Source: Clostridiales bacterium (lineage in GTDB: Bacteria > Bacillota > Clostridia > Saccharofermentanales > DTU023). From it: DNA of 64,000 bases. Shown in pieces: positions 1 through 64,000 of the stretch. Every line of letters begins with the position of its first letter. Within the stretch, counting starts at the first letter, position 1. The notes below the pieces were generated by a model. That model had not been told where the DNA came from. It ran no database searches and was given only the letters and a program-made list of their open reading frames with translations. A program made the translations under genes and the position numbers. Location: NCBI GenBank assembly GCA_028724525.1, contig JAQYCV010000019.1, positions 36,806-100,805 on the forward strand, in the 5' to 3' direction.

Positions 1-507
1 TTGCTTAAAAAGATTTTAGCCAAGAATCCTCAAACACAGGCTATGCTGAGAACGACGGTAGCTTTTACTATGGCCGACTGCGGGCAAGCACCCAATGTCC
101 TGCCTTTAGAGGCTAGCTGTGTAGCCAATGTGCGTATCTTGCAGGGGGATAGCTTGGACACGATCTGCGAATGGTTTAAGAGCCTGGGCCACGATTTTAG
201 CCTTGAAGTTTTAGCGGGTGAGAATCCCACCAAGGCCTCCTCTGTTGATGGCCAGGCCTACCAGCACTTGACTTCAACAATCAGGCAAGTTTTTCCTGAG
301 GCCCTCGCCCTCCCTTACCTCATGACAGGCGGGACAGACTGCCGTCACTATGAAGCGGTATCGGAAGCGAGTTATCGCTTCATGCCTGCCTACCTGACGG
401 GGACAGAACTGAAGCTCATGCATGGCACCGGTGAGTTTCTTTCCTACGACAATCTGGAAAATATGCTTAAGTTCTACGAAAGTTTCCTGCGCCATTTGCC
501 GGCCTAA
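1..507 (+). CDS. M20/M25/M40 family metallopeptidase, C-terminal part (runs off window edge)
   Basis: PNVLP..A...NVRI dimerisation-domain motif, GGTD, and terminal MHGTGE metal-ligand His typical of M20 peptidases. Confidence 0.85.
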   Translation: MLKKILAKNPQTQAMLRTTVAFTMADCGQAPNVLPLEASCVANVRILQGDSLDTICEWFKSLGHDFSLEVLAGENPTKASSVDGQAYQHLTSTIRQVFPEALALPYLMTGGTDCRHYEAVSEASYRFMPAYLTGTELKLMHGTGEFLSYDNLENMLKFYESFLRHLPA

Positions 508-528
508 AAATACTCTAGGAGGTAACTT

Positions 529-1260
529 ATGGATTTTAATGTTAATCATCCCCTATTCTTTGCCCTGGCTGGATTAGTCATTATTTTTGTCCTGGGACAA
601 TCGATTTTCTTTTTGATCAAGGCCTATCAAGAAGCCAGGCGCCTGGGCCTAGCTAGCAAGGTCCTGCGCAAAGTCATGGCGGGGTCTGCCATCTTCTCTG
701 TCGCCCCCGCCGTTGCGATTTTGCTGGGCCTAGTCACCCTGTCCAAGTTCCTAGGCTTGCCCCTCCCCTGGATGCGGCTGTCTGTATTAGGCGCTCTGAC
801 CTATGAACTGCCAGCCGCGACTTCTGCGGCCAAGGCCATGGACATTCCCCTCAACCAAACCGTCACCGATCCCCAGGTCTATGCCACCATTACTTGGGTC
901 ATGACCCTCGGTATCCTGTCCGGGATTCTGGTTATTCTCTTTTTCCAAAAGAAGATGGAGCAGGGCCTGGATAAGGTCAAAAATAAGGACCAAAAATGGA
1001 GCCAGATTATGATGGATTCGCTCTTTCTAGGCATGATCGCTGCCTTCATGGGTATGGTCTTTTCTGATATCCGGTCCGGGCTTGTAGGTTGGATACCCGT
1101 ATTTGTCATGGCCTTCTCTGCCCTAGTTATGATGGTCATAGGCCTCATGGTCAAAAAGCTCAAATGGACCTGGCTGGAAAACTATGCCATGCCCTTATCT
1201 ATGTTATCTGCTATGGCTTTTGCGATCCCCCTCACTTCCTGGATTACGGGAAATCACTAA
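529..1260 (+). CDS. DUF5058-like multi-pass membrane protein
   Basis: AGGAGG RBS; hydrophobic; LGLPLPWMRLSVLGALTYE motif recalled for DUF5058. Confidence 0.75.
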   Translation: MDFNVNHPLFFALAGLVIIFVLGQSIFFLIKAYQEARRLGLASKVLRKVMAGSAIFSVAPAVAILLGLVTLSKFLGLPLPWMRLSVLGALTYELPAATSAAKAMDIPLNQTVTDPQVYATITWVMTLGILSGILVILFFQKKMEQGLDKVKNKDQKWSQIMMDSLFLGMIAAFMGMVFSDIRSGLVGWIPVFVMAFSALVMMVIGLMVKKLKWTWLENYAMPLSMLSAMAFAIPLTSWITGNH

Positions 1261-1272
1261 AGGAGTTAAGTC

Positions 1273-1947
1273 ATGACTAAATTACAAGCAACACAAAATT
1301 ATCGCGACCGGGTACACGTCTGGGGCAGAGTCTCCCTTGCCCTAGCCTTGATCATGTTTATTTCCTACCCTTTGGTTTTATGTATCCACTTTGATGCTTG
1401 GCCGGGCTGGTGGCCCGTCTTTAAGGGGCTCCTGGGTGTAGCGCCCATTTACTGGACAGTTGGCGTTATCGAGGCCTTGACCTTTGGCCCTATGCTGGGT
1501 TCAGGCGGGGCCTATCTGGGCTTTGTCACCGGTAATCTGACCGCCATGAAGGTACCTGCGGCCATCCGGGCCCAGCAGGTCAGTAAAACAGAAGCCAACA
1601 CACCCGAAGGAGAAGTCATTGCCACCATCGCCATAGCGATCAGTTCCATCGTGACAACGCTCATCCTTCTAATCGGCATGCTCTTACTCACCCAATTACA
1701 ACCTGTTTTGGAGTCTCCCCTACTAGCACCTGCCTTTGACAATATCCTACCGGCTCTTTTCGGAGGACTGGGTGTCGTTTTTATTGCCAAGGCATGGAAA
1801 ATTGCCCTGGCACCCATCGCCATCATGCTTGCGGTCTTCCTGCTCTTCCCCCAGTTGGCTGGGGCTGTAAGCGTCCTGGTGCCGGTGTCTGCCCTCATCA
1901 CTTTAGGGTTTTCACGCATCCTCTATAAAAAAGGCTATTTAGATTAG
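1273..1947 (+). CDS. Multi-pass membrane protein, probable partner of the DUF5058 protein
   Basis: AAGGAG RBS 12 nt after upstream stop; about 6 TM segments; P.LG..G.Y..F.TGN...K.P motif. Confidence 0.7.
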   Translation: MTKLQATQNYRDRVHVWGRVSLALALIMFISYPLVLCIHFDAWPGWWPVFKGLLGVAPIYWTVGVIEALTFGPMLGSGGAYLGFVTGNLTAMKVPAAIRAQQVSKTEANTPEGEVIATIAIAISSIVTTLILLIGMLLLTQLQPVLESPLLAPAFDNILPALFGGLGVVFIAKAWKIALAPIAIMLAVFLLFPQLAGAVSVLVPVSALITLGFSRILYKKGYLD

Positions 1948-1970
1948 GTCTAAAGCTGAAAGACAGCCTC

Positions 1971-2016
1971 AAAAAGGCCAGCTCCTGAAAAAGTCAGGGC
2001 TGGCCTCTTTACTTTT
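1971..2016. terminator. Probable bidirectional intrinsic terminator
   Basis: AGGCCAGCTCCTGA-AAAAG-TCAGGGCTGGCCT hairpin with A-run before and T-rich tail after, between convergent genes. Confidence 0.75.
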
Positions 2017-2051
2017 CTAAAAGATAGAAACTTGACAGATTGTAACAAAAC

Positions 2052-3722
2052 TTAGCTCTTATTATCCCGTAGGTACTGGAGAAGTTTAGGCATTACCTGG
2101 TTTTTGCGTGACACCACTCCTGCTTGAAAGGTATGGGCTTCTCCCGGCTTGTTGGGAAAAATCATTTCAATGATATGTTTGCCGGGTCCCCCCGCGTAAA
2201 AAATGGAACCCGAGTCCCGGGCAGAGGTAAACATCATGGCCCAGAGATAAGCACCTTCCTTGGCGGCCTCCTCTTCCAATTTTTCCTCCATATGCCCAGT
2301 AATAGAGTTGGCCTCGTTCAAGCGGTACATGGTGTGCTGGGAAATCAGGACCTTGGTCTCACCGACCTGATACTCCTTGATATCGTTGCGGATGAGTTTG
2401 TCCAGGTCTTCTAAAAGTTTTTGCGAAGAAGCAGCAAAAATATCCCCGGCGAGTTCTGCGGGATCTAGGCTCGTAAACTCTGCCCAGTGCTTGGCCAGGC
2501 GGACATCTTGGGCCGTCGTCGTGGGCGATTTAAAGTTCAAGGTATCGGCAATGATAGCAGCCAGCAAAAGCCCCGCGATATCCTGGTCCGGCTCAATACC
2601 CTGTTCCAGGAACATTTCGCTGATAATCGTAGCAGTAGCCCCGACAGGCTCATTGCGGACATAAATAGGATTGTCTGATGTAAGATCGCCCAGGCGGTGG
2701 TGGTCAATAATTTCAACGATTTCTCCCCGGTCGATATGGGGAACAGACTGCTGGGAATCATTGTGGTCTACCAAGATAAAACGGCGGCGAGGAGCATTGA
2801 GGACCCGATAGCGGGAGGTCAGACCCAGGACCCGGTTTTCTTCATCCACGACCGGATAGGCCCGGTGCCGGCTCTGCAGCATTTTGGCCCGGACATCATC
2901 GACAAATTCCGCATTATTAAAGGCAACCATATCCTTTTCCATGACGGCAGAAACTGGAATGGCATAGTAAATAAAGCGTGATGTATTCATAGCCCCATGG
3001 CCGGAGAGAATCAAGGCGCAATGCTTGTCTCTCGCCTCTTGCATCACCATGGGAGCAATTTCCTTGGTCCAGACTAAGACCAGGGCAGCCGCGCCCTTGC
3101 GAATGGCTTCGAGCTGGGCATTGGTATCATTGCCCAGGATCACAATCCGGTCTGCCAGGTCATAAAACTTCAGATTATTGGCAGAAAGGGCAATGATGGA
3201 TACCTTGCCGTTATGGTTAGTTTTCTCTGGGGCATAAATGAGCTTGCCGTCAATCGCCTTGACAATATTTTCTATCGGGGTATCCCCCAAGAGATCAATT
3301 GTTCTGTCTGTATCTAGGAGCAGGACCTTGCTCAAGGAGGAGTTCGTGACCATTCCTAAGAGCCGGCCCTTGGGATCCTGGACGGTAAAGACCTTCTGGT
3401 CACCGTCCGCATACTTCTCTACCACGGTCCGTAAAATGTCGTCCGGACTGACCGCATTGCCATCATCGATCTCTGTTTCATCAATCTGCGACCGCGCATC
3501 CGTGATTAAGAGGGGGTCCGCTTGATTAAAACGTTCAAGGAGATAGGCCGATTCAGGCGTCAGTTCGCCCAAGCGGCAGGGCACAATGTTCGCTCCCTGC
3601 TTATGACGTAGGTGGGCATAAGCAATAGCGGAAACGATGCTGTCTGTATCCGGATGGCGGTGGCCTGTCACATAAGCCACTCCCCCGCCCTTAGCGCCTA
3701 GGAGTAAGTGATCACAAGACAT
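2052..3722 (-). CDS. ppaC: Family II Mn/Co-dependent inorganic pyrophosphatase with CBS and DRTGG insert (CBS-PPase)
   Basis: GHRHPDTDS, LVDHN, IDHHR, DTL and SRKNQV motifs; ~250 aa internal CBS-DRTGG-CBS insert. Confidence 0.9.
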   Translation of the reverse strand: MSCDHLLLGAKGGGVAYVTGHRHPDTDSIVSAIAYAHLRHKQGANIVPCRLGELTPESAYLLERFNQADPLLITDARSQIDETEIDDGNAVSPDDILRTVVEKYADGDQKVFTVQDPKGRLLGMVTNSSLSKVLLLDTDRTIDLLGDTPIENIVKAIDGKLIYAPEKTNHNGKVSIIALSANNLKFYDLADRIVILGNDTNAQLEAIRKGAAALVLVWTKEIAPMVMQEARDKHCALILSGHGAMNTSRFIYYAIPVSAVMEKDMVAFNNAEFVDDVRAKMLQSRHRAYPVVDEENRVLGLTSRYRVLNAPRRRFILVDHNDSQQSVPHIDRGEIVEIIDHHRLGDLTSDNPIYVRNEPVGATATIISEMFLEQGIEPDQDIAGLLLAAIIADTLNFKSPTTTAQDVRLAKHWAEFTSLDPAELAGDIFAASSQKLLEDLDKLIRNDIKEYQVGETKVLISQHTMYRLNEANSITGHMEEKLEEEAAKEGAYLWAMMFTSARDSGSIFYAGGPGKHIIEMIFPNKPGEAHTFQAGVVSRKNQVMPKLLQYLRDNKS

Positions 3723-3811
3723 AGAAAGTCCCTTCTACATTCCGTTATAGGTTATTGATGACTAGATTGTAGCGCAAATCAACGGATCCTTCAGAAGGGC
3801 TAATTGGATAC

Positions 3812-3999
3812 CAGACAAATTTGCAAGTAATGGATGGCTGTTAGCGACTAAACCACCCATTACTTGCAGAATTGCCCTGTCTGCCCTCCCACTAGTTGCA
3901 AACTTGCATAGTGCCCCACCCATTAGTTGCAATAATGCCGGAGAATCCGGAAATCCGAAGTAATATAGACCTCTGGCCGCCCACTACTTACAAATATGT
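3812..3999 (+). repeat. Dispersed ~190 bp repeat, copy A
   Basis: Colinear with 34292-34462 (offset 30480) and with reverse complement of 33086-33256; contains CCCAYTASTTGCA-like motifs at 3856, 3888, 3919, 3980 plus one inverted copy. Confidence 0.9.
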
Positions 4000-4019
4000 A
4001 CGTCCATGGAGACCACCAT

Positions 4020-4045
4020 AGTCAAGTCCTCAATAGTGTGTAAAT
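4020..4045. mobile_element. Isolated IS256-family-like terminal inverted repeat (relic)
   Basis: AGTCAAGTCC-N7-TGTGTAAA resembles the IS256 end as recalled (AGTCAAGTCCAGACTCCTGTGTAAAA); no transposase or partner end seen. Confidence 0.5.
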
Positions 4046-4127
4046 TTGTAATTGCCTTTCTTTAAGTTTTTCTTAGGCTACTTTTGCTAGGCGACACTGT
4101 TGGTGGGCAAGTCCACCAAATTGGGGG

Positions 4128-4274
4128 TTTACCAACCTTTTTGAGCCGGCAAGTGCTTAGAAAAAGTACATAATGGTTGGCAGATCAGCTAAATCAAGGC
4201 TTTGCCAATCTTTTTTGAGTCGGCAAGTGCTTAGAGAAGGCACATAATGGTTGGCAAATCAGCTAAATTAAGGG
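4128..4274. repeat. Tandem duplication of a 73-74 bp unit
   Basis: 4128-4200 and 4201-4274 share TTTTTGAG.CGGCAAGTGCTTAGA.AAG..ACATAATGGTTGGCA.ATCAGCTAAAT.AAGG. Confidence 0.9.
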
Positions 4275-4279
4275 GTGGT

Positions 4280-4320
4280 AAGAAAGAAAGCCCTGGTCAC
4301 TAGTGGCTCAGGGCTTTTCT
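4280..4320 (-). terminator. Intrinsic terminator downstream of tRNA-Ser
   Basis: AAAGCCCTG...CAGGGCTTT hairpin with T-tract on the minus strand. Confidence 0.75.
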
Positions 4321-4328
4321 GATCATTC

Positions 4329-4419
4329 TGGCGGAGAAGGGGGGATTCGAACCCCCGTATCGGTAAACCGATAAACTGATTTCGAGTCAGTCCCGTTACG
4401 GCCACTTCGGTACTTCTCC
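4329..4419 (-). tRNA. tRNA-Ser (anticodon CGA)
   Basis: Reverse complement GGAGAAG...ACTGA-CTCGAAA-TCAGT, long variable arm, GGTTCGAATCC T-arm, CTTCTCC-G-CCA end. Confidence 0.97.
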
Positions 4420-4484
4420 AAAGCAAAATTTGCTACACTTGTTTTGCCCAAAAATTATATAGGACACCATGATTTCCTGCAAGA

Positions 4485-5231
4485 ATGGAGAAGCTTATGG
4501 ACCGTATCAAGATTGCTGTACCGACTTATGTATATGAAACGACCAACTACCTGGGTGAGTCTTCCTATCCTTTGCTGAGAATTAGCCAGGACTATCCCCG
4601 ATCTTTAGCCGCAGCGGGAGCCTCCCCCTTTATGATTGCTCAAAATCTCGACTCCGATTTGCTGGCATACCAGATGAGCCTGATGGATGCCCTAGTCATC
4701 CCAGGGGGAGATGATCTGGACCCCTCCTACTATCACGAAGAACCTAACTACACGGCCGAGTTCAAGCCCTTGAGAGATACCTTTGAATGGCAGCTTCTGG
4801 ATATCGCTGTCCAACAGGGCAAGCCTATCCTGGGTATCTGCCGGGGCTTGCAGATCTTAAATGTCTATTTTGGCGGTAGCCTTTACCAGGATATCAAGGC
4901 ACAAGGCGCCAGTCAGGTCAAGCACTGCCAGGACAATGCAATCCGCTATCCTTGGCACAGCGTGGACATTGTCCCTGCTAGCCATGTCCACCAGGCCTTG
5001 GGCGTGACCGAGACCAGGGTTAACAGCCTCCATCACCAGGCTGTAAAAGACCTGGCACCGGGCTTTGCGATTACCGCCCGGGCCAAGGACGGGGTAGTCG
5101 AGGCCATTGAGAGTACGAGCGGCCCCCTCCGCTGGGGCATCCAATGGCATCCAGAAATGCTGAGCCTCCAATCTCCAGAAGGTCAGGCTATCTTTAACCA
5201 CTTCCTGGACCAGGTCAAAGCTGGTTTATAG
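4485..5231 (+). CDS. Gamma-glutamyl-GABA hydrolase family / peptidase C26 glutamine amidotransferase (start may be 4497)
   Basis: PGGDDLDP, LGICRGLQ nucleophile elbow, VNSLHHQ, GIQWHPE. Confidence 0.92.
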   Translation: MEKLMDRIKIAVPTYVYETTNYLGESSYPLLRISQDYPRSLAAAGASPFMIAQNLDSDLLAYQMSLMDALVIPGGDDLDPSYYHEEPNYTAEFKPLRDTFEWQLLDIAVQQGKPILGICRGLQILNVYFGGSLYQDIKAQGASQVKHCQDNAIRYPWHSVDIVPASHVHQALGVTETRVNSLHHQAVKDLAPGFAITARAKDGVVEAIESTSGPLRWGIQWHPEMLSLQSPEGQAIFNHFLDQVKAGL

Positions 5232-5273
5232 TTTCAAAAAGTTTATGATATGTGAAGAATATCTCGAAATGCC

Positions 5274-5312
5274 AAAAGAGGGTGCCTCCTGTTGAGACAC
5301 CCTCTTTTCTTG
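5274..5312. terminator. Bidirectional intrinsic terminator
   Basis: AAAAGAGGGTG...CACCCTCTTTT between convergent genes. Confidence 0.85.
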
Positions 5313-5344
5313 TGTTGAAGAGTGAGATCCTAATGCGGACCAAA

Positions 5345-6787
5345 CTATTCGTTGGCTGTAGTAGCTTTCTTATTCATCATGGGACGAACTAGGAAAATGA
5401 CCAGGACAAAGCCGATCAGGGAAATAAGGGCAGCCAGCTGGAAGACGGTATTAACGCCCTTCTGGATATTGGCAGGATTGCCGGGATCCGCGGCTGTATT
5501 GAGGTTATAGGCGACACCGAAGGCTGCGGCCGCGACTGTGCCGGACAGGGAGTTAAAGAAATTGACTAAAGAGGTCCCAATCCCCATGTCTTCTGGAGCA
5601 AGGAGGGCTTGGGCCGCCGGGGTAATGGAGACCGAGCGGAAGCCTTCTGCGATACCTGTCAAGCCCAGGCCTACCATGAAAACCAAGACGGAGGTGGCGG
5701 GGGTCGTCATACCTAAGAAGGCGAAGGGAATAGCGACGAAAAGGGTCGCTATAGCCATGGCCTTCCAAAGGTTAGTGACTTTTTTGCCAACCCAGGCCCC
5801 GCAGATGGTAGGTAGAATCATGCAAATAATAGTCCGGGGCAACTGAAGAGATCCCGCTACGGTTGTCGTCCCCTCCATGACCCTCAGGACAGCGATGGGA
5901 GCATAGACATTCATGGCATTCTGATAGAAGTAGCAGATAAAGCCAATGAGCAGGAGGAGAGCATATTGGGAGTTTTTGAAAAGCCTCAGAGGGATGAGGG
6001 GCTCTTTGACCTTGTTTTCCACCACGATCAGGGCAAACAGAGCAATAATGCCAAGTACGAGAGCCAGGATAACCTTGGTGTTACCAAAGCCGACAGAAGA
6101 ACCAAAGTTGAGGGCCAGGAGGATGCCGCAGAGGGCAGCAATCAAGAGGACTATGCCCGCCCAGTCGATGGCAATCTTACCCTCACGCTTGACATTAGGC
6201 AGGTTGAGCCCAATAAGGGCGACACCTGCGAGCAGGGGGATGGCAGGCATAAGGATGGCTGCGGTCATCATACCCCGGTCGGTCAGAAAGCCGGCGATGA
6301 TACTGCCACCAAAACCTCCAACAGAGATAGCAGCGGCCAGCATGCCCATGGCCTTGGGGACATCTTTCCGCTCATTGATTAAGCTGACAATAATATAAGG
6401 AGCGGCAGTAAACATCCCCTGGGCCAAGCTGATGATCAGCCTGAGGGCCATAAGAGGAACAAGCGAATGTACGAAGGGAAAAAGCAGGCCTGCCAGGGCG
6501 CAGACTAAGCCAGGGATAACTACAATATTACGGCGACCAATGATATCGCTGAGTTTACCACCAATCGGAGTCATGGTAGACACACCCAGGGCGGCAAAAA
6601 TGGAAAAGAGGGAAACATAACCACTGGCATTGATCCCCTCCAAGATGGGAGAGGTCAGGGTGGAGAATACGAGGCCGTACATGGCGACAGAAAGCATCAT
6701 GCAAATGCAGCCTATCTGGACAGCAAGCTTTTTACGATCAGGAAGTGGAATCGCTACCTGGGGAAGAGTTTTAGTCGGATCAGCCAT
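5345..6787 (-). CDS. MFS transporter (14-TM, DHA2-like)
   Basis: GKLSDIIGRR motif A; E...KEPLIPLRLFKN; highly hydrophobic 480 aa. Confidence 0.9.
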   Translation of the reverse strand: MADPTKTLPQVAIPLPDRKKLAVQIGCICMMLSVAMYGLVFSTLTSPILEGINASGYVSLFSIFAALGVSTMTPIGGKLSDIIGRRNIVVIPGLVCALAGLLFPFVHSLVPLMALRLIISLAQGMFTAAPYIIVSLINERKDVPKAMGMLAAAISVGGFGGSIIAGFLTDRGMMTAAILMPAIPLLAGVALIGLNLPNVKREGKIAIDWAGIVLLIAALCGILLALNFGSSVGFGNTKVILALVLGIIALFALIVVENKVKEPLIPLRLFKNSQYALLLLIGFICYFYQNAMNVYAPIAVLRVMEGTTTVAGSLQLPRTIICMILPTICGAWVGKKVTNLWKAMAIATLFVAIPFAFLGMTTPATSVLVFMVGLGLTGIAEGFRSVSITPAAQALLAPEDMGIGTSLVNFFNSLSGTVAAAAFGVAYNLNTAADPGNPANIQKGVNTVFQLAALISLIGFVLVIFLVRPMMNKKATTANE

Positions 6788-6860
6788 GAGGAAGATCTCC
6801 TTTCTTATCAGGCGCCTATGGCGCTATAAAATAAAATGGGCGATACAAAGAGATCGCGGA

Positions 6861-8036
6861 TTATTGATTGCTCTTCAGCCAGGCTGCAGCGCAATGGGCA
6901 TAGTAGGCTGATCCAATAGGACATACGGCTTCGTTAAATTGTGCTTTGGGGTTATGGGCCATGTATTGACCACGATCATCCAGATAGCCAGCGGAAAGAT
7001 ACATAAAGACACTGGGAACCTTCTCTGCGATGCAGGCAAAGTCTTCAGAAGCACTGGCCTCTACACCAGGATAGGGCATGGCCTTGGGCACCCCTACTGC
7101 CTGCATATAGCCCAAGATTTCATCTGTGAGGGCTGGATCACAAACCAGGTTGGGGACCTCATACAGCATTTCAACCTCTGCCTGGCCGCCAAAAGTGCTT
7201 GCTACGGCCTGGGAAACCTCTTGCATCCTACGAACTAGGAGTTCTCGGGCCTTGGCATCATTGGTCCGAATAGTACCTTCCAAGACGGCGGTTTCCGGAA
7301 TCAGGTTGGGAGCGGTGCCACCCTCGATTTTTCCAATTGTCATAACGCAAGCTTTGGCTGGATCCGCTTCCCGAGCGATAATCGCTTCCAGGGCTTGGTA
7401 GATATTCACGGCGATATTCAGGGGATCAATAGTCATGTGGGGATAAGCACCATGGCCGCCCCGACCGGTTATTTTAATGCGGAAGCCATCGACACTAAAC
7501 ATCATATTCGTCTTGTTGTTATACATGTAAAGTCCGATGGGCATCTTACCAGGTGATACGTGATAGCCGAGGGCCACATCCACGCAGGGATTCTCCAGAA
7601 TGCCATGCTCAATCATGTCACGGCTACCCTGGAAGGTTTCCTCCCCTGGCTGGAACATGAACTTCACCGTGCCCTCAAGGTCTTGCTCGCTTTCTTTCAG
7701 CATGCGGGCAGCCGTCAGCAGCATGGCGGTGTGGAAATCATGGCCGCAGGTATGAGCCGCCTGGCCCGAGGCACAGGCAAAGGGCTCGCCACTTTCTTCT
7801 GCCATAGGCAGGGCATCCATGTCGGCCCGCAACAAAATACATTTGCCTGGCTTGCCTAGGGTGGCCGTTACACCATGGCCGCATTCTTTGGGGTCTAAGC
7901 CATACTCTTTGAGCTTTTCCATGACGTAGGCCTTGGTCATAGGCAGGTCCAGGCCAACCTCGGCATGCTGGTGGATATGACGGCGATTTGCTATGGTATC
8001 GTCTGCAAGTTCTTGCGCTCTAGCCCAATAATCCAT
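6861..8036 (-). CDS. M20D amidohydrolase (hippurate hydrolase-like)
   Basis: LRADMDALP, HTCGHD, FQPGEE, SEDF, HNPK motifs; AAGGAGG RBS. Confidence 0.93.
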   Translation of the reverse strand: MDYWARAQELADDTIANRRHIHQHAEVGLDLPMTKAYVMEKLKEYGLDPKECGHGVTATLGKPGKCILLRADMDALPMAEESGEPFACASGQAAHTCGHDFHTAMLLTAARMLKESEQDLEGTVKFMFQPGEETFQGSRDMIEHGILENPCVDVALGYHVSPGKMPIGLYMYNNKTNMMFSVDGFRIKITGRGGHGAYPHMTIDPLNIAVNIYQALEAIIAREADPAKACVMTIGKIEGGTAPNLIPETAVLEGTIRTNDAKARELLVRRMQEVSQAVASTFGGQAEVEMLYEVPNLVCDPALTDEILGYMQAVGVPKAMPYPGVEASASEDFACIAEKVPSVFMYLSAGYLDDRGQYMAHNPKAQFNEAVCPIGSAYYAHCAAAWLKSNQ

Positions 8037-8238
8037 CTGTTTCCTCCTTTAATAAACACATCTCTGTATTAAACGAACGATTGGTCGCTTATTCTCTCGC
8101 AATATACAATAAATTGAGTCTATAGACAAGAGGGCCCAGTTGCTTGGGCATGAAAGGCCTATAAGTTGTCGGTCAACAAATGATCCACAAGAAAAATGCA
8201 GATAGGCTAGAATAAGGCTCAGAAAAGGAGCGAAAAAT

Positions 8239-9234
8239 ATGAAGCATAAAATCTTGTTTTTTGTCAGCCCCTTCCTGCGACGATATATGGAAGAGGTTAC
8301 CCAGAAAATCAAGCTCAACTGCTCAATAGAATTTGCGGAATATTGTAACTTCGCAGCCCTGCCTGACCTCTTCTGGGACAGTGTCGACCGAGCAGATGCC
8401 TTTATGGTCTATGGTCAGGTGGCCGGCTACATTGTCAAGCAAGCGGCAGAAAAGTCCGGCAAGAGGGTCCGCATGTTCGATGCGGATATTACAGCTTTTT
8501 ATCGTTTGATGATTGAGTTGTTCCTGAAAAATCATCTCGATCCCCAGCGGGTGATTTTCGATTACCTCCTTCTCCTCCCCCTCGACCCTACTGTCCAGGC
8601 CTATATTGATAACATCAATGAGGACAATCTCATTGCAGATGACCTCCTCTTTGAATGGGAGCAACAATTATCCACTCAGGATTACCAGGGTCTGGAACAT
8701 ATTCTATTAACGAAGATCCAAGAGGCCTGGGAGGCCAAAAACATGGATCTGGTCTTATGCTCTTTCAGCACCCTGGTAGCAGACTTAGAGCGTCTGGGTA
8801 TTGCCTATCGATATGTGATGCCAACGGCTGATCAAATTCATGCCCAGCTAGATGATCTCTGTACCCAGCTGGAAATAGATGATCTTAAGTCTGCAGATGC
8901 TGAAAACTCAGTTGCAGGCTCCCTGGTTCCCAGTATGGGGCAGAATAGAGAGCAAGAGTTTAACCAAAGAGTCACTGCGATTGCCGAAGCCTGCGGTTTC
9001 TCCACAACGACGGTCCAAAAGCTCTTTAATATTGTGGAAACTCAAAATAGCTTGGAATTCACGACTCAGGAGCTGGCAGACTCTATGATCTCTACAGTTC
9101 GTTATGCCCAGAGGATTCTCAGAACTCTGGAAGATAAGGGCTACGCCTCATATGTCTATCCCTTAAATACCTCGGCCCGGGGCAGGCCCCGCAAGGTCTA
9201 CCGCTTGAAGCTTTGGGATGACCTTGAGGGCTAG
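8239..9234 (+). CDS. Putative transcriptional regulator with C-terminal winged HTH, divergent from amidohydrolase-MFS
   Basis: AAAGGAG RBS; C-terminal TTQELADSMISTVRYAQRILRTLEDKG...RGRPRKVY wHTH. Confidence 0.75.
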   Translation: MKHKILFFVSPFLRRYMEEVTQKIKLNCSIEFAEYCNFAALPDLFWDSVDRADAFMVYGQVAGYIVKQAAEKSGKRVRMFDADITAFYRLMIELFLKNHLDPQRVIFDYLLLLPLDPTVQAYIDNINEDNLIADDLLFEWEQQLSTQDYQGLEHILLTKIQEAWEAKNMDLVLCSFSTLVADLERLGIAYRYVMPTADQIHAQLDDLCTQLEIDDLKSADAENSVAGSLVPSMGQNREQEFNQRVTAIAEACGFSTTTVQKLFNIVETQNSLEFTTQELADSMISTVRYAQRILRTLEDKGYASYVYPLNTSARGRPRKVYRLKLWDDLEG

Positions 9235-10509
9235 GCCTGGGCACTGACCTCGGCGAGATTGAGGCCGGCTTCCAGGTTTTCTCGGATTTTCTGGAAGCGG
9301 CTGAGATGGATGGGATGTTGGAAGTTCTCAGTAAGTTGGGCATAGGTTGCATCAAAAAACGCCTTTACTTGGCTTTTGGCGCTGACACCTGCCAACATAT
9401 AGATCAGGTTGAGACCTTCTAAAATAGTCTGGGCCATTAAAGGGTCATTGCCAGCCAGGGCAACAAGTGGACTAAAGACCAGGTAAAGTTCTTCGGCGAC
9501 CGTATAGTTTTGATAAATAATTTTGATATCCCCTTCTTCCTTAGCCACTATATAGGGTTTGCCCGAGGAGAAGAGTTTCCCCAGCAAGGGAGAAAGTTTT
9601 TGGATACAAGAGATAGCGGTGTTCGTATCACTATTTCCCGGACTCAAGTTTGTGGCCGCAATTTCGGCCAGCTTAATAATTTCATGGTGATAGTCGCGAT
9701 CATCATTCTTAAACATATTAATAACAAAACAAGCGCTAATTGTCTTACGCATGCTTTTCTTATCTTCTGGCAATAGGGCCTCTGCCTCCTTGTCCGGAGA
9801 CGCATAGATCTTAAGCGTAGCCAGAGTGGAGGCAACGGGCACATATTCACCCACCCGCTGATTGATGATCATTTCCGCCTTATAGCCATGCAAGGCCTTG
9901 GCCAGGCGATCTTAGTCAATTTCAAAGAGATAGCCTGTGGCCTGGGATAAGATGGACACTTCATCAGCCAGATCCCCCCTTTCTTCCATACTGGCTTGCC
10001 GTCTCAGGGTCAACTGCTCATCGACCAGGCTGGCACAATCTTGGCTGAGGTTCTCAATAATATTGGAAATTTTGAGATTTTCTAAAATCCTTTGCGAAAA
10101 AATGACGAAGCCAATCATGGCCAGGATGGAATAAACGACACCTAAGCTACCCGTCATTACATTGGCCTTGGAGTCAACATTTTGCAGCATAAAGAGGCTG
10201 ATGACAGAATAAAAGAAACCACCCACAAAGATGCCATGCAGGGAGAGCACGTCTGTGCGGTCTATAAAATCTTGGACCATCCGGGGCGTGACACTGCTAG
10301 CGTATTTATTGAGGACAGTGATGATAATCGTAAGTGAAAAAATACTGATGGTCAAAAAGACACCTGATAGGTTAGACAGAAAATTAATCGAGACATCCAC
10401 CGGCAATAAAAGCTCGGCCGGCAGGTAAGCCTACTGTCAAAAGGCTAAACTTGGACATCTTAACGATATTTTTACGGTTGATTAGCCAGAGTTGTATTTT
10501 GCGTATCAT
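9231..10509 (-). pseudogene. DUF2254-like membrane protein pseudogene
   Basis: ATG at 10509 is out of frame with 9912-10406; in-frame TAA at 9912-9914 splits that from 9231-9893; YASSVTPR and LSPG.SD.NTA motifs resemble DUF2254. Confidence 0.8.
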
Positions 10510-10556
10510 AGGAGCTCCTTAAGAAACTGGACTCTTTAACGTGAGTGGGGCTTGAA

Positions 10557-12878
10557 CTAGTCCAAATCAGGCAAGAAGATTTCAAGACCTGTGGGCAAGT
10601 TATTGATGTTCTCAATCTGGGGGTTGACTGCTAAAACCCGATCTACAACGGCCTCATAGGCTCCGTAATGCCGATAGAGTATGGTGTAAAGGATATCACC
10701 GTTCTGGACCACATACGTGCTACCTGTAGGCTTTGCGGCTTCTACAGTCGCACTGGTCTGGGTCACTTCCTCCCTGCTTGTCTCAGACTCTGATGTGGTT
10801 CTGATCTTTTCTTCGCCCTGGGTCTCCTCTTCCTCACCCTGACTCTCCTCTACAGAAGGGACCTCCCCGCCTTGACTGGCAAGGAAGGCCTGCCAGCTTT
10901 TGGCCAGCTGGGTCCCAAGTTGCTTGCGGCTTGCCTGTAATTGGCGAAGACTCCTTGTGAGTTTTTCGGTAAGCTCGTGCAAAGACTCCAGGGTTTCTTC
11001 TGTTTGGACTTGCTCTGGCTGGTCTGGCTGGTCTGTTTGGCCGCCTACCTCCCCAATCTGAGGCACGGAGCTAGTGCTAGGCTCGCTTGTCTTACTACTT
11101 GCGCGTGGAGCTGTCTCCTTAAGGCTGGGGTCTGAAGACTCCGTGCTGCTTGCAAGCTGGGTTTGGTCCTGGCCAGAATTACTTGTGCTAGTTTTCTCTT
11201 GCTGCGTTGGCGTAGTGATGGGGGCCTTACCAGCCGAGTCAGCGCGCAGGAAAATATAGCCCACATAAAGGACGGCAGCCAGGGCTACAAGACAGAGGAT
11301 AACCAGCAAAGGCAGGAGCCAGCGGTGCTGGCTAGGCCTGGCGTCTTTTGCAGAGTCTACTGCATAGGCGGAGGGCTTGTCTGGGGTTGGCGGATCCGGG
11401 GGAATACTTGTTCGCCGGGGCTTCTGATCAATCGCCTCATCAAGAGGGGCAGGCTCTATTGGCCGGTAGACGACATCTGCATCTTCTGGATACGTCTCCG
11501 CAGTCCAGACCGAGTCTGGGCTAAGTTCTGCTTGGCTAGCCTGGCTTGTGCTTGCATCCTCTAGGTCCTCTGCCAGGTCCTCAAGTTCTATCTCTCGGTC
11601 ATTCGGCTGGTCTAGCGCTTGAGAAGGGACGGCCGCTTCCATGGCCGGATTCCTATCCTCTCGCTCTACAAACTGAGTATCATCCTCTGCCTCTTCTTCT
11701 GTATTTTCTTGCTTACTGACCTCTATATCTGGCACAAGAGAGTCGGAACTGGCCTCTGCTTCCTGCTGGTCTATATAGTCTTCCAGGCTCTCCCCCACTG
11801 CTTGTAAGTCTTTTTGGAATTCTTCCAGACTAGGGTAGCGGTCTTTGGGATCAGTGGCCGTAGCCTTGGTCAAGGCTTGGGCAAAATCTGGCAAGACCGC
11901 CTGCAAATGTGGCATGGCTAGGTCAGCTTCTGGAGAGGCATGATCTGCCTCATCCGGGGAGATTTTCCTGCGCAGATAGGCTTCAAAATCTTGTGGGCTG
12001 ACCAGTTGCAGGAGTAGCAAGCCCAAGGCAAAGATATCGCTAGCCTGGCTAGGTGGACCACCTTGTGCCAATTCTGGAGAAAGATAGACTTTAAGCGGGA
12101 CAGGCCAGGTCTCAGGCCCTGTCCGAATGGCGATTGTTCCAATCAAACCGCTGATGGGTAAGCCGCCCAACTTGTAGCTGTAGGGTCCTTGACGGAAAAT
12201 ACGGCTGGGTAGGATGGGGCCATAGGTTAGGTTGTGGGCATGCAGGGCAGATAGGGCCTGACTGATATCTCGAGAGAGAGCCAAGGCTTCACTTGCTTGA
12301 AAGGCTTCCAGATTAGCCGCAGACTGGTCAAGATCTGCTGACAGATCGGAGTCAGTATTTTGGAGGGCGAAAAGTGTCTCTTCTAATGGCTTATAGGCAC
12401 TTAGGCTGGGTAAAAACTCCGTGCGGATTAAGACATGCCAGCCTGGACCCTGTAACTGTTTTAGGGCCTTATAGTCCAAAATTTTTAAGAAGGGGCTGTC
12501 AAATTGCAAATCTTGCAGCTGGTGAATTTCTTCCTGAATACCCTGAACCAGGTCTTTGTAATAGGCCGCTAGATCTTGAGGATTGCTGATTCCGAGATCG
12601 CGGGCTATATCCTGGCCAGCGGCTACATTACGGGGCAAGGTCAGAACGCGTATGGCATAACGTTCCGAACTAGCTGGCTGAGTCTGCCTTAACTCTACAG
12701 CGTCTTCTAAACTGAGATCTCCTGAATGGCCACTTAGATCCTGGGGTCTATCGGTATGGACCAGGCCCTCCGTGCTTACTTCATATACAGAACCGAATAA
12801 GCCGGAACCCAGCTGGCGCACGACCTTGAGGTCTGGCCACAGACTTTCAATGAGATAGATATCTGTTGCTTGTGACAT
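10557..12878 (-). CDS. Ser/Thr kinase-like (probably inactive) domain, acidic linker, single TM and C-terminal LysM
   Basis: LGSGLFGSVY, YLSPE, SDIFALG, DPKDRY subdomains; TM WLLPLLVILCLVALAAVLYVGYIFL; YVVQNGDILYTI...NPQI.N.N.L..G..I.LP LysM. Confidence 0.8.
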   Translation of the reverse strand: MSQATDIYLIESLWPDLKVVRQLGSGLFGSVYEVSTEGLVHTDRPQDLSGHSGDLSLEDAVELRQTQPASSERYAIRVLTLPRNVAAGQDIARDLGISNPQDLAAYYKDLVQGIQEEIHQLQDLQFDSPFLKILDYKALKQLQGPGWHVLIRTEFLPSLSAYKPLEETLFALQNTDSDLSADLDQSAANLEAFQASEALALSRDISQALSALHAHNLTYGPILPSRIFRQGPYSYKLGGLPISGLIGTIAIRTGPETWPVPLKVYLSPELAQGGPPSQASDIFALGLLLLQLVSPQDFEAYLRRKISPDEADHASPEADLAMPHLQAVLPDFAQALTKATATDPKDRYPSLEEFQKDLQAVGESLEDYIDQQEAEASSDSLVPDIEVSKQENTEEEAEDDTQFVEREDRNPAMEAAVPSQALDQPNDREIELEDLAEDLEDASTSQASQAELSPDSVWTAETYPEDADVVYRPIEPAPLDEAIDQKPRRTSIPPDPPTPDKPSAYAVDSAKDARPSQHRWLLPLLVILCLVALAAVLYVGYIFLRADSAGKAPITTPTQQEKTSTSNSGQDQTQLASSTESSDPSLKETAPRASSKTSEPSTSSVPQIGEVGGQTDQPDQPEQVQTEETLESLHELTEKLTRSLRQLQASRKQLGTQLAKSWQAFLASQGGEVPSVEESQGEEEETQGEEKIRTTSESETSREEVTQTSATVEAAKPTGSTYVVQNGDILYTILYRHYGAYEAVVDRVLAVNPQIENINNLPTGLEIFLPDLD

Positions 12879-12990
12879 GGGTTTCCCTCCGGTAAAAGAA
12901 TACTTTAGGCGGCAAAAGCCATGCTTAATATAACCTAAAGTCTCTGTCTAAAGCCTTTTACTACAAGCTTGTAAAGAAAGCGTAACCGGA

Positions 12991-13024
12991 AAGAAAAACG
13001 CTGCCCCTGAATGAGGCAGCGTTT
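12991..13024 (-). terminator. Intrinsic terminator
   Basis: AAACGCTGCC...GGCAGCGTTT hairpin with T-tract on minus strand. Confidence 0.8.
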
Positions 13025-13048
13025 GGCCAACTTTTGGAAAACTTATGC

Positions 13049-14734
13049 TTATTTGACTGGTGTAGCTTCCTGAGCGACAAAGACTCCATCTACTACTTTG
13101 GTAATAATCATAGACTTGACAGGACTACCATCCTGGTCAAAGCTCAAAGTGCCTGTGGCGCCTTCAAATGCACTGGTCTCCATTAAGGCAACCCGGATGG
13201 CTTCTGGATCGGTAGAATCCGCTCTTTTAATCGCATCTACCAGCAACATATAGGCATCATAACCCAGGGCCGCATAGGCGTTGGGCTCTTCACCGTATTT
13301 CTCTGTGTAGGCTTTAGCAAAGCGTTCTGCTTCCTCAGTCAGGGGCAGGGAGGCATTGTAGTGGGAGCTAAAGTAAACGTCTTGATCAAGCGCATCTCCT
13401 CCAATCTTGAGGAAGTCTGGATTATCCCAGGTGTCCCCTCCTAAGATAGGAGCAGTGATGCCTAAGTCTCTGGCCTGCTTGATCAACAATGCACAATCTC
13501 CATAATTGCCTGGGCAGAAAATGACGTCAGGGTTTGCCTGCATGAGATTGTTCAGTTGGGGGCCAAAGTCTTGGTCGCCCGTCTTGTAGGAGGCCTCAAA
13601 GACGATAGCGTCATCACCTGCTTGATCCTTAAAGGTATTGGCAAATTGCTTGCAGAGTCCTACGGAATAGTCACTAGAAAGATCCTGCAGGATAGCCGCA
13701 GTCTTGGCTCCTAAATTCTCCATGGCATATTGGGCCAGGGCCATGCCCTGATAGGTGTCCGTAAAGCAGGCCCGGAAGAAATACGGATTATCAACAGTGA
13801 CAGAGGGGTTGGTAGCAGCAGTGCTGATAGCAGGCACTTTTTCTTCCAAGAAGACGGGGGCAGATGCCTGAGACAGCATAGAGGTGTGAGGGCCTAAGAC
13901 AGCCACGACTTTTTCCTGGGTAACCAGGCGTTGGGCTACGTTATAGGCTTCCATCTGGTCAGACTTATTGTCCGCCTTCAGCAGGGCAACTTTGCGGCCC
14001 AAGACCTCAGGTACCAGGGACTGAGCCAGCTCCATACCCCGGAAATCCATTTGGGCAGCGGCGGCGAACAAACCAGAGAAGGGTTCTAAAACACCGATGC
14101 GGATGGCATTGGGGTCGTTGATGTTCTCTTTGAGACTTTCCGGACTGGTAGCCTCTTTGTAGAGAGCCAGGGCAGCACTAGGCGCATAGAAAGTCACTTG
14201 CTCGACTTGGTCACTATCTGCTCCTACAGCAATCCGGGCCTGGCCAGTCAAAAAACTATAGATATAAAGGGTTTGATCTTCCGACTCCTCAGTCTCGGCA
14301 GCCTCCCCATAGGTAGCCAGCATATCTTTAGCTAAAGAACCTAGCTGAATGTTGTCGGGGAAAACCAACTTATTGGCATGTTCTATGCTGGCCTGGTCAA
14401 AGCTGATCCCAATGACCTGGCAGTCTCCATAAGCCTGGCTGGCAGAAGCTAAAGCGGCAAGATAAATCTTGGCCTCTTGGTCTGCTTTCCGGATTGTGAG
14501 ATAAGCAGTTTGGCCCGGATTTAGTTCACCATCCTCTGTCAAGGCCCAGCCCTGGTCAGCCAAGTCAGCAAAGGCAAAAGGCAGATGAACGTCTAGACCT
14601 TCGAGAGTAAAGCTAAAATCTGACAAGTGGGAAGGCAAAGAGTCGCCGCTTTCCTCCGCCCACATGACAGGTGCGGCTAAGCCTGTGAAGACAAAGCTTA
14701 GAACGATCAAAGCAATGAACAAAGATTTTTTCAT
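13049..14734 (-). CDS. LivJ-like branched-chain amino acid ABC substrate-binding protein with extra N-terminal domain
   Basis: Signal peptide; IRIGVLEPFSG, DNKSD, ATNPSVT...YFFRACFTD.YQG, ALGYDAY in C-terminal ~350 aa. Confidence 0.88.
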   Translation of the reverse strand: MKKSLFIALIVLSFVFTGLAAPVMWAEESGDSLPSHLSDFSFTLEGLDVHLPFAFADLADQGWALTEDGELNPGQTAYLTIRKADQEAKIYLAALASASQAYGDCQVIGISFDQASIEHANKLVFPDNIQLGSLAKDMLATYGEAAETEESEDQTLYIYSFLTGQARIAVGADSDQVEQVTFYAPSAALALYKEATSPESLKENINDPNAIRIGVLEPFSGLFAAAAQMDFRGMELAQSLVPEVLGRKVALLKADNKSDQMEAYNVAQRLVTQEKVVAVLGPHTSMLSQASAPVFLEEKVPAISTAATNPSVTVDNPYFFRACFTDTYQGMALAQYAMENLGAKTAAILQDLSSDYSVGLCKQFANTFKDQAGDDAIVFEASYKTGDQDFGPQLNNLMQANPDVIFCPGNYGDCALLIKQARDLGITAPILGGDTWDNPDFLKIGGDALDQDVYFSSHYNASLPLTEEAERFAKAYTEKYGEEPNAYAALGYDAYMLLVDAIKRADSTDPEAIRVALMETSAFEGATGTLSFDQDGSPVKSMIITKVVDGVFVAQEATPVK

Positions 14735-14903
14735 GTTGCACCTACCTTAATGAAAGATTTACACAGATATTATACCTATTTATGGCACTATTGCGAACAA
14801 AGATCTTAAACCAGCCAAAGACAACGCCAGCTCAAGTTTGGGCTGGCTTTGCAAAAAGAGGATTCTATATAAAACGTAATGTGTCTTACTGGATGAAGAG
14901 ATA

Positions 14904-16259
14904 TTAAAAATCCTGATTGGTCTCTGTTGGTTCAGTTTCTTCCGCTGCCTTCTGAGGCCCTGCCTCTAAGGTCATGTGGGTGGTTTGTTTGACTCCTTCG
15001 CGGAAGTAGATGAGCTCAACAGTATCGCCAGGGGCCCAATTTTTCTTCATATTTTCAATAGAGCTAACCGAGTCGACTGCCTTGCCATCAATTTCGACGA
15101 TGAAGTCGCCAGCCTCCAAGCCAGCCTTATCCGCAGAGGAATTCTCCACCACTTCTACCACAAAGACACCGGGACGGTCAGCCAAGCGGTATTGGCGAGC
15201 AAAGTCTTTATCAAAGCCACGGCCCGCAATTCCCAGCTGGACCCGGGAGACAACCTCGCCGTGCTTCATGAGGTCTTGCAAGATAGGCAGAGCATAGTCT
15301 GATGGGATGGCAAAAGAAAGGCCTTCAAAACTATCACCAAATCTGCCGCCTGACATTTTAGCGGTATTGATTCCGATCACTTCACCAAAAGAATTGAAGA
15401 GGGCTCCGCCAGAGTTGCCTGCGTTAATAGCGGCATCTGTCTGCAAGACATTGAGTTCGAGGCCATCAATATTAATAGTGCGCTCCAAGGCTGAGATAAT
15501 ACCAGCCGTGACGCTACCTTCCAGGGTACCCGAGGGGTTGCCAATAGCCACAGCTAGTTCACCGACTTCGAGCTCAGAGGACTTACCAAAATTAACCGCA
15601 GGGAAAGTTTCATCCTTGTGGAGCTTAATTTTGATGACCGCTAGGTCAGAGAGCGGGTCAGTGCCAACGACTTCGGCTTCATAAAGCTCCCCGTTATCCG
15701 TGTGGACTTTGATATTGCTGGCATTTTCCACAACGTGGTTATTGGTCGCAATATAGCCATCTTCTGAGATAAAGAAGCCGGAACCTGCTACAGGCATGGG
15801 TAATTCAAAATAAAAATTTACAGGAACGGCTTTCTCTGTGGAGATAGCTACGACTGAGGGTTTACCCAGCTTAGCAATTTCCGTGATCGGCAGGGCTGGA
15901 CGGCTAGTATCTTCACGGACAGCTGCATGATAGAGAGAAAGCGCTTTATTAGACTCAGGGCTAGCAGGCTCCGCATTGACACTACTAGCTGGCAGGGCAG
16001 ACATCCGGCTGGCCAGCTCATTCTCCAGGCCGCGGTTTTGCCACAGTAAGCCTAGGATGGAAACAAGGCCAACCACAATTAAAAAGAGTGCCAAGATATG
16101 CTTGAGTTGGCCGGGCCGCTTGTGAGAGCCTATGTTCCTAGATTCTGGCCGAGGCTGAGCTTTATAGGTATATACGCCATTTTCTCGCTCTGTCGCGTAA
16201 ATATTGGGTTGTGGACTATGGTCCTCAGACGGATAAGCTTGAAAACGATGATTTTCCAT
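14904..16259 (-). CDS. htrA: HtrA/DegP serine protease with TM anchor and PDZ domain
   Basis: GSGF, TNNHVV, SDLAVIK, QTDAAINAGNSGG; one PDZ domain. Confidence 0.93.
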   Translation of the reverse strand: MENHRFQAYPSEDHSPQPNIYATERENGVYTYKAQPRPESRNIGSHKRPGQLKHILALFLIVVGLVSILGLLWQNRGLENELASRMSALPASSVNAEPASPESNKALSLYHAAVREDTSRPALPITEIAKLGKPSVVAISTEKAVPVNFYFELPMPVAGSGFFISEDGYIATNNHVVENASNIKVHTDNGELYEAEVVGTDPLSDLAVIKIKLHKDETFPAVNFGKSSELEVGELAVAIGNPSGTLEGSVTAGIISALERTINIDGLELNVLQTDAAINAGNSGGALFNSFGEVIGINTAKMSGGRFGDSFEGLSFAIPSDYALPILQDLMKHGEVVSRVQLGIAGRGFDKDFARQYRLADRPGVFVVEVVENSSADKAGLEAGDFIVEIDGKAVDSVSSIENMKKNWAPGDTVELIYFREGVKQTTHMTLEAGPQKAAEETEPTETNQDF

Positions 16260-16417
16260 AGAAAATTCTCCTTAGTTTTGAATAAGGTCCTAAGCGAGCT
16301 AAATCTTAGCCGCAGGGTGATTTGAAACAAGGTCATTATAGGTTGAGGCCAAGATAAAAGAAGCACAATAATGCAAAACAATGTGCCAGCTTTGTGAAGA
16401 ATTTTGACGTGGAGGAC

Positions 16418-17023
16418 TTAGGAGGTCAGCCGGTCGGGATAAAAGCGCTTCAGGATGAAGCTATCCCAAAGACGCTGGAGCTTCTTCAAGAGAAAAAAGT
16501 AAAGGAGGGGAACGTAGATTGCTAAAATTAAGATCACAATCCCCACGAGCGCTAGCAGGATGGCACCTGCGGCAACTCCAGCCAGGGTAGCGGATAAACC
16601 GCCTAAGAAGGAAAAGAAACCCGCTAGATTGGCCATGAGATTGTTAGCGAGCTCCCCGATTTGCCGGACCAGGCCACCAGCAGAGTTGCCAGACTTGGCC
16701 CCGGTGAAACTTCTGAGAACAAAACACCAGGATGAAAAGTACATCAAGCCATAGCCCAAAAGGATTAAGACTCTCAGCAGATGAGGGAAGGCATAATAGC
16801 GGGCTGCGGCAAAGGGTAAAGCAATCAAAAGAACCAGGCTGGTCAGTAAATAAAAGGGAGCCGGCAGAGGGATGAAGCGCTCTAAGGAAGGCAGAAAGTA
16901 CAGGGCCAAAACCATGGCCAGAGCTACAAAACCTACCACAAAGTGAAAAGCAGGATGCCGGCGGTCCGCATAATCAGTTTGAGCCCATCGGGGGCCTAAA
17001 AATTCACCTTCCCAAAAGTCCAA
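16418..17023 (-). CDS. Hypothetical membrane protein
   Basis: AGGAGG RBS, TTG start 1 nt after upstream stop; 4-5 hydrophobic segments. Confidence 0.7.
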   Translation of the reverse strand: MDFWEGEFLGPRWAQTDYADRRHPAFHFVVGFVALAMVLALYFLPSLERFIPLPAPFYLLTSLVLLIALPFAAARYYAFPHLLRVLILLGYGLMYFSSWCFVLRSFTGAKSGNSAGGLVRQIGELANNLMANLAGFFSFLGGLSATLAGVAAGAILLALVGIVILILAIYVPLLYFFLLKKLQRLWDSFILKRFYPDRLTS

Positions 17024-17024
17024 A

Positions 17025-17447
17025 CTAGTGACCTCCTATGGGGTCAACCAGCTGGTCGGCTGTGTTTTCAATCGACTTAATGAACTGAAGCCAGTCAGGG
17101 TTTTTATCGTCTACGCCACTGGAATTGAGGTTTGGCTCTTTATCCTCTGCCATGCCAAGAGAAAGGCACCAGGAATAGTCCAAATTGGGATCGCAGGCCG
17201 TGAGCTCCGAAGGCCGGGCATCGGCCAAGAGAGGAACTAATTGGCTACGAATAGACTGCACTTGGTCCTCAGCAATATTGCGGGTAAAGTCGTTATACCA
17301 GCGGTTACTATCCCGCCAAGAGAGAATACGCTTGCCAAAGTCAACCCGAATAACAATTTGGCCTTGACGAAAGCGGTTGACGACCACTTCTACCCACTTC
17401 ACATTTTGTGCTTTTTGCTTTAAATTTTCCCAGGTCTTCCTATCCAT
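17025..17447 (-). CDS. Hypothetical protein
   Basis: Co-oriented ORF filling the gap; ATG at 17447 chosen; no family recognised. Confidence 0.65.
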   Translation of the reverse strand: MDRKTWENLKQKAQNVKWVEVVVNRFRQGQIVIRVDFGKRILSWRDSNRWYNDFTRNIAEDQVQSIRSQLVPLLADARPSELTACDPNLDYSWCLSLGMAEDKEPNLNSSGVDDKNPDWLQFIKSIENTADQLVDPIGGH

Positions 17448-17510
17448 AGCTTCACTTCTCAAATAATATGGTTCATTTTAGCATGAAGGCGAAATCCTGC
17501 CTAGCTGGGT

Positions 17511-18428
17511 CTACACCTTCAGATCTGGGTCCAGGCTTTCAGCCAGGTCCAGAAGTTTTTGCATACGGTGATTGACTCCGGACTTGCCTAAAGGAGGATC
17601 TAGGGCTTGTCCTAATTCTGCCAAAGATAGTTCAGGGTACTTGAGCCGCAGTTGTGCCACGTTTTTCAGTTTATCAGGTAATTTGGCATATTCACCACAA
17701 GCCTTTAAGGAGAGAATGGCCCGTCGCTGTCTGGCGGATGAGTCGGCCAGGCGCTGGGCATTGGCAGAGTCACAATTGACCACGCGGTTCACTTGATTGA
17801 GCATTTCCTTTTCCACCCGCAGGGCCTCAAAGCTCAAAAGGACTTGATTAGCGCCGCTATAGAGCAGGAAGTCTGAGACAGTCTGACCATCTTTGGTATA
17901 TAAGACATAGTAACCCTGGTGGCGGAGCTCCTTAAAATTCAGTTGCAAGTCTTTAAAGACTTGTTGAAAAAAACTTTGTGCTAGGGATCTCTGCAGGGAA
18001 AATTCCAAGTGGTAAAAATCCCGGGGGCTGGCAAGAGAGCCTGCGGCCAGAAATAAGCTCGCTAAGATAACAACGACATTATTACGTCTCTCGTCCTGGC
18101 CAAGATTGGCAGAAAGATAGACTTGACCTGTCTGGGCAAATTGTTCAAGTTCTGCCCTCAGGCGGCGAGCTGTCGCCAAGTCGTCTAGGTAGAGAGATGA
18201 CCTGGTTTTACTCAGATTGACCTCTACCTGAATATGGTAAACCTGGTCTAAGGCTTGGGCTAAATAGTTTATAAAATCCTGGTTCTGACTGGAAAAATAG
18301 ACCTCCCGCCCCTGTATGCGAAAGGCAGCCAGAAGCGACACCAAGAGGGGTAGAGCCTCATGGGCGTTTTGTTTTTGAATAAGGGTAAAAAATTCCTGAC
18401 GTAGCTGCTGAGAAAATGAAGATTGCAC
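17511..18428 (-). CDS. whiA: DNA-binding protein WhiA
   Basis: GSLASP..FYHLEF, NQVNRVVNCDSAN, SLAELG..L.PPLGKSGVNHRM. Confidence 0.93.
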   Translation of the reverse strand: MQSSFSQQLRQEFFTLIQKQNAHEALPLLVSLLAAFRIQGREVYFSSQNQDFINYLAQALDQVYHIQVEVNLSKTRSSLYLDDLATARRLRAELEQFAQTGQVYLSANLGQDERRNNVVVILASLFLAAGSLASPRDFYHLEFSLQRSLAQSFFQQVFKDLQLNFKELRHQGYYVLYTKDGQTVSDFLLYSGANQVLLSFEALRVEKEMLNQVNRVVNCDSANAQRLADSSARQRRAILSLKACGEYAKLPDKLKNVAQLRLKYPELSLAELGQALDPPLGKSGVNHRMQKLLDLAESLDPDLKV

Positions 18429-18446
18429 AGTGGGCTCCCCTAGCGT

Positions 18447-19325
18447 TTAGATCCCACCCGTCGCCTGTTTGTGAATATCACGGTGTTCCACAAACACGGG
18501 ATAGGCAGAATTGGCAAGCCGATCTTTGAAGGCCTCAACAAAAGCCACAGACCGATGATGGCCACCAGTACAGCCGAAGGCGATATTGAGCCGCATCCGG
18601 CCTTCCCGTTTAAAGAAGGGCAAGATGAGACGAAGATTTTCTAGTTGGCGGTCGAGAAAATCTTGGCTTTCGGGAAAGGAAAAAATATAGTCAGAGACGG
18701 CCTGGTCCAGGCCTGTGAGAGGCTTCAATTCCGGTATATAGAAGGGATTGGCAATAAAGCGGACATCGCAGACTATATCCGCATCAGAGGGCAGGCCATA
18801 TTTGTAGCCAAAAGACTCCAAATAAAGGGAGATAAAGTCTTCTTGGCCTGGCTGAAAGCTGTGTATGAGCTGGTCTCTGAGGTCAAGACCAGACAGTAGG
18901 CTGGTATCTATAATATCTGTGGCCATTTCTCTCAGGGGAGCCATCAACTCTCTTTCCCGGCTGAGGGCAGAAGTCAAGTTAGATGATTGGGCCAGAGGAT
19001 GGTTGCGCCGGGTTTGCTTATAGCGGGAAAGGAGGATTTCTGGCTGAGCCTCCAAATAAAGCAGGCGGATCTGCGGATATTGGTGTAAGATACTGGCTAT
19101 TTTCGGAGACAATTCATCACTCAAAAGCAAGGAGCGGGCATCACTAATTAAGCAAAAGCGCTGCTTGTCTCTCTCCTCATAGTGAGACTCAGATAAGGAA
19201 TTGACAAAAAGTTCTAGGAGCGAAGGAGGCACATTATCAATACAAAAATATCCTAGGTCTTCCAGGTATTTTGCTGCCGTTGATTTGCCCGAACCCGATA
19301 GGCCGGTGACAATTAAGATCTCCAC
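18447..19325 (-). CDS. rapZ: RapZ/YvcJ P-loop NTP-binding protein
   Basis: TGLSGSGKS, FCIDNVP, TRRNHPL, SFGYKYG, DVRFI.NP, GCTGGHHRSV. Confidence 0.95.
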   Translation of the reverse strand: MEILIVTGLSGSGKSTAAKYLEDLGYFCIDNVPPSLLELFVNSLSESHYEERDKQRFCLISDARSLLLSDELSPKIASILHQYPQIRLLYLEAQPEILLSRYKQTRRNHPLAQSSNLTSALSRERELMAPLREMATDIIDTSLLSGLDLRDQLIHSFQPGQEDFISLYLESFGYKYGLPSDADIVCDVRFIANPFYIPELKPLTGLDQAVSDYIFSFPESQDFLDRQLENLRLILPFFKREGRMRLNIAFGCTGGHHRSVAFVEAFKDRLANSAYPVFVEHRDIHKQATGGI

Positions 19326-19353
19326 AATTCCCCTCCTCTCTTCCTTGGCAAGT

Positions 19354-20283
19354 CTATGACCAGTCTCCCAGAAAACGGACCTCTGGCTCTAAGCTAAAGC
19401 CAGTCTGGCGTTTGACTTCTGCCTGGACATGGGCAAAAACTTGTCGTAAATCTTGGGCCGTAGCGCCACCATAATTCACAATAAAGCCGGCATGCTTGGC
19501 TGAAACCCCACAGGAGCCATGACGCCAACCCTTGAGTCCCGCTGTTTCAATCAGGCGGGAGGCATAGGCGCCCTGGGGCCTCTTGAAGGAGGAACCTGCG
19601 CTAGCAAGCTCTAAAGGTTGAGACTTGCGGCGTCGGGCTTGAAAATCCGCCATTTTGGCATATATCTCCTGTGGAGATGCAGGCTTGAGCAACAGACTAA
19701 CTTGCGAAATAAGGCCAGGGTGGTCACTAAAATAGGAATGCCGATAGGCAAAATCTAGGTCCGCATGGCTCAGGGTCTGGACTTGTAACTGGTCATCAAT
19801 ATAAGTCACCTGGGTCACCAGATCTCCCAGAGTATAATCGTAGGCTCCCGCATTCATCATCACTGCTCCGCCCAGCGAGCCAGGTATACCCACAAGGCCC
19901 TCTACACCAGACAAACCCTGGCGGGCACAGAAAGCAGCCAGCTGATAGAGGGGGCAACCCGCTTGGCAGGTAAGCACTGAGTTTTGCAAGTCCAACTTGC
20001 TGTAAGCAGAAGCTAAAATCACCACTAATCCCCGGATACCTCTATCTGAGACTAAGACATTCGATCCCCGGCCCAAAATGGTAACCGGCAGGTCAAAATC
20101 CCGGGCGACCTGTAAGCAAGCTAAAATAGCCTCTTGGCTGTGGGGCCAGGCTACTAAATCTCCTGGTCCGCCCGCCTTAAAGCTAAGGGCCTGGCTGAGA
20201 GGATAATGACAGGCAAAGCGCAAATGAGCGATCTCTGCCAAAGCTTGGCTGGCAGACTCCAGCTGGGCAGGCAAATTAGGCAA
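19354..20283 (-). CDS. murB: UDP-N-acetylenolpyruvoylglucosamine reductase
   Basis: LGRGSNVL, GIPGSLGGA.MMNAGAY, SAGSSFK, KHAGFIVN, LEPEV. Confidence 0.95.
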   Translation of the reverse strand: MPNLPAQLESASQALAEIAHLRFACHYPLSQALSFKAGGPGDLVAWPHSQEAILACLQVARDFDLPVTILGRGSNVLVSDRGIRGLVVILASAYSKLDLQNSVLTCQAGCPLYQLAAFCARQGLSGVEGLVGIPGSLGGAVMMNAGAYDYTLGDLVTQVTYIDDQLQVQTLSHADLDFAYRHSYFSDHPGLISQVSLLLKPASPQEIYAKMADFQARRRKSQPLELASAGSSFKRPQGAYASRLIETAGLKGWRHGSCGVSAKHAGFIVNYGGATAQDLRQVFAHVQAEVKRQTGFSLEPEVRFLGDWS

Positions 20284-21220
20284 GACTATCGCCCTCCTTC
20301 ATGACGTTCGATTGGCCAAAGACTCTCTCTGCTAAGGCCTTGGCCGCATCATAGCCCATGGTCTTTTGCCGGAAGTTTATGGCGGCAGCTTCTACTATAA
20401 CAGCCAAATTACGGCCAGGACGGACAGGAATCGTAATAGAAGGCACTTGGATACCCAGGATCTCCGTGTATTCATCCTGGAGACCAAAGCGCTCATAGTT
20501 TTTACTTTCGTCCCAATACTCCAACTTTAAGATGAAATCAATATTGTCTTGGTATTTAACAGAGGAGACCCCATACAACTCTTTAATATCCAGAATGCCT
20601 ACACCCCGGATTTCAATGAGATAGCGAATGATATCTGGGGCCCGTCCCAGGAGCGTAGTATCTGAAACGCGGCGGATTTCTACCAAGTCATCTGCAATCA
20701 AACGATGACCACGCTTGATGATTTCCAAGGCAGTCTCGGACTTGCCAACCCCGGACTCACCCAATAGCAAGACACCTTCGCCGTAGACCTCCACCAGGAC
20801 TCCATGCATAGAAAGACGGTCTGCCAGTTCCACGTTCAGATATTTAATTAAGGAAGAGGAAAAGGACCCTGTCGCTTCATCCGTACCCAGGATCGCTACA
20901 CCAAAATTTCGTGCGGCCACTTCCATTTCTTTCATGGGCTTGTAGCCTCTAGCCAGGATGAGGCAGGGAATGCCCGTGGCAAAAAGAGTATTTAAGCGGG
21001 CTTGCCTTTGGCTAGGCTGGAGGCGTTCCAAGTAGGCAAATTCCATGTTGCCCAAGACCTGGATGCGGTCCGGGCCAAAATGCATGTAGTTACCTGCCAG
21101 TTGCAGGCCGGGACGAATCACATCGGGGACAAAAATATTCACTTGGGGAATGTTTTCTGCTCCCTGAAAGCATTGCAATTTAAAGGTTTCAACAACTTTA
21201 CTTAATGGGGTTTGGTTCAC
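20276..21220 (-). CDS. hprK: HPr kinase/phosphorylase
   Basis: RPGLQLAG, GESGVGKSETALE, LIADD, EIRGVGI, PVRPGRN. Confidence 0.97.
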   Translation of the reverse strand: MNQTPLSKVVETFKLQCFQGAENIPQVNIFVPDVIRPGLQLAGNYMHFGPDRIQVLGNMEFAYLERLQPSQRQARLNTLFATGIPCLILARGYKPMKEMEVAARNFGVAILGTDEATGSFSSSLIKYLNVELADRLSMHGVLVEVYGEGVLLLGESGVGKSETALEIIKRGHRLIADDLVEIRRVSDTTLLGRAPDIIRYLIEIRGVGILDIKELYGVSSVKYQDNIDFILKLEYWDESKNYERFGLQDEYTEILGIQVPSITIPVRPGRNLAVIVEAAAINFRQKTMGYDAAKALAERVFGQSNVMKEGDSLA

Positions 21221-21400
21221 ACTTGCCTCCTAAGCCCTCTAAACAGGCTAAGTTGAAGTCACATCCATAGATAGAAGGATTATAACACGGCCAGCTTTCT
21301 CCAAGCCGGCCGTCTCTCTGACCAAGTGCTTTGGCAGAAAATCTTTCAGCCTAAGCTCCAGCATGTATAATTTGAAAGACAAGAGTTAGCTATAGGAGAT

Positions 21401-21994
21401 TTGAGATTGAGCCTTTTAGAGATTATCTTAATTGCCATTGGTTTGAGCACGGATGCCTTTGCGGTAGCCATCTGCAGAGGTTTATCTGTGCACAGGGTCC
21501 GACCTCGGCACTATTTAATCACTGGCCTCTGGTTTGGTGGCTTCCAAGCCCTTATGCCCCTGTTAGGATTTATCCTCGGCCGCGGACTCGAAAGTTATAT
21601 TAAAGCGATCGACCATTGGATCGCCTTCGGTCTCTTAAGTCTTATTGGTCTCAATATGTTGCGGGAGTCCCGGCATGCCAGTTGCGACCTGCCAGTAGAT
21701 AGAGATAATGAGCGACAGGCCTTCTCGCCTGCCGCCATGTTGCCACTCGCCCTGGCAACATCTATTGATGCTTTAGCGATTGGCGTGGGGCTAGGCCTCT
21801 TGGATCAAATTGATATTGGCTTTACCTGTGCGACCATTGGCCTGATTACTTTTTTATTCTCTGGTCTTGGCTTGGGCCTAGGCAGAATATTAGGCGAAAA
21901 ATTCCAGCAAAAAGCACAGATCGTAGGCGGCCTTGTATTAATTGGACTAGGTGTAAAGATTCTTCTGGAACATTTAGCTATAATTAGATTTTGA
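21401..21994 (+). CDS. mntP: Manganese efflux pump MntP family
   Basis: GLSTDAFAV, FGGFQALMP, DHWIAF, ATSIDALAIG. Confidence 0.9.
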   Translation: MRLSLLEIILIAIGLSTDAFAVAICRGLSVHRVRPRHYLITGLWFGGFQALMPLLGFILGRGLESYIKAIDHWIAFGLLSLIGLNMLRESRHASCDLPVDRDNERQAFSPAAMLPLALATSIDALAIGVGLGLLDQIDIGFTCATIGLITFLFSGLGLGLGRILGEKFQQKAQIVGGLVLIGLGVKILLEHLAIIRF

Positions 21995-23202
21995 AGCCAG
22001 CTAGCAGCGAGCCGAGGTCAAAGACAATGTCAGAAAAATTAGACCATATGAACAAACATACAAGCTTATCAAAAGCTAAGGACCCTAAAGCCCTCTACAG
22101 GCGGATTCTCGTGCGGACCATTATAGCTGCCCTAGTCTGTCTGGTGGTTTACTATATTGTCGTACCAGGCCTGCATATTTTTTCTCCCCTGATTTGGGCA
22201 GCCCTGCTCGCCACCCTCCTCTCCCCGCTCTTAAACAAGATTTACCAGTACAGTAAAATTCCCCGGGGCATCTTGAGTTTTATCATGGTCTTTCTCATCA
22301 TCGCCTTACTAGTAGTACCCTCTTATTTTTTGGTCAAGGTGGCTTTAGACCAGGTGAGAGACTTTGCCGGCGCCCTGCAGAGGACCAGTCTCTTTGATCT
22401 AGGCGATCCTGAGACCATTGAGAAAATTCAAAGCTGGATAGAGGACTTGCCGGATCCGGCTGCAGGCTATGTCCAAGACCTCTTGAACAATTTACAACGT
22501 GGCATGCAAAGTTCAGCCAACCGCATGCTCAATCTTTCGGTGACCTTTGGCCGGAGGATTATTTCTCAAGCTACCTCTATCGGCCTCTGGCTATTTACCT
22601 TTTTCATGTCCATCTTCTTTATCCTTTTGGATTATGAGAAAATCTACCAGGCGATTAGTAAAAAATTGACTCGGCCTACCCGCAAGACCTTAGAGATAGT
22701 CAAAAGCACGGGCGTCGTAGCGGTAGGTAAATATGTACGCGGGCTCTTTTATTTAGCCGTCTTCTGTACGGTTTACATGCTGATTGCCTTTAGCATTTAT
22801 GGCTATCCCTACGCGATCCTTCTCTCTCTCTGTATGGGCGTTTTGGACATCTTGCCCATTGTTGGCTCCTTGACCATTTTAGTGCCCTGGTGTGCTTTAG
22901 AATTTCTGATTGGCGATTTCCACTTTGCCAGTTTTCTTTTAATCACCATCTGTATCTACACCGTTTTGCGCAAGATGGTCGAACCCAAACTGATGGGAAC
23001 TGCAACCGGATTACACCCCCTCTTCACCCTGATCTTGTTTTATGTCACCCTGCGCTATATGGGGGTTTGGGCCGCCATTCTTGCACCCATCCTGGCCATG
23101 ATGCTCATCTCTATTTACCAAGCCGGCCTATTTGATGAATGGCTACTTGACCTCTATGAGTTTAGGTCCCGCCTGCGGGTCCTCTTGCGTCGGAAGGGAT
23201 AA
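21991..23202 (+). CDS. AI-2E family transporter (YtvI-like); start may be ~22027
   Basis: LDILPIVG, EPKLMG...GLHPL motifs; multi-TM. Confidence 0.85.
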   Translation: MKPASSEPRSKTMSEKLDHMNKHTSLSKAKDPKALYRRILVRTIIAALVCLVVYYIVVPGLHIFSPLIWAALLATLLSPLLNKIYQYSKIPRGILSFIMVFLIIALLVVPSYFLVKVALDQVRDFAGALQRTSLFDLGDPETIEKIQSWIEDLPDPAAGYVQDLLNNLQRGMQSSANRMLNLSVTFGRRIISQATSIGLWLFTFFMSIFFILLDYEKIYQAISKKLTRPTRKTLEIVKSTGVVAVGKYVRGLFYLAVFCTVYMLIAFSIYGYPYAILLSLCMGVLDILPIVGSLTILVPWCALEFLIGDFHFASFLLITICIYTVLRKMVEPKLMGTATGLHPLFTLILFYVTLRYMGVWAAILAPILAMMLISIYQAGLFDEWLLDLYEFRSRLRVLLRRKG

Positions 23203-23207
23203 GGTAC

Positions 23208-23480
23208 TTGACGATGACTATGATTTCTGCACCCTGCATCAACTGCAAGCACTGCCTTCCCGCATGTCCCAAATGCTTAGATATACCTGCCATCTTAGAG
23301 GTCTATAACGAATTAGCCATGCAGCCTGGCCAATGGGGCATGCCCAGCGCCTTTGCTGATTGGGAAGACCACAAGCTACCAGCAGCCTGTATCGCCTGCC
23401 ACCGCTGCGAGCGCCAATGCCCACAAGACATAAAAATAGCGGAAATAATGGCTAGATTCACCGCGAAGATGGAAATCTAA
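23208..23480 (+). CDS. Small 4Fe-4S dicluster protein (resembles C-terminal domain of Fe-S aldo/keto reductases)
   Basis: CINCKHCLPACP..LDIP and CIACHRCERQCPQ.I.I. Confidence 0.7.
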   Translation: MTMTMISAPCINCKHCLPACPKCLDIPAILEVYNELAMQPGQWGMPSAFADWEDHKLPAACIACHRCERQCPQDIKIAEIMARFTAKMEI

Positions 23481-23502
23481 GGTCACTTGTGCTAGGCTAT
23501 AA

Positions 23503-23634
23503 AAGTTTTCGGGGCAGGGTGCGATTCCCTACCGACGGTGTTAGGTCTAGTGGATCTTAAGTCCGTGAACTCCTTGAGTGGAGCCGATAGGGTGAGAATC
23601 CCTAACCGACAGTAAAGTCTGGATGAGAGAAAAC
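23503..23634 (+). ncRNA. FMN riboswitch (RFN element)
   Basis: TTCGGGGCAGGGTG.GATTCCC.ACCGACGGT...AGTCCGTGA...CCGACAGTAAAGTCTGGATGAGAGAA consensus, upstream of ribU. Confidence 0.96.
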
Positions 23635-23655
23635 CCTAGTGTTTGATCTTCTCCC

Positions 23656-23683
23656 AAAAACCTGCCGTAAGGCCGGTTTTTTT
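23656..23683 (+). terminator. Riboswitch-controlled intrinsic terminator
   Basis: AAAAACC(T)GCC-GTAA-GGC(C)GGTTTTTTT between aptamer and ribU RBS. Confidence 0.8.
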
Positions 23684-23722
23684 ATGCCCGAAGGCAAATA
23701 ATACGCCTCATAGGAGAAGGAC

Positions 23723-24379
23723 ATGAAGTATCAAGAAAAAACAGTCACACACACAGCAAGTGAGTCCGACCCAGGGTTGCAAGCGATCGACCAACAGAAG
23801 CGGCGCAATCGAACGATTGCCAAGATCGCCATCATGTCAGCCATTGCTTTCATCCTTATGTATTTGGAATTCCCAGTTCCCTTAATGCCAGTCTTCCTCA
23901 AATTTGATTTTTCGGAGATTCCCGCCCTTTTGGCAGCCTTTAGCATGGGCCCCCTGGCTGGAGTCCTGGTGGAACTGGCGAAAAACCTCCTCCACCTGCC
24001 CTTTAGCCAAACCATGATGATTGGGGAATTAGCCAACTTCTTGATCGGGTCCAGCTTTGTTGCCACCGCTGCCTTCATTTATAAGCAGCACAAAACAAAA
24101 AAGAATGCCCTCAAGGGGCTGGTTCTAGGGACTGTAACCATGACCGTAGTGGGGGCAGCGTTCAACTACTTTATCAATATTCCCTTCTACATCAATGTCA
24201 TGGGCTTTAACCTAGAGGCGATTATCGGAATGACCAATCAGGCAGGCAACCATCTGGTCACAGATTTACCTAGCTTGATCATGTGGGTCTTTGTACCTTT
24301 TAACATCGTGAAGGGTGCCCTCATTTCTCTATTGGTCTCCCTCTTGTATAAGCCCCTCAGCCCACTTCTGCACAAATAA
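23723..24379 (+). CDS. ribU: ECF transporter S component for riboflavin
   Basis: FLKFDFSEIPALL, E..KNLLH, IGELANF, PFN.VKG; preceded by FMN riboswitch. Confidence 0.92.
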   Translation: MKYQEKTVTHTASESDPGLQAIDQQKRRNRTIAKIAIMSAIAFILMYLEFPVPLMPVFLKFDFSEIPALLAAFSMGPLAGVLVELAKNLLHLPFSQTMMIGELANFLIGSSFVATAAFIYKQHKTKKNALKGLVLGTVTMTVVGAAFNYFINIPFYINVMGFNLEAIIGMTNQAGNHLVTDLPSLIMWVFVPFNIVKGALISLLVSLLYKPLSPLLHK

Positions 24380-24392
24380 GCTTTAAGTCAGC

Positions 24393-25343
24393 TTAAGCCT
24401 GCAGGTCCTGGTCTAAGAGCCGAAAGACTTGATAAAAATTGGGTGCCAGGTCCCCAACCCGCATAGACCGCTCGCTCGTGGCGCTTGCCAAGAGCTGGGC
24501 GGTTTTTACATGGATCCAAACGGCTAAGAGAGTAGCTTCAGCTAAGCTAATACCCTGGCCGGCTAGCCCTAAACAGAGACCTGTTAATACGTCGCCCGAG
24601 CCGGCCCGAGCCAGGCCAGAGCATGATTCAGGACAGATAAAGCAGATCCCATCTGGAAGAGCTACAAGACTCCGGCTCCCCTTTAAAAGCACAATGGCAC
24701 CACTAGCTTGAGATAGGCTACGGGCGGCGGCAAGACGGTTTGCTTCTTCTTTGCGGCCGCCCAGGTCGGGAGCCAGGCGGGCAAATTCTCCAGGATGGGG
24801 GGTTAATAGGGTTGTAGCTGGTTTACGCTGGCTGAGCCTGTGGCATAAGGCAGGGCCAGAAAAGCGCCGGGCCAAGAGATTGAGGGCATCGGCATCTAAA
24901 ATCAGCGGATAGGGGCTGGCCAGCAAATTCTCTAGGATCTGGTCATGTCCTGGCTGCAAGGACCAGCCTGGGCCAGCGGCAAGGGCCTTAAGCTGGGGAT
25001 CTAAATCTAAGCCCTGGGCCTGACGGGGACTTAAGAGGACCACTTCAGGAAATCGCAGCAGGCAAAGGTCCAGGGCAGAGGGATCAGACGCTACTTCGAC
25101 ATAGCCTACCCCAGAACGCAGGGCCGCTTCCGCAGCAAGACAGAGGGCACCCGGATAGGCCTGAGAGCCTGCCCACAGGGCAACACGGCCATAAGTCCCC
25201 TTATGGCTGTCTGCAAACCTTTGGGGCAAGAGTTGGGCCATCAGCTTTTCTTGCAAGAAAAAAGCACCCGGGAAGGCTGCGGCTTGCAGATTTCCCGGGT
25301 GAATTGCTACATAAGGAGAGATGGTCTCTAAAGATTCAGGCAT
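24393..25343 (-). CDS. nnrD: ADP-dependent NAD(P)H-hydrate dehydratase (stand-alone)
   Basis: SHKGTYG, AGPG, LDADAL, LTPHPGEFARL, LKG, AGSGDVLTG. Confidence 0.92.
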   Translation of the reverse strand: MPESLETISPYVAIHPGNLQAAAFPGAFFLQEKLMAQLLPQRFADSHKGTYGRVALWAGSQAYPGALCLAAEAALRSGVGYVEVASDPSALDLCLLRFPEVVLLSPRQAQGLDLDPQLKALAAGPGWSLQPGHDQILENLLASPYPLILDADALNLLARRFSGPALCHRLSQRKPATTLLTPHPGEFARLAPDLGGRKEEANRLAAARSLSQASGAIVLLKGSRSLVALPDGICFICPESCSGLARAGSGDVLTGLCLGLAGQGISLAEATLLAVWIHVKTAQLLASATSERSMRVGDLAPNFYQVFRLLDQDLQA

Positions 25344-25660
25344 TAGAGGTACTGGCTTAGCTCAGCGGTAATATCTTCGTAGGAACGAGCTCCAACCATG
25401 CGGTTAACGACCTCGCCATCTTGGAAAATACAGAGGGTTGGAATAGACATGACACTAAAGTGTTGGGCCAGACTTGGTTGTTCATCCACATTAATCTTGC
25501 CCACGACAACTTTATCTTTATAGTCTTCCGCGATTTGGTCAATAACCGGACCCACTGCCCGGCAGGGGCCACACCAACTCGCCCAGAAATCCACTAAAAC
25601 CGGTTTATCATTTTTGAGGACAAGTTCCTCGAAGTTTTTTTCAGTAATTTCCATACTCAT
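25343..25660 (-). CDS. trxA: Thioredoxin
   Basis: VDFWASWCGPC, SIPT; GGAGG RBS before ATG at 25660. Confidence 0.96.
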   Translation of the reverse strand: MSMEITEKNFEELVLKNDKPVLVDFWASWCGPCRAVGPVIDQIAEDYKDKVVVGKINVDEQPSLAQHFSVMSIPTLCIFQDGEVVNRMVGARSYEDITAELSQYL

Positions 25661-25764
25661 AGCTTTCCTCCTGCTTGCAAATATTCTTGACTTAGCCAAG
25701 GGTAATTAATGAACTAAAGCTAGTATAAATAAAGCCATTAAAAGGCTCTGTAACATCTGAAACT

Positions 25765-26757
25765 TTAGATAAATTCATGCAAGATAGAACCTGGAGGTAC
25801 GAAAGAAGCATCCATCGCGGGCAAGAGCTCACACACGGCACTCAGGCGGAGGGCCTCCTGGACAGCAGACTCGAGATCTGCGTAATAAAGGCCTGGTTTG
25901 ACCAGGTCTGAGGCCGGCAAACTAGCCGCCCGGTATTGTGCCAGGGCATCTTGGAGGGCCCTATAGGCCGCCGGAGCAACCACGGTCAATTCATAGGCTA
26001 AGGCTGAGTTGATATAAATATCTGCCCGCTCCAAATAGGCCTGAATGGAGTTTTCTTCCTCCCGTTGGATGGCCGGCCAATAGTCTAGGGTGGCCAGGGC
26101 GTTAGACCCTCTATGGACCACATCCCGGGCACAGCGGCGGAGTTTGCGTAAATCGCGGGGCGAGAGCATCTGCTGGCCATGGATAAATTGGGCATAGGGC
26201 ATGATAAAAATGCCCAAATAGCTTTCCAGGGCAAAATCAGCCAGCACCTGGCTACTGAGCCCGTGTAAGCCTTCGGCCAAAATGATGGTATCTGGCTCCA
26301 GGCTTATCGCGCGATCTGGCTGGTAGCTACGCTTCCGTTCAACAAAATCGTAACTAGGAAGAATAACTGTCTGACCGTCTGCCAATTGTTGCAAGTGTTC
26401 ATGCAAGAGGCTAAGTTCAAGAGTTCCTACCGATTCAAGATCGGGATGCCCCACATCATCATAGCTTAGCTCTCCTGGATAATAGTAGTCATCCAGAGAG
26501 ATGAGCTTGGCTTTCTTCCCTATGCCCTCAAGTTTTTGGCAAAGCTGGCTGGTAAAGGACGTCTTACCAGAGGAGGTAGGGCCAGAAACAAAGATGAAGC
26601 CTAAATGAGGCCGGGCCTGAACAGCAGCTAAAACTTGGTCCACTTGGTCCTGAAAACCTTGCTCGCAGGCCTGGACAAAGGCGGGAAAACAGGTCTCCCC
26701 CAAGTGGGACTTCAGAAAGTCCAAGCTATATTGCCAGAGCGGGGTAAGCAGCGCCAT
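25765..26757 (-). CDS. Uridine kinase / phosphoribulokinase-like nucleoside kinase
   Basis: SGPTSSGKT P-loop, ISLDDYY, LPSYDF, EGLHGL, NSALAYE. Confidence 0.82.
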   Translation of the reverse strand: MALLTPLWQYSLDFLKSHLGETCFPAFVQACEQGFQDQVDQVLAAVQARPHLGFIFVSGPTSSGKTSFTSQLCQKLEGIGKKAKLISLDDYYYPGELSYDDVGHPDLESVGTLELSLLHEHLQQLADGQTVILPSYDFVERKRSYQPDRAISLEPDTIILAEGLHGLSSQVLADFALESYLGIFIMPYAQFIHGQQMLSPRDLRKLRRCARDVVHRGSNALATLDYWPAIQREEENSIQAYLERADIYINSALAYELTVVAPAAYRALQDALAQYRAASLPASDLVKPGLYYADLESAVQEALRLSAVCELLPAMDASFVPPGSILHEFI

Positions 26758-26760
26758 ATC

Positions 26761-27507
26761 TTATTGGCCAGGGCTGATCACATAGGCCTGGTCAGCGTCA
26801 TGTGGCGCAGGCGCGATCCGCCAAGATCCTTCTGTAGAGATAACCTCCATACCCACATTAGCATAGAGAGCTTTTGAATCATCAGTTTGCGGGTCAAGTT
26901 CAAGCAGTTTGGCCCTTTGCCGGCAAAACTTTTCAAAATATTGGCCAGCTTCCTCTTTGCTGACCTCACCTTTTACCAAAAGGACAGCCTGGGAGTTATC
27001 ATTGCCACGGATCAAGAGCTTCTCTGCGTCTACCGACGGATCCAGTTCTAAATCGTGGAGGAAGGAAGCACTGAGCTGGGCCTTGATCCGGTCCCGTTCT
27101 AGGCTAACTGGGATCATGACAGCCAAGAAGATAGCAGCTATTAAGAGTGCGATACCGGCTACTATGGCTACTTGCTTGCGGGGCATCTTGAGATCCGGTA
27201 TGGCTTGGCCTGAGAGTTCCAGTTTGGGAGCACCAGTTTGTCCCTTAAGGGACGGTTGAGCCTCTGCCTTGGCTTGTAGCGCATCCAGATCGATGCGGGG
27301 CTGGTATTGCTTAGGGTCGAGGTTGGGGCCCTCATACTTGGCTTGCTTCTCATTGGGGAAGACATAATCGCCCAAATTTTCACTCAAGGCAAAAGCCTTA
27401 GTGTTATCGAAAACTGCATCACAATAAAGGCAGTGGCCTTTGTCCTGCTGGGGGTCTAACATGAGGATAGATCCACAGTTAGGGCAGCGTCCTTCTTTAA
27501 GAGCCAT
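26761..27507 (-). CDS. Zinc-ribbon membrane protein of unknown function
   Basis: CPNCG...CLYC N-terminus, one central TM; AAGGAG RBS. Confidence 0.75.
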   Translation of the reverse strand: MALKEGRCPNCGSILMLDPQQDKGHCLYCDAVFDNTKAFALSENLGDYVFPNEKQAKYEGPNLDPKQYQPRIDLDALQAKAEAQPSLKGQTGAPKLELSGQAIPDLKMPRKQVAIVAGIALLIAAIFLAVMIPVSLERDRIKAQLSASFLHDLELDPSVDAEKLLIRGNDNSQAVLLVKGEVSKEEAGQYFEKFCRQRAKLLELDPQTDDSKALYANVGMEVISTEGSWRIAPAPHDADQAYVISPGQ

Positions 27508-27607
27508 AAACTTCGCTCAACTCCTTTGGCTAAATATAGTAAAATCAACTTTAACCATTTTAGGTAAAAGCTAGCCATCCTGCAAGATAAGGAGTTAAAT
27601 AGGCTAA

Positions 27608-28156
27608 ATGGACTTCTCTCCCCTAGATCTAGCTATGATGGAGCTTGCTTTAAAAGAGGCTCAAAAGGCTGCAGAGGCAGGCGACGTTCCTGTGGGCGCT
27701 GTCCTCTGCCTGGGAGAAGAAATCTTAGCCAAGGCCAAAAACGAACGCGAGGCGCGGCAAGATGCCACAGCCCATGCGGAGATTTTAGCCATACGCCAGG
27801 CTAGCCAAGCCCTTCAGACCTGGCATTTGGAAGCGACCACCCTCTATGTTACCCTAGAACCCTGCCCCATGTGTGCCGGTGCAATTCTCAATTCGAGGAT
27901 AGCCCGCGTGGTCTTTGGAGCCTACCAAACTAAGACAGGGGCTCTGGCTTCAAAGACAAGACTCTACGACCTGGATTGGCCAGGCAAACCCCAATGGCAG
28001 GCTGGCTTGCTGGCTACAGAATCCCAGGAACTCCTGCAAGCCTTTTTCCAGGAGCGTAGAAGGCAAGCTTCGCAGCTGGGAGGGCCCGGCGCCCGCCGCG
28101 CGGCCACCCTTAAAAACTGGCTGGACCGAACAGAAAGATGCTCAGATGAAAGATAA
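27608..28156 (+). CDS. tadA: tRNA adenosine(34) deaminase
   Basis: DVPVGAV, TAHAE, YVTLEPCPMCAGA, FFQERR. Confidence 0.92.
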   Translation: MDFSPLDLAMMELALKEAQKAAEAGDVPVGAVLCLGEEILAKAKNEREARQDATAHAEILAIRQASQALQTWHLEATTLYVTLEPCPMCAGAILNSRIARVVFGAYQTKTGALASKTRLYDLDWPGKPQWQAGLLATESQELLQAFFQERRRQASQLGGPGARRAATLKNWLDRTERCSDER

Positions 28157-28889
28157 TGACAAGAGACCAGCAGGCTTTACAGGCCAGACGGATAAAAGAC
28201 CGCGATCTAAAAAGAAGGATACAGGCCATAGAGTACCGCCTCCCCGCTCTCTTTTTGGACGTCTCATCGTGACCTTGAGCCTGGTCATATCCAGGCGCAA
28301 GCTGAATATTGTCATCGAAGGTCAAGAGCATATTCCTAAAGATGTCCCTTATGTCATCGCCGCAAACCATGTTACCTATATGGATGCGCTTTGGATTTTT
28401 AGCCTCCTGCCACCCGACCACTACGCTCAGACCTGTGCTTTGATTGGGGCAGATCTCCAAACGGATTATGGCCTTTTGGGCAAGATCATGTTCCTCACAG
28501 CACGGCCCATTCCAGTTGAACGCAAGGGGTCTGGCGGCGCCAGGTCTCTCATCATTGCCAAAAATGCCCTAGAAGCCGGCAACAATATCTTGATACACCC
28601 AGAAGGCACTCGGTCCAAAACGGGCTGTTTGGGTCCCTTTCATTCTGGCGCTGCCTATCTTTCCACAAAATATGGCGCCCCCATCCTGCCCGTCTACATT
28701 AAAGGAGGCCACGATATTTGGCCCCCTGGTCAGCGTTTTCCTAGTTTCAAAGATGCCGAGGGCAAAAAAAGAGAACTCCGCTTAATCATTAAGCCCTGCG
28801 TCTATGGCAAGGATTATCCAGATGCCAAGGCCATGACCCAAGCCCTGGCAGACCTCTTCCAAGACCTGCAGGACGAGATAGGCTATTAA
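28146..28889 (+). CDS. plsC: 1-acyl-sn-glycerol-3-phosphate acyltransferase (PlsC family)
   Basis: ANHVTYMD, HPEGTRS, PILPVYI; ATG at 28146 overlaps tadA end. Confidence 0.85.
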   Translation: MKDNDKRPAGFTGQTDKRPRSKKKDTGHRVPPPRSLFGRLIVTLSLVISRRKLNIVIEGQEHIPKDVPYVIAANHVTYMDALWIFSLLPPDHYAQTCALIGADLQTDYGLLGKIMFLTARPIPVERKGSGGARSLIIAKNALEAGNNILIHPEGTRSKTGCLGPFHSGAAYLSTKYGAPILPVYIKGGHDIWPPGQRFPSFKDAEGKKRELRLIIKPCVYGKDYPDAKAMTQALADLFQDLQDEIGY

Positions 28890-28912
28890 GACAAAAATAT
28901 ATTTCTGAAGCC

Positions 28913-31561
28913 CTACTTACTGTAGGGCTTATTTTTTTCTTTAAGATCTTTGAGAATTTGCTTTTGTTCTTGCTGGAGTAGCTTAGTCCGGGCTGCATGA
29001 GCTTCGATCGTTTCTTGATTTTGCTTCTTGAGCTGGGCAAAGGCTTCGCGCTCTTCGCCTTGCTTAGTCTTAATCGCCTGTCTATTATCGTTTAGAAGAG
29101 TCTTACGAGCTTTCTTGCCTTCCTCCAGCTGGGACCTGAAATCTTTCTTCATCAGCTTCAATTGCCTGCGGAAAGCCTTACGCTCGGCTTTATCTTCTTC
29201 CTTGTTGCGTTTATAAGCTAACTTGAGCGCCTGGTCCAACTTCTGCGATTGGGCTTGCAGGTCGGGGGGCAAATCGTCCCAAACAGGTAAGCGATTATTG
29301 AACTCTTTAAGGTCCAGATACAAACCCTTGCTAAGGGCGTTGGCCTCGGCCTGGAAGTTTTCCATATGCTTCTGGCTCTCTTGAGAGGCACTTTGCCGCA
29401 AGTCCAGGAGCTTGCGGTTATATTGGTCATGCAGAGCTTGTAGGTCTGCTTGGTATTTTTGCTGGAGGTCCAGACGCTGTTTCTCTTCCTCCAAACGGAG
29501 CAAGTCTTCTTGCTGGCCCTGCTTCATATGGAGCATAATTTTTTCCTGGTCACATGTCCGTTCCAAAGTCTTCAAGCGCCGATCATAGGTAGAAAGGCAA
29601 GATAGCTTTTCCTGCATGAGTTCCATGGGTCCTAAGCCATCTAGCTTGCGTGGCGGAGCTTCGGCACAGGCAGAATGTTGCTTCTCCTCTTCCGTTTCTT
29701 CTAAGGGTGGGTGCCCCTCTGCTAGTTTATTTTCTAAGTCATCGAGGTTCACCCCAATTAGATCACGCCAACCCAATTGCTCACGCTTGATTAAATCTTG
29801 CAAGCGCTGAGTTTCGACATTCCTTTTTACCTTAAGGGTGGTCGTTTTAATCATATCCTGGAAGCTATAAACATAAGACCGAATTCCCTTAAAGCTGGGG
29901 ACCAAACGGTTGATTTCTTGGATATAACTCTCCAGGGTTGCCTGGATTTCTGCTGGTCCCTTGCCCTCTTTGGCCATACTCTCCTTGTCCAGGACCAACT
30001 TGGCCGTAAGAACAATATCACCGTTACCATCTTCCTGGCCAAAGACCAGAGAATCCTTAACATATTCTTGGTTGTTGAGTAGGCTCTCCAACTCCTCCGG
30101 GAAGACCTTTTTTCCGGAGGGTAGAACGATCATGGATTTGGTACGGCCAGTGAGATAGAGGACTTGTTTTTTGGGATCAATATAACCAATATCGCCCGTA
30201 TGAAACCAGCCATCTTCAGCTAAAACTTCCTTGCTAGCTTCGGGGTCTTGGAAGTAACCCAGCATGACCATATCCCCTTTCACGAGGATTTCACCTGGCT
30301 CATCCGCTTGATCCGAATCGATCGCCAGAGTGACCCCTGACAAGGGCTGGCCACAAGACCCTCGAACATTATATTGCGTATTACAACCCGCTACGACCGG
30401 AGCCGTTTCTGTCAGACCATAGCCCTGGAGGATTTCAATACCGATATCATAAAAGAAATCGATTACTTCTTTGCTAAGAGCGGCTGCCCCAGAAATAGCA
30501 ATATAAAAATCACCGCCGAGTTCTTCCAAAATAGAAGAGAAAATTTGCCGTCTCCGGTCAAGGCCAAAGAAGCGGAGGATTCGCGAGAGAAATAGGCCGA
30601 ACTTAAATTTACACATTTGGCCAGACCGTTCAATATTGCTGAGGATCCGCTTGTGGATAGCCTCAAAGACCTTGGGAACACCAATGACCATGTGGACATG
30701 GTATTCCTGGATATTCTTACCGATATAGCGCAGGCCATCACAAACATGGATGCAACCCCCCAGGCTAAGAACCGAAAGAAAGCCACAAGTATTCTCAAAG
30801 GTATGGTGGAGGGGCAGGAGGGAGAGAGAGCGCAGAGGGTCTTCAAACTTAACTGTTTCTAAAAGAGCCCGGATATCCGCTGTAATATTGGCATGAGACA
30901 GCATAACTGCCTTAGAGACAGCAGTAGTCCCAGAGGTAAAGAGCAGGACCAGCAGCTCATCATCTGCCAGCGGATAATCGGGGCTGGGGCCGGCTTGAGC
31001 CAGTTTGCTTGTCCCCTCTTTCAGTAAATCCTGGAGCTCTTGGATCTGGCTTTTTTGATCTTGCAAGAGATCTGTGAGTTCCTGCAAAAGGTCCTGGTCT
31101 TTATCAGTGTTTATATTATGGACAATCCATTGTTCCACCAGAGGGCAATCTGCTACAAAGGGCAGGAGGGACTTCAGTGCAGGTGGATCTAGGACTACAG
31201 CCTTGACCTCGGCTCTTTGAATGAGTTGAGCCAGCTCTACACCAGTTAGCATAGCATCAAGAGGGCAGGCCACCCCTAGGTCCCAGCAAATCGTAAGATA
31301 GGACAGCATCCATGTGAAAGAGTTAGCGCCTACGAGAGCAATCTTCTCCCCTCCCAAGCCCAGGCCTAGGAAAGCTTCTTTGAGGGCCTGACACTGGTCA
31401 TAGAGCTGGCGGTAGTTTACAGTTACCGGATCCGCCTTCACCGTGGGCCGATAGACAATGGCCGGCCGGTCTCCATAGATGGTTTTTCCCCGCTCTAGAA
31501 TATCGCCAAGGCGGTGGACAGGCGGGGCATCAAAATATTTTTTACCAGTAAGTATTTTCAT
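28913..31561 (-). CDS. Long-chain fatty acid-CoA ligase (AMP-binding) with long C-terminal coiled-coil extension
   Basis: FTSGTT..SK, LPLHH, QGYGLTET, GWFHTGD.G, GRTK, GKKVFPEE, KTTTLKVKR; further ~290 aa charged helical tail. Confidence 0.88.
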   Translation of the reverse strand: MKILTGKKYFDAPPVHRLGDILERGKTIYGDRPAIVYRPTVKADPVTVNYRQLYDQCQALKEAFLGLGLGGEKIALVGANSFTWMLSYLTICWDLGVACPLDAMLTGVELAQLIQRAEVKAVVLDPPALKSLLPFVADCPLVEQWIVHNINTDKDQDLLQELTDLLQDQKSQIQELQDLLKEGTSKLAQAGPSPDYPLADDELLVLLFTSGTTAVSKAVMLSHANITADIRALLETVKFEDPLRSLSLLPLHHTFENTCGFLSVLSLGGCIHVCDGLRYIGKNIQEYHVHMVIGVPKVFEAIHKRILSNIERSGQMCKFKFGLFLSRILRFFGLDRRRQIFSSILEELGGDFYIAISGAAALSKEVIDFFYDIGIEILQGYGLTETAPVVAGCNTQYNVRGSCGQPLSGVTLAIDSDQADEPGEILVKGDMVMLGYFQDPEASKEVLAEDGWFHTGDIGYIDPKKQVLYLTGRTKSMIVLPSGKKVFPEELESLLNNQEYVKDSLVFGQEDGNGDIVLTAKLVLDKESMAKEGKGPAEIQATLESYIQEINRLVPSFKGIRSYVYSFQDMIKTTTLKVKRNVETQRLQDLIKREQLGWRDLIGVNLDDLENKLAEGHPPLEETEEEKQHSACAEAPPRKLDGLGPMELMQEKLSCLSTYDRRLKTLERTCDQEKIMLHMKQGQQEDLLRLEEEKQRLDLQQKYQADLQALHDQYNRKLLDLRQSASQESQKHMENFQAEANALSKGLYLDLKEFNNRLPVWDDLPPDLQAQSQKLDQALKLAYKRNKEEDKAERKAFRRQLKLMKKDFRSQLEEGKKARKTLLNDNRQAIKTKQGEEREAFAQLKKQNQETIEAHAARTKLLQQEQKQILKDLKEKNKPYSK

Positions 31562-31612
31562 AGATCTATTTCCTTTATCAATGAGCTAGCGTTAGGTATT
31601 TCTTGAGGCGTG

Positions 31613-32923
31613 CTAGGCCAAGCCCAAACGCGAGATAACGGGGCGAGGTGCAAGGAAAGAAACCAAGATATCCTCATCCCCATATTCTAGCTGATTTATC
31701 CAGGTCTGTTGGCGGAGAAGGGCAAGTTTGGCAGAATCCGAGTAAGGAATACACCAGCTGACCTGCTCCCAGTCTTGACTAACCATGGAAAGGATAGCCT
31801 GGCGGAGATTGTCGAGACCCTGGCCTGTCCTAACTGAGACCCAGCATTCATGAATTTTATCGTCTCGTGATCTGGGCAGAAAATCCACTGCGGCCAGCTG
31901 GTCAGGGGCCAGAAGATCGACCTTATTCAGAACATGGAGACGGGGCTTATGCCCAGCATCTAAAGAGAACAGCAAGTCATCCACCATCTGCCAATGTTCA
32001 GCAGCCTCCGGGTCAGAGATATCTGTAACCTGCAGTATAAAGTCGGCAGTGCGAACTTCGTCCAAAGTAGACTTAAAGGCTTCTACCAATTGATGGGGTA
32101 AACGTCGGATAAAGCCTACCGTATCGGTCAGCAGGAGTTCAGGCCCTTCCTGGGGCAGGCGGCGGACCAAGGGGTCTAAAGTTGCAAATACTTGGTCGTA
32201 GGCTTCGAGGTCTGAAGCGCAGAGGGCATTAATCAAGCTAGACTTGCCAGCGTTGGTATAGCCACATACGGCAATCGTATAAGCCTCACGCCCCTCCCTC
32301 TGGTCCCGAATAAACTGGCGGCGTTTGGCCACTTGCTGGAGCTTGCGCTTAAGCTTGGTAATCCGATTTTGGATATAGCGTCTGTCACTTTCCAGCTTAC
32401 TCTCTCCCGGTCCCCTGGTGCCAATGCCGCCCCCGAGACGGGAGAGGGCTTGGCCAGAACCGGAAAGGCGAGAAAGCCGGTCTTGCAATTGGGCAATTTC
32501 CACTTGCAAAACCCCCTCGCTCGTCTTGGCCCGGCGGGCAAAGATATCTAAGATCAAGAGGGTCCGATCAAGAACTTTAAGTTCTGAAAGTTCAGAGATT
32601 GCGGTCATTTGGCTTCCTGTGAGTTCGCCATCAAATATAAGGCAAGTTGCCTCCAGTTGGTGAGCCATGTCTGCTAATTCAAAGATCTTGCCTTTGCCAG
32701 CAGCTGTAGCGGGATCCATACTGGCCCGCCTTTGTAAACTCTTGCCCGCCACTTCAAGCCCACAGGCCTGGCAAAGTTCCTCTAGCTCCCGCATGGAGGC
32801 TTCCGCGATCCGATCTTCATCTTCTGGCAAAATCAGACCTAGCAAAATCGCGCGGTCAAGTTGAATGTCATGAACAGGGTGAATATTATTTCTCCTTATG
32901 TCTGCCAAGTCACTGGAGCTCAA
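31613..32923 (-). CDS. hflX: Ribosome-splitting GTPase HflX (start approximate)
   Basis: GGGIGTRGPGE, GYTNAGKS, FATLD, DTVGF, NKVD. Confidence 0.95.
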   Translation of the reverse strand: MSSSDLADIRRNNIHPVHDIQLDRAILLGLILPEDEDRIAEASMRELEELCQACGLEVAGKSLQRRASMDPATAAGKGKIFELADMAHQLEATCLIFDGELTGSQMTAISELSELKVLDRTLLILDIFARRAKTSEGVLQVEIAQLQDRLSRLSGSGQALSRLGGGIGTRGPGESKLESDRRYIQNRITKLKRKLQQVAKRRQFIRDQREGREAYTIAVCGYTNAGKSSLINALCASDLEAYDQVFATLDPLVRRLPQEGPELLLTDTVGFIRRLPHQLVEAFKSTLDEVRTADFILQVTDISDPEAAEHWQMVDDLLFSLDAGHKPRLHVLNKVDLLAPDQLAAVDFLPRSRDDKIHECWVSVRTGQGLDNLRQAILSMVSQDWEQVSWCIPYSDSAKLALLRQQTWINQLEYGDEDILVSFLAPRPVISRLGLA

Positions 32924-33023
32924 GTTTTCTAAATCTCAGTCACTCAGTCATAGGCTTTATTGATAACGCTATTATTATAACCTCTAATGGCTGCTTACCG
33001 CAAACCCCAGAAAGCCTTACTTA

Positions 33024-33521
33024 ACTAAGCTGAAAAGCAAGTTCCACAAAAAGGGTGGCAAGCGGAATTTAGTCTTACAAGTAGCGGGTGGCCAGAGGGC
33101 TATGCTACTTTGGATTTCCAGATTCTCCGGCATTATTGCAACTAATGGATGGGTCCCCTAGGCAAATTTGCAAGAAGTGGATGGTAATGATGGCAAATCT
33201 GCAGCTAATGGGTGGTTTGACCGCTGGAACCCACCCATTACTTGCAAATTTGTCTGAAATCCAAGAAATCCGGACCGCTACAGATAAATCTCTCATAAAG
33301 TGGGGTTTAGTCTACTAAGCACAAAAAAGACAATTATACGCAGAGATTTAACGTGCGCTTTTTTCTGGTCGCCTTATGTAACTTATAGCCTATCCAGAAA
33401 GAATTAGTTGAAAGTTTTAGGCGAAAAAATTACCACAAACCTTGCCCAAGGCTTCTTGCAAGACTTACAGCAAATTTTCCTTTTTTAGCTTTTGCTGTGG
33501 AATTTACTTTTTCACTTTAGC
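33024..33521. mobile_element. Degenerate miniature element bounded by imperfect ~26-bp inverted ends, containing repeat copy B
   Basis: 33024-33048 ACTAAGCTGAAAAGCAAGTTCCACA vs reverse complement of 33496-33521 GCTAAAGTGAAAAAGTAAATTCCACA; the same end motif occurs at 34487-34512; no TSD seen. Confidence 0.55.
33086..33272 (-). repeat. Dispersed ~190 bp repeat, copy B (inverted)
   Basis: Reverse complement of 34276-34462; about 17 mismatches in 187 bp by manual count. Confidence 0.93.
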
Positions 33522-33652
33522 TTCTCTTGCCTAGTACATATATGTGGCAGACATGAAAATTTGCAAAGGCAGAATTTTCAGGCATGCTAGGCTGTGCATA
33601 TTCTTCAAATTTTGCTGGGACTGACACTCCGGCACAGAAAGAGGGGTTTATT

Positions 33653-34060
33653 GTGGATGCGACGGATATTGAGACTATTGACCTCATCAAGGATATCAGA
33701 CAAGAAACAGCATGCTGGGTAAAGCTGACTCAGGCAGAACCTAGCATCTATGATGACGTGCAATTACTTTTAGGGCATGAGATGCGCAAGCGGCGCAAAC
33801 AAGCAGGCCTCACCCAAATTCAACTCTCCAGTCAAATATTTTACTCGGCCAGCACCATATCCAACATCGAGCATGGTTATATATTCCCCAACATGTTAGC
33901 TTTTAATAACATGTGTCTGTATTTTAAACTGATGGCCGGAAGTCTCATTTACTTGAGCGAGCTCTATTGCCTCTACAAACACCAATACCAAGTTAAGAAC
34001 AATGGAGAGCAGGGAGATTTCCCTGGAGGCAAGGCGAAAAGCCCCATCAATCTCAACTAA
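33653..34060 (+). CDS. XRE-family helix-turn-helix protein
   Basis: LGHEMRKRRKQAGLTQ.QLS......STISNIEHG...P; GTG start after AGAGGGG. Confidence 0.8.
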   Translation: MDATDIETIDLIKDIRQETACWVKLTQAEPSIYDDVQLLLGHEMRKRRKQAGLTQIQLSSQIFYSASTISNIEHGYIFPNMLAFNNMCLYFKLMAGSLIYLSELYCLYKHQYQVKNNGEQGDFPGGKAKSPINLN

Positions 34061-34079
34061 ACCGCTGGCCAGGATCAAA

Positions 34080-34512
34080 GCTAAAGTAGAAAAATTGGTG
34101 TAAAGTTCAGGATGCAAGAACTCGAGGAGCTCGATGGGAGATTTACCACCGAGCTTTTCTCTGGGTGTTGAATTCATTTATCCTAGATGGAGGACAGATT
34201 TAAACAGGTTTTAGTGGTATGGCTGAATTTGAAGCATTCTAGCTATTCTATCGACCGCTTTTTTATCCATTACTTCGGATTTCTTGGATTTCAGACATAT
34301 TTGCAAGTAATGGATGAGTCCCTGCAGCCAAAGCGTCCATTAGCTGCAGATTTGCCCTCATTACCATCCACATCTTGCAAATTTGCCTAGGGGGCCCACC
34401 CATTAGTTGCAATAATGCCGGAGAATCTGGAAATCCAAAGCAACATAGCCCTTTGGCCACCCATCCCGTACCTTCACTCCCTTTGATGTGGAACTTACTT
34501 TTTCACTTTAGC
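34080..34512 (-). mobile_element. Miniature internally deleted IS30-like element (MITE), 433 bp
   Basis: Ends GCTAAAGT(A)GAAAAA / TTTTTCACTTTAGC; flanking direct repeat CCAGGATCAAA at 34069-34079 and 34513-34523; minus-strand peptide MNSTPREKLGGKSPIEL resembles IS30 transposase C-terminus. Confidence 0.75.
34269..34462 (+). repeat. Dispersed ~190 bp repeat, copy C (inside the MITE)
   Basis: Direct match to copy A, inverted match to copy B; motifs at 34336, 34367, 34399. Confidence 0.93.
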
Positions 34513-34623
34513 CCAGGATCAAAGCCTGGTAAGTCAAAAAGTTAGAGGCAAGAACATGCTAAAATAGGAAGTCCAAGTAGGATCAAGTAGGATAATGAGA
34601 TACTACTTAAGAGCGGAGTTAAC

Positions 34624-36111
34624 ATGACCACACATATTGCCAATAAACTTTTTTCCGATTTTCCCATAAGCCCTCAAATAGTCAAGGCTTTAGCCGAGGA
34701 AGGTATCAGCCAATGTACCAGCGTCCAAGCTTTGGCCATCGGGCCTATGCTGCAAGGACGAGATGTCATTGCTGAAGCCCCTACTGGCACTGGCAAAACC
34801 TATGCATTTGGGATTCCGATTATTGAACATATTGAACCGGATCTGGAGGCAATCCAAGGCCTGGTCCTCGCCCCTACCCGCGAACTCGCCCAACAAATCA
34901 AAGTAGAATTTGACCTCCTAGCCAGCCACTTGCCCCAAATCCAGAGCCTCGCCGTATACGGCGGTGAAGATATGCGCAAGCAAATCAAGAGGCTAAAAAA
35001 ACATGAGGTCAATATCATCATCGCTACACCCGGCCGGCTGATCGACCATATGAAGCGAGGAAATGTAGACCTCAGCCAATTGAAGTATTTAGTTCTTGAC
35101 GAGGCTGACCGCATGCTAGATATGGGCTTTATTGATGACGTTCGTTACATTATGAAAGCCTGTAATACCTCCGCAGTCAAGGGCCTTTTCACTGCAACCC
35201 TATCGCGGGAAGTCCTGGATATCTCCTGGGTCTATCAGAAACACCCCCTGGAAGTCAAAGTGGAAGCCCAGGCAGAAGACAAACCAGATATTCATCAATA
35301 TTACACAGTCGCCAATGGCTCTGAACGGATTAGCGCTATTGAAGATATCATGCAAGACTTTAAAGCAGATAAGGCTCTGGTCTTTGTTAACATGAAGCAA
35401 TCCGCAGACATTGCTGCCCGCAAACTATCCCAGGAAGGCTTTAGCGCGTCTGCCCTGCAAGGCGATATGCCCCAGTCCAGTCGCAACCGCGTTATGAAGG
35501 ACTTTAGGGATGGCAAAACCAGCATTTTAGTTGGTACAGATGTGGCAGCCCGGGGCCTGGATGTAGACGATGTAGACATAGTTTTTAATTATGACTTGCC
35601 CCTAGAAACCGAAAACTACACCCACCGCATTGGTCGAACAGGCCGGGCTGGAAAAACTGGCCTAGCCTTCTCTTTTGTGGCGCCTGGAGAAATGGAGTCC
35701 TTTGAGAAATTCTGCCGTCAATTGCGTATTGCCCCGAAGCCCTATGCCTGGGAGCGGCCAGTCGTAGCAGAAGACCTCTTCATTTCCGAAGATAAAGAGG
35801 CAGAGGTCATTGCTCGCATCCGGTCCCAGTCCAGCTACTTGCAAAACTCCAGCCTGGAGGACCGGTATGATCCTCTTCAAAGCCTGGTCAAGCCCTCTTA
35901 TGGCTCAAGGTCTGGCCGGTCTAAAGGGCGGGGAAAGCCCCAAGCCAGGTCCAAGTCACGGGACCGCGGCTCAGGCAAAGGCGAGCAAGCTAAAAGAAGC
36001 TCCAAAGCAAGAAGGGGCAAAAATGTAAAGAAGAGGGACCAGGCCCCTGCTTCAGCGAGTCAGAATAAAAGCCGCAGGGTCAGAGGACCAGTTAAGCACC
36101 GGGATTTTTAA
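34624..36111 (+). CDS. DEAD-box RNA helicase (CshA/DeaD-like) with basic C-terminal tail
   Basis: APTGTGKT, PTRELA, TPGRL, DEAD, TAT, TDVAARGLD, HRIGRTGRAG. Confidence 0.95.
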   Translation: MTTHIANKLFSDFPISPQIVKALAEEGISQCTSVQALAIGPMLQGRDVIAEAPTGTGKTYAFGIPIIEHIEPDLEAIQGLVLAPTRELAQQIKVEFDLLASHLPQIQSLAVYGGEDMRKQIKRLKKHEVNIIIATPGRLIDHMKRGNVDLSQLKYLVLDEADRMLDMGFIDDVRYIMKACNTSAVKGLFTATLSREVLDISWVYQKHPLEVKVEAQAEDKPDIHQYYTVANGSERISAIEDIMQDFKADKALVFVNMKQSADIAARKLSQEGFSASALQGDMPQSSRNRVMKDFRDGKTSILVGTDVAARGLDVDDVDIVFNYDLPLETENYTHRIGRTGRAGKTGLAFSFVAPGEMESFEKFCRQLRIAPKPYAWERPVVAEDLFISEDKEAEVIARIRSQSSYLQNSSLEDRYDPLQSLVKPSYGSRSGRSKGRGKPQARSKSRDRGSGKGEQAKRSSKARRGKNVKKRDQAPASASQNKSRRVRGPVKHRDF

Positions 36112-37784
36112 GCTTCCTGAACAGGCGTGAGGCCAAGGGTGCGACGCAAGGTGCTTTGCAAGTCCAAGGCCTCCCGAAATCTTAGGGCAATCCCCGCTAA
36201 ATAATAAGTAAAAATACCGGCAAAAATTTTCAGGGCATAGAGGGCCAACTGCAGGATCTTATGTGTAGGAAAGACCGGCAGGCTATTCAGGTTGTGCAGA
36301 ACTAACCAGGCAGCTGCAAGGCAGACAAAGAGCCGGATGTTAAAGGCTATTAGCCGGTAGGGCCGCATGTCATGGCGGTGGCGCTTGTAGAGGGCGAAGA
36401 CCACCAAGGCTGTCAGGCAGCTGTAAGCCGCATGGGCCATACCAATACCAGCCAGGCCCCTCCCTCCTACTCCCACAAAAAGATAGAGGAAAAGGGGATT
36501 TAAGGCCAGGGAAAGCAGACCTACAAAAAGGGCAATGCCAGTTACCTTGCGGGCATAAAAGGCTTGATTGGTGATAAAAATCACAGTTTGGGCCAGCATA
36601 CTGAGGCAAAACCAGGATAAGGCCGAGGCCGTCTGTTGAACTTCCAGATTGGAGTAGGAAGCAGGATTCCACTGGAAGATAGCTTGAATCGTCTCAAAAT
36701 TCATGACCATAAAACTCAGGGCGAAGGGGGCAACAAAGTAGAGGGCCCGTCTGAGGCTTGCAGTATACATACCCCGCACCTTTTTTGCATCCCCCAACTC
36801 ATAGAAGCCTGAGATATTAGGTAGCATAACGTTACCGATCGCCACAGCGAAAATCGCATAAGGCAGGCCCCAGGTCGTCGTACATTGACGGATGGCCGTA
36901 ACGGCGCCTGGCAGGTTCAAGCCATTGGCATAGCGGTTCATAATCACGCTGGACAATTGGAGGACAGAGCCGGAGAGAATCGTAGGAATGGCCAAGCGGA
37001 CCAAGCGTCGGAAACCAGGCTCCTGGAAGTCTAGGCTAAAGGCAAAATAAGCCAATTCCCGTCTGGCACAAAAGGCCTGGTAGAGGAAATAGCAGAAGGC
37101 CGAGAGAACAACTCCCCAGGCGACTTTTCGTAAGCCCTCCTCATCAGGTGCCCCCCAAAAGATCAAGGCCAGGATATAAAAAACATTGTAAAGGACAGGG
37201 CCAAGAGCCAAGGCCTGAAAGCGCTTATAGGCAGAAAGAGAACTGTGAAGGAGAGAAACCAAAATAAGGAGGAAAGACTGAATCAGTAAAATACGGGTTA
37301 AGGGAGCAGCCATCTGGGCCATCTGCTTAAGTTCAGCCGAGGCATCTGCAGCATAAGCACCCGTAATCAAATGAATGAGAGGATAGGCTAAAACTTCAGC
37401 CAGGAGCAAGACGGCAGCAGTCAGCAAAATACTGAGGCTGGCAAAAACCGAAACCGAATGCCAGGTTTCCCGCTCACGGTGCTTCTCAATGCCTGCAGAC
37501 AAAGTCGGGGTCAGCACTGCAGCAACCACACCACCGACTAAGAGTTCGTAGACTAAATCCGGAATCTGAAAAGCATTGACATAGGTGTCAGATAATAAGC
37601 CATAGCCAAATTTAGGCACAATGAGCATTTCCCGCAAAAAGCCAGTTAGCTTGGCGAGGAACATACCCACCATGGTAATCAAGGTAGCCTGGCGAATGCT
37701 GGCTCCCGAGCCTGCACGAATATTATGCCGACCCTGGCCAGATCTCTCCTGGTTTGCCTGACGATTATCTAAAGGAAACTGCAA
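36108..37784 (-). CDS. murJ: Lipid II flippase MurJ/MviN
   Basis: KLTGFLRE, D.YV.AFQIPD, multi-TM MOP topology. Confidence 0.9.
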   Translation of the reverse strand: MQFPLDNRQANQERSGQGRHNIRAGSGASIRQATLITMVGMFLAKLTGFLREMLIVPKFGYGLLSDTYVNAFQIPDLVYELLVGGVVAAVLTPTLSAGIEKHRERETWHSVSVFASLSILLTAAVLLLAEVLAYPLIHLITGAYAADASAELKQMAQMAAPLTRILLIQSFLLILVSLLHSSLSAYKRFQALALGPVLYNVFYILALIFWGAPDEEGLRKVAWGVVLSAFCYFLYQAFCARRELAYFAFSLDFQEPGFRRLVRLAIPTILSGSVLQLSSVIMNRYANGLNLPGAVTAIRQCTTTWGLPYAIFAVAIGNVMLPNISGFYELGDAKKVRGMYTASLRRALYFVAPFALSFMVMNFETIQAIFQWNPASYSNLEVQQTASALSWFCLSMLAQTVIFITNQAFYARKVTGIALFVGLLSLALNPLFLYLFVGVGGRGLAGIGMAHAAYSCLTALVVFALYKRHRHDMRPYRLIAFNIRLFVCLAAAWLVLHNLNSLPVFPTHKILQLALYALKIFAGIFTYYLAGIALRFREALDLQSTLRRTLGLTPVQEA

Positions 37785-37904
37785 GGCAAGCTCTCCTCAC
37801 TTTATTTAGAATCGACCCTCGCGGGCCTTCATTGCTAGTCATTTTAGCATAGGATACTCAAGAGCGGACCAGGCCGATCGCATCAAAGCTGGGGCGGTCT
37901 GGTC

Positions 37905-39428
37905 TTACTTGTCCCGCAGGGCTGCGCGGACTAGGGCCTTTTCATCCAAGGGAATCTTTTGTCCCTTGATCAGCTGGAAATCCTCATGTCCCTTGCCGCA
38001 GAGGGCCAGGCAGTCTCCTTCTTGCAGGTCATGAACAGCCAGGCGAATAGCTCTGGCCCGATCAGGCTCAACTGTAAAGTGGTGGAAGCTTGGGGAAAAA
38101 TAGCTGGCGATTTCTTCCGCAATGGCCAAGGGGTCCTCATAGTCCGGATTATCTGAAGTTACATAGACCCAGTCAGCATACTTTTCTCCAACCTCAGCCA
38201 ACTCCCGACGTCTTTCCTTGGACTTACCGCCCACGGAACCAATAAGAAGCAGAAGTCGGCGGGGATGGAGGGCCTTAAGGCTAGACAACAAATTTTCCAA
38301 GGACAGGCCATTATGGGCATAGTCTATGATGATGCTGGCACCCAGATCATTTGCCAGGCTCTCCAGACGGCCGGGGACATGCGCCTGACCTACCAGGCTA
38401 GCCGTCTGAGAGGGCGGGAAGCCTAAGATATCCAGAGCTGCTAGGGCAGCCATGCTGTTTTCCAGGAGAAAGTGAGCCCCAGGCCGCAGGGTCAAGCCTT
38501 GGCCCTCAAATTGGAAAGAGATCTCGTCCGCATTTTGCCGGACCTCCTGGGCCTGATAGACATGATCAGATGGCAGAATCTGGTCCTCCTGGCTGGAATA
38601 GTAATAGATACTGGGCATAGGGGGCAGAAGGCTAGTCTGGGCAAGCTCAGCCATGTAAGAGGCCTGGGAATCGTCGGCATTAATCAGAGCTTTTTTGCTC
38701 AGGGAGAATATCTTGGCTTTGGCCGCCCGATAATCCTCCCAAGATTCATGTTCTTTAGGACCTATATGGTCCCGACCCAGATTGAGAAAAATACCTAAGT
38801 CGAATTCAAGGCCATAGGCCCGATCCATAGCTAAACCTTGGGAAGATAGCTCCATGACGACCTGGCTAGCCCCCTGAGCAAGAGCCTGGGCCAGGTATTT
38901 ATGAATCAGGTAGGATTCCGGGGTGGTGTTAGGGGTAGACAGGACTTGGTCTTTAAAGACGATACCCGTCGTGCCAATTAAAAGGCAGGGCGCCCCCAAG
39001 GCATTAAGGCTCTGGCTGATAAGATGGGCTACAGACGTTTTGCCCTTAGTCCCTGTGATCCCCACAAGGGTCAGGTGTTTAGCCGGCTGGCCAAAGAAAC
39101 TGGCGGATGCCAGAGCCAGGGCTTGGCGCCCTGATCGGACCTGCAGATAGTTATAGGACTCGATCCCTTCCACAGCCATCAGCTCTGCCACCCGGTTTAG
39201 ACCTGCTTGGCCCACTAGTAGAAAGGCGCCGGCCTTCCAAGCCTGAGCCAGATAAATTGCTGCATCCTGGCTACGGCCCGCTAAAGCAAAAAAAGCCTGG
39301 CCCTTGGCCAAGTTGCGAGAATCATAGGCCAAATCCTGGACCTCACGGGAAAGGAGATCCGTCCTTCCCCAATGGGAGGCGATCTGGTCCTGTACGGGAA
39401 TACTAGCAATCAGTTCGTTAAAGGTCAT
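37905..39428 (-). CDS. murE: UDP-MurNAc-L-Ala-D-Glu-diamino acid ligase
   Basis: GITGTKGKTS, NTTPE, MELSSQ, NLGRDH, PGRLE, DYAHN, SDNPD, GKGHE. Confidence 0.92.
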   Translation of the reverse strand: MTFNELIASIPVQDQIASHWGRTDLLSREVQDLAYDSRNLAKGQAFFALAGRSQDAAIYLAQAWKAGAFLLVGQAGLNRVAELMAVEGIESYNYLQVRSGRQALALASASFFGQPAKHLTLVGITGTKGKTSVAHLISQSLNALGAPCLLIGTTGIVFKDQVLSTPNTTPESYLIHKYLAQALAQGASQVVMELSSQGLAMDRAYGLEFDLGIFLNLGRDHIGPKEHESWEDYRAAKAKIFSLSKKALINADDSQASYMAELAQTSLLPPMPSIYYYSSQEDQILPSDHVYQAQEVRQNADEISFQFEGQGLTLRPGAHFLLENSMAALAALDILGFPPSQTASLVGQAHVPGRLESLANDLGASIIIDYAHNGLSLENLLSSLKALHPRRLLLLIGSVGGKSKERRRELAEVGEKYADWVYVTSDNPDYEDPLAIAEEIASYFSPSFHHFTVEPDRARAIRLAVHDLQEGDCLALCGKGHEDFQLIKGQKIPLDEKALVRAALRDK

Positions 39429-39469
39429 AGGCCGTCCATCATCTTTTTTATTACTAGCCCTAGTATGCG

Positions 39470-40363
39470 CTAATCTGCCCCCTTGTACCAGTCAGCTTCC
39501 AACAGATAGAAGAAAATAGCCAAGGCTAAGAGGTCAGCCGACCCTCCAGGGGAAAGATTTTTGCCTATCATGGCCTGGTCAAAAGCGTCTAGATCTGGGT
39601 AAAGAGCACTTAGAGGCAAAGGGAAAGACGTTTGAAGATGAAAGCGATCCAAGATAGACTGGGCCTCTGCCTGGACCCAGGCTAAAGCCTGGTCCCCTCC
39701 CCTTCTTAGGATATTGCTGTCAACGTTTTGCGCCATTATGGCAACCAAGGCAAGAAGCATGGCCTCTTGCAAATCACTGTTCGTCCCCCAGGCACGCAAG
39801 ATGACCAGGCCCGGGTCTAGGGCCAGCCTATAGCCTTGAGCGGCCGCCAGGCGGGCACCTCCCGCTTTTCCCCGGCCGGAAGTCTTCTGCCAGTCCCTAT
39901 AAACGGGGCCGGCCAGCTGGCTCACGAGCTGGCAGATAGCCTCTGGCTTGGGCTGTAACTCCTTCTGCCCATAAAGATAGGCGGCTACAGGCAAAATTAA
40001 GGCCCAGGCGAAATTGAGGCCAGCATGGCAGTTAACGCCTTTATTGGCCGCAAGCGAGGCCACTTCCCCGGCCAGGCCAAGTTTTTGTAGGCAGGAAAAA
40101 ATTTGCCTGCCAGCAGAGGACGAAAGCCTGTGGCCCTGGCTTCCTAGCCCCTCTGCGATCAGAGGACCTGCCTGGGCATAGGCCAGAAGATGTGGCTCCA
40201 TAGCCCTGATAGACCGCATAAAAGAGGCCTGATCCATATCCTGGTGGGAACCAGTATTAAAGGGGTCAACTAGGCCTGGCTTGGGACCACAAGTCACCTC
40301 TAAGGTCATAGCCTGGAGGGCCAATTCCACCAGATATTCGGGAAAGGAAGTCGCCTGAGCCAT
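39470..40363 (-). CDS. citG: Triphosphoribosyl-dephospho-CoA synthase
   Basis: EV...PKPGLVD..N.GSH.DMD, GVN, D.NI..RGG, NLSPGGSADLL. Confidence 0.9.
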   Translation of the reverse strand: MAQATSFPEYLVELALQAMTLEVTCGPKPGLVDPFNTGSHQDMDQASFMRSIRAMEPHLLAYAQAGPLIAEGLGSQGHRLSSSAGRQIFSCLQKLGLAGEVASLAANKGVNCHAGLNFAWALILPVAAYLYGQKELQPKPEAICQLVSQLAGPVYRDWQKTSGRGKAGGARLAAAQGYRLALDPGLVILRAWGTNSDLQEAMLLALVAIMAQNVDSNILRRGGDQALAWVQAEAQSILDRFHLQTSFPLPLSALYPDLDAFDQAMIGKNLSPGGSADLLALAIFFYLLEADWYKGAD

Positions 40364-40378
40364 CCGTCAAGTAAGCAG

Positions 40379-41296
40379 CTAAATGCTATTCATATCGACC
40401 AGCTCCATATTGAGATCAAAGCCCACGATACCAACGAGCATGTACTGGCCGGTCAGGGTATCCTGGAGCAGTTGCGGATGGAGGCGGAATTTACTGATTT
40501 TCGAGGTGTTGTCTACATGCATGCGAGGAGCAGTACAGTAATGGGTAATATCCCCTATCTGGACGTGATTGTCATCCAGAAAGGAGACATCCAGGTGGGC
40601 ATCAATCAAGGCATTGATTTCTTGCTCCAACTGTGGGATATCTAGGTCGGGTTTTTCGTTAAAAGCAAGGATGAAACCATGGCGGACATCCCCGTGGGTA
40701 TAGCGATGGATATTGTGTTTTGCCAAGCAATATTCGCAGAGATCTTCTGTCGTATGGGCCATCTTGCGGTAAATAATAGATTCATAAACGATTTGAGAAA
40801 TATCTTCCGGCTCAGGACCAAAATAGGAAGGCCGGGTGACAATAATCTCCTCCCCAACCCCGATTAGGAGGTCGGCATTGCGGCCCAAGCTGTCATAAAT
40901 TAAGTCAAAATGTTCTACAATGACCCGCTTGCCATTCTGCATGGCATTGCGAATAGCATCTGCCAGCTCATGCAACTGGTAAAAACCCAACTCAAAGCGG
41001 ACATCCAAATGATAGGTATGGGGTTTAAAAAAGCCCTCATCCTCTAAGTCCATGATGGGCAGGGGCCGGACATTGACACCCTCATCATCGTTGGTGAGTT
41101 CCAGGCCAGGAAACATCCCTTTAATCAGGGCAGATTTGCCAGAACCAGCTTCGCCGATCACCCCAATTATTTTGTCAAAGGGAGATAAATACAACTGAGC
41201 GATCTGGGCTCCCATATCGGCCATACGGAGACGGCCGCGCGGTGCCAGGAGGACGCTGTAAAGTTGATTTTTCTGCATACGGGCTGAATAGGACAT
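40379..41296 (-). CDS. Uncharacterised P-loop protein with C-terminal AlaRS/ThrRS second-additional (editing-like) domain
   Basis: GEAGSGKS Walker A, VIVEH; C-terminal RKMAHTTEDLC and HYCTAPRMHV.NT..I..F; AAAGGAG RBS. Confidence 0.75.
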   Translation of the reverse strand: MSYSARMQKNQLYSVLLAPRGRLRMADMGAQIAQLYLSPFDKIIGVIGEAGSGKSALIKGMFPGLELTNDDEGVNVRPLPIMDLEDEGFFKPHTYHLDVRFELGFYQLHELADAIRNAMQNGKRVIVEHFDLIYDSLGRNADLLIGVGEEIIVTRPSYFGPEPEDISQIVYESIIYRKMAHTTEDLCEYCLAKHNIHRYTHGDVRHGFILAFNEKPDLDIPQLEQEINALIDAHLDVSFLDDNHVQIGDITHYCTAPRMHVDNTSKISKFRLHPQLLQDTLTGQYMLVGIVGFDLNMELVDMNSI

Positions 41297-41352
41297 AGGG
41301 GCTCCTTTCCGGCTTTTCGGCGGATGAAAAGCTAGGCCGTGGGTTTAGCCTT

Positions 41353-41380
41353 ATTATACTTGCCCTGGCGGCTAAGACAA
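41353..41380 (-). promoter_or_regulatory. Candidate sigma-A promoter for the P-loop/citG unit
   Basis: Minus strand TTGTCT-N16-TATAAT, overlapping the tail of the mal terminator. Confidence 0.45.
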
Positions 41381-41427
41381 AAGAAAAAGAGGCGCCCCTG
41401 ACACCGGAGTGTTGTGAGGCGCCCCCT
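41378..41427 (-). terminator. Intrinsic terminator after mal
   Basis: Minus strand GGGGCGCCTC...GGGGCGCCTC-TTTTTCTTTT GC-rich hairpin with T-tract. Confidence 0.75.
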
Positions 41428-41454
41428 TAGGCTTATAAACTAGGGGCTAGATCC

Positions 41455-42699
41455 CTATTGCTGGGCTTTCTCATAGGCCAGGATACGGGCCATTTCGTTA
41501 TAGACGATCATGTAGCCTTCATCCACACCCATACCAGGCTTAGCCAGGACTTGCTCAGGCTGGGTAGCCATGGCTGCCTGGACACACACCTGGGCAGACC
41601 GGTCTGTTTCATTGCAGGTACCACCCTGGTAGGCATGCATGTCGTGGGTCTTACAGTAGAGAACGGCCTCGATGGTGTTGTTGATGCCACCCAGGTCTGG
41701 GGTCTTGATCTGGACCATATTGCCTGCTTTAGCATCCGTGAATTCCTTGATATCTTCCAAGGTATTGCACCATTCATCTGCGACGAGCTGGACCTGGCAG
41801 CCTTGTTTTTCTAATTCCTGACGGAGGCCAGCCAGGCAGCGGATTTGCTCTGACTTAGAACCGGCATCCATGGGGCCTTCGATCCGAAGTTGGAAGGGGG
41901 CAGCAGCTTCTTCCAGCGTTTTGAGATAGGCAGCCATCTCAGCAAAATTATCGTTGCCAAAAGCCTCTCCAATCGTGCCATAGACATCAATATGGAAGAT
42001 GGGGCTGTAAGCAGGATCCTGCCGCATTTCCATCACGCGATTACGGAGCCACTTAACATATTCTAGGAGCTTTTCGCCTTTACGACCCAGCTTTTCCTCG
42101 ACATTATTAATAAGGGCATGGGGTAGAACTTGAGCCTGCTTGATGATCATTTTTTCAGCATTCTCATAGCGGTTGTCACCAGACTGTGTGAAGATGGGTA
42201 GCATCTCCTGGGCAGGCTCACAATGATATTCGTCTGCGACGACCTGATACATCATTTTCTTTTGCGCCTTGGCGACGGCATCCAAGAGGGCTTGGGTCAA
42301 ACCATAACGCAAGGCAGTATGCAGGCGTTTGCCATCAATCTCCATATGGTCGAACTCTTCAGCCAGAGCTCTAAAAGAATCCAAGTCGCGGCCGACCAGT
42401 TTTGGAGCGATATGCTTCTCCACCAGGGGAATATATTCTTCAGCCAAGAAGAGGGGATCACGTCCGCCGGCGCCAGAATACTGGACTGCGGCACAGTCGC
42501 CCCAAGCGATTTGACCATCTTCCAGGACAAGCATCAGGGACAGGGATTCACCCGGTTGACGAATGCTTGTAAAGCCTGGCGTCTTGGGCTCACCCACGTA
42601 GTTGAAACCATCATGGCCAGCGCCAGACTTGATGGCCTTCTGGTCATCAAAGTAGAAACCGGTTTTGCCGGCAGAGCAGATAACTTTTTGGATTTTCAT
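41455..42699 (-). CDS. mal: Methylaspartate ammonia-lyase
   Basis: GFYFDDQKAI, GDCAAVQYSGAGGRDPLF, HIDVYG, LRIEGP, VADEWCN, QIKTPDLGG, GGTCNET. Confidence 0.97.
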   Translation of the reverse strand: MKIQKVICSAGKTGFYFDDQKAIKSGAGHDGFNYVGEPKTPGFTSIRQPGESLSLMLVLEDGQIAWGDCAAVQYSGAGGRDPLFLAEEYIPLVEKHIAPKLVGRDLDSFRALAEEFDHMEIDGKRLHTALRYGLTQALLDAVAKAQKKMMYQVVADEYHCEPAQEMLPIFTQSGDNRYENAEKMIIKQAQVLPHALINNVEEKLGRKGEKLLEYVKWLRNRVMEMRQDPAYSPIFHIDVYGTIGEAFGNDNFAEMAAYLKTLEEAAAPFQLRIEGPMDAGSKSEQIRCLAGLRQELEKQGCQVQLVADEWCNTLEDIKEFTDAKAGNMVQIKTPDLGGINNTIEAVLYCKTHDMHAYQGGTCNETDRSAQVCVQAAMATQPEQVLAKPGMGVDEGYMIVYNEMARILAYEKAQQ

Positions 42700-42739
42700 A
42701 TTTGCCTCCGAGATTTTCTCTCAAAAATTAGCTTGTTAA

Positions 42740-44188
42740 TTAGGGACGACCTACTAGACGGCCCTTGGAAATAGCATAGACATCATCGATCACCATCTGG
42801 AAAGAAGCTTCGCGACCTTCAGCCTTAGCCCGTTCTTCCAGCTTGGCTCGGTGGAAGTCTTTGAGTTCCTGCGGGAAGGGCAGGTTGCCCATAGCAAAGA
42901 CCCGAACCGCCCCATCATTGTCACGGGCCGGTAGCATCTTGCCTGCATTATAACGGCAGGGGGCGAAAGGAATATCAATAACACCGGCTTCTACGCCTCG
43001 AATCGCTCCTTGGGCGATATCCCCCTCACCTAGTTCGATACACTTATCTAGGACACAGCGGGTCTCTCGCATGATGATATCCTTTTCCTGGGCCAGAGCA
43101 TGCTCTTCGAGGGATTGGTCGTTGAGCATGGAGATCACTTGTTTAGTGCAGCGGAGGCCAGCGGCGTTTGCTTCTTTGGTAGGCACCCCAATGGCCTCAT
43201 GAGGAGTTTTAACAATGACCTTGGTAGCACCCGACAGACCCGCAACTACAGAACCCCAAGAAATAACGGCAAAGGCCTTGGCCTCATCTTGGGGGAAACC
43301 GCCCATCCACTGGTGGAGAACGGTAGTGACTTTGACCTCATCATGGCCAAAACGATGGAGATATTCATCCGTCAAAGTCTCCAGAGTTTTAAGGGCTGCT
43401 ACGTCCTGAATCAGGTTTCCGCATTGGCCATAGCCCACAGTAATATCGCGGACACCCTGCTCTGCAGCCAGCAGAGCTTCAATCACGGCAACAGAGTGGG
43501 AAACAAATGGAGGAACCAAGGTTCCGGTCAAGGGGCCATAGGGTTCGCGGTTAATGGATATACCATTTTCTTCATAAAGGCCCGTGAGGCGGTCAACATA
43601 CTGCCAGTCACGAATGGTCCTTTCCATAGGAACGTTTTTCGCATAGGGCAGGTTGTAGGAGATTCCCCCACCTTCGTAGGAGGTAAAGCCACCCGCATAG
43701 GCGATTTCTGTTAAGAGCCGGGCATCCGGAGTCCCATGGCGAACCTGGAGAGGAACACCTACGGATTCGCAAACCTGGCGGCAACCAGCCACCCCATGGT
43801 TGACTGCGGGGAAGCCGTTGAGCATGGATTTGCCGGTTTTGATGGATTCTTCAATGCCTACCTCGGCCTCTTTATAGCGGTTTTGCCTAGTATAGGAGTC
43901 AATAGTGGTGGGCAGGAGGTCTGCCTCCCCTTCCTTTTCTAGGTATTGCAAAAGCTCAATATGCTTATCGATCAGGGCGACACCAGCCCGGGGCTGGATC
44001 AAGGTCCGACCTTCAGCCTTGGCCTTGGCTAACTTTTTAGAAAAGACTTTTTCTGCAGGAATCGCCTGGTGGTATCTATAAGATTCTTCCAAGTCGACAT
44101 CCTTGCCGGTGGGCCATTGGGCGAGGACCTCCTCCCGGAGGGCTCGGAATTCTTTATCAGGTATTTTAACATTACGGATTTCGCTCAT
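42740..44188 (-). CDS. glmE: Glutamate (methylaspartate) mutase large subunit E
   Basis: [54 protein letters not shown]. Confidence 0.97.
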
Positions 44189-45567
44189 TGCTCAACTAAC
44201 TCCTTTTTCATAATTCTGAGGGCTAGACTTGGGTCATCTTGGCAAAGCACCCCCATGGCAGAGAGGATATATTTTTGATCTAAAAGGACTTTAAAGTCCT
44301 TAGGACGCAGAGAAGTAGGATTTGCAGGATCCCAAGCAGCATAGGATGCGAGCTTCTTCAACTCGTGGCTATGGATCACGGCCCCCCCTGTTAGGACCAG
44401 GATATCGACAGATCTGAGGTCTTTGCCTGTTTGAGCAAAAGCCCGTCCCATAGGGGTATAGACTTCTTCAATGGATCCACAGTGCCGACCCACAGCCACA
44501 TCAATAGCAGTGCCTACGAGGGCATCATCCAATTGGCGCAATTCCTCTGTAGCAGGCACCCGGTCTGTATGCTGGGCCAAGTCATCGCAGAGGGCTTGGA
44601 CTTTGTCAGGAGCCAGCTGGGCTCTTTCTGCCACCAGGTTTAGGCCCTTGGCTTCTAAGATACCGTGCAGGCTGTAGCGCATACCAATATCGCCTTCCAC
44701 CGTGCGTTTAGCATAAGGCTCAGGCAAGCCCTTCATGACCGTCGTCATATCTTCAGGCAGGCCATAGGCCATGGAGTAGACATCCGTAGTAGCTCCACCT
44801 GGATCCACAGCAATGAGGTCACCAAGACCCGCTTCCTCCTCGGTACCCTGGGCTAAGACCTTCATGGCCGCTAGCATGGCCGCAGGAGTAGGCAGGAGGA
44901 TGTTATGGATCATGCCTTCTATGCGGGATAAGCCCTTGGCCTCAACAATTTTTGCCAAGAAAACCTGGCGGATGGCCTCTTGGGCCTCTGCAATATTCAG
45001 TTCCCCCAAGCGGGGCATAACATTAGCGACAATGTGGAAGTCAAGCCCTGCCTCTGTAAAAATCTTCCGAATCTTGCGATTGGCAGACCGGTTGCCTGCC
45101 ACAATAATGGGCTGGTTGAAGCGGATATCTGCCAAAGCTTGGGCATTTTCTAATATGCAGGCTTGGTTTCCCCCATCCGTTCCCCCAGTCAAGAGGAAAA
45201 TATCGGGTTTAAGTTCGGAGATAAGGTCAAGGTCTTCATCCGTGAGTTCATGATCAAAGACCTTTATCACCTTAGCGCCTGCACCCAAAGCGGCCATTTT
45301 TGCAGCTTCCGCTGTAAGCTCCGGCATGAGGCCGGAAACTAACATACGAAGGCCACCTGCGGCCGAAGAACAGGCCTTATGGGTAATAATCTCTATAGGG
45401 CCAATCTGACTTTCCAGCTTGCCAAGGGCTTGCTGGAAGCCTTCAAAAATATCCGTTTGGATGGTGGTAAAAGCTGCAGCGGTACCAAGTATTTCCGCAT
45501 GCTCAGGATCTACAGCACATAACTTGGTAAAGGTGGAGCCAAAGTCGCTCAGGAGCAGGGCTTTCAT
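44185..45567 (-). CDS. glmL: Glutamate mutase accessory/reactivating protein GlmL (MutL)
   Basis: [44 protein letters not shown]; lies between S and E subunits. Confidence 0.95.
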
Positions 45568-45641
45568 GCTGCATGACCTCCCCTCGTATAGACAGACCCG
45601 TATGGCCCAGCCGTCATCTTATACACTTGCATCTTCAGGCC

Positions 45642-46091
45642 CTAGGCTTTGGCCCCATGATCTTGGGAGCCGTCTTCAAGACCTAAATCGTGTTTCAGCC
45701 ATTTGATAGTTTCTTCCGGTGTCGTTCCCGGTGGGAAGACCCGGTTGAAGCCCATGGCATGGAAACGCTTTTCGACATTCTCAAAATTCTGTTTACCGAC
45801 GACTATGTTGCCGCCAACAAAGAGCAGAATATTATCCAAACCTGCTTCATCACATTTGGCCCTCAGACCCCGGCAGTCTAACTCACCATGGCCATAAAGA
45901 GAGGAAACGACAATCGCATCAGCAGCGGTTTCTACGGCCGCCGCTATGAATTCTTCCTGGGACACCATAACGCCTAGGTTAGTGACTTCAAAGCCCGCCT
46001 CATTAAAGGCAAAGTCTAGAATACGGATGCCCACGGCGTGAACATCAGCTCCGATGACCCCAATCACTAGTTTCTTACCGTTCTTTTCCAT
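45642..46091 (-). CDS. glmS: Glutamate mutase small B12-binding subunit S
   Basis: DVHAVG (DxHxxG), SSLYGHG, VGGN; start 46091 or 46097. Confidence 0.96.
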
Positions 46092-46117
46092 ATGCATTTC
46101 CTTTCAGGCAAAAGCGC

Positions 46118-46681
46118 TTATGCGTAGCCATGTTCAGCCCGCCAGGCAGCTGGGCCACTTTCGTATAGATTGTGACCTTGGCTATCGATCACGACAAGTA
46201 GAGGCATGCTTTCAACCTGAAGCTTGCGGACAGCTTCCGCACCCAGGTCTTCATAGGCGATGACTTCAGCGCTTTTAACACAACCAGCCAGGAGCGCCCC
46301 AGCGCCACCAACTGCTGCCAAATAAACCGCACCATGATCCTGCATGGCCTGAATGACTTCGGGGCTACGCTTACCCTTCCCGATCATGGCCCTTTGTCCT
46401 AAGGCCAAGAGGCGGGGAGAAAAAGCATCCATGCGGTAAGAGCTCGTAGGTCCACAGGCTCCAATCACTTGGCCCGGTGCCGCAGGAGAAGGTCCTACAA
46501 AAAAGATGACAGAACCTTCCACAGGGAAAGGCAGGTCTTCTCCCCTGTCTAAGGCTTCCACAAAACGCTTGTGGGCCGCGTCCCGGCCGGTATAAATCGT
46601 ACCAGACAGATAAACCCGATCACCCACACGTAGTTTTTTACTATCTTCAAGGCTCATGGGAGCAGTTAAGTGATATTCCAT
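46118..46681 (-). CDS. Class I Fe-S fumarate hydratase beta subunit (probable mesaconase)
   Basis: LSGTIYTGRDAAHKR, GPTSSYRM, IGKG, LGAEA; ATG overlaps alpha-subunit stop. Confidence 0.92.
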   Translation of the reverse strand: MEYHLTAPMSLEDSKKLRVGDRVYLSGTIYTGRDAAHKRFVEALDRGEDLPFPVEGSVIFFVGPSPAAPGQVIGACGPTSSYRMDAFSPRLLALGQRAMIGKGKRSPEVIQAMQDHGAVYLAAVGGAGALLAGCVKSAEVIAYEDLGAEAVRKLQVESMPLLVVIDSQGHNLYESGPAAWRAEHGYA

Positions 46682-47520
46682 TAGAGCACCTCCGTCATAT
46701 GGCGGGTGGCATGACAATTGATATTGACGGCCACAGGCAAGCCTGCAATATGGGTGGGCAGGGCCTCGACATGCACAGCTAAGGCCGTAGACCGGCCGCC
46801 GTAGCCTTGAGCGCCTACGCCAGTTTGAGCAATCAGGTCGTAAAGCTCATTCTCCAAGTCTGCATAGTAAGGATCAGGATTGTGGGTTCCCGTCTCCCTT
46901 AAGAGAGACAGCTTTGCAGCCAGGGCGACCTTATCAAAGTTACCGCCAATGCCCACACCTACGACAATTGGAGGGCAAGGATTGGGGCCTGCGATTTTAA
47001 CCGTTTCCACGACAAAGTCCTTAACACCCTCTACGCCATCACCAGGCCGTAGCATTTTTAGTCGGCCCATATTCTCTGAACCAAACCCCTTGGGCGCAAC
47101 CGTGATTTTGATCTGGTCCCCAGGTACCCGGAAGAGATAGAGGGCCGCAGGCGTGTTATCTCCCGTGTTCACCCGCCGCAGAGGATCAGACACGATGGAT
47201 TTGCGCAGATAGCCCTCAGTATAGCCTTGGCGTACGCCCTCATTGACCGCGGCTTGCAAGTCGCCCTGGAGGAAGACTTCTTCGCCCAGCCAAATAAAGA
47301 CAAGAGCCATACCCGTATCTTGACAGATCGGCATTTGACTCTCTTCCGCAAGCTGGTAATTGTGGATAATATCTTCCAAGGCTGAAAGGGCAGCCGGGGA
47401 ATCCTCTTCTTCTTTCAAGGCCTGGAGCCGGACGCGTACGTCCTCAGGCAAAACGCGGTTGCAGGCAATGCACATGCGTTTAATAGGGCCAATCAGGTCT
47501 TTGGCCTGATACGTTCTCAT
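46681..47520 (-). CDS. Class I Fe-S fumarate hydratase alpha subunit (probable mesaconase)
   Basis: PICQDTG, NTGDNTPA, KGFGSEN, NPCPP, GIGG, NINCH..R. Confidence 0.93.
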   Translation of the reverse strand: MRTYQAKDLIGPIKRMCIACNRVLPEDVRVRLQALKEEEDSPAALSALEDIIHNYQLAEESQMPICQDTGMALVFIWLGEEVFLQGDLQAAVNEGVRQGYTEGYLRKSIVSDPLRRVNTGDNTPAALYLFRVPGDQIKITVAPKGFGSENMGRLKMLRPGDGVEGVKDFVVETVKIAGPNPCPPIVVGVGIGGNFDKVALAAKLSLLRETGTHNPDPYYADLENELYDLIAQTGVGAQGYGGRSTALAVHVEALPTHIAGLPVAVNINCHATRHMTEVL

Positions 47521-47635
47521 TGCAAAATCCTCCTCATATCTATTTGTTAGAATACTAAATTATATGCTGTATGACAATTAAAAGACCCTTGCTAGGCCTT
47601 TTCTCACGCGAAAGCACCTGGCAATTAGTTCCAGA

Positions 47636-48568
47636 TTAGCTGGTAAAGTCCTCATAGTGGGGAATGAAGCCCTCTCCTCTAGCTTCTGCATAATCAAGGA
47701 AAATGGTGAGCGCCTTAGGGTCTTCCTCTCCGACAATCTTGCGGATTTCTGGAACCTGCTTTTTATTACAGGCCACAAGGAGAACCTTTTTGTCCGCGCC
47801 AGAAAAGGCCCCCTCGGCTTTGAGGAAGGTGCCACCTCTCTCGAGCTTGCTTTTAATTTCCTCCCAAATATCCTGGCTGTGGTCGCTGATAATCAAGGCT
47901 ATCTTGCCGGATATAGCCCCGCTCATGAACTTATCAATCACGACAGTATAAGAGGCTGTAAAGAGAATGCCGTACATCAAGGCATTCAGGCTCTTGTAGA
48001 CAAAAACCCCTACTAAGATGATGATGCCGTCAATAAGGATGGTAATCTCACCCACAGAAAAATGGGGCTTGACCTTGCGGATAGACATAATGACAAGGTC
48101 CGATCCCCCCGTGCAAGTACCAGTCTGGTAAATGATGCCAAGGCCCAAGCCATAGATGGCACCGCCAAAGACTGCGGCAAAGAGGTTGTCAACTGGCCCG
48201 TTAATTGGATAGGTCGGAAAAAGCGGCAAAACAATATCTAGGAAGAAAGCATTAACGAGAATCGTTTGGAAGGTCCGAATTAAATAAAGGCCGCCTAGGT
48301 AGCGCAAGGCAAGCAGAATGATAGGAACATTGATCAAGATAGAGAGCAGGCCCAGAGCAAGGCTGGGAAAAAAGTGGTTAAGGATTAAAGTAATACCTGT
48401 CACGCCACCGGGAGCAAAGTCGGCATTGTAGACAAAGATCATAATGCCCGCTGCATAGAAGAATGAACCGATGACATCCATTAAAAGGTAATGCGGCTCA
48501 TTTTTAAAAAAGTGTGTCCACTGATCTTTACTGGGAATGATATTGGCGTATTTTTTACTTGTGCTCAC
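47636..48568 (-). CDS. YitT family membrane protein with DUF2179 tail
   Basis: APGGVTG, TGGSD, RGGT.L.AEGAFS, DPKA; GGAGG RBS before GTG at 48568. Confidence 0.88.
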   Translation of the reverse strand: MSTSKKYANIIPSKDQWTHFFKNEPHYLLMDVIGSFFYAAGIMIFVYNADFAPGGVTGITLILNHFFPSLALGLLSILINVPIILLALRYLGGLYLIRTFQTILVNAFFLDIVLPLFPTYPINGPVDNLFAAVFGGAIYGLGLGIIYQTGTCTGGSDLVIMSIRKVKPHFSVGEITILIDGIIILVGVFVYKSLNALMYGILFTASYTVVIDKFMSGAISGKIALIISDHSQDIWEEIKSKLERGGTFLKAEGAFSGADKKVLLVACNKKQVPEIRKIVGEEDPKALTIFLDYAEARGEGFIPHYEDFTS

Positions 48569-48623
48569 GAGTCCTACCTCCACTTCTCTCCAAAACACCT
48601 CATTGATTGTACTCTACAAGCTA

Positions 48624-49382
48624 TTATTTTGCTATCTGTGACAAACTTTCTATAAGGGCCTGGGAAATTTTAGCCGCCCCCTGCAGATTAGGATGGATCC
48701 CATCCCAGAAATCCTGGTCAAAATCTGCCGCATTTTGGTAGAGCTCGCGCATGTCCACCAGTAGGAGGCCATAGTGACGAGCCACTTGGGCCGTAGCATC
48801 GGCAAAGTCCATAATACTATTTCCCCGGCCATTTAAGGGCTGGTCACTAAAGTAAGTAGCATTCAGGGGCGTCGTCATGAGCACGATCGTAGTATCTGGC
48901 AAAGCCGCTTGCAGATATTCCACAATATAAGAGTAGGCACCCAGGAAATTGTCCATAGTCTTGTCCGCGAGGGGGAGGTCGAATTGTTCCTCCGTACCCA
49001 GATAGAAATCCGAATAAAAGTCGTTCGTACCGCCCATGATGGTCACCAAGGCTGGCTGGGCCGCAACAATCTCCGACAAACGTCCTTCCTGCCAAAATGC
49101 CAGGGGGCCAAAACCCGCCAGGGTGGTTCCACCAATACCCTGGTCTATGTGATTTAAAGCAAAATGCTCAGCAACCGCTGCCTGCCAGTAGCCACCATCG
49201 GTTATGGAATCGCCGTAGGAAACCCAAACTTGATCCTGGAGGGCCCGTTTGTCAAGCATAATCTTCTCCTCTGATTGGCCTGGCCGAAAAATTAAGACCA
49301 AAACCACAGCCAAAACCAGCCCTAGAGCAAGCAGGGCTAAAAGAAGCAAGGGAAGATCTGGTCTGGCTTGACGATCTTTCAT
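48624..49382 (-). CDS. Membrane-anchored SGNH/GDSL hydrolase
   Basis: GDSIT, GIGG, GGTND, DGIHPN..G; N-terminal TM. Confidence 0.9.
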   Translation of the reverse strand: MKDRQARPDLPLLLLALLALGLVLAVVLVLIFRPGQSEEKIMLDKRALQDQVWVSYGDSITDGGYWQAAVAEHFALNHIDQGIGGTTLAGFGPLAFWQEGRLSEIVAAQPALVTIMGGTNDFYSDFYLGTEEQFDLPLADKTMDNFLGAYSYIVEYLQAALPDTTIVLMTTPLNATYFSDQPLNGRGNSIMDFADATAQVARHYGLLLVDMRELYQNAADFDQDFWDGIHPNLQGAAKISQALIESLSQIAK

Positions 49383-49391
49383 GGCATAGCC

Positions 49392-50666
49392 CTAGTCTGC
49401 GCAGAAGAATTGATAGGTAGAGTGGGCCAAGGCCTCAGCCAAAGTCATGAGAGTTTTCTCTTTAGAAATACTTTTCATATTATCCAGATTCTGCCTTTGG
49501 GCCACGATAACTTCTACCGAGGTCAAGTTATTATAAACCGCAGACAAGACCTGGCCTTCTCCCACCCCGGTCTGCTTGCCCTGGTAGTTAAGCTCTGGGA
49601 GATACTGGCGGATATTGCGGTCCATTTGCTCTGCCAGCCGCCTCCGGGCAGAGGAGTCATAAGCGACATAGGCCGGCATATCCTGACTGCGCTCTTCGAG
49701 AAGCTCACTCGCGCCATTGCGTTCTGCACTACTGCTACCGTAATAGACGACTCGGCTGCCTTGGGCAGATTTTTCATCGCCTAAGCGCAAAGAAATAAAA
49801 CAGACATCCTTATATTGTTTTTCCATATCCAAAAGCAGGCGGAGGTCGGGCCCCACACCTAGCTGGGTAAAGACCCGGCGGGCCTCTGGAGAATCCGGGT
49901 TAGAGACCGCTGTTTGCAGATAGGGGATAAGACTTTCGATGGCTTGAGACTTAAACTTTTGTTCCTTCAACTCATCAACAAAACGCAGGGCAAGATTATT
50001 TCCAATAAAGGCCGCTTGGGCGATCTCCGACTGCGAAGAGGCTTGATTCCGAGTCAGAACCACCTTAGCGCCCAGGCTCTCCAGTTGCGTCTGTAACATC
50101 TCTGCTAATTTATTAAGAATCTGGTCCTGGGCAATGATGACATCGGGGGCGACGGTAGTCTCTTCTTCTTCATCTTCTTCGTTATCAGTGCGCTGGGCTG
50201 CATAGGGAGACACAGGCAAGCCCGTATAGGGATCAGTAGGAGCCACATTGCCAGCAGGTTTTGAGGAGGGCTGAGGGCTATTCCCCCCGGCGGGACTCAT
50301 GATCTGCGGAGCAGTCACCTCACCCGCATCGATAAAGACAGTAATACCCTCCAAGGCGTGCTCATTTTTGGCCCGTCCACGATAAAGGCTGAGATCCGCC
50401 TTTCGGTATTCTGGGAGCACAGAAGAGGCTGGCCAAACATAGACCCCTCGGTCATTTTTCTGGCTGATATTGGGGACATTGTCATCCTGGAGGCCTAGGT
50501 CGTCCATGAGGGCATACTGGGCCATGGCAAGATCCAAGGGACTTTCCCGCCTGGCTTCTAAATATAACTCCGGCTTAAGCTTGGCCAAAATGAAATTTAA
50601 GGCCAGGAGGAAGAGGCTGGCCACTAATAATAATGAGAGGATTCTCCATGCCTTGCGTTGTGTCAA
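49392..50666 (-). CDS. Membrane-anchored amidase_3-like protein with degenerate active site
   Basis: LEGITVFIDAG, L...LESLGAKVVLTR, FISL, G.RV.Y fold motifs; N-terminal TM. Confidence 0.6.
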   Translation of the reverse strand: MTQRKAWRILSLLLVASLFLLALNFILAKLKPELYLEARRESPLDLAMAQYALMDDLGLQDDNVPNISQKNDRGVYVWPASSVLPEYRKADLSLYRGRAKNEHALEGITVFIDAGEVTAPQIMSPAGGNSPQPSSKPAGNVAPTDPYTGLPVSPYAAQRTDNEEDEEEETTVAPDVIIAQDQILNKLAEMLQTQLESLGAKVVLTRNQASSQSEIAQAAFIGNNLALRFVDELKEQKFKSQAIESLIPYLQTAVSNPDSPEARRVFTQLGVGPDLRLLLDMEKQYKDVCFISLRLGDEKSAQGSRVVYYGSSSAERNGASELLEERSQDMPAYVAYDSSARRRLAEQMDRNIRQYLPELNYQGKQTGVGEGQVLSAVYNNLTSVEVIVAQRQNLDNMKSISKEKTLMTLAEALAHSTYQFFCAD

Positions 50667-50681
50667 TGAATCTACCCCACC

Positions 50682-52037
50682 TTAATAGGAAAAACGCGCC
50701 GAAATCAAACGGGCTATGCTTTCCGCAAGTTCTTGAATATGGTCTTTATCCTTACCTTCGAGCATAATGCGAATCTTGGGCTCTGTACCTGAAGGCCGGA
50801 CCAAGAGACGGCCTTCTTGGCCCAAGCTCTCTTCTACCCGGCGGCAGGCTTTTTGGACATCAGGATCCGCCATGGCCTGAGCTTTCAAAGCGTTATCGAC
50901 CTCCACATTGAGGAGGACTTGGGGATAGATATCTACAATCTTCCGCAGGTCAGAGAGGGGGCGTCCTGTGCGCTGCCGCACTTCCAAGAGCTTAAGGGCA
51001 GAAAGAATACCATCTCCCGTTGTGGCATGGTCTAGAAAAATCATATGTCCTGATTGTTCGCCACCGAGAATGTAGCCATTTTTCAGCATCTCTTCTAAGA
51101 CATAGCGGTCGCCCACTTGAGTCTTAATCAGGCGGATACCCTCCCGGTCAGCCATATGGCTCAGGCCCAAATTAGACATGACCGTAACCACTAGGGCCTC
51201 GCCAGCAAGCTTAGCTTGGTCCAACAGATCTTTGGCAAAAATTGCCAGCATGACATCGCCATCTAAAACTTGTCCATGATCATCCACCGCGATTAAACGG
51301 TCTGCATCGCCATCAAAGGCCAGGCCCAGGTCTAAGCCCTGGTCCAAAACCCTGCGAGCAAGGTTTTCCACGTGGGTAGACCCACAGCAGGCATTAATAT
51401 TCAAGCCGTCAGGCTGGTTGGAGAGGACTGTTAAATCTGCGCCGAGGTCCGAGAAGATCTGGGGAGCCAGCTGATAAGCCGCGCCATTGGCAGTATCGAG
51501 AGCAATTTTCACACCTTTGAGATCCAGCTGGCAGGCGCCTTGCAAATGCTGGCGGTACTGGTCCACCGCTTGCGGGAGACGGAAAACTCGACCCAAACTG
51601 GCACCTAGAGGCTTAGGCCTGTAGTCATAGTAAAGGTCCAGGCTGGCCGCAATGGCATCCTCCACCGCATCTGGCAATTTATAGCCTTCATGGTTGAAGA
51701 TCTTGATACCATTATGTTCAAAGGAGTTATGGGAGGCCGAAATGACGACTCCCATCTCGCAGGCACAGGCCGTGGTCAGCCAGGCGATTCCAGGTGTAGG
51801 CACGACACCGACCAAGTAGACATCTACCCCAGCGGACGTAAAGCCTGCAACGAGGGCGGCTTCTAACATATCCGCAGATATTCTCGTATCGTGTCCAATC
51901 AAGACCCTTTTCTGCTCGGGTCTTTGGGCGAATAGGGTATGAGCAGCAGCAAAAGCCAAACGGGAACACAGGTCTGGTGTGAGATCTTGGTTAGCAATCC
52001 CTCGCACCCCATCCGTGCCAAATAATCTTTCCGACAT
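50682..52037 (-). CDS. glmM: Phosphoglucosamine mutase
   Basis: FGTDGVRG, DTRIS, ISASHN, AFDGDADR, GGEQSGH, RPSGTEP. Confidence 0.96.
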   Translation of the reverse strand: MSERLFGTDGVRGIANQDLTPDLCSRLAFAAAHTLFAQRPEQKRVLIGHDTRISADMLEAALVAGFTSAGVDVYLVGVVPTPGIAWLTTACACEMGVVISASHNSFEHNGIKIFNHEGYKLPDAVEDAIAASLDLYYDYRPKPLGASLGRVFRLPQAVDQYRQHLQGACQLDLKGVKIALDTANGAAYQLAPQIFSDLGADLTVLSNQPDGLNINACCGSTHVENLARRVLDQGLDLGLAFDGDADRLIAVDDHGQVLDGDVMLAIFAKDLLDQAKLAGEALVVTVMSNLGLSHMADREGIRLIKTQVGDRYVLEEMLKNGYILGGEQSGHMIFLDHATTGDGILSALKLLEVRQRTGRPLSDLRKIVDIYPQVLLNVEVDNALKAQAMADPDVQKACRRVEESLGQEGRLLVRPSGTEPKIRIMLEGKDKDHIQELAESIARLISARFSY

Positions 52038-52042
52038 GAAAG

Positions 52043-53350
52043 CTAATTCCCTTCCTTATCGAGATCTAGAGGGCGCACACTGATAGACACTGACTCAGGA
52101 GTCAAAGCATAAATTTGCGTGTAGCTGCCCGTGCGAGTTTCGACCTGAACTGGCAGAGCCTGCAAGCCAGGCTGGTCAATGGTAGACAAGTCAACATAGG
52201 CCGTCACATCACGGTTAGACAGGCCCTGCAAGATAGACTTGCGGCCTTTGAGGTTGACCCTAATATTTTCAATCTTATACTGGGCAGCCAAGCCCTTAGC
52301 AGCCAAATCTTCCTGGTTAGTGTAGAGCAGCTGCAAATTGTATGGCTGTTCAATGACAGGATTCAGGCTAATCTGGACATAAAACCAGAAGATTGCCGAG
52401 GCCAAGATGGAGACTAGGAGCAGATAAGCCTTAGTTTTTCGGCTAGGTCCAACCAGACTATTTTGAGTATTTTTGCGTGCCAGGGGCAATTTGATCCGAC
52501 GCTTCCGCTCTTCTGCTGCAGGCAGGAGCAGGCGGTGGAGCTGGGTCCTTAGAGCATCTTCGTTATCCAGGGTGTATAGTCTACCTTCAATCGCAATAGA
52601 AATGGTTCCCCGCTCTTCCGAAACTACCACGGCTATGGTATCCCCGATCTCTGAGGCTCCCAGGGCGGCTCGGTGCCTTGTGCCCAGGTCTTTTCTAAGG
52701 TGGTAGGCATCTGTCAAAGGGACATGAATCCTCGCCGCCGCGATTTGCCCACGACGGATTAAAACTGCCCCATCGTGCAAGGGGGAGCCGACATAGAAAA
52801 TTTGTTTCAGCATGGCCGCGGAGATCGTAGCCCCTACTTCTACAGCATTTTCCTGATCTTCTAGGTCACCTAGAGGCGTAGACCGTTCGATCACAATGAG
52901 GGCCCCGGTCCGTTTAGCAGCCATCTCCCCACAGGCCTGGACAATGGATTCGATAATTTTATGGTCAAAAGCCCCGCCAGAGATATCATCGGAGGCCACC
53001 ACCTTAAAACCTGCCCGCCCAACCGTTTCAAGGGCCCGGCGTAGCTCGGGTTGGAAAAGCACAACAAAAGCGATGGCAAATAAGGAGATGGTGCGGGACA
53101 AGAGGAAGCCAAGGGCCGTCAAGCCCACAAGATTCGAGACAAAACCTACAAAGAAAATAAACAAAAGCCCCTTAAGTAGCTGCCATGCCCGAGAGTCCCT
53201 GACCAGCTTCAGTAGCTGGTAGAAGATGAAGGATAAAACCGTAATATCTAGGACTGCAAAAGCAAAATCATAGGGGGTGCCAAGGTAGAGTAAGGCTTCA
53301 ATAAGCTGTTGCCAGATGGCTTGGAAGAAGTTTTGTATTTGTTCCCACAT
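52043..53350 (-). CDS. cdaA: Diadenylate cyclase CdaA fused to a TM and YbbR (CdaR-like) domain
   Basis: N-terminal TMs, FQPELRRALE, PLHDGA, GTRHRAALG, VSEERG; then TM (AIFWFYV) and V.LKG.......L....V.AYVDLS. Confidence 0.9.
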   Translation of the reverse strand: MWEQIQNFFQAIWQQLIEALLYLGTPYDFAFAVLDITVLSFIFYQLLKLVRDSRAWQLLKGLLFIFFVGFVSNLVGLTALGFLLSRTISLFAIAFVVLFQPELRRALETVGRAGFKVVASDDISGGAFDHKIIESIVQACGEMAAKRTGALIVIERSTPLGDLEDQENAVEVGATISAAMLKQIFYVGSPLHDGAVLIRRGQIAAARIHVPLTDAYHLRKDLGTRHRAALGASEIGDTIAVVVSEERGTISIAIEGRLYTLDNEDALRTQLHRLLLPAAEERKRRIKLPLARKNTQNSLVGPSRKTKAYLLLVSILASAIFWFYVQISLNPVIEQPYNLQLLYTNQEDLAAKGLAAQYKIENIRVNLKGRKSILQGLSNRDVTAYVDLSTIDQPGLQALPVQVETRTGSYTQIYALTPESVSISVRPLDLDKEGN

Positions 53351-53415
53351 GTACCTCTTCCCTCCTCAGCTTATTTATTGATCTATTATATGGTGCAGGC
53401 GCTAAAAATAAAAGG

Positions 53416-54654
53416 CTATTTCCCTGGATGGGCTCGGCCGGCCAGGAGATAGCAAGGAATAGCTAGGCACTGGGCCAAAATGGAAATGATGATCATCAGT
53501 GAGAGATTGACATCATATAAAGTGCCCAAGAGCCAGCTGCCCAAAAACCAGAAAACACCGAAAGAAAATTCAAAAATACCATAGCCTGTCGCCCGACTAT
53601 GTTTGGGGACCAGGCTGGATACCGCTGCTTTGAGGATAGATTCTTGAGCGCCCATACCGATACCCCAGAGACCGATACCTAAAAGTAAAACAGGTACGGA
53701 TTTTGCAGCAAAGATGCAGAGGGCAAAGGGGCAGGAAAGCAGGGTGGATAAGACGAGAGCTTTCACGCCATAGCGGTCGTAGATAAGGCCAAAGATCATA
53801 GCTGCGATGGCGTCTACCAACATAGCACCCGCATAGAGCAAGGGCAGGTTGCCAGTGCTGAGTAGGTCGCGGGTAGTAGATAAGCCCGGAGCCAGGCTAC
53901 TAAAGTTGCGTGAGATATGCAGGATGATCAGAGAGTAATCTAAAAAACCGAAGGCAAATAAACTAATTCCGCCAATGTAGAACAAAAATTCCTTTTTAAG
54001 CTTAAAGGCGGTATAGCTCTTTGGGTCGGGTTCAAAGTGTTCAGGGTGAGGGAATTTTGACTTTGTAAGGATGAGAAGGAGGAGGGTAATCAGGCCTGGT
54101 ATGGCTAAAATAGCAAAGCAATAGGCATAACGTTCAAGATCTGAGCCATCTGTTTTGCTGAGCAGGGCTAAATAGAGTAAAACAGGGCCCAGAAAAGCGC
54201 CGATCTGATCAAGGAGCTCCTGTAGACCAAAGCTCTTCCCTACCCCCTCCTGAGTGGCGGCAAAAGACAACAGAGTATCTTTGGCCGGTTTTTTGATGGC
54301 TTTGCCAGTGCGTTGGACTAAGAGGAGAAGGCAGGCCGCCATCCAACCATGATCGCCAACCAAAGCCAGGGCTGGCACAGCCAGAATATCGAGGACATAG
54401 CCCAAAATCACCATGGGCCAATAGTAGTGAGTCTTATCGGTAATCCGACCAAAGACATAGCGCAAGGAATAACCCAGCATTTCTCCCAGGCCAGAAACAA
54501 AGCCAATCGTTCCTGCCGATGCACCTAATAGACCCAGGTAGGCTCCTCTTATACTTGAAGCACCCTCATGAGTCAGATCTGAAAAAAGGCTCACAAGTCC
54601 AAAAAGCAAAATGAAGCTTAAGGCTGGAGAAATAGACTGTGTTTTCCGTTTCAT
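53416..54654 (-). CDS. MFS transporter
   Basis: SLFSD..HEG, GRITDK, R.GKAIK.PAKD, G..YDRYG; 12-TM pattern. Confidence 0.88.
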   Translation of the reverse strand: MKRKTQSISPALSFILLFGLVSLFSDLTHEGASSIRGAYLGLLGASAGTIGFVSGLGEMLGYSLRYVFGRITDKTHYYWPMVILGYVLDILAVPALALVGDHGWMAACLLLLVQRTGKAIKKPAKDTLLSFAATQEGVGKSFGLQELLDQIGAFLGPVLLYLALLSKTDGSDLERYAYCFAILAIPGLITLLLLILTKSKFPHPEHFEPDPKSYTAFKLKKEFLFYIGGISLFAFGFLDYSLIILHISRNFSSLAPGLSTTRDLLSTGNLPLLYAGAMLVDAIAAMIFGLIYDRYGVKALVLSTLLSCPFALCIFAAKSVPVLLLGIGLWGIGMGAQESILKAAVSSLVPKHSRATGYGIFEFSFGVFWFLGSWLLGTLYDVNLSLMIIISILAQCLAIPCYLLAGRAHPGK

Positions 54655-54717
54655 CTTTATATAAGAGATGGGTCCCGCAGGCAGGACCCATTAAAGCTCC
54701 TCTAAAGCATAGGCTAC

Positions 54718-57069
54718 TTACTGAAATAAATCACCTAATTTTTCCCAGAAACTCCGGGTATCCGGTTCTTCTCGCATTTCTGCGCTCTCTTCCTTTTCTT
54801 TGGCCGGAGCCACGGCAGGCAGGACCATCACATACTGGACCTTATCCACCTGGTTATGTGGTGAGACAAAGGAAAGAGGCTCATATTGTGGGAGGAGGTC
54901 TTGGACCATCTTTTGTAAATCTGGTGCAAAGTCCTCCGGGATATCGGCTAAGCCAGCCTGGAACTCATCCAGGCCATCTGCCAGTTGACTGAGGCCGTTG
55001 TCAAAGTCTTGGTACTGAGTGGACAGCTGGCTCAGCCCCTGACTCAGATCGTTGACTCCCGCATAGTATTGATCGAGCCCTTGGGCATATGTTGTGAGGC
55101 CCTGCATATAGTCCTGGCTTCCCTTTTGCAGGTCCTGGCCAGATTGCGCCAGCTTGTCTAAGCCCTGGCCAAACTCCTGGGCACCAGTCTGCAGGCTGGG
55201 CATTTGATCCGACATAGATTGAATGCCATCTAGATAGGCTTCTAGGCCAGTATGCAACTTGCTATAGCCTGCCTGCAAGCCCTGTAGACCCTTATAGAGC
55301 TTTCTCAGGTCGGCTAGAGAAGACTGATTCATATTCTGTGAAAGCTTCACCAGGGCCTCGCGTTGCTGGGCTAGTTGGTCACTCATTCCGGCGAGTTGGG
55401 GTCCATAAGTTGTCTGCAAATTGACAAGCTGGTTGAGGCTTTGGCTTAAAGTGGCAAAGTCCAGGCTCTGCAATTGTTGCAAAGCTTGCAGGGAATTTTG
55501 CAGTCTGCCTAAACCGTTCAAGAGCGCCTGTCTTTCTTGGGCCATGCCTCCCGCAACCGCTTGCAGTTCTTGCAAAGTTTTTTTGTATTTAGCCTGTTCG
55601 CCTGCATCGCTGATTGAGGGCATGTAGCTGGCTAATTGATTCATCAGTTGCTGGAAGCGATAGCTGGAACTATCTGGCCCGCCAGCAGCCTCTAAGTTTT
55701 GCATCAGAGTCTGCAAGCTTGCAAGGTCAGAAGGGCTAGGTAGGTTCAAGCTGGCCAGGCTGGATAAGCTATTTTGAAAGGGTCGGAAATCCATCTGCAT
55801 CAAGGGAGCAAAGCTTTGCAAGTTGGCAGATAAGCCATCTAGGGTCTGCAGGGCTTGTTGGATATCAAAGCCCTGGCCCAAGCCTCCCATATCCCCTTGT
55901 GGCAGATTTTGGCCCAGACCGTATACGACTTGGTCTAAGCCCTGGCCCAAATTGGTCAGGCCGGCTTGGAGATCAGGGATTTGCTCACCCAATAGTTTCA
56001 CACCATCTGACAGACTGTCTAAGCCCGTCAAAAGCTGGGGATAGTTTTGGGCCAGCTGGTCTACACCCGCTCCATATTGCTGGAGTCCATCATGGAGGCC
56101 CGTAGCACCACTTTGCAACTGCTGAAGACCCGCTTGGAGTTTGCCCAAATTGTCCTCAGAACTGAGCTTATCTCCCCCCTCTGCGAGCTGCTTTAAGGCT
56201 TCATGGATTTGCTGAGAGCCCGCTGTCAAATCCTGAGAACCCGCATGCAGGCTGGCCACCCCGTCAGAAAGTTTGGCTAAAGGCTGGCCCTCTGAAGCCT
56301 CAGGCAAGAGGTCCTCTAACTTAATGAGGTCTTTGGGAAGACTATCTTCATCTAAACTCAGGGGGACTGCCGCTAGCTTAGGGGCCGCTAAGACAAGGTC
56401 TTGGACCTGGCAACTGAATTCTGCTAGGGCAGGCTGGTCCTCTTGGGGGACCAAAACCCAATTCAAGAGGGTCTTGCTACCGCCTTCTGCCTGCAAGCTG
56501 GCATTGGTCTCTAAGTCCTTATATTTGCCTTTATCTAATTCAACGCTCAATTGAAGGACAAAGCCCTCCCGTAAAGCCTGGTCAACCCTAGGATTGGAGG
56601 CCACTTCTAAATGAAAATTGAATTTGCCGCTCACTCCAGGCAAATCTTCTATAGGCATTTCTTGCCCATCCAACTGGTAAGTAAAATGGATAAGCCAAGG
56701 CAGTTCGCGATCCGTCAATTCCCCTCTGTAATAGCTATAGCCCGCTTGTCCTGTAAAAGTGACGCGGCCTTGAGCTGAATCATAGTCAAGATCAATCTGA
56801 TCATCCAAGGCCTGGACCTGCCTATAGTCGCCATAGTCTGTGATTTCCCTAGTGTCATCCAACTTAAATTGGTTGATCACAATGAGGGGATCATATGAGC
56901 CATCTGGCTGGAAGACCGCATAAATCACCTCTTCTTTAGAAATAGCTGGATTTTCAGCCGCATAGGACAGAGGGCCTAGTGACAACACGAGCAAGGTCAG
57001 GATCAGGCTAGAAAGCACTAGTCTGCGAGGGACATGCTTAAGTTGGGTGCTTTGCGAATCGAACTTCAT
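54718..57069 (-). CDS. Exported protein with X-X-X-Leu-X-X-Gly heptad repeats (YhgE/Pip-like), MMPL-associated
   Basis: GGAGG RBS before ATG 57069; signal peptide; KEEVIY....DG; long LxxGxxxLxxG repeats; SFVS..N...VQYVM. Confidence 0.75.
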   Translation of the reverse strand: MKFDSQSTQLKHVPRRLVLSSLILTLLVLSLGPLSYAAENPAISKEEVIYAVFQPDGSYDPLIVINQFKLDDTREITDYGDYRQVQALDDQIDLDYDSAQGRVTFTGQAGYSYYRGELTDRELPWLIHFTYQLDGQEMPIEDLPGVSGKFNFHLEVASNPRVDQALREGFVLQLSVELDKGKYKDLETNASLQAEGGSKTLLNWVLVPQEDQPALAEFSCQVQDLVLAAPKLAAVPLSLDEDSLPKDLIKLEDLLPEASEGQPLAKLSDGVASLHAGSQDLTAGSQQIHEALKQLAEGGDKLSSEDNLGKLQAGLQQLQSGATGLHDGLQQYGAGVDQLAQNYPQLLTGLDSLSDGVKLLGEQIPDLQAGLTNLGQGLDQVVYGLGQNLPQGDMGGLGQGFDIQQALQTLDGLSANLQSFAPLMQMDFRPFQNSLSSLASLNLPSPSDLASLQTLMQNLEAAGGPDSSSYRFQQLMNQLASYMPSISDAGEQAKYKKTLQELQAVAGGMAQERQALLNGLGRLQNSLQALQQLQSLDFATLSQSLNQLVNLQTTYGPQLAGMSDQLAQQREALVKLSQNMNQSSLADLRKLYKGLQGLQAGYSKLHTGLEAYLDGIQSMSDQMPSLQTGAQEFGQGLDKLAQSGQDLQKGSQDYMQGLTTYAQGLDQYYAGVNDLSQGLSQLSTQYQDFDNGLSQLADGLDEFQAGLADIPEDFAPDLQKMVQDLLPQYEPLSFVSPHNQVDKVQYVMVLPAVAPAKEKEESAEMREEPDTRSFWEKLGDLFQ

Positions 57070-57127
57070 GAGTGAACCTCCAAGCTGTAACCACCAACCC
57101 TGAGGCTGGAGGTGATAATAATATAGT

Positions 57128-59284
57128 CTAGGCTTTATTTTGAGAGCCGGAGCCGGTCTTGGCCAAGATTTCACTGGCTTCTGTATCCGTTTGTTGGGGC
57201 GAGGCTAAAAGTGTCTTGCCGTAAATGCGCATACTAGCTGGCGCAAGCGTGGTCATCCGGATCAGCGGATCACAAAGGCGCAAGAGATTAGGCAGGAGGA
57301 AGACAACCGCGGCCAGAGAAAAGAGGGCTCCCCTGCCCAAAACCAAGCCTATATCTGACACAACCGGTAAGGATGAGACAAAGGATAAGATATAGCCTAC
57401 CAAGCTCAAGATGAGGGCCGGCGGCATAATCGCAGGCAAACTCAAGGCTATGGCCTCTTGAGCAGCCCATTTGGGGGCCAGAGTCTTGCGGAAATCCATG
57501 TAGTGTTCGGCCGTTAAAATACCATAGTCTACCGTAGCGCCCAGTTGGATCGTCGAGATGACCAAATAGCCAATATAGTTCAAGGGGCGTCCGCCAAAAT
57601 AGATCGCAGAGAGATTGAACCAAATGGCAAATTCAATGGTGAAGACCAAGATGAGCGGTATGGTCAGAGATCGGAAGGTCAGGAGGAGAATTATGCCTAC
57701 AAAGAGGATGGTCAGACCATTGACCAGTTGATTGTCTACCCGGACCAAGTCGCGCATGTCTAAAAGCGAAAAAACTTCGCCCGCCCAGTGGCTATCACCC
57801 TCTGGGTAATAGCGGGCCACCAAGTCTCTTAAATCTTGGGCTGCCGCAAAGGCCTTGGGGCCCTCGCTGGCCAAGTTGGTCTGAATAATCAATCGGCTGT
57901 AGTGCTCACTTTGTAGCTTAGCCAGCTGATCAGCGGGCACAATTTCCGGGGGCAACTCATAGCCAACGCTGCTGGCATAAGCAGACACAGAATCAATATA
58001 GGGCAAGTCAGATAATTCTCGGCACAAGGCCAGTTCCTGTTCTGGCTGCCCCTTGGGCAGGAGCAAGACAATCATTTGCTTGTCACCAAATTGCTCGCGG
58101 ATATACTGTGTCTGTATTTTTTGCTCCTTGGCTCCTGCCTCCGACATACCATAAAGAAAGTTGATCCGGCTTTGGGCCCGATAGAGAGGCAGGGCTAGCA
58201 CAGCAACAAGAATCAGAACCACAGGCGCGATCCGGCCCAAAAGGCGTCCCAAATGCCGCAAGGATTGATGGCTGGGTAAAAAAGACTTATGACTGGTCTT
58301 GTCGATCCACTTATAGCAGAGGCTGCCCAGAACTGGCAGGCACAAGAAGGTAGAAAAAAGGCTGAAAATAATACCCTTGGCTAAAACAAGGCCTAGATCG
58401 GCCCCTAGGGCAAAACGCATAAAGATCAAACTCAAAAAGCCAAAGAAGGTCGTGGCCGCAGATGCAGTGATGGAGGAAAAGGACTTGACCATGGCTTTTT
58501 GCATAGCCGTATCCACATCATCACCCTCAGCCCGGAAGTGGGCAAAACGGTTGAGCATGAAAATGGAATAGTCCATAGATACAGCCATTTGCAGAACCGC
58601 TGCGACAGCCTGAGAAATAAAAGATATTTGTCCAAGGAAAATGTTAGTCCCCATGTTAAAGAGGACAGCAATGAGGACCGTAAAGAGAAAGATAAAGGGC
58701 TCAACGTAAGACCGGGTAGAAAGGACCAAAATTAGCAGGGCCAGGGGGATGGCAAAGAGCATGATTCGGCCAATCTCTTCACCAGCGGCCAGATTGGCCT
58801 GGGCAAATTGCACGGCTTGTCCACTCATGGCCACTTTGCCCCCTACTAAGTCCCGGAGCGCTTGCATGGTCTTGCTGTAATTCTGGGCTTTGACATTGAC
58901 GATATACCGGGCTTGGCCATCTTTAAAGAAGGATTCCCGACTCTCTTGGGGAATAGTCTCCAGGGGCTGGGCCAAGTCATAGAGGTCATCCAGCCAAGTC
59001 ACGGAAAGGACGGCGGGGTGAGCGGCTATTTTAGCCTTCAGGGCTAGGGCTGAGGCCAGGTCTAGACCTTCTACTGCTATATTCAAATTAGGGATTTGTT
59101 CATGAAACTCTTGGTCCAGGACAGTTAAGGCTTTACTAGACGGAACATCATCTGGTAAATACTGAATAATATCGTAGTTAACCTCAACTTTAGTGGCCAA
59201 AAAGCCAGCCAATAGGCCTAGTAAAATAAAGAGGATAAGGATGATTTTCTTATGGTGGAGAATACCTTTAGCAATCTTATTCAT
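57128..59284 (-). CDS. MMPL/RND family transporter
   Basis: VNYD..QYLP, AVSMDYSIF, GATVDYGIL; two TM blocks with extracytoplasmic loops. Confidence 0.9.
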   Translation of the reverse strand: MNKIAKGILHHKKIILILFILLGLLAGFLATKVEVNYDIIQYLPDDVPSSKALTVLDQEFHEQIPNLNIAVEGLDLASALALKAKIAAHPAVLSVTWLDDLYDLAQPLETIPQESRESFFKDGQARYIVNVKAQNYSKTMQALRDLVGGKVAMSGQAVQFAQANLAAGEEIGRIMLFAIPLALLILVLSTRSYVEPFIFLFTVLIAVLFNMGTNIFLGQISFISQAVAAVLQMAVSMDYSIFMLNRFAHFRAEGDDVDTAMQKAMVKSFSSITASAATTFFGFLSLIFMRFALGADLGLVLAKGIIFSLFSTFLCLPVLGSLCYKWIDKTSHKSFLPSHQSLRHLGRLLGRIAPVVLILVAVLALPLYRAQSRINFLYGMSEAGAKEQKIQTQYIREQFGDKQMIVLLLPKGQPEQELALCRELSDLPYIDSVSAYASSVGYELPPEIVPADQLAKLQSEHYSRLIIQTNLASEGPKAFAAAQDLRDLVARYYPEGDSHWAGEVFSLLDMRDLVRVDNQLVNGLTILFVGIILLLTFRSLTIPLILVFTIEFAIWFNLSAIYFGGRPLNYIGYLVISTIQLGATVDYGILTAEHYMDFRKTLAPKWAAQEAIALSLPAIMPPALILSLVGYILSFVSSLPVVSDIGLVLGRGALFSLAAVVFLLPNLLRLCDPLIRMTTLAPASMRIYGKTLLASPQQTDTEASEILAKTGSGSQNKA

Positions 59285-59333
59285 CGTGTGTAAACCGCCC
59301 TGCTCAAACTCGCCTAAGTATAGCACAAAGCTT

Positions 59334-59369
59334 AAAATGCACCGCTTTTACTAACAAAGCGGTGCATTT
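59334..59369 (-). terminator. Probable intrinsic terminator
   Basis: AAATGCACCGCTTT-N8-AAAGCGGTGCATTT perfect 14-bp stem. Confidence 0.7.
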
Positions 59370-59442
59370 CTCTAGCTCATTTCTCTAAAAATTTTACGAC
59401 TTGTTGGCGTCCAGCAGAAGGAGCCCCAGAGTGGCCTTGCTA

Positions 59443-60531
59443 CTAGGGATTCAAATTGGGGACGGTAACTTCCACGGGGCTAGCAGAGGCATCGGGCAAT
59501 GTTTCACCAGGAGAAACTTGTTTGAGGCCGGCGGGAATCTGGAAAGCCTCTTCGTCATAGCGGTTGGAGGCCTCGAAGACCCGGACAGTCCGCACGATTT
59601 TACCATCTTCAAAGCGACGGTGGCCTACAAGAACATCTCCCACAAAGTAATAGCGGACATAGGAGGCGCCATCGGCTGTAAACTCTTCAAAGTTGACCCT
59701 CTGTCCGAAGAAAATAGCAGGGCCTGCACCGGTATTGATAAAATTGCCGGCGTTGGTCTCCAGCTGACGGAAGGCTTCCATGGAAAGTTCATTAGACTGG
59801 GTAGTCAAACCAGGCAGGATCTCGTAGGTCCCTGCGAGGAAGTCCATTTGGTAATAGGTGGAGGCAGAAAGCTGGAGCAAGGCTAAAGCAGAATCCTTGG
59901 TGTCGATCCGCATATAAGCCATATCGTCTTTAAGGGCAATATAAACCTCTAAAGCATCAATATCCTCAGCATCTTGCAGGTCGCCTTCCGAGGGTAGGAC
60001 TGCATAGTGGTAGGTAACGGGATTAACAGAAAGCGTGCGGAAAAAACGCTCCACCCGGGATCCCGCGATGCCACGAATGGGATTGTCCTTGGGGACCGAT
60101 ACGGGTACGGCAGGCTCATCGTTAATCTGGGCATCTTCCAGACGGGCATAAAGAGGAATGCGGGCTTGGGCCGAAAAGGGATTCGTTGGATGATTCAGGG
60201 CCTGGGTCTCGGGCTTTTCCAAATCAATTGCTTGGCCCTCAGTAGGGCTGACCTCCTGGCTAGGACTTTCCTTGAGCTGGTCTTCTCCTGCAAGAGGGTT
60301 GGCGGTCTCGGCCACCGGGTCAGGACCGGTCGTCTCTGCCTGGCCGGTCGGGGCGGAGAAAGAGAAAGCTGTGGACTCCTTGGGTGCAAGGTCCAGGCTC
60401 GAACATGCGGTTAGGCAACTTAGCAGGCATAAGACACACAGGGCTAGACTTCCGTATGAACGAAAAGACCGAGCCGGTCTGCGAGCCTGTGCACTCTCAT
60501 GATCTCTTGTCGTAAATCTATTCATGGCCAT
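59443..60531 (-). CDS. Hypothetical lipoprotein (start uncertain)
   Basis: Hydrophobic stretch ending LTAC lipobox; low-complexity linker; beta-rich C-terminal domain ending F.IP.G. Confidence 0.65.
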   Translation of the reverse strand: MAMNRFTTRDHESAQARRPARSFRSYGSLALCVLCLLSCLTACSSLDLAPKESTAFSFSAPTGQAETTGPDPVAETANPLAGEDQLKESPSQEVSPTEGQAIDLEKPETQALNHPTNPFSAQARIPLYARLEDAQINDEPAVPVSVPKDNPIRGIAGSRVERFFRTLSVNPVTYHYAVLPSEGDLQDAEDIDALEVYIALKDDMAYMRIDTKDSALALLQLSASTYYQMDFLAGTYEILPGLTTQSNELSMEAFRQLETNAGNFINTGAGPAIFFGQRVNFEEFTADGASYVRYYFVGDVLVGHRRFEDGKIVRTVRVFEASNRYDEEAFQIPAGLKQVSPGETLPDASASPVEVTVPNLNP

Positions 60532-60579
60532 TATTATACCCAAAAAAGCCCCTAGCAACTACAGGGAGCCAGTTAGGAT

Positions 60580-62805
60580 TTAATCTTCCTCCTTCGTCTC
60601 CTCAGCTTCCTCTTCTAGGGGGGCCTGGTAGAGGCGGAAGGCAGGTATGTCATCGGGATCATAAGTCTTGTCTAGATTGATGGAGGGGACCTGGTAGCCC
60701 TTGTCCCCGGCTAGCTGGCTCATATAATCCGCATAAAGAGCATGACTACGGTAGGGATCATCAAATTTTTGGGCCTGATAAAAGGTCTGGGCCAGGACGA
60801 TCTGGGCTTGCTTTTGATCGTAACCCACAAACCAGGAGTTAATCATTTGTTGACCCTCGTCATCCAAGCCCAATTCTGCCGTCCCCGACTTTCCTGCCAA
60901 CTCAAGATTGGCCCGGGTCATTTGTTTGGCATATTGGTCAGTCACGACCCTGCGCAAGGCTTGGCGTAGGGTCTCAATTTCATCCTCTTCTAAAAGCTTG
61001 ATACCCTGGTCTTGCGGATTAGCAGCCAAAGGTGTATCTGGCAGGATCAAGGACAAAGGAAGAAGGCGGCCGCCATTCAGCAGGCTGGCATAAATCTCTG
61101 CTAAGTGAATAGGGGTATATAGGACCTCTCCCTGACCATAGGCAGAGTCCGCAAGCAGAACACTTTCCTCTGGCCCTAAATCCCCGTGATTGGAAATTTG
61201 GCTCAGGGCAAAGGGATAATCCTGGGTGAGCGTGCGGCCTAAGCCTAACTCATGCATACCTGCATTAAATGTCTCTGAGCCCAAATCCGAAGCGAGGCGG
61301 GCAAAAAAGATATTATCTGAATAGACTAAGGCCTCTTCTAAGTCAAATTCCTGATCTAACTCTCTGAAACGTGTAACCTGGTAATTGCCCCAGGAGTCGT
61401 CTAGCTGCCACTCTTTGCCTTCAATATACATTTTGTCATCTAAGGTCCATTTGCCGCTGCGTAAAGCGATAATCGCTGTCGCCAGCTTTTGGGTAGACCC
61501 AGGGCTGGTGGCCCCTGCGAAAGCAGGGCTTAACGGTTGCTGGGGATTTTGGGCCAGGGCATTATAGGCCTCCTGGCTGATACCCAGGACAAAATCATTG
61601 GGGTCATAAGAAGGAGACGAAAGCAGGACGAGGATTTGTCCGCTTGCGGGGTCTAGGCCGGACAGAACAAGGTTTTCACCTTTAACCCTTTCATAGAGGT
61701 CTCTTTGAGCGATGGCATCTAGAGTGAGTCTCAAATCTTGACCGTCTTGGGCGGGCTGTTCGTAGAGACTTTTTTCATATTGGCCGCTGATATAGACGCG
61801 AATTCCAGGCTTTCCCCGTAAGCTTTTATCATAGATAGCCTCTAAACCAGTCTTGCCGATGAGGTCCTCATCTGTCAATTCTGCCAGGTCTGGATTGGCC
61901 AAATCTTCTGCGCTAGGCGGGCCAACATAGCCGATAAGCTGAGCAGTCGCCTGCTTGAAAGGATAGTAACGTGAAGTCCGCTCGGCCCAGCTAAGCCCCA
62001 GGCTGTGAAAAGTTTTGTAGTCAATTTTTTGCATATCTGCCACCAGGGCAATGGGTACAAGGCTATCCTCCTTCACCCAGGCTTGGGCTAGTTTGGCCTC
62101 AATGGTCCCTGGCTCGAGACCTAAGAGTGCATTGACTTCAGCTATCTTGGATAGATCAAAATCCCGGGGAACCAAAGAAACCTGGGCCAGGCTACGGTTA
62201 ACAGCCAAGGGCCAGCCAGCCCGGTCAATAATCTCTCCCCGAACGGCGGGCAGACTTTCCACCTGGACTTCGCCCGTGGCTTTAAGTCCAGGCAAAATTA
62301 AGGAGGGAGTCCACTCCAATTGCCAGGCTTGGGCATCAGGATGCCAGATAAAACTTAGCAGAACGGGACCAGAAATATCTCCATACTTGCCGCGCAAGTG
62401 GAGGTCTGCAGAATAGAAAATCTGGCCCGTCTTGGAGACATCCTCTGTGGGGACCAGCTTGTCATAGCGAATTTCCTGGATACCCAGATCCTGATGAATC
62501 TTCGCATTGCGGTCTACAATTTGAGCCTCACCATATTTTTCTAGAGAAAGAGGATAGATATCCTTGAGCAGGCTACGAGTATCGTCCGCCTGGAGGGCCG
62601 CAATTACGCGGTTGACCGTGTCTTGGGGATCAGGCCGGTTATCGCCCTGTTGAGACACAGAGGCAGAAGGTTTTGGACCATCCTTGATGATGTCTTGGGG
62701 ACCGCAGGCAGCCAGGAGTCCACAAGATAAAAATAGGACCAGCAGAGCCCAAATCCGCACGAAAGTCCAAATCGGCATGTGTTTAGGACTGGTAGGCAAC
62801 ATCAC
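60580..62805 (-). CDS. Class B penicillin-binding protein, MecA/PBP5-like (NTF2-like N-domain, dimerisation, transpeptidase)
   Basis: RGEIIDR, R.YP, GKTGLE, SPSYDPN, SPGSTQK, SDNIFFAR, YGQGE, KSGTAE; LAAC lipobox-like N-terminus. Confidence 0.9.
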   Translation of the reverse strand: MMLPTSPKHMPIWTFVRIWALLVLFLSCGLLAACGPQDIIKDGPKPSASVSQQGDNRPDPQDTVNRVIAALQADDTRSLLKDIYPLSLEKYGEAQIVDRNAKIHQDLGIQEIRYDKLVPTEDVSKTGQIFYSADLHLRGKYGDISGPVLLSFIWHPDAQAWQLEWTPSLILPGLKATGEVQVESLPAVRGEIIDRAGWPLAVNRSLAQVSLVPRDFDLSKIAEVNALLGLEPGTIEAKLAQAWVKEDSLVPIALVADMQKIDYKTFHSLGLSWAERTSRYYPFKQATAQLIGYVGPPSAEDLANPDLAELTDEDLIGKTGLEAIYDKSLRGKPGIRVYISGQYEKSLYEQPAQDGQDLRLTLDAIAQRDLYERVKGENLVLSGLDPASGQILVLLSSPSYDPNDFVLGISQEAYNALAQNPQQPLSPAFAGATSPGSTQKLATAIIALRSGKWTLDDKMYIEGKEWQLDDSWGNYQVTRFRELDQEFDLEEALVYSDNIFFARLASDLGSETFNAGMHELGLGRTLTQDYPFALSQISNHGDLGPEESVLLADSAYGQGEVLYTPIHLAEIYASLLNGGRLLPLSLILPDTPLAANPQDQGIKLLEEDEIETLRQALRRVVTDQYAKQMTRANLELAGKSGTAELGLDDEGQQMINSWFVGYDQKQAQIVLAQTFYQAQKFDDPYRSHALYADYMSQLAGDKGYQVPSINLDKTYDPDDIPAFRLYQAPLEEEAEETKEED

Positions 62806-62828
62806 TATACTCTGGGCTTTAGCCCTAT

Positions 62829-63908
62829 CTAATAGGCAGACTGTAAAAGCTTGCGCATGAGATCTTGAGGGCTGAGGCCGGCCAAGGCCATCAACTTGCT
62901 GTACATGCTAATTGCTGTAAAGCCTGGCATGGTATTAATTTCATTGATCAGGAAGGCTTGATCTTCTGCGCGCAGGAAAAAGTCTACCCGAGCCAAGCCA
63001 CAACAGTCAGCCAGGCGGAAAGCCTGGGCAGCCATGCTACGAATCTCCGCATCCTGATCAGGGCTGAGACTAGCGGGCAAGACCAGCTGAGACTGAGAGT
63101 CAGAGGCATATTTATCCTCGTAGTCGTAAAAGTCATGTCCAGGCAAAATCTCCCCTGGTGGAGAAACAATGAGCTGGCCATCTGTATCCTCTAAGACAGC
63201 CACTTCCAACTCCCGGCCCACGACCGCATTTTCCAAGATCAGCTTGGAGTCAAAAGAAAAAGCCAAGTTTAAGGCCTGGGCAAGCTTGGCAGGATCTGTG
63301 ACCTTGCTAATGCCGACCGAAGAGCCTGTGTTGGCAGGTTTCACAAAGAGGGGGAAGCAAACTCCTCTGGCCTCCATTTCTTGACTCAAGTCATCCATAT
63401 TGGGGAGGCTTGACTGGCGTTTGAGGCTTAGCCAAGGGGTCTGGGCCAAATGCCCTTGGTCAAAGATCATATTGGCATAGGCTTTATCCATCATCAGAGC
63501 AGCAGATAAATACTTGCAACCAACATAAGGGACGCCTAGCACTTCCAGGAAACCTTGCAAGGGGCCTCCCTCTCCATCTTGGCCATGTAGGACAGGGAAG
63601 AAAATATCAATAGGCTGGTCAGAAGGCATTCGGCCAGGCCTAGCAGGCTGGCGGCGGTAGCCCTTGAGGCTACCAGGCAAGAAAGCAATGGGCTGTACGA
63701 ACTGAGGATCTGCCAACCACTCATCTGTAGGAATGCGGTCATCCGGACCATGGTATTCATAGAAGATGCCAGACTGGCTGATCCCTAGGAGAAAAATCTC
63801 ATATTCTGCTAGCTGGCGGCATTGGGCCAAGACATTAGCAGTAGAGAGCAAAGAAATAGCGTATTCAGCAGATCGGCCGCCGAATAGGATAGCTAAATTT
63901 TTTTTCAT
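62829..63908 (-). CDS. ddl: D-alanine--D-alanine ligase
   Basis: FGGRSAE, FPVLHG, FVKPANTGSSVG, FYDYEDKY, ARVDFF, NEINTMPGFT. Confidence 0.95.
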   Translation of the reverse strand: MKKNLAILFGGRSAEYAISLLSTANVLAQCRQLAEYEIFLLGISQSGIFYEYHGPDDRIPTDEWLADPQFVQPIAFLPGSLKGYRRQPARPGRMPSDQPIDIFFPVLHGQDGEGGPLQGFLEVLGVPYVGCKYLSAALMMDKAYANMIFDQGHLAQTPWLSLKRQSSLPNMDDLSQEMEARGVCFPLFVKPANTGSSVGISKVTDPAKLAQALNLAFSFDSKLILENAVVGRELEVAVLEDTDGQLIVSPPGEILPGHDFYDYEDKYASDSQSQLVLPASLSPDQDAEIRSMAAQAFRLADCCGLARVDFFLRAEDQAFLINEINTMPGFTAISMYSKLMALAGLSPQDLMRKLLQSAY

Positions 63909-64000
63909 ATTTTTCCTTACTTATGTTTAAGAGTAACAGTTCTAAAATTGGCTTTTATTTTTTCGAACATAAACGAGCATCTCTGTGAGCTGGCCTTCTA

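Follow-up and report, generated by a model that had tools for sequence, protein, structure and literature searches.

A two-domain protein with TsaE- and AlaX-like folds follows the glutamate mutase large subunit and may act on its Tyr471/Lys475 helix

The window analyzed here, a stretch of DNA of 64,000 nucleotides, encodes a 305 aa protein (hereafter referred to as X) whose family of two-domain proteins is unstudied, although common among anaerobes that ferment glutamate. X follows GlmE, the large subunit of the textbook B12 radical enzyme glutamate mutase, across genomes; it does not follow the lyase, Mal, GlmL or the formation of methylaspartate. Two GlmE residues, Tyr471 and Lys475, are conserved specifically where X is present. 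Judging from these sequence patterns, X probably acts on the GlmE helix carrying both residues, be it as an ATP-driven switch or as a kinase.

Genomic context of X

X is encoded by a genuine open reading frame in a cluster with gene order fumAB-glmS-glmL-glmE-mal-X-citG, the neighbors being named by Pfam and NCBIfam. The features of this region are as follows:

39470..40363, minus strand: citG, stand-alone (Pfam)
40379..41296, minus strand: X, 305 aa protein with an ATG start; TsaE/UbK-like P-loop domain plus AlaX/ThrRS-editing-like domain
40412..40789, minus strand: C-terminal AlaX/ThrRS-editing-fold domain of X (residues about 170-295), with R177, H181-x-x-E184-D185, H201-x-D203 and C254-x-G-P-R258-x-H260
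40802..41296, minus strand: N-terminal TsaE/YdiB-type P-loop domain of X (residues about 1-165), with Walker A GEAGSGKS, HxDxR and EH replacing EW; SPT/S absent
41353..41405, minus strand: terminator-like hairpin (41405-41391), then promoter-like site (41380-41353), in the gap from mal to X (matches to consensus)
41455..42699, minus strand: mal, methylaspartate ammonia-lyase (Pfam, NCBIfam)
42740..44188, minus strand: glmE, glutamate mutase large subunit (Pfam, NCBIfam); putative partner of X
42764..42778, minus strand: codons for GlmE Tyr471-Lys475 (DDVYAISKG helix); putative docking or acceptor site
44185..45567, minus strand: glmL, mutase accessory protein (NF040745, over cut-off)
45642..46097, minus strand: glmS, B12-binding small subunit (TIGR01501)
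46118..47520, minus strand: two-subunit class I fumarase/mesaconase (Pfam, NCBIfam)

An earlier note on this DNA had placed X between mal and citG, and there it lies, 15 nt from the end of citG (40363) and 158 nt from the end of mal (41455). The intergenic stretch between mal and X (41297-41454) is structured (fold z -2.5). X and citG may thus have a transcript of their own, apart from that of mal; the promoter-like site is a consensus match only, with a promoter count not above chance. A methylaspartate-pathway cluster is described in PMC4682846, the accessible part of which makes no mention of X. The carrier lyase is split over three loci in the source genome (G000), with citG in the window, citDEF at C16:16408-18992 and citX plus a citC-like gene at C33:65396-67241. 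Elsewhere in the window, an 882 aa open reading frame (28913-31561, minus strand), which we take from its motifs to be acyl-CoA-ligase-like, bears a highly charged C-terminal extension of ~270 residues, and a segment of lower GC (33584-34177) holds a small HTH-like open reading frame and a 93 aa one that presumably resembles an IS30-type transposase end.

The homologue search returned 3,682 homologues of X from 4,898 candidates, with 272 matches among 50%-identity representatives. Their best automatic name at NCBI, 'alanine-tRNA synthetase second additional domain-containing protein', labels the family by domain and not by function, and no Pfam or NCBIfam model scores over its cut-off for X. 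PDB sequence searches with X retrieved P-loop fragments only, and the absence of X from longer fusions among the sequences found is weak evidence. No published characterization of X was found in the largely open-access literature covered on the mutase, Mal, AtuA and AlaX/trans-editing.

Domain architecture and motifs of X

The AlphaFold model of X, built with 106 sequences, has a pLDDT of 90.0 and a pTM of 0.88. Its N-domain (model residues 11-161) matches best the YdiB/TsaE/YjeE fold (5np9; Z 10.2, rmsd 3.2, 123 aligned), followed by 6nak_D and 1fl9 (both Z 9.3), with ABC and RecA-type ATPases scoring below the TsaE-type matches (Z 8.2 or less). The C-domain matches best AlaX-M (9iuw; Z 12.5, rmsd 2.6, 121 aligned), with AlaX-S (1v7o, Z 11.2) and the ThrRS editing domain (1tje, Z 11.0) close behind, and Foldseek agrees with both domain assignments. 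The tRNA-editing-like C-domain proposed in the earlier note was thus borne out by the structural check suggested there. Sequence matches of X to editing domains are weak by themselves (hhalign E 4e-4 and 1e-2; tRNA_SAD matched weakly in 21/44 family members, best E 0.003), so it is the fold search that supports this assignment.

The motifs recognized previously, GEAGSGKS (X residues 48-55), RKMAHTTED (177-185) and CTAPRMHVDNT (254-264), are conserved across 106 homologues and are not chance occurrences. In the N-domain, K54 is present in 106 and S55 in 105 of these; the C-domain keeps R177 (106), H181 (102), E184 (105) and D185 (99), together with C254 (105), R258 (105) and H260 (101) of the Cys motif, and an additional HxD pair that the earlier note had not listed (H201 and D203, each 103/106). 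Position 256 is Ala in the window protein and Gly in 100/106 homologues. Aligned with TsaE of the same genome, GEAGSGKS, HLDVR and EH of X correspond to GDLGAGKT, HFDCYR and EW; aligned with the AlaX and ThrRS of that genome, with weak profile matches, HTTED and CTAPRMH correspond to HTGEH and CAGP--H.

Against the defining motifs of TsaE/UbK, as given in the accessible part of PMC13241743, X has the Walker A motif Gx4GK[T/S], carries H96-x-D98-x-R100 for HxDxYR (His and Asp present, Tyr missing), shows NDDEGVNVRP in place of SPT/S (switch I) and reads E128-H129 for EW, with the Glu kept and His in 104/106. It also falls below the TsaE cut-offs (PF02367, 13.5 vs 26.6 bits; TIGR00150, 16.7 vs 60.1 bits). 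The editing motifs HxxxH and CxGxH, defined in the accessible part of PMC12003907, are altered as well. The second His of HxxxH is acidic in X, as had been read from the window protein, aligning to D185 (HTTED vs HTGEH of its own AlaX) and being Asp in 99/106 with His outside the top four residues. The parallel drawn for the Cys motif holds for the Cys and the last His and fails in the spacing, where a two-residue insertion gives CxGPRxH instead of CxGxH. Because of these altered motifs, X belongs by definition to neither the TsaE/UbK nor the AlaX family, although the ligands for Mg and ATP are kept, as is the Cys of the editing domains; the TsaE-type ATP residues correspond to K54, S55, H96, D98 and E128, each present in at least 104/106 homologues. 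An LxxDD motif after the P-loop (LTNDD), reminiscent of HPrK/PEPCK, had suggested such a fold; no chain of this type figured among the best 50 fold matches, and TsaE was the best P-loop match.

X follows glmE across genomes

Full X is present in 33 of 61 relatives (four further weak P-loop matches were dropped) and accompanied by glmE in 32, the discordant genome being 85% complete. Among 301 genomes of the phylum, X was matched in 63 and glmE in 73. Intact X accounts for 56 of the 63 matches and coincides with glmE in 56/56; the remaining seven are three broken remnants without glmE, two broken copies with glmE and two P-loop-only forms. In a sample of 398 scored genomes of the class, four of which overlap the earlier sets (three others were left unscored), X was found in 23, again with glmE in 23/23. 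Phylogenetic profiling, the check proposed in the earlier note, therefore supports the link to the methylaspartate pathway, in the form of a dependence of X on the mutase gene. The suggestion made there of a factor for the B12 mutase likewise draws support from this co-occurrence, and mutase binding itself is what we infer below. A correlation between X and GlmE distances (rho 0.6) is expected from shared ancestry and was left unused.

The converse association is looser: X is missing from 13/73 and 6/29 glmE genomes in the 301- and 398-genome samples, respectively, an absence rechecked by full scoring in 10 genomes. X was also not found in one E. coli chromosome and three proteobacterial replicons carrying the pathway, the 314 aa open reading frame upstream of E. 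coli glmS being no homologue of X. Two of five MAGs checked (G741 and G744, completeness not given) have X with no glmE found, and in one of them the contig ends 1.2 kb away from X.

In Bacillota, X is followed directly by rph in 47/64 loci, which is a pointer to tRNA metabolism, and it stays beside rph where glmE lies 5-11 kb off or at another locus. Outside Bacillota, X travels with the glm operon and without rph, which was adjacent in 0/61 mostly non-Bacillota loci. One genome (G180) has a tandem duplicate of X before rph and away from the glm operon (L072:8177-10107), with Lys for Arg258 in one copy.

X persists beside a pseudo-GlmE

Among the 56 genomes with intact X, 10 have no glmS over cut-off, 11 no glmL and 8 no mal, and a direct GlmS query in five of the glmS-less genomes yielded only 24-40% matches. 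In families f28 (including the single-contig genome G076) and f48, GlmE is 24-29% identical to the window GlmE. Residues R101, E172, Y182, H292 and K327 (numbered as in the window GlmE and located by way of the C. cochlearium sequence), which we take to be the catalytic residues, are lost in 9/9 of these rows, and Y471 and K475 are kept in 9/9. The f28 and f48 proteins are hence predicted to be catalytically dead pseudo-enzymes (pseudo-GlmE), encoded beside an intact X that keeps its motif residues, with minor changes in f48. Substitution rates in the G076-G122 pair (X, dN 0.083 and dS 1.14; pseudo-GlmE, dN 0.35 and dS 1.34) indicate purifying selection on both proteins; most other pairs are saturated at dS. 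The f28 layout is gntR, pseudo-glmE, X, rph, with pseudo-glmE and X occurring in the same 8/10 genomes. In all, intact X is found in 8 genomes that have neither glmS nor mal, 7 of them in f28/f48 with a dead GlmE (including G314). The retention of X in such genomes is accounted for neither by the formation of methylaspartate nor by a carrier of the lyase.

Several related observations were made at these loci. The pseudo-GlmE open reading frames, orphan and intact, are those of L062-L067, L111, L112 and L114; in the genomes checked, neither glmS nor mal was found. Family f45 holds an orphan GlmE (L082, L083, L086, L088) with the Arg claw and Glu172 intact and without glmS, mal or X, located between glutamate racemase and gerM-rph and with Tyr471 replaced by Ser or His. 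The P-loop-only forms of X (L070:10493-10987 and L071:8331-8822), which are about 165 aa long and have a changed Walker A, lie beside a degenerate GlmE that keeps Y471. A conserved GntR regulator of ~330 aa is encoded in 33/61 glm loci (for instance L013:2556-3545 and L064:5820-6809), with an unnamed, two-lobed effector domain bearing invariant Cys, Glu and His. The idea that this domain is a B12-binding substitute for GlmS gained no support; it matched EIIB, receiver and LacI-type folds (Z 8-10). A 400 aa open reading frame after tsaE (L104:221-1423, minus strand) presumably encodes a TsaB-RimI fusion, from its motifs.

Two GlmE residues depend on X

The 65 GlmE positions kept in both canonical X-positive and pseudo-GlmE proteins were screened for dependence on X. 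In the discovery set, Y471 is present in 0.99 of 92 X-positive, 9/9 pseudo and 4/15 X-negative sequences, and K475 in 0.98, 9/9 and 7/15, respectively. In 35 held-out GlmEs, for which the prediction had been set beforehand, Tyr471 is found in 29/29 X-positive and 1/6 X-negative sequences, the replacements being four Phe and one Leu. Tyr471 thus totals 129/130 X-positive against 5/21 X-negative genomes, the single exception (L008) having an aberrant, apparently frameshifted C-terminus; excluded from these counts are both P-loop-only genomes (each with Tyr), G272 for a contig break, G359 for its aberrant frame, G204 because its X is broken, and any frame below 400 aa. Three further X-positive genomes read DDIYAISKG in 3/3, with X unlinked from glmE in one. 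Tyr471 is replaced by Phe in five X-negative genomes, and the crystallized C. cochlearium GlmE subunit also has Phe at this position.

On a GlmE tree built without the C-terminal columns, Tyr471 was lost in four separate X-negative lineages and in no X-positive lineage; the independent-pairs test, with 4 pairs, is not significant (p 0.25). Y471 changed 8 times on X-negative branches and never elsewhere, and K475 changed 9 times on X-negative branches and once elsewhere, with X-negative branches carrying 17% of all changes (Y471, Bonferroni 3e-4; next column, p 1e-3); the binomial p overstates independence, because the 8 changes at Y471 fall in 4 lineages. The same test detected no X-dependent column in Mal, GlmL or GlmS (none below Bonferroni 0.6). 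In matched loci also holding mal, K475 (0.014) and Y471 (0.07) are the top two GlmE columns after Bonferroni correction.

A C-terminal enrichment of residues kept in pseudo-GlmE was considered as a further signal of X and set aside: it is mostly structural, since X-negative GlmE keeps those residues too, and only Y471 and K475 discriminate. These two positions are four residues apart and would therefore lie as on one helix face. An action of X on GlmL, as of TsaE on TsaBD, was likewise rejected, 11/56 X genomes lacking glmL and GlmL having no X-dependent site.

A possible ATP switch at the GlmE interface, and its alternatives

The reading we prefer, which we hold tentatively and would place slightly short of an even chance, is that X docks on the C-terminal Tyr471/Lys475 helix of GlmE and, using ATP at the interface, acts as a switch by which the mutase is reset or turned off. 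In the TsaBDE complex, as described in the accessible part of PMC6614819, Lys166 and Lys213 of TsaD contact the ATP of TsaE, TsaD Tyr218 hydrogen-bonds TsaE Arg134, ATP hydrolysis resets the partner enzyme and TsaE ATPase activity needs Trp109. TsaE works at an interface completed by a Lys and a Tyr of its partner, and we propose the same for X, whose ATP site would be completed by the Lys and Tyr of GlmE, the ATP used there serving as the switch. The AlaX-like pocket, where a modified metal site is flanked by two invariant Arg, would most simply sense an acidic ligand; glutamate or methylaspartate would be our guess. Alternatively, this domain could be a hydrolase gated by the ATP cycle. In mutase-less lineages, the dead GlmE would be kept as an X-activating surface, so that the complex would have an output beyond catalysis, possibly toward the neighboring GntR.

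The two genomes that have the P-loop half of X alone and still keep Y471 fit a docking switch. Several observations weigh against it. Five of the 21 X-negative GlmEs still have Tyr471; X is dispensable, as the glmE genomes and the pathway-bearing E. coli without it show; two MAGs have X with no glmE found; and rph directly follows X in most of the Bacillota loci. X also has neither the SPT/S switch nor the EW Trp of TsaE, and the statistical signal weakens in the independent-pairs test and, for Y471, in the loci with mal.

It is possible, though in our estimation unlikely, that X is instead a UbK-type kinase phosphorylating GlmE Tyr471, with the AlaX-like metal domain as ligand sensor or opposing phosphatase, in the manner of a bifunctional converter enzyme. 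Glutamate mutase would then be under reversible tyrosine phosphorylation, a TsaE-derived kinase writing pTyr471 and the editing domain reading glutamate or erasing the mark; equally doubtful, as part of the same reading, is that in some lineages the decayed mutase is kept only within a GntR/pseudo-GlmE/X signaling module. YdiB, the closest fold to the N-domain, is a Ser/Thr/Tyr kinase, and its fold autophosphorylates and also phosphorylates other proteins, according to the accessible part of PMC13241743. X keeps the Walker A motif, the catalytic HxD and the metal-binding Glu, and its C-domain has extra acidic and His ligands besides the two invariant Arg. The X-dependent Tyr turns to Phe in X-negative genomes and in the C. 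cochlearium enzyme, so that for a kinase the hydroxyl would be the feature lost. A hydrogen-bonding Tyr accounts equally well for this replacement, however, X has no SPT/S motif and deviates from HxDxYR and EW, and phosphorylation of a dead GlmE needs a further output to account for its retention. Nothing relevant on glutamate mutase tyrosine phosphorylation or on Phe471/Tyr471 was found in the largely open-access literature covered. A phosphorylated citrate lyase ligase in C. sphenoides would be a precedent, but we place no weight on it.

We regard as improbable the proposal of the earlier note that X acts in trans as an editing deacylase on 3-methylaspartyl-tRNA, and likewise the variants in which the substrate is another non-cognate acidic aminoacyl-tRNA or docking to GlmE switches the activity on. 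The AlaX/ThrRS editing fold stands, with the catalytically important Cys and the first His kept, and the accessible part of PMC12003907 has Zn dispensable for AlaRS-type editing. The invariant Arg could bind a carboxylate, and the other domain of X resembles a tRNA-modification ATPase. tRNA editing thus keeps some plausibility, owing to the retained Cys and to the rph gene that follows X in Bacillota. The proposal is weakened by the intact, purifying-selected X of genomes with neither glmS nor mal, most of them with a dead GlmE, and by the E. coli and alphaproteobacterial pathway loci without X. Both editing motifs deviate from the standard form, separate AlaX, AlaRS and ThrRS proteins are encoded in the genome, rph is not adjacent to X in the mostly non-Bacillota loci, and editing alone predicts no surface signature on GlmE. 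The literature covered, again largely open-access, yielded no link between methylaspartate and mischarging by AspRS.

Very unlikely, in our view, is a housekeeping role of X in tRNA or nucleotide metabolism that goes with rph, its tie to glmE reflecting linkage in a murI-glm-rph region. X does stay beside rph when glmE is distant, but genomes that have rph and no glmE almost never carry it (the 3 exceptions among 301 are broken remnants), outside Bacillota it goes with the glm operon and without rph, and linkage leaves Y471 and K475 unexplained.

The other function suggested in the earlier note, that X matures, activates or deacylates the acyl carrier of citramalate lyase, is rejected, as the distribution contradicts it: X lies 15 nt from citG in the window and Peptoclostridium has the order citC-X-citX, but the 61 related loci from several phyla (glmE in 51, mal in 54) have an AtuA/DUF4387 pair, the carrier-free citramalate lyase CmlAB (9ERQ, E 4e-183), in 47, a CoA ligase with CitE in 2 and citX/citG in only 8, several complete citDEF-citC operons lack X (L157-L161), and the source genome has its own citC and citX. 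Cml is mentioned in the accessible part of bioRxiv 10.64898/2026.01.16.699985. The loci with succinyl-CoA-synthetase-like ligase subunits and a CitE-type lyase (L048:6870-9879, L045:7786-9937) point to a third citramalate-cleavage route in glm operons.

Implications and comparison with known systems

If X docks on GlmE, most sampled glutamate-fermenting anaerobes have a post-translational switch on this pathway, and it would act where fermentation burns the cell's main nitrogen carrier. The C. cochlearium GlmE, with its Phe471, may in that case come from a minority lineage that lost control by X. We found no report of an ATP-driven control layer on glutamate mutase in the largely open-access literature covered. 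The analysis narrows a large orphan family (3,682 matches) to a residue-level question at GlmE Y471 and K475, and brings to light pseudo-mutases on which purifying selection acts.

Among known families, the closest to the N-domain are the TsaE/YjeE/YdiB proteins (PF02367), which comprise the t6A-complex ATPase and the UbK kinase family. X shares with them the Walker A motif, HxD and the Walker B Glu; it differs in being fused to an editing-type domain, its genome has a separate true tsaE, and its putative partner is a TIM-barrel B12 mutase, whereas that of TsaE is TsaBD. With the AlaX, AlaRS and ThrRS editing domains (PF07973), X has in common the first His, the Cys and the last His, and it is set apart by HxxxD, an invariant Arg in the Cys-motif insertion, the extra HxD, the fusion to an ATPase domain and an occurrence that depends on glmE. 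The top feature match for residues 1-165 was YmfK/DUF3388 (PF11868; score 0.92), an ACT domain plus P-loop family in which Walker A and IIEH motifs are likewise present and whose genomic context differs; the profile comparison is not significant (E 0.14), and this kinship is a lead only. The YmfK/DUF3388 proteins at L109:1471-2259 and L110:1297-2058, with Walker A and IIEH, suggest another P-loop family with a sensor domain.

In its proposed role, X compares best with the NTP-driven helpers of B12 mutases. GlmL (NF040745) is such a helper, encoded beside a B12 mutase as X is, and has a different fold; it accompanies X, yet X is also retained where GlmL, GlmS or a working mutase is missing. MeaB-type G-protein chaperones are accessory NTPases of B12 mutases, with a fold unlike that of X. 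X would thus combine a TsaE and an AlaX module into an accessory protein or regulator that serves a B12 mutase and is driven by NTP and, if this holds, would be a case of translation-fidelity modules reused for metabolic control.
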